Notes under the pieces: generated by a model
What the model was told of the DNA's origin: nothing
The model's database searches: none
What the model saw: only the letters and a program-made list of their open reading frames with translations
From: a virus
Taxonomy: Duplodnaviria; Heunggongvirae; Uroviricota; Caudoviricetes
Virus record (IMG/VR): IMGVR_UViG_2648501669_000018
Location: 1 to 11,456 of that record
Length of the DNA: 11,456 nt
Strand: one strand, 5' to 3'
Part shown: positions 1-11,456 of the stretch, one piece after another
Layout: the number at the start of each line of letters is the position of its first letter
How positions within the stretch are numbered: position 1 is the first letter of the stretch
Program-made: the position numbers and the translations under genes

Positions 1-34
1 AAATATAGGGGCAAATCCAGAAAGTTCACCAGCC

Positions 35-77
35 AACCGCAGCACGTTCTTGCATACGACGTGCTGCGGTTTTCTTT
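35..77 (+). terminator. Rho-independent terminator (perfect 11-bp stem + T-run) ending an upstream plus-strand transcript
   Basis: Stem 37-47 ccgcagcacgt pairs perfectly with 59-69 acgtgctgcgg (11-nt loop), followed directly by ttttcttt at 70-77. A degenerate copy of the same ~40-bp module sits exactly 2700 bp downstream at 2731-2770. Confidence 0.6.
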
Positions 78-228
78 ATGATTTATGCACAATGGACAAT
101 TTGAAATTATTGATGATTGTATGGTGCATCGTTTTCTGAACCTACACTGATTTTTTGGTATAGCCTTGCCTAGCCAGTCTTACCGGATCAAACTCTTCGC
201 TATTGCAATACTAACCAAAATCATCAAT

Positions 229-257
229 TTGACAGCGATTAACCAGAATAATAGTAT
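229..257 (+). promoter_or_regulatory. Candidate sigma70 promoter for the diguanylate cyclase gene
   Basis: TTGACA at 229-234 (consensus -35), 17-bp spacer, TAGTAT at 252-257 (-10-like), in an AT-rich leader about 70 bp upstream of the ATG at 330. Motif match only. Confidence 0.3.
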
Positions 258-329
258 ACTATCACCAGTAAGAAATTATCGTTATTTGTAGCGATACATA
301 TTATATATATATCATTCTCAGGTGCGTAC

Positions 330-1661
330 ATGATTATCAAGCAGGTACCTATAAAAATAAAAATCTTCATCTTTTTATTTTCATGCATCTCTATTATATT
401 TTTGTTACTGCATGAAAATAATGGAATATACATAACACAAACAACACAAATAAGTTATAGTGTTTTCATTATTGGGCTTTTTTTCATAAACCTGATGATT
501 TTTATTTTTCTATTGCTTTACTATGTTTCTAATCAGAGACAAAGTTATCTCTTAATTCTTTCATTCGCGTTTTTGAGCAACACGTATTATTTATTAGAAG
601 TGGCTATTATTTCTTTATCTCCGTTAGGTAACGATTTATCTACAATCTATCAGAAATCAAATGATATCGCAATATATTATCTATTCCGTCAGTTCAGCTT
701 TATATCTATAATCTTTCTGGCTGTTTATTCCACCAATGTTAAAAATAAAAGTGTTTTAGAAGATAAAAGAAACATAATAATTGTTGTTTTGTCAATATTA
801 ATTCTTTTTATTACTCCGTTTGTAGCAAAAAATCTAAGCAGTGACAATATAAAATATAGTCTTAATATTATACAATACTCGCTGAATCGTCATTTGTCGA
901 CGTGGAATATCGTGTACACCAAAATAATATCAGTATTTTGGCTTGTATTACTTATCAGCTCATGCATCAGCATACGTAATTACTCAAAAATATGGTTGTG
1001 TATAATACTTATTAGTATAGTGTCAGTATGCAATAATCTAATTTTATTGTATTTTATTGATAAATCCCATCCTGCATGGTACATGACAAAATTTCTTGAA
1101 TTGATATCAATGATTTATATCATTTCAACACTCATGTATTATGTTTTCAGGAAATTAAATCATGCTAATCATATGGCAATTCATGATCCACTAACGAATA
1201 CATACAATAGAAGATACTTTATTGACTCATTGAAGAATATATCAAAACACCATGATTTCTCAGTAATAATGTTAGATATTGACAATTTCAAAAGCATCAA
1301 TGACAAATGGGGGCATCATATGGGTGATCAAGTCATAGTAATGGTTACCAGAATAATAAAAAAATCCATCAGGAAAGAGGATATATTAGGGCGCTTAGGC
1401 GGTGAGGAGTTCGGTATTATCATTAAAGGTAATACTCAAAAGCTCTTGCTATCAATTGCAGAGCGAATCAGAAAAAACATTGAAGAGCAATGCTCGGAAA
1501 AATTATTATCGCATGGACCTGAGAAAATAACTGTCAGTATTGGTTGCTTTACTTCAAAAGAGAATAATCTCAGTCCATCTGAAATGTTAGTCAATGCCGA
1601 TAAAGCGTTATATCAAGCCAAAAGAACCGGAAAAAACAAGGTGATAACTCACTCAAAATAA
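330..1661 (+). CDS. Membrane-anchored GGDEF-domain diguanylate cyclase (c-di-GMP synthase); possibly the prophage-associated dgcX
   Basis: 443-aa ORF with SD-like AGGTG at 319-323, 6 nt before the ATG. N-terminal ~270 aa is very hydrophobic with multiple predicted TM helices. C-terminus is a canonical GGDEF domain: DPLTNTYNRRYF, MLDIDNFKSINDKWGHHMGD (Asp at the base-specifying position, so GTP/c-di-GMP type), active site GGEEF, and an RxxD I-site (RKED) 5 residues upstream of GGEEF. The gene is strikingly AT-rich compared with the flanking tail genes, indicating foreign origin. Confidence 0.9.
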   Translation: MIIKQVPIKIKIFIFLFSCISIIFLLLHENNGIYITQTTQISYSVFIIGLFFINLMIFIFLLLYYVSNQRQSYLLILSFAFLSNTYYLLEVAIISLSPLGNDLSTIYQKSNDIAIYYLFRQFSFISIIFLAVYSTNVKNKSVLEDKRNIIIVVLSILILFITPFVAKNLSSDNIKYSLNIIQYSLNRHLSTWNIVYTKIISVFWLVLLISSCISIRNYSKIWLCIILISIVSVCNNLILLYFIDKSHPAWYMTKFLELISMIYIISTLMYYVFRKLNHANHMAIHDPLTNTYNRRYFIDSLKNISKHHDFSVIMLDIDNFKSINDKWGHHMGDQVIVMVTRIIKKSIRKEDILGRLGGEEFGIIIKGNTQKLLLSIAERIRKNIEEQCSEKLLSHGPEKITVSIGCFTSKENNLSPSEMLVNADKALYQAKRTGKNKVITHSK

Positions 1662-1690
1662 ACACCTTTTTAAAATACAGCCCCAATAAA

Positions 1691-1723
1691 CTGCAGAATA
1701 TTATCCCATATAATATCCTGCAG
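1691..1723. terminator. Imperfect inverted repeat between convergent genes; possible weak bidirectional terminator
   Basis: ctgcagaatatta (1691-1703) and taatatcctgcag (1711-1723) form a 13-bp stem with one mismatch. It lies between the cyclase stop (1661) and the tfa-relic stop (1735). On the minus strand it is followed by TTTATT. The stem is AT-rich and so of low stability. Confidence 0.25.
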
Positions 1724-1734
1724 TTCGTAATGCA

Positions 1735-2004
1735 CTATTCGATAATGGGTCCTGTTGGCCATTCAATATCCGGTGCAGTTGTTGTATTAACACGGTTCAG
1801 CAACACCCGATACTTCTTCCAGGCTTCCAGCAACGAGTTTTCTTCCTCCGTTGCGATCTCCAGATCTACAGCATCCTGAAGTGGCGCAATATGCTCACTG
1901 AATTCCTGGATGTAGAACTATGTGGTGACGGTCTTCCAGCCATTCGGCTCCTGCTGTATCGAAGCATACCAGGCTATTTCAATATCGCTATGCTGCGGCA
2001 GCAT
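1735..2004 (-). pseudogene. tfa: Tail fibre assembly (tfa) gene remnant, 3' portion with in-frame TAG
   Basis: Minus-strand translation gives ...[54 protein letters not shown], matching the C-terminus of lambda-type Tfa as I recall it. The 60-codon block (1738-1917) has no start codon and is preceded by an in-frame TAG (1918-1920). A short ATG-initiated stretch (from 2004) upstream is in the same frame. It is about 90% identical at nucleotide level to the second copy at 2806-2915. Confidence 0.7.
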
Positions 2005-2012
2005 TTAACCCC

Positions 2013-2041
2013 TTGTAATTCATCACCATAATTGATTTAAT
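2013..2041 (+). promoter_or_regulatory. Candidate sigma70 promoter (extended -10) for the methyltransferase gene
   Basis: TTGTAA at 2013-2018, 17-bp spacer, TGaTTTAAT at 2033-2041 (TGn extended -10 plus TTTAAT). The ATG at 2061 lacks a clear Shine-Dalgarno, so the transcript may have a very short leader. Confidence 0.25.
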
Positions 2042-2060
2042 TCACAAACAAAACTATAAC

Positions 2061-2729
2061 ATGGTGAAATTAATGAAAAAAAACACAGATGATGGGGCTA
2101 AAATTTACACACCACTTACCCTAAAGCTTTATGACTGGTGGGTTTTGGGAGTATCAAATCGGCTTGCATGGGGATGTCCTACAAAGGAACACCTTCTTCC
2201 ACACTTTCTGGAACATTTAGGTAACAACCATCTGGATATTGGTGTTGGAACTGGGTTTTACCTTACTCACGTACCTGAGAGTAGTCTGATATCTTTAATG
2301 GATTTGAACGAAGCTAGCCTGAACGCGGCATCTACAAGGGCTGGGGAATCAAAAATTAAACATAAAATTAGCCATGATGTTTTTGAACCTTATCCCGCGG
2401 CGTTACATGGTCAATTTGATTCCATTTCCATGTTTTACCTTCTTCACTGCCTGCCTGGAAATATATCTACAAAAAGCTGTGTAATACGCAATGCGGCGCA
2501 GGCCTTAACTGACGATGGAACTCTATACGGAGCCACAATTCTTGGCGATGGAGTTGTGCACAATAGCTTCGGTCAAAAACTGATGCGCATTTACAATCAG
2601 AAAGGCATCTTTTCAAACACAAAAGATTCCGAAGAAGGCTTAACACATATACTCTCAGAGCATTTCGAGAATGTTAAAACCAAGGTTCAAGGTACTGTAG
2701 TAATGTTTTCCGCTTCAGGGAAAAAATAG
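2061..2729 (+). CDS. Putative class I SAM-dependent methyltransferase (cargo gene, substrate unknown)
   Basis: 222-aa ORF. Motif I-like glycine-rich loop LDIGVGTGFY, followed by an acidic motif (ISLMDLNE) and a hydrophobic FDSISMFYLLHCLPG stretch, consistent with a Rossmann-fold methyltransferase. No convincing SD; an alternative start is the ATG at 2073 (MKKNTDD). Intermediate AT content and orientation opposite to the tail genes. Confidence 0.5.
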   Translation: MVKLMKKNTDDGAKIYTPLTLKLYDWWVLGVSNRLAWGCPTKEHLLPHFLEHLGNNHLDIGVGTGFYLTHVPESSLISLMDLNEASLNAASTRAGESKIKHKISHDVFEPYPAALHGQFDSISMFYLLHCLPGNISTKSCVIRNAAQALTDDGTLYGATILGDGVVHNSFGQKLMRIYNQKGIFSNTKDSEEGLTHILSEHFENVKTKVQGTVVMFSASGKK

Positions 2730-2730
2730 C

Positions 2731-2770
2731 ATCCAACCGCAGCTCGCTCTTGCTTAAGACGTGCTGCGGC
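2731..2770 (+). repeat. Degenerate second copy of the terminator hairpin module seen at 31-70
   Basis: atccaaccgcagctcgctcttgcttaagacgtgctgcggc aligns base-for-base with 31-70. The stem is reduced to 7 bp plus 2 and the T-run is replaced by cataatcc. It starts 2 nt after the methyltransferase stop. Confidence 0.6.
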
Positions 2771-2783
2771 ATAATCCCAATGA

Positions 2784-2966
2784 TTACTCCCTGACAGGGT
2801 TCGTAGGCCACTCAATATCAGGTGCAGTTGATGTATCAACACGGTTCAGCAACACCCGATACTTCTTCCAGACTTCCAGCAACAAGGTTTCTTCCTCCGT
2901 TGCGATTTCCAGCTCAACAACAGTCTGAACGTACCAGGAACAGCCTCCTTCAGGGCTTGAAGGATA
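2784..2966 (-). pseudogene. tfa: Tail fibre assembly (tfa) remnant (C-terminal 60 codons, no start codon)
   Basis: Minus-strand translation, immediately after and in frame with the stf TGA: [60 protein letters not shown]. No ATG/GTG/TTG start. An orphan strong SD (GAAGGAGG, minus strand, about 2941-2948) is followed by no start codon, consistent with a destroyed tfa initiation region. Confidence 0.7.
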
Positions 2967-5900
2967 TCAATGTTCGCTTCCTGTTAACTGCCCGACAAGT
3001 GCAACCAGTTCGCTTACCTGATTTTCCAGAGTGGTGATCCGGGTGCCTGCTGTTGCCAGATTTTCACGTAACGTTGTATTTTCCTCTTCCAGCGCGGTAA
3101 CGCGATCATCTGTTTCACGGGCGACCTGAACAAGTAACCCCGTCACGGCGGAGTAGTCAACATTAAGATAGCGAGTTTCTTCGCGTAGCTCGTTGCCGTC
3201 AACGGTCGGACCTTGCAACTCTTCACCATAATGAGTAAACGATCCCACAGCTTCAGGTATCGCCTCCATTACTTCCTGTGCAATAACGCCAGCATAAGGC
3301 ATTCCGTTTTCCTTGAGCGTGTAGGTGTACCCGTTCATTTTACGGATTGCTTTCGTAGCGTCGCTGATAACGCGAATATCGTCTTTAAGGTCGCGGTCTG
3401 ATGACTGATTCAGCGTTGTGCAATTAATAGCGCCATTTACATCAAACAACTGGCCTGCTGATGTTTTTTGCGCATAAAACAGATACGCAGCAGACGTTCC
3501 AACCTCAAAAACGTTTTGTCGATCACTTGATCCCCATACTTTTGCGGCAAATGATAGTTCTGTATTACCTAAGTTCTGTAAAACAAAACGATTTCCAGTC
3601 CCTGTTTGTTTTGTAAGAGTTAAATCAACAGTTGAGTTAACCTCATCCTTGTTGATAGTGAGCGCCTGTGCTTTAGCCCCGTTAACAGCACCTGTTTTGA
3701 GTTGAACCGCGCCGTCATTACCATTTAACAGTATCTCAGCTCCGCTAAAGAAATTTTTTAGCGACAGCATCTTACTTACGCCGACTGATGAACCCAACGC
3801 CCACGCGAGAGAATTACCGGTGCTATCAAACCCACGTACAAAGCAATCCATTTTGCTATAGTCTGACGTGCTTCCAAGGACATCAATTCGCCCTCCGCCA
3901 GATTTTACCGGGTTAGATGTGGTTAATGACCTGACAGCAAGATCGGTAGATGAATTGAGATCGTCTACTGTTAGTAATTTCTTCCATTCCTGCGTCGTTC
4001 CATTTTCAATTGTTCTTCCCCAAAAACCGGAATTGCGGCCTCCGAACTGCACAGCATAATTTTTACTAAATTGAACATGAATGCCGCCAAGAACCATAGA
4101 ACCTGCCGGGCCGTTTGTACTGCCTGCAATTGGTATAAATTTATTAATGTTATCAGTATGCTGCGTGTTCCAGTCTCGTCCTGTTTTTGTAAGCAGTCCT
4201 AATGTCGTGTCGAGCGCTTCGGTTAAAGTAAGGTTTTTAAATTTAACTGCGCTACTTTCGCCAAGACTTAAGTTGTTTCGCGCATCTTCTACTGTTGTCG
4301 CACCTGTACCTCCTTGCCCAACAGCTAATGGCAACCAGCCAGTGCCATTATGACAACCCCACAAACCAGATTTGGAAACCTGTAAGCGTGGTGCGCCTGA
4401 AGAATACGTAGAATATACGTAAGTTGTTTCTTTTCCCTCTTCAACCCTTTCTGTTGATACATCTCTCTTCCATTCAGACCAGGTACCGCTTCCTCCTTCA
4501 TATATTCGTCTATAAGTAATTCCCGGATTATTATAAGGGTAGTACACCTGAACGCAGGAAGAAGCAGTGTTGGCTCTCGTTTGGAGCACTATTAAAGCGC
4601 CCGCCAGACCGATTGGGTAATTTAATTCTTCTGTTGCGTAAGCGCTCGTTGGTTGTTGATAGAAACCAGAATATTCACCGGTAAGGGTGTTTAGGTCAGT
4701 ATTAGCAAGGCCAGCTTTTTGCTCATACATTACCCGCAAGTTCGCACGTGCTTGCTCGATAGTTCTTCCACCAGTACCGCCCTGGGCTAAACCTAACGGA
4801 GACCATTGTCCAGAAGAAGAATCATAAACTCCCCAACTCCCGTTAGTATGGATTTCAAAGAAACGATCACCAGTTGGACCATACATACGAGTTGTTGATT
4901 CATTTTGACCAAAGCGGCTTAATTCATCTCTGCGGGTATGACGTATCCATTGCGGGCCAGAACTTTGGCTGTAAATGTACGAATACAATGATTTTGTATC
5001 TGAACCAACAAATAGACCGGAATATCTTTTTGTTGACACTTCTGATCTAACTATATAACCAGAAATAAGATTATCACCGGCACTAGACGCTACTGATGGA
5101 TAACCTTTCGCTGAGATGTAAATCCTGACAAATCCAATATAACCTGATGGCTCAACAGAGATATCAGTGCAGGTCATGGCAACTTCACCAAGACCGATAT
5201 TATCGCCAACAATTACTTGCGCCTGGTTGCGATAATTAAGTGCGTCCGCCGCAGATTTCGCCGCGTTTGTTTCACTGGATTTAGCATTAGTTTCGCTGGC
5301 TTTAGCGTTGGTTTCGCTGCTCTTTGCTGCTGCCTCGCTATTTTTCGCGTTGGTTTCTGATTTTTTGGCTGCTGTCGCGGAGTTTGCCGATGCAGTTTGT
5401 GAGTCTGCTGCCGCCTGTGCGCTGTTATCCGCATTCGTCTCAGACGTTTTTGCGGCCTTCGCGGAATTTCCTGCCGCCGTTGCCGAGGAAGCTGCACTAC
5501 TGGCACTTGATGATGCGTTCGTTTCTGATGATTTCGCTGCCTCTTTTGAGGCCGCCGCATCCCGGGCTGAGGTGGCAGCTTCTGACGCTTTCGTGGTCGC
5601 GGTGGATGCAGAAGTGGCTGCTGATTGTTGTGATGCTGCGGCATTCGTTTCTGACGTTTTCGCCGCACCGGCACTGGTGGCTGCCGCGCTTTTTGAGGAC
5701 TCTGCAGCGGCAGCACTTTTTGATGCTTCAGTAGCCTTTGTTGATGCCGTTCCTGCGCTGGAAGACGCTGACTGAGCCGACGTCGCGGCCTGCCCGGCTG
5801 ATGTGCTGGCTGCACGTGCTGAGCCTGTAGCATCAGTCGCATGGGTTGCCGCCTCACGGGCTGATGTGCTGGCATCGCTGGCTGACTTCTTCGCGGCTGC

Positions 5901-6272
5901 CGTGTTCTGTGCCACTGCGGACGCGTTACGCGCCACCTCTTCCACCATCAGTTCAAAGCGGCGCAGTGCCTCCGGACGGGCATCATCCTCCGTCATGGCA
6001 CCGAGAAAATCATTCAGCGTACCCGGTTGTGAGTCTTCATACACGGTGATGGTCCCGGCATGCGATGGCGGGAAGCCTTCCACCAACAGAATAACGCTGT
6101 ACTGACCGTACTCAACATCCATGCTGTAACGCCCGGCTTCATCCGGATTTTCAGATGCCACCGTGTTCACCACCACCGTGGTGCTGTTACGTTTTGCTTT
6201 CAGCTGGATTGTGCAGTTCTGTACCGGTTTACCTGCACCGTCTTTCAGTACACCTGAAATCTTTACTGCCAT
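2967..6272 (-). CDS. stf: Side tail fibre protein (lambda Stf-like N-terminus; C-terminal intramolecular chaperone domain)
   Basis: The N-terminus MAVKISGVLKDGAGKPVQNCTIQLKAKRNSTTVVVNTVASENPDEAGRYSMDVEYGQYSV... closely matches lambda Stf as I recall it. The ORF track starts at a GTG (6278); the ATG at 6272 (MAVKIS) is the likelier start. It contains a long Ala/Ser/Thr-rich repeat region, two GQGGTG fibre-repeat motifs and a C-terminal S74-type chaperone domain. Stop TGA at 2967-2969. Confidence 0.9.
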   Translation of the reverse strand: MAVKISGVLKDGAGKPVQNCTIQLKAKRNSTTVVVNTVASENPDEAGRYSMDVEYGQYSVILLVEGFPPSHAGTITVYEDSQPGTLNDFLGAMTEDDARPEALRRFELMVEEVARNASAVAQNTAAAKKSASDASTSAREAATHATDATGSARAASTSAGQAATSAQSASSSAGTASTKATEASKSAAAAESSKSAAATSAGAAKTSETNAAASQQSAATSASTATTKASEAATSARDAAASKEAAKSSETNASSSASSAASSATAAGNSAKAAKTSETNADNSAQAAADSQTASANSATAAKKSETNAKNSEAAAKSSETNAKASETNAKSSETNAAKSAADALNYRNQAQVIVGDNIGLGEVAMTCTDISVEPSGYIGFVRIYISAKGYPSVASSAGDNLISGYIVRSEVSTKRYSGLFVGSDTKSLYSYIYSQSSGPQWIRHTRRDELSRFGQNESTTRMYGPTGDRFFEIHTNGSWGVYDSSSGQWSPLGLAQGGTGGRTIEQARANLRVMYEQKAGLANTDLNTLTGEYSGFYQQPTSAYATEELNYPIGLAGALIVLQTRANTASSCVQVYYPYNNPGITYRRIYEGGSGTWSEWKRDVSTERVEEGKETTYVYSTYSSGAPRLQVSKSGLWGCHNGTGWLPLAVGQGGTGATTVEDARNNLSLGESSAVKFKNLTLTEALDTTLGLLTKTGRDWNTQHTDNINKFIPIAGSTNGPAGSMVLGGIHVQFSKNYAVQFGGRNSGFWGRTIENGTTQEWKKLLTVDDLNSSTDLAVRSLTTSNPVKSGGGRIDVLGSTSDYSKMDCFVRGFDSTGNSLAWALGSSVGVSKMLSLKNFFSGAEILLNGNDGAVQLKTGAVNGAKAQALTINKDEVNSTVDLTLTKQTGTGNRFVLQNLGNTELSFAAKVWGSSDRQNVFEVGTSAAYLFYAQKTSAGQLFDVNGAINCTTLNQSSDRDLKDDIRVISDATKAIRKMNGYTYTLKENGMPYAGVIAQEVMEAIPEAVGSFTHYGEELQGPTVDGNELREETRYLNVDYSAVTGLLVQVARETDDRVTALEEENTTLRENLATAGTRITTLENQVSELVALVGQLTGSEH
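2970..3401 (-). other. C-terminal intramolecular chaperone / auto-processing domain (peptidase S74-like) of the tail fibre
   Basis: Last ~144 aa: SDRDLKDDIRVISDATKAIRKMNGYTYTLKENG...GVIAQEVMEAIPEAV...coiled-coil tail. This matches the hallmark S-D-x-x-L-K cleavage motif and the GYxY / IAQE core of chaperone domains in endosialidase and T5 L-shaped fibre proteins (recalled from family knowledge). Confidence 0.7.
5216..5906 (-). repeat. Low-complexity Ala/Ser/Thr-rich repeat region inside stf (K-S/T-SETNA-type repeats)
   Basis: Protein segment of about residues 125-355 is almost entirely A/S/T/K/E with reiterated ...KSSETNA... units. The DNA shows reiterated gcgttggtttcgct-like units. This compositional bias creates several spurious overlapping ORFs on both strands. 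Confidence 0.75.
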
Positions 6273-6283
6273 ATTCACCCCAC

Positions 6284-6309
6284 AAAAAAGCCCGCCTGAA
6301 CCGGCGGGC
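6284..6309 (-). terminator. Rho-independent terminator downstream of lom (minus strand)
   Basis: Minus strand reads AGCCCGCC-ggttca-GGCGGGCT followed by TTTTTT (plus-strand aaaaaa at 6284-6289). The stf start codon lies only about 12 nt beyond the T-run. Confidence 0.6.
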
Positions 6310-6336
6310 TGTCATAACACTGTGTTACCTGGCTAA

Positions 6337-6936
6337 TCAGAATTTATAACCGACACCCATGATGAAACCGTCAGTGCGCCAGTCACCACTGCCGGAGCCT
6401 TCATAAGCAATATCAATGGCCACCGATTCGGTCGGGTTAAACTGCACGCCAGCTCCCCACGCCAGAGACGTGTTACTGTGGCGAGCGTCATCACTTCCGG
6501 TCAGCACATCGTGCGTTTTCCCCTTGTTGTCAGTTACGCGGAGATAATCCCCGGAGAAAGTCGACACACGGCTGTAAGCCACACCCGCCATCGCATACGC
6601 GCTGAACCATTCATTCACGCGTACAGACGGCCCCGCCATCACGCTGAACCAGCGGTTACGAACGGAGTCTTCATGCCAGCGGGTATCGCTGTAACGGGTC
6701 AGCTGGCGATTCTTGTCTCCTGCATAGCTGAATGACGTCACCAGCCCCAGTGTGTCCGTAAACTCATAACGGTATTTCACGTTAATCCCGTTAAGATCAT
6801 CGCTGCCGGGAACGTTCGTCGAGGCATGAAGATAGCCCGCGCTCAGCGTGGACTGATGTTCAGACGCCCATGCAGGCGCACCGGATACGGCCAGACAGAT
6901 GGCTGCGGACAAAATGGCGGCATAAAGTTTACGCAT
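6337..6936 (-). CDS. lom: Lom-family (Ail/Lom/PagC) outer membrane beta-barrel protein
   Basis: 199 aa with signal peptide MRKLYAAILSAAICLAVSGAPAWA. The core GINVKYRYE and the C-terminal AIDIAYEGSGSGDWRTDGFIMGVGYKF closely match lambda Lom as recalled. SD GAGAGG 6 nt upstream of the ATG. Position between J and stf is as in lambda. Confidence 0.9.
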   Translation of the reverse strand: MRKLYAAILSAAICLAVSGAPAWASEHQSTLSAGYLHASTNVPGSDDLNGINVKYRYEFTDTLGLVTSFSYAGDKNRQLTRYSDTRWHEDSVRNRWFSVMAGPSVRVNEWFSAYAMAGVAYSRVSTFSGDYLRVTDNKGKTHDVLTGSDDARHSNTSLAWGAGVQFNPTESVAIDIAYEGSGSGDWRTDGFIMGVGYKF

Positions 6937-6958
6937 AATTACCTCTCGCTTTTCTGCA

Positions 6959-6984
6959 ATAAAAAAGGCGTCATTTCTGACGCC
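6959..6984 (-). terminator. Rho-independent terminator between J and lom (minus strand)
   Basis: Minus strand: GGCGTCA-gaaa-TGACGCC followed by TTTTTTAT, located 19 nt after the J stop (7003-7005) and just upstream of the lom SD. Confidence 0.6.
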
Positions 6985-7002
6985 CGTTCTGGGTTATAAA
7001 AT

Positions 7003-10404
<3,402 letters not shown>

Positions 10405-10461
10405 TCACGCTCCATAAACGACAAAACCGCCCGCAGGCGGTTTCACATAAAACATTTTTCA

Positions 10462-11133
10462 TCAGCGACCAATCACCACAACCTGACCACCATCACCTTC
10501 ATCTGCCGTGCTGATCTCCTGAGAAACCACCCGCGACCCCACGCGCATTTCACCGTACAGAACAGGCAAAACATTGCCCTGGGCAACCATGTTATCCAGT
10601 GAGGAGAAATAGGTGTTCTGCTTACCGTTATCCGTTGTCTGTGTACGGGGAGTTCTGGCTTTCGGTGCCAGCATCTGCGCCACACCACCGAGCACCATAC
10701 TGGCACCGAGAGAAAACAGGATGCCGGTCATACCACCGGCCCCAATGGCTGCCCCCCATGCTGCAAGGGTGGCTCCGGCGGTAAAGAATGATCCGGCAAT
10801 GGCGGCAGCCCCCAGGACAATCTGGAATACGCCACCTGACTTGGCCCCGGCGACTCTGGGAACAATATGAATCACAGCGCCATCAGGCAGAGTCTCATGT
10901 AACTGCGCCGTTAACCCGGACGTGCTGACGTCCCGCCCGGCAATCCGTACCTGATACCAGCCGTCGCTCAGTTTCTGACGAAACGCCGGGAGCTGTGTGG
11001 CCAGTGCCCGGATGGCTTCAGCCCCCGTTTTCACACGAAGGTCGATGCGGCGACCAAATCGTTGTAAATCCCCGTAAAGGCAGATGCGCGCCATGCCCGG
11101 TGACGCCAGAGGGAGTGTGTGCGTCGCTGCCAT
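10462..11133 (-). CDS. I: Tail tip assembly protein I
   Basis: 223 aa starting MAATHTLPLASPGMARICLYGDLQRFGRR..., with a Gly/Ala-rich hydrophobic centre, matching lambda I in sequence and length. SD GAGAGG upstream. The 60-nt gap to J and ~103-nt overlap with K are as in lambda. Confidence 0.93.
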   Translation of the reverse strand: MAATHTLPLASPGMARICLYGDLQRFGRRIDLRVKTGAEAIRALATQLPAFRQKLSDGWYQVRIAGRDVSTSGLTAQLHETLPDGAVIHIVPRVAGAKSGGVFQIVLGAAAIAGSFFTAGATLAAWGAAIGAGGMTGILFSLGASMVLGGVAQMLAPKARTPRTQTTDNGKQNTYFSSLDNMVAQGNVLPVLYGEMRVGSRVVSQEISTADEGDGGQVVVIGR

Positions 11134-11456
11134 TTGTCTGTATACCTCTCTCGTTTGCTCAGTTGTTCAGGAATATGGTGCAGCAGCTCGCCATCACCAC
11201 AGTAAATGGCGGCATGATTCGGCACCGATGAACCAAAACAGCACAGCAGCACATCGCCCGGTTGTGCTGATGACAACGGCACCTGATACAGCCCTGTGGC
11301 CTCCAGATTATCCAGATAGAGATTCTGGCCGTTACGCCACCAGTCATCCTCACGATGAAAGTCCGGCATCTCAATCCCCGCCAGATGATAAGCATCCCGG
11401 AACAGTGTGTAACAGTCCGTCACACCGTGCTCAAAGCGCCGCCCGGTGAGATGCGG
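11031..11456 (-). CDS. K: Tail assembly protein K, 5'-truncated by the window edge (NlpC/P60-like C-terminal part)
   Basis: The reading frame stays open to the window end (...PHLTGRRFEHG-VTDCYTLFRDAYHLAGIEMPDF...). The track's start at 11423 is an internal GTG, not the true start. Contains a Cys...His motif typical of NlpC/P60-type tail assembly proteins. Overlaps I as in lambda. Confidence 0.85.
   Translation of the reverse strand, partial: PHLTGRRFEHGVTDCYTLFRDAYHLAGIEMPDFHREDDWWRNGQNLYLDNLEATGLYQVPLSSAQPGDVLLCCFGSSVPNHAAIYCGDGELLHHIPEQLSKRERYTDKWQRRTHSLWRHRAWRASAFTGIYNDLVAASTFV

Follow-up and report, generated by a model that had tools for sequence, protein, structure and literature searches.

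A cargo slot beside the tail fibre genes of a lambda-like prophage, probably assembled from two prophage types by one exchange within tfa

Lambdoid phages reportedly carry morons bounded by mosaic joints, exchangeable effector loci of O157 prophages are said to lie downstream of tail fibre genes, and phage Rad52-type recombinases reportedly perform relaxed homologous recombination. The locus described here, at the start of a viral DNA stretch of 11,456 nucleotides (IMGVR_UViG_2648501669_000018:1-11456, hereafter the window), shows no difference in kind from such morons: AT-rich cargo with its own promoter-like and terminator-like signals lies between tail-fibre genes and att, is present or absent among otherwise similar phages, and is joined in short conserved sequences. 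Its repeats are leftover ends of the tail fibre assembly gene tfa and a conserved hairpin, an ordinary and well-documented kind of phage mosaicism, to which the locus adds an exact frame (a module with its hairpin on one side, the tfa 3' end on the other), an empty site and one mapped crossover. The region is probably the cargo (moron) slot of a lambda-like prophage in which two prophage types were joined by a single exchange within tfa.

The b region of lambda (tfa - hairpin - ea47 - hairpin/module - ea31 - ea59 - sib - attP) contains both hairpins with the same outer arms as in the window. The tfa-side hairpin closely follows the tfa stop codon, at about 22,570-22,610, the module copy is found at 24162-24265, and the two hairpins bracket a cargo gene convergent on tfa, as they do here. 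Lambda differs in its cargo, which is ea47 and not dgcX plus a methyltransferase gene, in its intact tfa, and in the extra insertion of ea31 and ea59 between the module and sib. The tfaD'-ybcY'-tfaX' segment of the K-12 prophage DLP12 is 96% identical to positions 1758-2929 and has the same order and orientation (tfa relic, spacer, methyltransferase gene, hairpin, tfa). However, its ybcY is frameshifted, appY-ompT lies beyond tfaX where the window has dgcX, and tfaD' is fused to a terminase remnant whereas relic B of the window is fused to an S74 fibre gene.

For dgcX, the sites att-lambda and argW-dsdC have been reported, as found here (Richter et al. 2014 PMC4287979; Cimdins-Ahne et al. 2023 PMC10459773). 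In both reports and in our comparison, the gene always lies beside lambdoid prophage DNA. It was treated there as prophage-adjacent, and hitchhiking by specialised transduction was suggested, whereas we find it on the phage side of the att core and of a stretch homologous to the P arm and sib, in the b-region slot. Integron gene cassettes with attC hairpin sites bear some likeness, in that imperfect hairpin repeats bound the cargo genes; here, however, one border is protein-coding homology (tfa), joined through a homologous crossover, and the annotated stretches examined revealed neither an integron integrase nor attI. In the genome MB53, the stretch from ybhB to the tail genes has no annotated integrase, and the only integrases seen close to the module, in other genomes, are tyrosine integrases of phages; the locus does not qualify as an integron-type cassette array.

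As the right end of a lambda-like prophage integrated at att-lambda, the window reads, in order, IS2 end, conserved module with hairpin, dgcX, tfa relic A, ybcY-like methyltransferase gene, hairpin, tfa relic B, S74 side tail fibre gene, lom and J (Table 1). All E. coli matches to it begin at position 20. The 20-mer at its start is multi-copy in Shigella and E. coli genomes, and in one of the genomes compared (L031) it terminates an element, reading '...tctggaaatataggggcaaatcca', with InsC/InsD-like ORFs, which we take to encode the IS2 proteins. MB53, which matches positions 20-3100 at 99.7%, has the order ybhB, lambda att core, a stretch homologous to lambda 27471-27742, module with hairpin, dgcX; this succession from the att core through the module to dgcX places dgcX within the prophage. 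At locus L001, the att core is at 8656-8670 and is followed by the lambda 27471-27742 homology, the module and dgcX, with J-lom-stf on the opposite side. The homologous stretch comprises the P arm and, as we place it, sib. Within the prophage, the cargo is thus flanked by the late genes (tail fibre) on one side and the att end on the other, and its base composition is foreign, as seen from the GC content of the two cargo genes (Table 1) against 55.9% for J. The S74 side tail fibre is self-chaperoning.

Table 1. Features of the window, with positions counted from its first nucleotide
Feature	Position	Strand	Evidence or remarks
IS2 element right end, last 19 nt	1-19	+	outside the prophage backbone
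Conserved non-coding lambdoid module, 3' part, with hairpin 1	20-86	+	homology block 30-69; stem 35-48/58-71; T-tail 70-77
Promoter-like site upstream of dgcX, TTGACA-17-TAGTAT	229-257	+	10/12; consensus scan only
dgcX, MASE4 + GGDEF diguanylate cyclase, 29.6% GC	330-1661	+	Pfam MASE4 1.8e-35, GGDEF 9.5e-45
AT-rich hairpin (17 bp) separating convergent dgcX and tfa relic A	1689-1726		minus-strand fold -29.5 kcal/mol, z -3.3
tfa relic A, 3' 177 nt of tail fibre assembly gene	1735-1911	-	stop codon 1735-1737; repeat copy 1, 1754-1880; Caudo_TAP 2.4e-24
Spacer travelling with the methyltransferase module	1912-2060		read from sequence
Class I SAM-dependent methyltransferase, YbcY type, 40.8% GC	2061-2729	+	Pfam Methyltransf_12/23/25/11; phrog_2132 full length, 7.9e-157
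Hairpin 2	2730-2769		starts right after the methyltransferase stop codon; 14 nt from relic B stop codon
tfa relic B, 3' 146 nt	2784-2929	-	stop codon 2784-2786; repeat copy 2, 2803-2929; Caudo_TAP 5.3e-19
Side tail fibre, lambda-type N-terminus and C-terminal S74 intramolecular chaperone domain	2967-6278	-	Pfam phage_tail_N 3e-72, Peptidase_S74 1.7e-13; PGAP names

The product of the first cargo gene has the MASE4 and GGDEF domains of DgcX, and the gene is nearly identical to that of strains reported to carry dgcX at attB. The locus is 99% DNA-identical to the ST866 locus, in which the dgcX 3' end and tfa (801 nt) are identical to those of E24377A, listed as a strain carrying dgcX at attB (PMC4287979). 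Promoter-like sites such as the one upstream of dgcX are not more numerous in the consensus scan than expected from shuffled sequence. The AT-rich hairpin that follows the gene is a probable two-way terminator of the dgcX cassette, judging from its predicted fold, and is also found in genomes with dgcX and an intact tfa, where the match is unbroken from 20 to 1911.

Match end-points between the window and other genomes cluster at 20-30, 69-73, 1747-1790, 1880-1911, 2769-2775 and 2878-2929, and both types of repeat, tfa and hairpin, fall exactly on the joints between modules. The slot, between the tail-fibre genes and the att/sib end, is framed by two backbone landmarks, namely a conserved non-coding module ending in a GC-rich hairpin and the conserved last ~130-155 nt of tfa, and in cargo-free relatives these landmarks adjoin as module, one hairpin, 14 nt and tfa stop codon. 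The comparison with related prophages suggested in an earlier, sequence-only reading of this DNA indeed revealed such junctions. Using a chimeric query (hairpin 1 left arm, hairpin, hairpin 2 right arm and tfa) and requiring a single site to match 80% or more of it, we found the empty site, with one hairpin whose right arm runs straight into tfa, in 492 E. coli genomes, including VR50, where it lies at att-lambda; each of the matches listed is a single piece with 89-98% identity. The cargo is absent at the same position from these close relatives. HK106 has, 124 nt past the module, a tfa whose 3' end is of another type, and the interval contains no annotated cargo gene.

Other genomes have other occupants in the slot. 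An intact tfa accompanies dgcX alone in up to 319 genomes, E24377A among them, a count that may include some genomes with tfa and the spacer only, and the gene is found within this frame at two further sites on the chromosome. Qin-type prophages have the slot filled by ynfT-ydfK-pinQ, in O157 the interval from the hairpin to tfa contains four stress genes, and K-12 DLP12, PhiR26_1 and 2G7b have tfa'-ybcY-hairpin-tfa.

The module itself is present in 213 phage records and in 5415 of 5426 E. coli genomes. The GenBank record of HK633 annotates it as attP, 'similar to non-coding region between genes ykgJ and yagV', and nearly every E. coli has a copy at that core-genome site, between ecpE and ykgJ. 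It is also located directly downstream of the integrase gene in HK633 and beside intS, and cargo abuts the hairpin on either side. Together with the hitchhiking of dgcX by specialised transduction proposed by Richter et al. (PMC4287979), these observations could point to the hairpin and module as a present or former integrase attachment site, with the cargo brought in by site-specific insertion or aberrant excision and the hairpins as attL/attR-like core duplicates. We consider this very improbable, since the HK633 label is based on similarity only and, in MB53 and HK106, lambda-type attP and sib adjoin the module without a break (411 nt, 93%), the associated integrase using a different core. 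Moreover, the K-12 'attB' has a tfa relic beside it and so looks like a prophage scar, the second hairpin has no associated integrase, and the tfa-side joint is clearly a homologous crossover.

Direct repeats of about 110 bp and about 90% identity had been noticed at 1757-1866 and 2806-2915. Self-comparison confirms them and makes them slightly longer, at 127 nt with 113 identical positions (89%); their starts are 1049 apart, the longest stretch without a mismatch is 34 nt, and the BLAST E-value is 3e-43. They are, as had been read, tfa 3' ends on the minus strand that flank the methyltransferase gene: the minus-strand translation of both copies corresponds to the C-terminal part of Pfam Caudo_TAP, covering profile positions 76-130 of 131 in copy A and 90-130 in copy B. 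The best PHROG match of relic A is phrog_2341. Neither copy forms a full-length ORF of ~190-200 codons directly downstream of stf, copy A consisting of 60 codons after an in-frame TAG and copy B of 146 nt without a start. Relic B ends at 2929/2930, at the start of the S74 fibre module, and this joint recurs in many genomes (L004, L010, L018-L020, L068 and others).

The Rfam family IS009 (RF02111) matches the copy A region at 1778-1981 with 129.9 bits, above the gathering threshold of 117 bits, and the strongest match found, with 202 bits, is the relic flanked by ykgJ and yagU in a K-12-like genome. The repeats might on these grounds represent a small RNA gene in copies that are maintained for their role as RNA and not as recombination scars, a reading to which we give hardly any credence: the conserved part translates to the Tfa C-terminus with strong Pfam and PHROG scores and is continuous with intact tfa genes elsewhere, the Rfam consensus has mostly unpaired positions, and the match of copy B (2827-3027) is below the threshold, at 92.7 bits, and extends into unrelated fibre sequence. 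Because the sequence is protein-coding in intact genes, we read the IS009 family as a tfa 3' relic.

The methyltransferase gene is 96-97% identical in DNA to ybcY of K-12 DLP12 and to phage copies. The unit tfa'-methyltransferase-hairpin-tfa is present in DLP12 (tfaX-ybcY-tfaD) and in phages PhiR26_1, 2G7b and ev243, and the gene is accompanied by at least one flanking tfa fragment in ~18 of 30 evenly spaced sample rows of E. coli matches. Sequence comparison presents the unit as an old, pre-assembled and very widespread module, found also in active phages. Over 49 nt, the spacer has 1-2 mismatches to the K-12, O157 and PhiR26_1 modules. A short Tfa-like ORF (ATG 2002-2004, in-frame TAG 1918-1920) has its 5' part in the spacer, which also contains at 2005-2032 a promoter-like site oriented toward the methyltransferase gene, a consensus match from the promoter scan. 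A PGAP 'DinI family' label on this stretch has no support from Pfam.

Relic A is a chimera, of the dgcX-parent type up to ~1860 and of the methyltransferase-module type from ~1900. Compared with the dgcX+tfa allele, it has 4 mismatches in the 81 positions of 1780-1860, against 12-13 for the methyltransferase-module alleles, and the relation is reversed at 1901-1960, where 37 of 60 positions differ from the former and 1-2 of 60 from the latter. The alignment places the crossover at about 1861-1900, within the conserved tfa 3' segment. A single homologous exchange probably brought the methyltransferase module and a dgcX prophage together: a parent of the type module-hairpin-dgcX-tfa would have recombined with one of the type tfa'-ybcY-like methyltransferase-hairpin-tfa'-S74 fibre. 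This one event would have put dgcX beside the methyltransferase module, leaving behind the direct tfa relics and the hairpins, two of each; given a single exchange in tfa, the repeats would be scars and anchor points of module exchange and not functional genes. We infer the direction of events, as well as an enzyme that may be RecA or a phage Red/Rad52-type recombinase. The parents are reconstructed from present-day genomes and the order of events is unrooted: the window type could be the older one, with the dgcX+tfa and single-relic types derived from it.

According to the sequence-only reading, the cargo had been gained serially by recombination in tfa and terminator sequences. Gain by such recombination agrees with the joints at the repeats, the 492 empty sites and the chimeric relic A; the serial part is not supported, as a pre-assembled methyltransferase module and a separate dgcX-tfa module exist and one tfa exchange suffices. 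It is true that, against the VR50 empty site, block 70-2736 is formally an insertion flanked by a duplicated 40-nt hairpin, and that lambda ea47 shows the same flanking-hairpin pattern. Nevertheless, insertion of the two genes one by one at this locus, as an active hotspot with ongoing precise loss of the methyltransferase gene through the 127-nt repeats, is unlikely, since this gene with both tfa flanks is a pre-formed unit in K-12, O157 and free phages, a view also favoured by the sampled rows mentioned above. The structure predicted for its deletion does exist, nine genomes having dgcX, a single tfa relic and the S74 fibre gene. However, the three of these examined diverge from the window at the 3' end of the fibre gene (5-13%), two of them with a third tfa allele, and they are not recent derivatives. 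When the predicted product was searched against 5,426 genomes, the best 25 matches were all two-piece and undeleted, with no recent loss found, and the repeats are only 89% identical, with perfect identity limited to the 34 nt given above.

The two hairpin copies of ~40 bp had also been recognised as bracketing the cyclase and methyltransferase genes 2700 bp apart, and this is borne out, with 35 of 40 positions identical between 30-69 and 2730-2769 (E 6e-8) and the spacing exact. Hairpin 1 has a 14-bp stem followed by TTTTCTTT (dG -24.9 kcal/mol, z -4.4) and fits, by eye and by folding, the GC-rich stem and U-run of a rho-independent terminator. Hairpin 2 (z -2.6) has one mismatch within its stem and, like the empty-site hairpin, no T-run on the + strand. 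It had been taken for a degenerate copy, but is not a decayed local duplicate: its right arm is that of the VR50 empty site, and positions 2735-2929 align with lambda 22412-22608 at 84% over 198 alignment columns, which marks it as the native tfa-proximal hairpin, also present in lambda. The terminator scan reported no terminator, which we attribute to a 9-nt loop beyond the limit of the tool. The hairpins are candidate transcription stops that would insulate the cargo genes, a probable role for hairpin 1, which has a full T-tail, and a tentative one for hairpin 2 and the empty-site hairpin, which lack a T-run. Across genomes, the hairpin has at least five different right flanks and three left flanks, and homology stops at the stem base each time. 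These junctions could reflect selection for the terminator and not recombination inside the 40-nt hairpin; because dgcX always has the same left arm beside it, no crossover within hairpin 1 is demonstrated for this gene. A third 'copy' from the repeat finder (1684-1723, 60%) was rejected as a family member, being a separate AT-rich hairpin. The spacing of 2700 has no meaning of its own and corresponds to the size of the inserted block plus one hairpin.

The window holds the right-hand end of a lambda-like prophage integrated at att-lambda. This follows from MB53, the closest complete E. coli genome for this window end (99.7% identical to window 20-3100), in which bioA and ybhB are followed by the lambda att core GCTTTTTTATACTAA, then by a 272-nt stretch of homology to lambda 27471-27742, a conserved non-coding lambdoid block (the module) with hairpin 1 at its end, and the window genes. 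The 272-nt stretch corresponds to the lambda P arm and, by our own placement, sib. This is an ordinary lambdoid cargo slot, whose mosaic joints fall in short conserved sequences. Its genes are already known (dgcX, ybcY/tfaX/tfaD), and the novelty is modest: the frame, with module and hairpin on one side and a tfa 3' end on the other, is defined exactly, the empty site is identified, and one crossover is mapped. Also new are the placement of dgcX inside the prophage boundary and the suggestion that the core gene ykgJ lies in a decayed copy of the frame. The exact frame shows where lambda-like E. coli prophages carry accessory genes, and leaves the understanding of phage mosaicism unchanged.

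Features between hairpin 1 and the tail genes at the right end of the prophage (window coordinates)
Feature	Position	Assignment
dgcX	330-1661	MASE4 + GGDEF (Pfam), 29.6% GC
tfa relic A	1735-1911	
Spacer, 149 nt	between relic A and methyltransferase	
YbcY-type class I methyltransferase	2061-2729	phrog_2132, E 7.9e-157
Hairpin 2	between methyltransferase and relic B	
tfa relic B	2784-2929	
Side tail fibre with S74 self-chaperone domain	2967-6278	Pfam
lom, then J	beyond side tail fibre gene	

Searches with the PADLOC defence models gave no match for DgcX and a marginal one for the methyltransferase (E 0.003). A fragment at 1905-1985 labelled 'DinI family' by PGAP was dropped, with zero Pfam support in any frame tried. 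Within the fibre gene, several imperfect direct repeats of 21-41 nt at 5260-5890 encode an Ala/Ser/Thr-rich repetitive shaft stretch. The S74 domain at the end of this fibre should make Tfa dispensable; in many prophage settings, S74-type fibre ends nonetheless keep a tfa 3' relic of 120-146 nt (L004, L010, L018-L020, L068 and many further matches).

Self-comparison confirmed the two repeat pairs described in the sequence-only reading. The tfa-derived direct repeats flanking the methyltransferase gene (1754-1880 and 2803-2929, spacing 1049) are identical at 113 of 127 nt, with a longest shared perfect run of 34 nt, while the hairpin copies around the cyclase and methyltransferase block (30-69 and 2730-2769, spacing 2700) agree at 35 of 40 positions; both pairs lie far past chance (BLAST E 3e-43 and 6e-8, respectively). 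On the minus strand, each tfa copy hits the C-terminus of the Pfam Caudo_TAP profile (E 2.4e-24 and 5.3e-19). The 14-bp stem into which hairpin 1 folds is followed by TTTTCTTT; the stem of hairpin 2 is interrupted by a single mismatch, and its plus strand lacks a T-run. The best PHROG match of relic A is phrog_2341. This relic also scores above threshold for Rfam IS009, which we read as a tfa relic because the sequence is the coding end of tfa (Pfam/PHROG). Pin/Gin-type invertible fibre segments carry inverted copies; since the tfa copies of the window are direct, an origin from such a segment was rejected.

An AT-rich hairpin at 1684-1723, considered as a third copy (60%), was rejected as unrelated. 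Rfam CssrB matches on the two hairpins (44 and 24 bits, below the 76-bit threshold) were judged meaningless, and the Rfam search found no CssrB in the module copies at ecpE-ykgJ (L012), in L005 or in L006. Relic A forms the 3' part of a short Tfa-like ORF at 1735-2004 with its own N-terminus (MLPQHSDIEIAWY...), which is open in phage PhiR26_1 (306 nt) and broken in the window by a TAG at 1918-1920. Short ORFs named 'capsid protein' or 'nucleocapsid protein' in RefSeq overlap the hairpin module (window 30-69 and its equivalents L006 3997-4110, L007 4883-5020 and L067 3544-3693); they look like spurious calls.

Comparison with other genomes shows the hairpins as landmarks of the phage backbone. 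Hairpin 1 ends a non-coding block of about 100-180 nt that is contiguous with lambda-type attP/sib in MB53 and phage HK106 (411 nt, 93%). Searches found this block in 213 phage records and at 22,207 places in E. coli, where 5,415 of 5,426 genomes have it (median 4 places per genome). Lambda carries a module copy with hairpin at 24162-24265 and a second hairpin directly after tfa (stop codon at 22557), where window 2735-2929 aligns with lambda 22412-22608 at 84% over 198 alignment columns. Window hairpin 1 has its left arm in common with the lambda module copy, and window hairpin 2 its right arm in common with the lambda tfa-side copy.

When the loci are compared, at least five distinct right flanks and three left flanks adjoin the hairpin, with homology stopping at the stem base each time. 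This pattern would be explained if the hairpin of about 40 nt and its module of about 100 nt were not just a passive terminator but a dedicated recombination joint of many lambdoid phages, loading cargo on either side like a cassette, whether as a relic or secondary att site of an HK633/IntS-type integrase or as a preferred substrate of phage single-strand-annealing recombinases; we regard such a role as improbable. An att-site origin of the hairpin module is suggested by the GenBank record of phage HK633 (L065 2018-2098), where the module is annotated as attP with similarity to the ykgJ-yagV intergenic region, and by its location directly downstream of the integrase gene in HK633 and beside intS (L006). 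However, the HK633 label is itself based on similarity, the module of lambda-type phages is merely contiguous with a different attP, and the K-12 module site itself bears a tfa relic.

At the K-12-like ecpE-ykgJ-yagU locus (L012 2457-3156), the core gene ykgJ has on one side a copy of the module and hairpin (2457-2565), which is 87% identical over 109 nt to that of ST866 and occurs in almost every E. coli genome. On the other side is a tfa 3' relic, frameshifted and decayed, which gave the highest score among the Rfam IS009 matches (202 bits). This layout makes ykgJ look like cargo from an ancient prophage end that has become fixed, with the frame around it decayed.

To represent the empty site, a chimeric query was built with the hairpin between two arms, the left one taken from hairpin 1 and the right one, with tfa, from hairpin 2. 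This query was covered to at least 80% at one place in 492 genomes, and among the matches listed each is a single piece of 89-98% identity. The cargo-free example VR50 has ybhB, att, the module, one hairpin, 'cataatcccaatga' and the tfa stop at att-lambda, and a second empty/occupied pair lies beside sitD (L068 empty, L020 with dgcX). Relative to the empty-site genomes, window 70-2736 is formally an insertion with the 40-nt hairpin duplicated at its flanks, thus accounting for the 2,700-nt spacing. The slot holds dgcX alone with an intact tfa in up to 319 genomes, the full window-type arrangement in 190, and dgcX with one tfa relic and an S74 fibre in 9. Strains with the window arrangement include MB53 and E. 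coli 042, and roughly 700 prophage ends carry the joint of hairpin and dgcX. Qin-type prophages have ynfT-ydfK-pinQ in the same frame, as lambda has ea47, bracketed by its two hairpins. In O157, four stress-protein genes lie between hairpin and tfa: in O157:H7 MB41-1 (L008 4950-7781), an intact tfa is separated from the methyltransferase hairpin by genes for a general stress protein, two ferritin-like proteins and a manganese catalase. These four genes mark a second point of insertion, on that side of the hairpin which faces tfa. In L020 and L068, the end of the sitABCD iron/manganese transporter operon lies directly beside the prophage-end module/hairpin.

The methyltransferase unit is old and widespread. 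K-12 prophage DLP12 matches window 1758-2929 at 96% identity, with the same succession of tfa relic, spacer, ybcY, hairpin and tfa fragment; its ybcY is frameshifted. In phage records the unit occurs with the tail-fibre end intact or differently arranged: PhiR26_1 has the order J-lom-stf-tfa-ybcY-tfa'-hydrolase-ompT, and phages 2G7b and ev243 also carry the unit. In a sample of 30 rows evenly spaced among 5,309 matching records, about 18 have the methyltransferase flanked by a tfa fragment on one or both sides. The tfa repeat pair around the methyltransferase therefore did not originate at this locus.

Relic A itself is a chimera. Over 1780-1860 it has 4 mismatches in 81 positions to the allele of genomes with dgcX and an intact tfa, and 12-13 in 81 to the methyltransferase-module relic alleles found elsewhere, whereas over 1901-1960 the relation is reversed (37 of 60 and 1-2 of 60 mismatches, respectively). 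In the simplest history, a single homologous crossover at about 1861-1900 would have brought together two parents of common types, a module-hairpin-dgcX-tfa prophage and a tfa'-methyltransferase-hairpin-tfa'-S74 prophage or phage. One exchange between such pre-formed modules is more parsimonious than the serial insertion in situ, through tfa and terminator repeats, that had been proposed from the sequence alone. Homologies of such length and divergence are within reach of RecA and above all of lambda Red-type recombinases; we infer the enzyme and the direction of events.

The same reading held that recombination between the repeats could remove the methyltransferase. The predicted structure, with dgcX, a single tfa relic, an S74 fibre and the spacings of the window, does exist, and in genome EH08-18-36 the single relic is A-type up to 1858 and B-type from 1864. 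However, at the fibre 3' end the three single-relic genomes examined are 5-13% diverged from the window, a third tfa allele is present in two of them, and the best 25 matches to a synthetic 852-nt deletion joint were all undeleted and in two pieces; these comparisons thus gave no sign of recent or frequent deletion. An independent exchange importing the S74 module explains the single-relic genomes equally well.

The window is 99% identical to the ST866 locus, which is itself identical to E24377A over 801 nt comprising the dgcX 3' end and tfa. E24377A is among the strains for which Richter et al. reported dgcX at attB (PMC4287979), and the window cyclase is the published DgcX. A 90%-identical dgcX copy lies near dsdC, the vicinity of which is the second dgcX site (PMC10459773). 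The gene sits inside the prophage boundary as b-region cargo, not beside the prophage, which refines the earlier idea that this biofilm-related cyclase gene hitchhikes next to prophages.

Positions 1-19 are the final bases of IS2, and all E. coli matches begin at 20. The 20-mer of the window left end is the end of a multi-copy element, found after InsC/InsD-type ORFs that we take to be IS2 proteins. Positions 1-34 gave zero matches in the viral and species-representative genome collections, and the joint between IS2 and the module was found in 0 of the 5,426 complete E. coli genomes searched. In the source genome, IS2 interrupts the conserved module 10 nt to the left of the hairpin homology block.

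Follow-up and report, generated by a model that had tools for sequence, protein, structure and literature searches.

Does the GGDEF gene near the end of this lambda-like prophage encode a working diguanylate cyclase, does it belong to the phage or to the adjoining host chromosome, and where did it come from? The window analysed here, meaning the whole stretch of 11,456 nucleotides (nt), covers positions 1 to 11,456 of the IMG/VR record IMGVR_UViG_2648501669_000018 (Caudoviricetes). A sequence-only reading had proposed that the prophage carries a membrane-anchored cyclase, possibly dgcX, as cargo, and that the gene was recently acquired from a low-GC donor. Our analysis makes it very probable that dgcX is carried as cargo (a moron) by a lambda-like prophage and that its MASE4-anchored product, DgcX, makes c-di-GMP in the lysogen.

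Identity of the cyclase gene and its neighbours

The gene encodes a two-domain protein (Table 1). Its catalytic region matches the GGDEF models of both Pfam (PF00990, E = 9.5e-45, 152.7 bits versus a cut-off of 23.8) and NCBIfam (TIGR00254, E = 2.6e-48, 163.9 bits versus a cut-off of 37.4), and the N-terminal region matches MASE4 (Pfam PF17158, E = 1.8e-35, 122.9 bits versus a cut-off of 28.4). Seven to eight hydrophobic segments, all inside residues 5–273, were identified by hydropathy and, together with the MASE4 match, agree with the membrane anchoring proposed earlier. The RKED sequence of the I-site (RxxD) lies five residues N-terminal of the GGEEF A-site.

The suggestion that this gene might be dgcX was borne out by comparison with the published gene and protein. 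Over its full length, the protein is identical to the cyclase of Escherichia coli 55989 at 440 of 443 residues (99.3%), and none of the three substitutions (K4N, I194T and K245Q, window residue first) falls in the GGDEF domain. At the nucleotide level, window positions 20–1900 align to 55989 without gaps at 99.4% identity, and dgcX is 99.6% and 99.5% identical to the window in strains E24377A and SE11, respectively. Three published primers map onto the window (dgcX-d-62 at 268–303, u-18 at 321–340 and u-1310 at 1640–1670) with mismatches confined to engineered restriction sites, while a fourth (dgcX-d-412) falls ~65 nt to the left of the window start in 55989 and in MB53, the best-matching complete genome to the window, once its engineered EcoRI site is allowed for. 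The published catalytic mutants E359A and E360A coincide with both glutamates of the GGEEF motif (PMC10459773). On these matches, window positions 330–1661 are identified as dgcX, a gene already known since 2014 from outbreak E. coli O104:H4 and its relatives.

Richter et al. defined DgcX in 2014 in O104:H4 strain LB226692, the enteroaggregative strain (EAEC) 55989 and HUSEC041 and described it as a GGDEF protein in which the A- and I-sites are intact, with a hydrophobic N-terminal domain of ~270 residues; the gene was placed at the lambda attB beside lambdoid prophage DNA, and E24377A, H10407 and SE11 were named as further carriers (PMC4287979). DgcX of LB226692 and 55989 has the same MASE4–GGDEF architecture as the window protein, with GGEEF and RxxD at equal positions. 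The 443-residue cyclase of 55989 is located between tfa and ybhB, and its locus resembles the window-type locus both in the upstream region and in its position between tfa and the chromosomal flank. The two loci differ beyond the gene: in 55989 an intact tfa directly follows dgcX, whereas the window has a truncated tfa there, separated from the tail-fibre gene by a methyltransferase cassette and a further tfa remnant.

As described in the sequence-only reading, dgcX lies on the strand opposite to stf, lom, J and I. Among these neighbours, lom is a classical lambda moron. The cyclase gene had also been placed just beyond the tail-fibre genes; it does sit at that end of a lambda-like prophage, but two tfa remnants and the methyltransferase gene lie in between. 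The first of these remnants is annotated as a partial tfa in MB53 (RefSeq), and the methyltransferase matches phrog_2132 over its full length (E = 7.9e-157). The hairpin joint element occurs again directly after the methyltransferase ORF, followed by the second tfa remnant, and the interval from stf to att gives the impression of stacked cargo cassettes joined via hairpin and tfa homologies. A search with PADLOC defence models matched no family to DgcX or the adjoining methyltransferase.

A pattern scan for intrinsic terminators returned none in window positions 1–2100 because the hairpin loops exceed the limit of the scan; folding found two strong hairpins there. The first (36–77) is a terminator-like joint element that may terminate transcription or insulate the gene. 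The second (1689–1725) is not followed by a T-run, and the terminator label was dropped for it.

Table 1. Features of the window, with strand and the evidence for each
Feature	Position	Strand	Evidence or detail
G+C-rich hairpin (joint element)	36..77	+	14 bp, then TTTTCTTT; -24.9 kcal/mol, z -4.0
Sigma-70-like promoter candidate	229..257	+	TTGACA, 17-nt spacer, TAGTAT; 10/12 positions
Shine-Dalgarno-like AGGTG	320..324	+	5 nt before ATG, read from sequence
dgcX coding sequence	330..1661	+	ORF list; 443 aa plus stop
MASE4 integral-membrane sensor domain	447..1151	+	Residues 40-274, Pfam PF17158
GGDEF catalytic domain	1176..1640	+	Residues 283-437, Pfam PF00990
I-site RKED	1371..1382	+	Residues 348-351
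A-site GGEEF	1398..1412	+	Residues 357-361
Spacer hairpin between dgcX and tfa stops	1689..1725	+	-16 kcal/mol, z -5.3
tfa remnant, C-terminal ~59 aa	1735..1913	-	Translation matches 55989 Tfa C-terminus
Class I SAM-dependent methyltransferase, second cargo gene	2061..2729	+	Pfam methyltransferase domains
Second copy of hairpin joint element	2730..2769	+	85% identity to HK97 1763-1803
Second tfa remnant	2784..2921	-	Translation; MB53 annotation
Stf side tail fibre	2967..6278	-	phage_tail_N E 3e-72; C-terminal chaperone Peptidase_S74 E 1.7e-13
lom (Ail/Lom outer-membrane protein)	6337..6936	-	Pfam Ail_Lom E 3.2e-120
Tail tip attachment protein J	7003..10401	-	Six J-specific Pfam domains
Tail assembly protein I	10462..11133	-	Pfam Lambda_tail_I E 1.1e-28

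Base composition and origin of the dgcX lineage

The GC content of dgcX is 29.6% (31% at third codon positions, GC3), compared with 55.9% for J (GC3 67%), 55.5% for lom and 48.3% for stf. The very low GC content relative to J and stf on which the sequence-only reading had relied is therefore confirmed, and with flanks at ~50–56% and a GC profile that changes sharply at the edges of the dgcX unit (see below), the contrast is what recent import from a low-GC organism outside the Enterobacteriaceae could produce. However, the same composition runs through the whole clade: DgcX-clade alleles down to 51% protein identity all have a GC content of 29.6–31.8%, and those at 85, 67, 52 and 51% identity (29.7–31.8%) all occur in Escherichia. 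The nearest outgroups, from Citrobacter and the E. coli genes cdgI and dgcT, stand at 37–39% GC, and both K-12 paralogues (dgcT, 38.6%; cdgI, 38.5%) are AT-rich relative to the genome.

We also searched 5.8 billion proteins for relatives of DgcX. Among the 5747 hits, full-length relatives came only from Escherichia (85, 84, 81, 80, 67, 52 and 51% identity) and Citrobacter (41–43%, the yeaI/cdgI orthologue) and none came from a low-GC taxon, while more distant hits share the GGDEF domain alone. The 51–52% alleles lie between a hairpin copy and tfa plus tail-fibre genes, one at an E. coli uspF site and the other in E. albertii. Because all alleles of the clade are close to 30% GC and full-length relatives are limited to Escherichia and Citrobacter, these comparisons indicate that AT-richness is an old, stable trait of the dgcX lineage, so far seen only in Escherichia, and they point to no particular donor. 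Recent acquisition from a low-GC source, as claimed, is not supported, and we consider such an import improbable.

Position within the prophage and a recurring unit

MB53 and 55989 each have two copies of the lambda core GCTTTTTTATACTAA: one, with the B' arm, is located between dgcX and ybhB (attR), and the other, with the P' arm, between int and ybhC (attL). From attR to the start of the window, the sequence corresponds to the P arm and sib region found in lambda, HK97 and HK106, and dgcX is ~640 bp from attR. In HK97, the interval corresponding to the dgcX slot, between sib and tfa, measures only ~230 bp. By these alignments, dgcX falls within the prophage as bounded by its att sites. It occupies the interval from tfa to sib/attP, which corresponds to the b region of lambda, in agreement with the proposed status as prophage cargo. 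Neither att nor ybhB falls within the window, and the inside-prophage status and chromosomal site of its dgcX are deduced from the near-identical loci of MB53 and 55989. A search of the torS/torT prophage (L012) yielded no convincing att direct-repeat pair, and so inside-prophage status is demonstrated at the lambda-attB loci only.

With regard to its organization, dgcX resembles the lambda-type morons (lom, bor and genes of the b region): each is a self-contained cassette with promoter-like signals and flanking hairpins, located in a late or non-essential region and differing in composition from its neighbours, and dgcX would, like the others, be expressed from the prophage. The difference lies in the cargo, which is a second-messenger synthase for dgcX and a surface protein for lambda-type morons.

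The block from window position ~20/33 to ~1900 recurs at four different prophage sites. These are the lambda attB (55989 and MB53, with homology to 55989 ending at window position 1900), the Rac/uspF site (SE11, 99.1%), the argW–dsdC site (strain WP2-S18, 90.2%) and a site flanked by torT and a prophage whose tail genes are of the Baseplate_J type (87.4% nucleotide and 85% amino acid identity). The argW–dsdC site is also the dgcX site of Fec101 (PMC10459773). From its left edge, the unit consists of the hairpin with its T-run (36–77), the promoter region, dgcX, a 73-nt spacer with the second hairpin and the 3' end of the oppositely oriented tfa, with the remnant at 1735–1913 forming the right edge. 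Window positions 20–79 are 95% identical to HK97 DNA between sib and tfa, and the hairpin joint element was found upstream of every prophage-borne DgcX-clade allele examined. The 73-nt spacer is kept at all prophage sites and in a chromosomal allele with 67% identity. We infer that recombination at tfa and at the hairpin joint carries the unit from one prophage to another.

No phage genes surround the 67% allele (gene order cusS, nfrB, nfrA, ybcH, cyclase, argU and folD), which matches the window only over positions 318–1731, comprising the coding region and immediate flanks. The adjacent argU is the attachment site of DLP12-type prophages. A relative in such a purely chromosomal context, beside a prophage attachment site, would fit the alternative that dgcX is a chromosomal gene just outside the prophage that moves only via aberrant excision, and hitchhiking by specialized transduction has been proposed for dgcX on the grounds that lambdoid prophage DNA invariably adjoins it (PMC4287979). 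For the present arrangement, however, this alternative is contradicted: a canonical attR (P arm, core and B') separates dgcX from ybhB and a canonical attL lies by int in 55989 and MB53, the sequence upstream of dgcX has an intact sib and P arm, and the unit includes the hairpin and the tfa end at all four sites. Moreover, capture of the lambda-bio type would leave the captured DNA next to a hybrid att, on its int side, and not between tfa and the P arm. We therefore regard a location outside the prophage as highly improbable, and the internal cargo position of dgcX refines the earlier suggestion of specialized transduction (PMC4287979).

Regarding the more distant past, the DgcX lineage may have derived from, or seeded, the argU-linked cyclase that follows nfrB, nfrA and ybcH. 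In two reports, NfrB is described as a glycosyltransferase that is activated by c-di-GMP, with DgcJ as its local supplier; the glycan it makes is the receptor of phage N4 (PMC8669469, PMC8669472). Any connection of DgcX to NfrB is speculative; were DgcX to keep this partnership, NfrB would be the local target of the prophage, which would retune the surface glycan of the host and its susceptibility to other phages instead of simply raising biofilm formation. A broader joint reading, in which DgcX-clade cyclases are a dedicated cargo family for the tfa–att slot of Escherichia prophages, are swapped as a hairpin–promoter–dgcX–tfa unit, are tied to the argU-linked lineage and are partners of NfrB, is likewise speculative and in our judgement a long shot.

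Activity, expression and effects on the lysogen

The catalytic domain aligns to PleD of Caulobacter (PDB 1W25 / 2WB4) over 169 residues (E = 6e-25). We checked the metal, phosphate and guanine contacts of PleD (D327, K332, N335, D344, R366, E370, E371, K442 and R446), among which the sole change is R446, replaced by Lys (K435) in the window protein; residues kept relative to PleD are D316, K321, N324, D333, R348/D351, R355, G357–F361, R379 and K431. Asp333 occupies the position of PleD D344, the guanine-specifying Asp. Barring R446, the two proteins have A-site, I-site and guanine-binding residues in common, while their inputs differ: receiver domains in PleD and the membrane MASE4 domain in the window protein. 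Domain matches, motifs and residue mapping all agree with the GGDEF cyclase originally described, with its GGEEF and RxxD motifs and an Asp at the GTP-specifying position, and on this evidence the window gene is predicted to be an intact, prophage-borne gene for a membrane-anchored, I-site-bearing diguanylate cyclase.

Two E. coli K-12 proteins, DgcT (YcdT) and CdgI (YeaI), share the MASE4–GGDEF architecture at 35–37% identity to DgcX, but are encoded by chromosomal core-genome genes and not by a prophage. Like DgcX, DgcT has GGEEF and the RxxD I-site, whereas the A-site of CdgI (37% identity) is degenerate and lacks a GG(D/E)EF motif. In addition, the product of a GGDEF enzyme can switch when the equivalent of PleD D344 becomes Ser, as in the Hypr enzymes. 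While these precedents allow for a DgcX that is no active diguanylate cyclase but either a degenerate c-di-GMP receptor like CdgI or a Hypr-type GGDEF enzyme making cGAMP, both are extremely improbable: the receptor is rejected on residue evidence by the intact GGEEF and kept contacts, the cGAMP synthase by Asp333 in place of Ser or Thr at the D344 position, and published GGEAF and GGAAF mutants lose the phenotype (PMC10459773).

The effects on biofilm and motility that had been proposed for this gene are already published for DgcX (PMC4287979, PMC10459773). Overexpression of DgcX leads to csgD-independent cellulose production and represses swimming motility, and both effects vanish in the GGEAF and GGAAF mutants, which is genetic evidence from a 99%-identical protein; deletion of dgcX in Fec101 made cells slightly more motile and caused only a minor change in biofilm (PMC10459773). 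In the mechanism we propose for active DgcX, the seven to eight helices of MASE4 would anchor the protein in the inner membrane and might sense a signal, the cytoplasmic GGDEF domain would dimerise and condense two GTP molecules into c-di-GMP, and the RxxD I-site would provide feedback inhibition by the product. The extra c-di-GMP in the lysogen would then result in more cellulose, higher levels of CsgD and curli depending on the strain, and less flagellar motility.

Transcription of dgcX would proceed from its own promoter, away from the att end and convergent with the late tail genes. The promoter-like and Shine-Dalgarno signals noted earlier are present (Table 1). The promoter candidate, whose -35 hexamer starts at position 229, is the best match in window positions 1–2100, a region in which the number of promoter-like matches (14, versus 12 ± 4.3 expected) is not above chance in AT-rich DNA. 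It falls within the -412 to +18 fragment of a published dgcX::lacZ reporter that gave the highest expression among E. coli DGC gene reporters and depended on RpoD and RpoS; dgcT was reported to be very weakly expressed, whereas dgcX was the most strongly expressed DGC gene (PMC4287979). The candidate at 229–257 is the putative promoter of dgcX. Antiterminated leftward transcripts could also enter the gene in lytic growth, since its orientation equals that of transcription from int to att in the excised phage.

To place the gene in a wider context, we identified dgcX in 771 of 5426 complete E. coli genomes (14%), including 670 at a minimum of 99% identity and 86 at 90–95%, and nearly all copies were chromosomal. 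This agrees with a 2014 survey that found the gene in 9 of 61 genomes (PMC4287979). The arrangement of dgcX plus methyltransferase seen in the window was found in 190 genomes. None of 50,697 deposited phage genomes contained dgcX, with no match by megablast and only GGDEF-domain matches below 40% identity by tblastn. The 16 dgcX hits in IMG/VR are short predicted viral fragments, and 14 of them have contig IDs that look like isolate-genome IDs. Phage-borne GGDEF proteins are already known in kind, and PHROGs contains seven GGDEF-containing phage families, none with MASE4.

Two carrier prophages were examined for completeness and both are defective. In 55989, the large terminase gene and rusA are frameshifted; MB53 lacks the region for immunity, replication and lysis and has copies of IS1 and IS3. 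Because the deposited phages lack dgcX and both examined carriers are defective, carriage in virions is unsupported and delivery by virions today is unproven, and retention of dgcX by the host is at least as likely as present-day delivery.

DgcX is considered a contributor to adherence and biofilm in enteroaggregative and O104:H4 E. coli, and recognising dgcX in a genome is a useful annotation of an already-known gene. Our analysis refines this picture with an internal cargo position in the prophage, a ~1.9-kb unit distributed among at least four sites, a prevalence of ~14% and AT-richness of old standing. Carrier prophages are often found in a decayed state, a sign that dgcX is being kept by the host and not delivered by phages on an ongoing basis.

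Apparent cassettes between stf and the attachment site

The interval from the side tail fibre gene (stf) to the prophage attachment site (att) looks like a set of cassettes stacked by past recombination, and it includes a second cargo gene and another copy of the hairpin joint, the terminator-like element at the left edge of the conserved dgcX unit. The methyltransferase is also present without dgcX in some genomes (matches H45, H55 and H67). Because the side tail fibre ends in its own Peptidase_S74 chaperone, a separate tail-fibre assembly protein (Tfa) should be dispensable for it, and the decay of both tfa genes to remnants is consistent with such independence. The fibre gene also has a long repetitive stretch rich in Ala, Ser and Thr codons at nt ~5200-5900, where GC content rises to ~60%.

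Features of the stf-to-att interval in the window
Feature	Position (nt)	Strand	Family
Tail-fibre assembly gene remnant, flanking methyltransferase	1735-1913	-	
Class I SAM-dependent methyltransferase, second cargo gene	2061-2729	+	phrog_2132
Hairpin joint, second copy, after methyltransferase	2730-2769		
Tail-fibre assembly gene remnant, flanking methyltransferase	2784-2921	-	
Side tail fibre, C-terminal Peptidase_S74 intramolecular chaperone domain	2967-6278	-	

An Rfam match to IS009 (RF02111; 1778-1981, minus strand; 129.9 bits, above the gathering score of 117) overlaps the truncated tfa remnant and crosses position ~1900, the limit of homology to 55989. This match may represent nothing other than tfa-derived sequence that Rfam catalogued as a candidate small RNA.

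Base composition, expression and carriers of dgcX

The cyclase gene dgcX (330-1661) has a GC content of 27-30%, at which binding and silencing by H-NS would be expected; in contrast, dgcX was the most strongly expressed E. coli diguanylate cyclase reporter (PMC4287979). The dgcX-carrying prophages of E. coli 55989 and MB53 are both defective: that of 55989 has frameshifts in the large terminase and rusA (L003 32121-34045 and 25462-25823), and that of MB53 (L002 9125-13921) no longer has an immunity, replication and lysis region and contains IS1 and IS3 copies.

Related cyclase loci

A cyclase with 67% identity to DgcX lies in phage-free surroundings at locus L007 (CP057162.1, 8001-9335), and likewise at L006 and L008, with homology to the window confined to 318-1731. 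It is directly preceded by nfrB-nfrA-ybcH and followed by the tRNA-Arg(TCT) gene argU and then folD. The argU gene is a prophage attachment site. The gene may have had its ancestral location here; alternatively, the locus may be a stranded prophage remnant. Of its neighbours, NfrB is described (PMC8669469, PMC8669472) as the N4 phage receptor glycan synthase, activated by c-di-GMP.

At the E. albertii locus L014, a gene with a metallo-beta-lactamase fold (9533-10336) lies between a DgcX-like allele (52%) and tfa, and faintly matches the anti-Pycsar nuclease Apyc1. A single cargo slot here would hold both a cyclic-nucleotide synthase and a candidate cyclic-nucleotide hydrolase.

Follow-up and report, generated by a model that had tools for sequence, protein, structure and literature searches.

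A cargo gene lodged between tail fibre assembly relics of lambdoid prophages encodes a class I SAM-dependent methyltransferase, probably of small-molecule or lipid type

The window, a stretch of 11,456 nucleotides from a Caudoviricetes record of IMG/VR, carries between two relics of tail fibre assembly (tfa) genes a cargo gene (2061-2729, + strand) that encodes a class I SAM-dependent methyltransferase, and its product is probably a stand-alone enzyme of the small-molecule or lipid type that would be expressed in the lysogen. The Pfam matches of this open reading frame, its 2296 homologues and a dN/dS of ~0.1 put it far beyond chance, and it is a real gene. It is also a known one, being annotated in RefSeq, included in PHROGs and represented by a pseudogene in E. 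coli K-12, and it is not peculiar to this prophage. At an identity of at least 95% the gene occurs in 3832 of 5426 complete E. coli genomes (~70%), in one to four copies each and ~4900 copies in all, which places it among the most prevalent prophage cargo enzymes of this species. Literature searches on ybcY, on the RefSeq accession and on keyword combinations retrieved no functional study, and this orphan enzyme seems to have escaped study because the K-12 copy is devoid of a start codon. The combination of facts on its prevalence, its selection and its stand-alone family may be useful and holds nothing categorically new. Identification of the substrate would give a function to several thousand entries named 'class I SAM-dependent methyltransferase', and would also reveal the benefit that lambdoid prophages draw from carrying the gene.

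The coding sequence as annotated is initiated at ATG 2061, lies within the interval 2013-2770 in which a preliminary description of this DNA had noticed a methyltransferase-like ORF, and specifies 222 amino acids, with the glycine loop LDIGVGTGFY mentioned there at residues 58-67. Its product is identical to RefSeq protein WP_000239881.1 ('class I SAM-dependent methyltransferase'), the window DNA being identical to the corresponding gene of strain MB53, and O157:H7 carries this accession as well. The protein is a member of PHROG 2132, from which it shows no difference, and matches this family over its full length (E 8e-157). The ORF of 222 codons is thus present as previously described, but its start was probably placed four codons too far upstream. 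Met5 forms an invariant column and is the start position common to all 46 aligned homologues, the PHROG 2132 profile (218 positions) spans residues 5-222, and a Shine-Dalgarno-like GGTGA (2063-2067, + strand) can be read 5 nt before ATG 2073, with no such sequence upstream of ATG 2061; translation therefore probably starts at ATG 2073 and yields a product of 218 aa. The gene has a GC content of 40.8%, versus 55.9% for the tail gene J, and a sequence scan found no intrinsic terminator around it.

Two minor features adjoin the gene. A small antisense ORF (2687-2842, - strand), which overlaps its 3' end, looks like a spurious gene call; RefSeq names the K-12 counterpart of this ORF (locus L002, 6612-6749, - strand) 'nucleocapsid protein' (WP_071592174.1), and in other genomes it calls the ORF 'hypothetical protein'. 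Just 5' of the methyltransferase gene and on the same strand, RefSeq has a truncated 'hypothetical protein' pseudogene (1891-1986, + strand), and the annotation of some other genomes shows a DinI-family gene within the matched stretch, which includes the region upstream of the methyltransferase gene.

Four Pfam families were matched above their gathering cut-offs, namely Methyltransf_12 (score 37.6, cut-off 30), Methyltransf_23 (28.8 and 27), Methyltransf_25 (27.7 and 27) and Methyltransf_11 (24.6 and 21.2), which places the protein in the clan of class I (Rossmann-fold) SAM-dependent methyltransferases. None of the NCBIfam equivalogs was approached, the best of them scoring 15-17 bits versus cut-offs of 175-390. 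The AlphaFold2 model, computed on an alignment of 46 sequences (pLDDT 90.3, pTM 0.87), displays the canonical seven-strand sheet of the class I fold, including the C-terminal beta-hairpin and the flanking helices, together with two N-terminal capping helices (residues 18-36 and 41-52) and a helical insertion after beta-5 (residues 169-180). The methyltransferase fold that had been suspected from the glycine loop is thus recovered by both profile search and structure prediction, and most related genomes have an undamaged copy of the ORF, though the K-12 copy is disrupted.

The SAM motifs of the coding sequence (LDIGVGTG at residues 58-65, D81 and H105-D106) comprise the GxGxG loop, an acidic residue that closes beta-2 and another in motif III, as is characteristic of class I, and D59, G61, G63, G65, D81 and H105-D106 are invariant in the 46 homologues. 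About 55 further positions are invariant in the same set, which reaches down to 56% identity, and many of the invariant residues are located in the N-terminal helices, in the loop following beta-4 and in the beta-5 insertion. Comparison with the orthologues of Citrobacter, Enterobacter and Klebsiella gave dN/dS values of 0.10-0.12, with dS near saturation; judged from these values, the gene is under purifying selection. The protein is neutral (pI 6.9-7.2, net charge ~0), its sequence contains no extra domain and no transmembrane or hydrophobic segment, and both the (D/N/S)PP(Y/F/W) motif and the PC motif are absent from it. The conserved motifs, the low dN/dS, the neutral pI and the lack of a DPPY/NPPY or PC motif support an active, soluble enzyme that would act on a small, specific substrate and would not be a DNA methyltransferase.

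The earlier opinion that this is not a typical DNA methyltransferase thus holds, the catalytic motifs and the target-recognition domain being absent and the pI neutral. A role in DNA methylation, or in an anti-phage defence or anti-restriction system, could be suspected from the location of the gene in a prophage accessory region and from a faint PADLOC match to mad2 (E 0.0033, 14.3 bits), but is scarcely tenable: neither motif IV of the N6A/N4C enzymes nor the PC motif of the C5 enzymes is found, the 218 residues hold no target-recognition domain, no conserved partner genes accompany the gene, and the structural neighbours are not DNA methyltransferases. As PADLOC-DB returned only this faint mad2 match and neighbours were not conserved, a defence-system component was rejected. 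Paralogy with the ymfD-ymfE pair of prophage e14, which consists of a methyltransferase and a membrane protein, was likewise considered and discarded (BLASTP E-values of 14 and 1.5), the methyltransferase YmfD showing no detectable similarity to the protein studied here (E = 14).

A search for known enzymes of similar structure gave as best Foldseek match PmtA, the R-type phosphatidylethanolamine (PE) N-methyltransferase (PDB 8ys9), with 222 aligned columns including gaps and protein sizes of ~207-222 aa. In both proteins the N-terminal helices cap the SAM site, but they share only 15% identity. The active site of Rt-PmtA comprises Tyr10, Ser120 and His147; the invariant residues of the 46 homologues include Tyr16, Tyr24 and His129. 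When sequence profiles of solved structures were compared, the top match was the juvenile hormone acid O-methyltransferase JHAMT (PDB 7ebs/7ec0, E 4e-5), and UbiG (PDB 4kdr/5dpm) was matched with an E-value of 2e-3 over the SAM-binding core. JHAMT, UbiG and the window protein share the motif 'F(Y/T)LLH' after beta-4; these matches are confined to the core (profile positions 41-141 for JHAMT and 50-163 for UbiG), and the substrate-determining lids are not aligned. The quinone methyltransferases UbiE/COQ5, UbiG and RquA were rejected as candidates: Ubie_methyltran was not matched, the RquA model scored 16.9 versus a cut-off of 175, and the UbiG similarity (~2e-3) covers only the core.

The likeness to PmtA raises the question of a phospholipid or phospho-base N-methyltransferase (PmtA-like or PMT-like) that would act on PE or a related amine and bring about lysogenic conversion of the membrane lipids; this is a specific case of the small-molecule or lipid reading and not an alternative to it, and as such it is distinctly improbable. 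The NCBIfam PmtA equivalog NF045882, which requires at least 390 bits, gave 15.6 bits (E 0.01) on residues 56-130 only, that is, on the SAM core, and the list of Foldseek matches is flat, with JHAMT and polyketide C-methyltransferases following within ~100-fold in E-value. Intact homologues abound in Salmonella, Klebsiella, Enterobacter and Proteus, yet the lipids of Salmonella are PE, phosphatidylglycerol (PG) and cardiolipin (CL), and hosts of the methyltransferase family are not known to make methylated PE. The lipids of E. coli are PE, PG and CL, with no methylated PE, and a paper on 'endogenous' methylated phospholipids in this species deals with the uptake of lyso-PC by LplT/Aas and not with a methyltransferase (PMC8590670). 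By analogy, lysogenic conversion could more broadly proceed by methylation of an abundant host component, for instance by N-methylation of the PE head-group or of another amine metabolite, a proposal to which we give a slim chance; that such a converting enzyme was overlooked because a 2-nt deletion deprived K-12 of the start codon is given equally little credit.

Macromolecular substrates were weighed as well. An RNA methyltransferase that modifies tRNA or rRNA, and thereby alters translation or confers resistance to a toxin targeting ribosomes or tRNA in the lysogen, is unlikely: the neutral pI and net charge are not accompanied by any RNA-binding extension, small-molecule or lipid enzymes head both the sequence and the Foldseek matches, and none of the RNA-methyltransferase models of NCBIfam was matched. 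A protein methyltransferase acting on a host or phage protein would be compatible with the generic class I fold, and stand-alone genes of similar size do include protein methyltransferases; this explanation is nevertheless quite unlikely, given that no curated protein-methyltransferase family was matched, that the protein has no NPPY motif of the HemK/PrmC type, and that the alignment points to a closed, highly conserved lid of aromatic and polar residues, as would suit a small ligand.

For the small-molecule or lipid-type methyltransferase, which remains the preferred reading, the following mechanism is proposed. The protein would be a soluble cytoplasmic class I SAM-dependent methyltransferase of the UbiE/Methyltransf_11-12 type, in which SAM is presumably bound by the GxGxG loop (residues 59-65), D81 and D106. 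A small substrate may be held in a highly conserved pocket built from three parts: the Trp-rich N-terminal helices (Y24-D25-W26-W27, N33, W37 and C39), the H129-C130 loop after beta-4, and the insertion after beta-5 (N168, Y178-N179, F184, N186 and D189). The methyl group would then be transferred by SN2 to an O, N or S atom of the substrate, which is most likely a small metabolite, a xenobiotic or a lipid head-group (possibly a lipid or an amine) and not DNA. The enzyme is predicted to work without a partner protein and independently of the diguanylate cyclase (DgcX-like) encoded next to it.

The gene is clearly framed by remnants of tfa. To its left lies a C-terminal relic of 58 codons without the N-terminus (1735-1911, - strand; Pfam Caudo_TAP positions 77-130 of 131, E 3e-24), and to its right a second C-terminal relic of 44 codons (2784-2918, - strand; Caudo_TAP 90-130 of 131, E 6e-19), each annotated as a pseudogene in RefSeq. 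Strain MB53, which is 100% identical to window positions 1662-3000, has truncated tail fiber assembly proteins annotated by RefSeq on both flanks. These relics form a direct repeat of 127 nt, whose left (1754-1880) and right (2803-2929) copies are 89% identical, are spaced by 1049 nt and bracket the methyltransferase gene. The latter shares its strand with the upstream GGDEF gene (330-1661, + strand) and is antisense to the genes for the tail fibre (2967-6278), lom (6337-6936) and J (7003-10401). The location between two tfa relics, the orientation with the cyclase and against the tail genes, and the status as cargo (moron), which were all part of the preliminary description, are therefore upheld, the last by the low GC content, the antisense orientation and the flanking relics and repeats.

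We accordingly describe the unit as a moron, a cassette of ~1 kb that lies antisense to the tail genes and is bracketed by tfa 3' fragments in direct repeat. Its tfa-derived repeats are homologous to tfa genes in other lambdoid prophages, and recombination through this homology may have spread the cassette, which would account for its presence in many different prophages; the whole stretch from one tfa relic to the other was found in 2727 of the 3837 records that have the methyltransferase gene. Similar to other lambdoid morons (lom and bor of lambda, DgcX, and ompT and appY in DLP12), the gene is low in GC, apparently transcribed independently, and antisense to or outside the late operon, and like the morons downstream of tail-fibre genes it is located between the tail fibre genes and att. 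Unlike those morons, it encodes a predicted cytoplasmic enzyme and not an envelope protein or regulator, and it is bracketed by tfa-derived direct repeats.

The neighbouring tail fibre gene (2967-6278, - strand) encodes a phage_tail_N domain and a C-terminal Peptidase_S74 self-chaperone domain and is followed by no intact tfa gene, an arrangement that would explain why only relics of tfa remain. In MB53 this gene is annotated 303 nt longer (3615 versus 3312 nt), a difference presumed to lie in the Ala/Ser-rich repeat region.

Prophage DLP12 of E. coli K-12 carries a frameshifted class I SAM-dependent methyltransferase pseudogene that we take to be ybcY. The ybcY/tfaX spacer reported in PMC3946193 is consistent with this identification. 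The pseudogene is 99.3% identical in nucleotide sequence over the whole gene, is also located between two tfa relics in a lambdoid remnant, and adjoins appY and ompT. It differs by a deletion of 2 nt at the equivalent of window positions 2075-2076 (locus L002, ~6013), the window copy being intact. ATG 2073, exactly the codon with which all homologues start, thereby loses its G, and a start at ATG 2061 is put out of frame. The remainder of the reading frame is open throughout, its only amino-acid changes being K14R and F125S. A K-12 ybcY mutant behaved as the wild type in a Hha-toxicity assay (PMC2408971).

The state of the K-12 copy, the presence of truncated variants in the protein clusters and the lack of a reported phenotype would fit a decaying passenger without function that hitch-hikes between tfa homology arms. 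Such a fate is very improbable for the family at large, as the intact ORF is identical or nearly so in thousands of genomes (at least 99% identity in 3288 records), dN/dS is ~0.1, the catalytic motifs are invariant across genera, and the gene is kept in phage genomes deposited as complete records of 45-50 kb.

Upstream of the gene, three candidate promoters were located. The first, a sigma-70 promoter judged by consensus match only, consists of TTGTAA (2013-2018), a spacer of 17 nt and TTTAAT with a TG extended -10, TGATTTAAT, at 2033-2041 (2013-2041, + strand). It is overlapped by TTGATT-17-TATAAC (2032-2060, + strand; hexamers at 2032-2037 and 2055-2060), and the third, TTAACC-16-CATAAT (2005-2032), was obtained from a promoter scan. 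The extended -10-like element previously pointed out is therefore present, but as a short motif alone it is not rarer than chance, with three occurrences in the window versus 0.95 expected, and the generic promoter scan of the window was not enriched either (two sites versus 2.7 expected). The second candidate corresponds to a published promoter: genomic SELEX with RNA polymerase holoenzyme identified TTGATT-17-TATAAC as a constitutive RpoD promoter of K-12 ybcY, and the same study flagged the ybcY/tfaX spacer of K-12 for H-NS (PMC3946193). The hexamers reported for K-12 ybcY are also present in the window. In the lysogen, the methyltransferase gene would thus be transcribed from its own AT-rich sigma-70-type promoter, apart from the phage late operon, and H-NS probably damps this promoter.

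The gene upstream of the cassette (330-1661, + strand; 29.6% GC) encodes a MASE4-GGDEF diguanylate cyclase, and in MB53 it directly adjoins ybhB, in the region of the lambda attachment site (attB). This fits the published description of DgcX, a protein with eight transmembrane helices and similarity to YcdT whose gene lies at attB and in every case borders on lambdoid prophage DNA (PMC4287979). Of the 5426 complete E. coli genomes, 771 have the cyclase gene, and only 190 cover at least 80% of a query that runs across both genes. A partnership of methyltransferase and cyclase, which had been raised as a possibility, did not survive this check of co-occurrence (3832 genomes versus 771, contiguous in 190), and functional coupling was rejected.

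Elsewhere the cassette stands beside different cargo. The methyltransferase gene occurs in inducible lambdoid phages, and fifteen phage records contain it, among them ev243, 2G7b and the PhiR series. In phage ev243 it is located between the tail genes and a tfa relic, which is followed by an alpha/beta hydrolase gene, ompT and the integrase gene; in O157:H7 the cassette stands beside a cluster for manganese catalase, ferritin-like and general-stress proteins, along with the hydrolase gene and ompT; and in ST131 it is adjacent to an invertible tail-fibre segment at the trp locus. The low number of contiguous genomes and these different neighbours show that methyltransferase and cyclase are independent acquisitions. 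O157:H7 strain PV15-279 (locus L100, 1832-8379) carries an identical methyltransferase in a degraded prophage into which IS1203 has inserted; the alpha/beta hydrolase (494 aa) and ompT lie to one side of it, and a general-stress protein, two ferritin-like proteins and manganese catalase to the other.

Beyond E. coli, a profile search of 1.84 billion cluster representatives retrieved 1745 sequences at E≤1e-3 and 420 at E≤1e-30, most of them 215-230 aa long. The family extends over Enterobacterales, Pasteurellaceae, the Pseudomonas syringae group, Xanthomonadales, Oxalobacteraceae, Acidobacteria and lichen-forming fungi, and 270 of the matched stretches in a collection of species-representative genomes (~270 species) encode a relative. 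Among the distant relatives, one fusion to an RCC1-like domain was found, in a fungal protein, other extensions having no Pfam match. Short contigs from metagenome bins labelled 'Bacillus sp.' and 'Planococcaceae bacterium' (L021 and L030) contain the E. coli gene at 100% identity and most likely represent E. coli contamination.

A conserved operon partner or gene cluster was sought through eight context look-ups and clustering of the neighbours in 72 loci, and was dismissed because synteny extends only within genera. When 131 neighbouring proteins at 39 loci were classified in a Pfam census, 133 families were counted, none of them in more than three proteins, and wherever its context was inspected the gene either is monocistronic or has neighbours specific to the genus. 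The enzyme would thus work without a dedicated partner. An early impression of a neighbourhood for efflux and redox detoxification (MatE, RND, EamA, AhpC and ADH_zinc) was not borne out by the census. In Citrobacter meridianamericanus (locus L027, 2922-7941) a chromosomal orthologue has a CZB-GGDEF (DgcZ-like) gene on one side and a Peptidase_M3/SDR pair, presumably dcp and ydfG, on the other; in view of the census, this second GGDEF neighbour looks coincidental. In the P. syringae group (locus L072, 3700-6556, and 12 other Pseudomonas loci) the gene forms part of a conserved run on the same strand, with synteny confined to the genus, that comprises a small acidic DUF6388 protein (separated by a gap of 7 nt), the methyltransferase, an enoyl-CoA hydratase/crotonase-family protein and CorA.

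Follow-up and report, generated by a model that had tools for sequence, protein, structure and literature searches.

How does a phage build a side tail fibre of the lambda type when the chaperone gene tfa behind it has been cut down to a stub, and how did such an arrangement come about? We addressed this question in a window of 11,456 nucleotides (the whole stretch of DNA analysed, positions 1 to 11,456 of IMG/VR record IMGVR_UViG_2648501669_000018), which carries the side tail fibre region of a lambda-like prophage that sits at att-lambda, with the gene order I, J, lom, stf. An initial annotation, made from the sequence alone, had noted that the fibre ends in a self-cleaving chaperone domain and that only a relic of tfa follows it. 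This observation, on the minus strand at 2784-3401, was confirmed, and the main claims built upon it survived testing and are supported, yet they are not new: the arrangement is ordinary, since about one in seven complete E. coli genomes, as well as cultured phages, carry it and it is already annotated.

The side tail fibre is a mosaic

The stf gene and its parts are listed below; residues are numbered 1-1103 in the mechanically called open reading frame (2967-6278, with a GTG start at 6278).

2967-6272, minus strand: stf, side tail fibre gene, 1101 codons from ATG plus the TGA stop
5871-6272, minus strand: N-terminal tail-attachment domain, residues 3-136 (Pfam PF08400 phage_tail_N, E 3e-72, profile positions 1-134 of 134)
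5244-5870, minus strand: Ala/Ser/Thr-rich repetitive shaft, about residues 137-345 (sequence reading, BLASTP, direct repeats D3, D4 and D13)
4254-4688, minus strand: pyocin-knob-like middle region, residues 531-675 (PDB 6cl5, tail fibre protein, E 2.3e-6)
3402-4250, minus strand: distal tip, presumed receptor-binding, residues 677-959 (89% identical to the mEp460 tip)
2970-3401, minus strand: S74 intramolecular chaperone domain with a long C-terminal helix, residues 960-1103 of 1103 (Pfam PF13884)

The gene likely starts at the ATG at 6270-6272, as in lambda, and it ends with the TGA at 2967-2969. Its product is a mosaic: the attachment domain and the Ala/Ser-rich shaft are of lambda type, the middle varies, and the distal tip is covalently joined to the 144-residue S74 chaperone behind it. 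By the phage_tail_N domain and by its position after J and lom the protein is a Stf of the lambda type. Indeed, its N-terminal 284 amino acids are 87% identical to those of lambda Stf (BLASTP), a PDB profile search matched the N-terminus of the lambda tail fibre (9e7m, E 8e-52), and the Ala/Ser/Thr-rich shaft was found by BLASTP to be common to the window Stf, lambda and mEp460. The lambda-type C-terminal receptor-binding region, which needs Tfa, was, however, absent: the distal tip showed no similarity to the C-terminal half of lambda Stf (orf-314; best E 2.5). Since the distal 800 residues as a whole are without similarity to lambda Stf, it is a fair inference from the sequence that the side fibre recognizes a receptor different from that of lambda, as the initial annotation proposed.

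The DNA match of the window to mEp460 is broken over 4185-5129, and the pyocin-knob-like region is not as in mEp460, whose fibre middle (about residues 360-677) is a different allele. An AlphaFold model of the tip together with the chaperone (residues 686-1103, alignment of 27 sequences) had a pLDDT of 43 and was unusable for the fold of the tip. NCBIfam searches with Stf and with the methyltransferase described below gave no match.

S74 signature at the C-terminus of the fibre

S74 intramolecular chaperones are textbook components of phage fibres, and the fibre had been read as ending in one. A profile search, which the initial annotation had suggested as a check, bore this reading out: Pfam Peptidase_S74 (PF13884) matched Stf residues 960-1011 with E 1.7e-13 and 51.1 bits, the curated cut-off of this family being 22 bits. 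The domain opens with an S-x4-K dyad, Ser960/Lys965, within the motif SDRDLK; the codon of Ser960 is at 3399-3401, exactly at the end of the interval marked initially, and that of Lys965 is at 3384-3386. Lys965 does not vary among 41 relatives, the most distant at 28% identity, and both Ser960 and D reach at least 90% conservation; SDRDLK aligned with SSDRRIK of S16 gp37. The profile of these relatives, when compared with PDB, matched the S16 gp37 chaperone (6f45, E 8e-24) and the MyRF ICA (7dc3, E 7.5e-13), and also 8jov.

In Stf, a fibre protein, the domain occupies the very C-terminal end. S74 matches at E≤1e-3 were found in 5197 cluster representatives, and in most of the best 150 of these the matched stretch reaches to within about 15 residues of the C-terminus. 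An AlphaFold2 monomer of the chaperone (pLDDT 90.4) has strands at 82-93 and 102-111 and a helix at 113-171 of the model, which is the arrangement of beta 'tentacle' and C-terminal helix that defines the S74 fold. In a Foldseek search with this model, the only matches at E<0.01 were 7dc3 (the best, E 1.4e-5) and 3gw6 ('Intramolecular Chaperone'), with TM-scores of only about 0.4 for the monomer; 3gw6 and 4UW8 are both cited in PMC9608196. By sequence, profile and predicted fold, the C-terminus of Stf is an S74 intramolecular chaperone.

A tfa stub without its fibre-binding domain

Tfa has a variable N-terminal domain, which binds the fibre, and a conserved C-terminal helical domain, which trimerises (PMC9608196). 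Two features follow the stf stop codon:

2930-2966, minus strand: 37-nt spacer between the stf stop and the tfa relic, with no tfa match past 2929
2784-2929, minus strand: tfa relic 1, 47-48 codons corresponding to lambda Tfa 147-194, with the stop at 2784-2786, in the frame of stf

Beyond the stf TGA, 60 codons remain open in the same frame up to the stop at 2784-2786, with no ATG and no GTG among them. They had been described as 60 codons of tfa lacking a start; the lack of a start stands, but only 47-48 of the codons are tfa. Alignment to intact tfa genes placed the deletion junction at codon 147 of lambda Tfa, window position 2929, where the relic starts abruptly. From there (codons 2929 to 2787) it is about 80% identical in amino acids to lambda Tfa 147-194 by blastn and tblastn, and it matches positions 87-130 of the 131 of the Caudo_TAP profile (E 2.5e-19). 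The relic is the conserved C-terminal domain of Tfa; codons 1-146, including the fibre-binding domain and the start codon, are gone, and it is thus not a full-length two-domain Tfa (PF02413) with a start codon. No intact tfa-like reading frame with a start was found in the interval, where an in-frame TTG at 2883-2885, missing from other relic copies, yields only a mechanical frame of 33 amino acids. In a genome of 98.5% identity PGAP labels relic 1 'tail fiber assembly protein, incomplete, missing N-terminus'. The downstream tfa is, as had been proposed, a pseudogene.

The spacer contains GAAGGAGG (2943-2950, minus strand), which had been regarded as an orphan Shine-Dalgarno sequence. The motif is present, and no ATG, GTG or TTG was found 5-13 nt downstream of it, but we obtained no support for its being a ribosome-binding site. 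AAGGAGG occurs in three copies on the minus strand (0.85 expected), two of them within the stf coding sequence, and 13 of 200 shuffles had three copies or more; the motif is therefore unremarkable, and nothing singles it out as a ribosome-binding site. In addition, GAAGGAGG makes up the 3′ half of a weak inverted repeat of 7 bp, TCCTTCA/TGAAGGA, with a non-significant fold z-score of -1.27. Given the missing start, the heptamers within stf and the inverted repeat, we rejected GAAGGAGG as a true ribosome-binding site or as the trace of a lost gene.

A distant blastn search of the spacer against phages for its origin returned one marginal match (E 4e-4), which fell at the end of a Morganella phage gene with no relation to the locus and was judged to be chance. 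Scanning IMG/VR for the exact pattern, we found the spacer solely in the context of S74 and relic, with one exception (L045). This copy does not represent an alternative context: stf has been deleted from it between lom and the spacer by way of ATAT microhomology, and the spacer was kept.

One junction in many genomes

The junction formed by stop, spacer and relic is base-for-base identical in the seven loci that were read directly (the window, two E. coli genomes, one E. coli draft contig, and phages mEp460, Ayreon and PhiR70_1). It is present in 49 of 50 IMG/VR contigs, the remaining one being an stf deletion that keeps the spacer, and in 788 of the 5426 complete E. coli genomes (of which 803 carry the chaperone allele), and it persists in copies whose chaperone DNA is no more than 86.5% identical. 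In S74 fibres at 75-80% DNA identity (L006 and L007) the stop is followed by a rho-independent terminator, and there is no remnant of tfa. Because the junction is identical throughout and the distant S74 fibres have no relic, these sequence comparisons point to a single old event, an illegitimate join within tfa, whose product was later spread by homologous recombination. This agrees with the earlier proposal that tip and chaperone were joined as a module inside an ancestral tfa, of which the stub from codon 147 is left. The suggestion that the arrangement is unusual, however, did not hold, given its frequency in E. coli and its presence in three cultured phages; S74 is already part of the RefSeq annotation of the fibre, and the relic is entered there as a partial tfa pseudogene.

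To the right of the junction the sequence is itself mosaic. Across 50 copies, the right half of the relic terminates in at least 10 different Tfa-type C-termini and carries several allelic patches in its interior. The Tfa frame is open in 47 of these copies, frameshifted in one and interrupted by an early stop in two. This exceeds the expectation from naive decay, but the shortness of the relic and repeated conversion from intact tfa alleles can suffice to explain it. Downstream of the relic the contexts vary, and include the methyltransferase cassette, pinQ, DinI/integrase, SMODS-SLATT and IS3. Lambda has been shown experimentally to recombine with Rac in a 95% identical tfa region (De Paepe et al. 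2014, PMC3945230).

Repeated stubs and hairpins around cargo genes

The part of the window beyond relic 1 contains the following features:

2730-2769: stem-loop 1, repeat family D2 (fold -25.5 kcal/mol, z -1.97)
2061-2729, plus strand: class I SAM-dependent methyltransferase, cargo between the relics (Pfam Methyltransf_12/23/25)
1735-1911, minus strand: tfa relic 2, longer, lambda Tfa 137-194 plus stop by tblastn (Caudo_TAP E 2.4e-24)
1684-1723: hairpin after relic 2 (fold z -6.4)
330-1661, plus strand: MASE4-GGDEF diguanylate cyclase, DgcX-like, cargo (Pfam GGDEF E 9.5e-45, MASE4 E 1.8e-35)
30-69: post-tfa hairpin, third copy, at the outer edge of the cargo region, repeat D2 (fold z -5.2)

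The stem-loop at 2730-2769 aligns with the post-tfa hairpins of lambda and mEp460. The stf/relic and methyltransferase genes converge on it, and it is therefore likely a bidirectional terminator; a scan with a terminator consensus made no call there. Relic 2, which is repeat D1, is 89% identical to relic 1 and is likewise a partial tfa by PGAP. In mEp460 the sequence of the hairpin at 30-69 is found directly 3′ of the relic of that phage. The methyltransferase cassette is also present in phage ev243 and in E. coli MRSN346638, and the window cyclase fits DgcX as described in PMC4287979 in its architecture, RxxD I-site and att-lambda position. The repeated units of stub and hairpin around the cargo place the DgcX-like cyclase within the phage DNA and not outside attR.

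A 22-nt match between 2011-2032 and 3211-3232 ('YGDELQG'), considered as a second scrap of S74 upstream of relic 2, was attributed to chance; an S74 profile HMM search and blastn for such a scrap upstream of relic 2 found nothing.

Proposed model: a fibre with its own chaperone and a dead tfa

We consider it very probable that the locus encodes a fibre with an S74 chaperone next to a dead tfa, that the two were brought together by one ancient join, and that the relic acts as a crossover site. By analogy with K1F endosialidase, the L-shaped fibre of T5 and S16 gp37, three chaperone domains would trimerise through their long C-terminal helices, and the trimer would nucleate folding of the tip from the C-terminus. 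The Ser960/Lys965 dyad would, as in those proteins, cut in front of Ser960, so that the mature fibre would end with its tip and count 959 residues (957 from the ATG), and the built-in chaperone would make a separate Tfa unnecessary. The join of stop, 37 nt and tfa codon 147 would have been made once by illegitimate recombination, and then inherited and spread. The persistence of the relic may reflect its shortness and its near-identity to the 3′ termini of the intact tfa genes that other prophages carry, with which it would keep serving as a homology arm; a crossover within it would link the tip module to many downstream cargo regions. Lambda side fibres are dispensable for plaque formation, and the viability of mEp460, Ayreon and PhiR70_1 is thus no proof that the fibre functions.

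Alternatively, the S74 domain may be insufficient, and the fibre may depend on Tfa supplied in trans from another prophage, so that the loss of its own tfa is tolerated. Such sources are common, as tfa 3′ sequence is present in 4830 of the 5426 genomes at a median of two places per genome. The K-12 hosts of mEp460 and Ayreon carry tfa genes in cryptic prophages (tfaQ and tfaR were among the matches), which could in principle act in trans. This dependence, however, appears improbable, because the characterised S74-bearing fibres (K1F endosialidase and T5 pb1) fold without a separate Tfa, and because in distant relatives the module is the last gene before the terminator, with no chaperone gene nearby. 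Moreover, the N-terminal domain of Tfa is specific to its own tip (PMC9608196), and the tip of the window is unrelated to the lambda type.

Less probable still is that the relic is alive, either as a 33-amino-acid peptide from the TTG at 2885 or as a read-through extension of the chaperone, with either product contributing a Tfa-type trimerisation helix. Consistent with this, the mechanical reading frame has GGAGG 8 nt upstream of the TTG, the relic is in the frame of stf and open in 47 of the 50 copies, and Tfa C-terminal domains and intramolecular chaperones are both helical bundles (PMC9608196). The TTG, however, is a Leu codon of tfa that is TTA or CTG in other alleles (L008 and L012), GGAGG is part of Thr-Glu-Glu codons in every intact tfa, and a shared frame is expected by chance in one case out of three; in one copy (L015) the stf stop is TAA instead of TGA, and any read-through product would ride on a fragment that is cleaved off and discarded. 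It is equally hard to credit that the junction is a recurrent hot-spot at which many independent swaps broke tfa. In phage ev243, which has a different fibre module, the tfa relic is truncated within 25 nt of the same position, so that a break near the start of the conserved C-terminal domain occurred at least twice. The 37-nt non-tfa spacer and the first bases of the relic, however, are the same in all seven loci and in 49 of the 50 contigs, and such an identical filler would not arise again from separate illegitimate events.

Implications

As a discovery the locus matters little, the fibre and the junction being present in cultured phages and in hundreds of RefSeq genomes. Annotators can regard the 47-codon stub as a pseudogene that marks where the fibre module ends, and lambda-based particles engineered with such tips should need no cognate tfa. 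The stub, mosaic on its right side, and the repeated units of stub and hairpin present a conserved gene end as a recombination joint in prophage evolution. There is a small but real chance that the last ~140 nt of tfa and the hairpin are a maintained universal joint of lambdoid prophages, through which tips are shuffled against cargo and defence cassettes. Those cassettes may include the DgcX-like cyclase, the methyltransferase, SMODS-SLATT and the Pin invertase, and the joint may be kept, despite the obsolete chaperone, since it would enable the lineages that retain it to exchange modules. The three copies of the hairpin and two of the relic that bracket the two cargo genes may be the footprint of successive captures.

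Comparison with known systems

In the literature we found no paper on a lambdoid Stf with an intramolecular chaperone, or on mEp460, that describes this arrangement. The closest known systems are phages mEp460 (JQ182728), Ayreon (MF807953) and PhiR70_1 (PV340577), in which the order J, lom, stf is as in the window. The last 425 residues of mEp460 Stf, comprising tip and S74 domain, are 89% identical in amino acids to those of the window and the junction is identical; no intact or other tfa was found in the whole mEp460 genome. After the relic the two differ: the window continues with the methyltransferase and DgcX-like cyclase cassettes, whereas mEp460 continues directly with DinI/integrase. 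RefSeq proteins named 'prophage tail fiber N-terminal domain and S74 family peptidase domain-containing protein' are fibres of the same kind.

A further parallel is with lambda Stf/Tfa (Ur-lambda) and the Mu-type Tfa chaperones (Caudo_TAP, PF02413). The window shares with lambda the N-terminal 284 residues of Stf (87%), Tfa 147-194 in the form of the relic (about 80% in amino acids) and the conserved hairpin. The distal half of lambda Stf, however, is unrelated to that of the window, and the window tfa lacks codons 1-146.

The chaperone itself is most closely paralleled by K1F endosialidase (3GW6), T5 pb1 (4UW8) and S16 gp37 (6F45), each of which, like the window protein, has a C-terminal S74 domain (MEROPS/Pfam) on a trimeric fibre. 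Common to them are the S-x4-K dyad (SDRDLK in the window) and, in the model of the window protein, the beta-hairpin 'tentacle' and long helix, although the K1F chaperone is only 13-15% identical in the Foldseek alignment. The window protein differs in its client, the tip of a lambda-type side fibre, which the putative cleavage, proposed by analogy, would free. The best structural match (E 1.4e-5), with a significant profile match, is a eukaryotic homologue, the ICA of MyRF (PDB 7DC3); MyRF is a membrane-bound transcription factor, and its relevance here is solely as confirmation of the fold family.

Architecture of the locus and of the side fibre

The window is the right arm of a lambda-like prophage, with the following features:

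10462-11133, minus strand: tail assembly gene I
7003-10401, minus strand: J
6337-6936, minus strand: lom
2967-6278, minus strand: side tail fibre gene stf, an ORF of 1103 codons
2061-2729, plus strand: SAM methyltransferase
1735-1911: second, longer stub of the tail fibre assembly chaperone gene tfa (lambda Tfa 137-194)
330-1661, plus strand: MASE4-GGDEF diguanylate cyclase
30-69, 1684-1723 and 2730-2769: three copies of a post-tfa hairpin

The closest complete genome is that of E. coli RMDEC332 (98.5% identity over window 20-6400), where the equivalent region adjoins ybhB-bioA, the bio side of att-lambda. The N-terminus of Stf is of the lambda type (PF08400, E 3e-72; PDB 9e7m, E 8e-52) and is 87% identical to lambda Stf across 284 residues, whereas the distal half does not resemble lambda Stf (best E 2.5); inside it lies a pyocin-knob-like stretch (PDB 6cl5, E 2.3e-6). 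This stretch and two copies of a GGTG..T.E.AR.NL motif lie in the middle part of the fibre (window 4185-5129, Stf residues about 383-698), where the allele differs from that of phage mEp460, while the ends on both sides are 89-99% identical to mEp460. The fibre is, therefore, mosaic, with at least three segments.

Stf ends in an S74 intramolecular chaperone

The initial annotation had read the C-terminus of Stf as an S74-type intramolecular chaperone. Indeed, Stf residues 960-1011 score 51.1 bits with Peptidase_S74, for which the cut-off is 22. When residues 930-1103 were searched against all 1.84 billion cluster representatives, 5197 relatives were obtained at E<=1e-3; in most of the best 150 listed, the match reaches within about 15 residues of the C-terminus. 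Among 41 of these that were aligned, with identities as low as 28%, Lys965 never varies, and Ser960 and Asp961 are each kept in at least 90%; Ser960 and Lys965 are the S-x4-K dyad of the family. Compared with the PDB, the profile of these relatives matched the S16 gp37 chaperone (6f45, 8e-24), the MyRF ICA domain (7dc3, 7.5e-13) and, third, another fibre (8jov). The AlphaFold model of residues 930-1103 was confident (pLDDT 90.4), and the only significant Foldseek matches to it in the PDB were 7dc3 and 3gw6, the 'Intramolecular Chaperone' of K1F endosialidase. Because sequence, catalytic residues, position and fold agree, membership of the S74 family is established; we infer that the domain also cleaves itself. 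The Ser codon of SDRDLK and the stop codon of the tfa stub are exactly the bounds of the interval 2784-3401 (minus strand).

The downstream tfa is a 3′ stub

The stf stop codon, TGA (2967-2969), is followed in the same frame by 60 open codons, all of which had been ascribed to a tfa relic without a start codon. The relic is a 3′ stub with no ATG or GTG in its open frame, but its tfa homology is shorter, 47-48 codons. Alignment to intact tfa located the deletion junction: homology to lambda tfa begins at 2929 by blastn, the stub spans lambda Tfa 147-194 by tblastn, and positions 87-130 of the 131 in Pfam Caudo_TAP are aligned. In two large searches no intact tfa match extended beyond 2929, all ending at or before it. 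Tfa proteins trimerise through a C-terminal helical domain and bind the fibre through a variable N-terminal domain (PMC9608196); the stub retains the former, conserved domain and has lost the latter. An in-frame TTG at 2883-2885 mechanically gives a 33-aa ORF and is not conserved among other relic copies. PGAP labels the stub in related genomes a partial tfa pseudogene. Only the TGA separates stf from the open frame (2784-2966), a TAA taking its place in another compared locus, L015; the shared frame is probably a coincidence, with a chance of 1 in 3.

Between the stf stop and the tfa homology lie 37 nt containing GAAGGAGG (2943-2950), previously described as an orphan strong Shine-Dalgarno sequence. 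It has no support as a ribosome-binding site and carries no weight: no start codon lies downstream, AAGGAGG occurs three times on the minus strand, twice within stf (at least three occurrences in 13 of 200 shuffles), and GAAGGAGG makes up the 3′ half of a 7-bp inverted repeat that is not significantly stable (z -1.27). Phage blastn and an IMG/VR pattern scan found this spacer in no other context.

A single junction is widely shared

A 471-nt query across the junction, counted at >=80% coverage, was present in 788 of 5426 complete E. coli genomes and the chaperone segment alone in 803, so about 98% of carriers of the allele share the junction. It also occurs in three cultured lambdoid phages (mEp460, Ayreon and PhiR70_1). 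Stop, spacer and relic start were identical in seven loci aligned directly, among them one genome with chaperone DNA only 86.5% identical and the stop codon TAA. Spacer-bearing IMG/VR contigs (n=50) have the same relic start in every case and the same upstream chaperone end in 49. In the exception (UViG_2908572912_000001, minus strand, ~3740) a deletion via ATAT microhomology, running from lom codon …GINVKY to the spacer, has removed the whole of stf and fused the truncated lom in frame to spacer and stub. Two distant S74 fibres (75-80% DNA identity), in a metagenomic lambdoid phage (beside the integrase) and an O157:H7 contig, have no trace of tfa, the stop codon being directly followed by a rho-independent terminator. 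The single shared junction and these relic-free fibres fit the proposed modular swap of tip and chaperone inside an ancestral tfa. Most simply, a module of tip and chaperone would have been joined once, illegitimately, to tfa at codon 147 and would then have spread. The initial annotation is right about the sequence and, in the main, about its meaning; far from unusual, the arrangement itself is common and has been annotated before.

In phage ev243 (3505-4221) another fibre module is linked to a tfa stub that lacks 25 nt more than the one in the window, so tfa has been truncated close to where the conserved domain begins at least twice. After that module come two small ORFs without annotation (92 and 97 aa), which may be chaperones of its own, and after the stub come the methyltransferase cassette and a second stub, as in the window. 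In E. coli L37 (3607-4420) the S74 fibre and relic are at the Qin position, directly beside the DNA invertase gene pinQ, an arrangement recurring in many genomes, with no obvious invertible alternative tip.

Probable independence of Tfa and persistence of the stub

S74-bearing fibres are known to be autonomous. Apart from the stub, the complete genome of mEp460 contains no tfa, as if Tfa were dispensable; this is suggestive only, because cryptic tfa genes are present in laboratory hosts and because lambda side fibres are unnecessary for plaque formation (PMC3945230). Stronger arguments are the autonomy of S74 fibres, the relic-free relatives and the fact that each Tfa N-terminal domain is specific to the tip of its own fibre (PMC9608196). 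It is highly improbable that the fibre depends on Tfa supplied in trans.

Over its right half the relic is highly mosaic in the 50 IMG/VR copies, which comprise 36 peptide variants, with at least 10 different C-termini of the Tfa type and several allelic patches inside; the Tfa frame is open in 47, frameshifted in one and stopped early in two. Most complete E. coli genomes (4830 of 5426) carry the 3′ sequence of tfa, at a median of two places per genome, and lambda recombines experimentally with the Rac prophage inside a 95% identical tfa segment (De Paepe et al., PMC3945230). The stub may, thus, survive by being short and continually overwritten from intact tfa alleles. So overwritten, it would offer a right-hand homology arm by which this tip module is moved, and selection possibly maintains it as such.

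Cargo genes at the tfa end

The sequence 3′ of the relic varies by locus: a methyltransferase cassette (window, ev243 and MRSN346638), pinQ, DinI with integrase, SMODS-SLATT genes, or IS3. In E. coli prophages with the same tip and relic (L008-L010), defence-like cargo (SMODS, SLATT_4 and pP_pnuc genes, 700-3000 nt 3′ of the relic) stands where the window has the methyltransferase and cyclase. In the window, the three hairpins and two tfa 3′ stubs (1735-1911 and 2784-2929, the latter on the minus strand) are direct repeats bracketing the two plus-strand cargo genes, which look as if cassettes had been captured one after another at the conserved tfa end. Compared with the window, Ayreon (2501-2504 against window 2035-2693) has a clean deletion of exactly the methyltransferase ORF, in which about 27 nt before the ORF and its last 36 nt are kept.

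The relic of mEp460 is directly followed by the sequence of window 20-77, the hairpin, which places the cyclase inside phage DNA. It agrees with DgcX as described in the literature (PMC4287979) in its MASE4-GGDEF architecture, its RxxD I-site and its location at att-lambda. For DgcX, flanking DNA picked up by specialised transduction was suggested (PMC4287979); lying between repeats of phage origin, the cyclase looks instead like a moron within the prophage.
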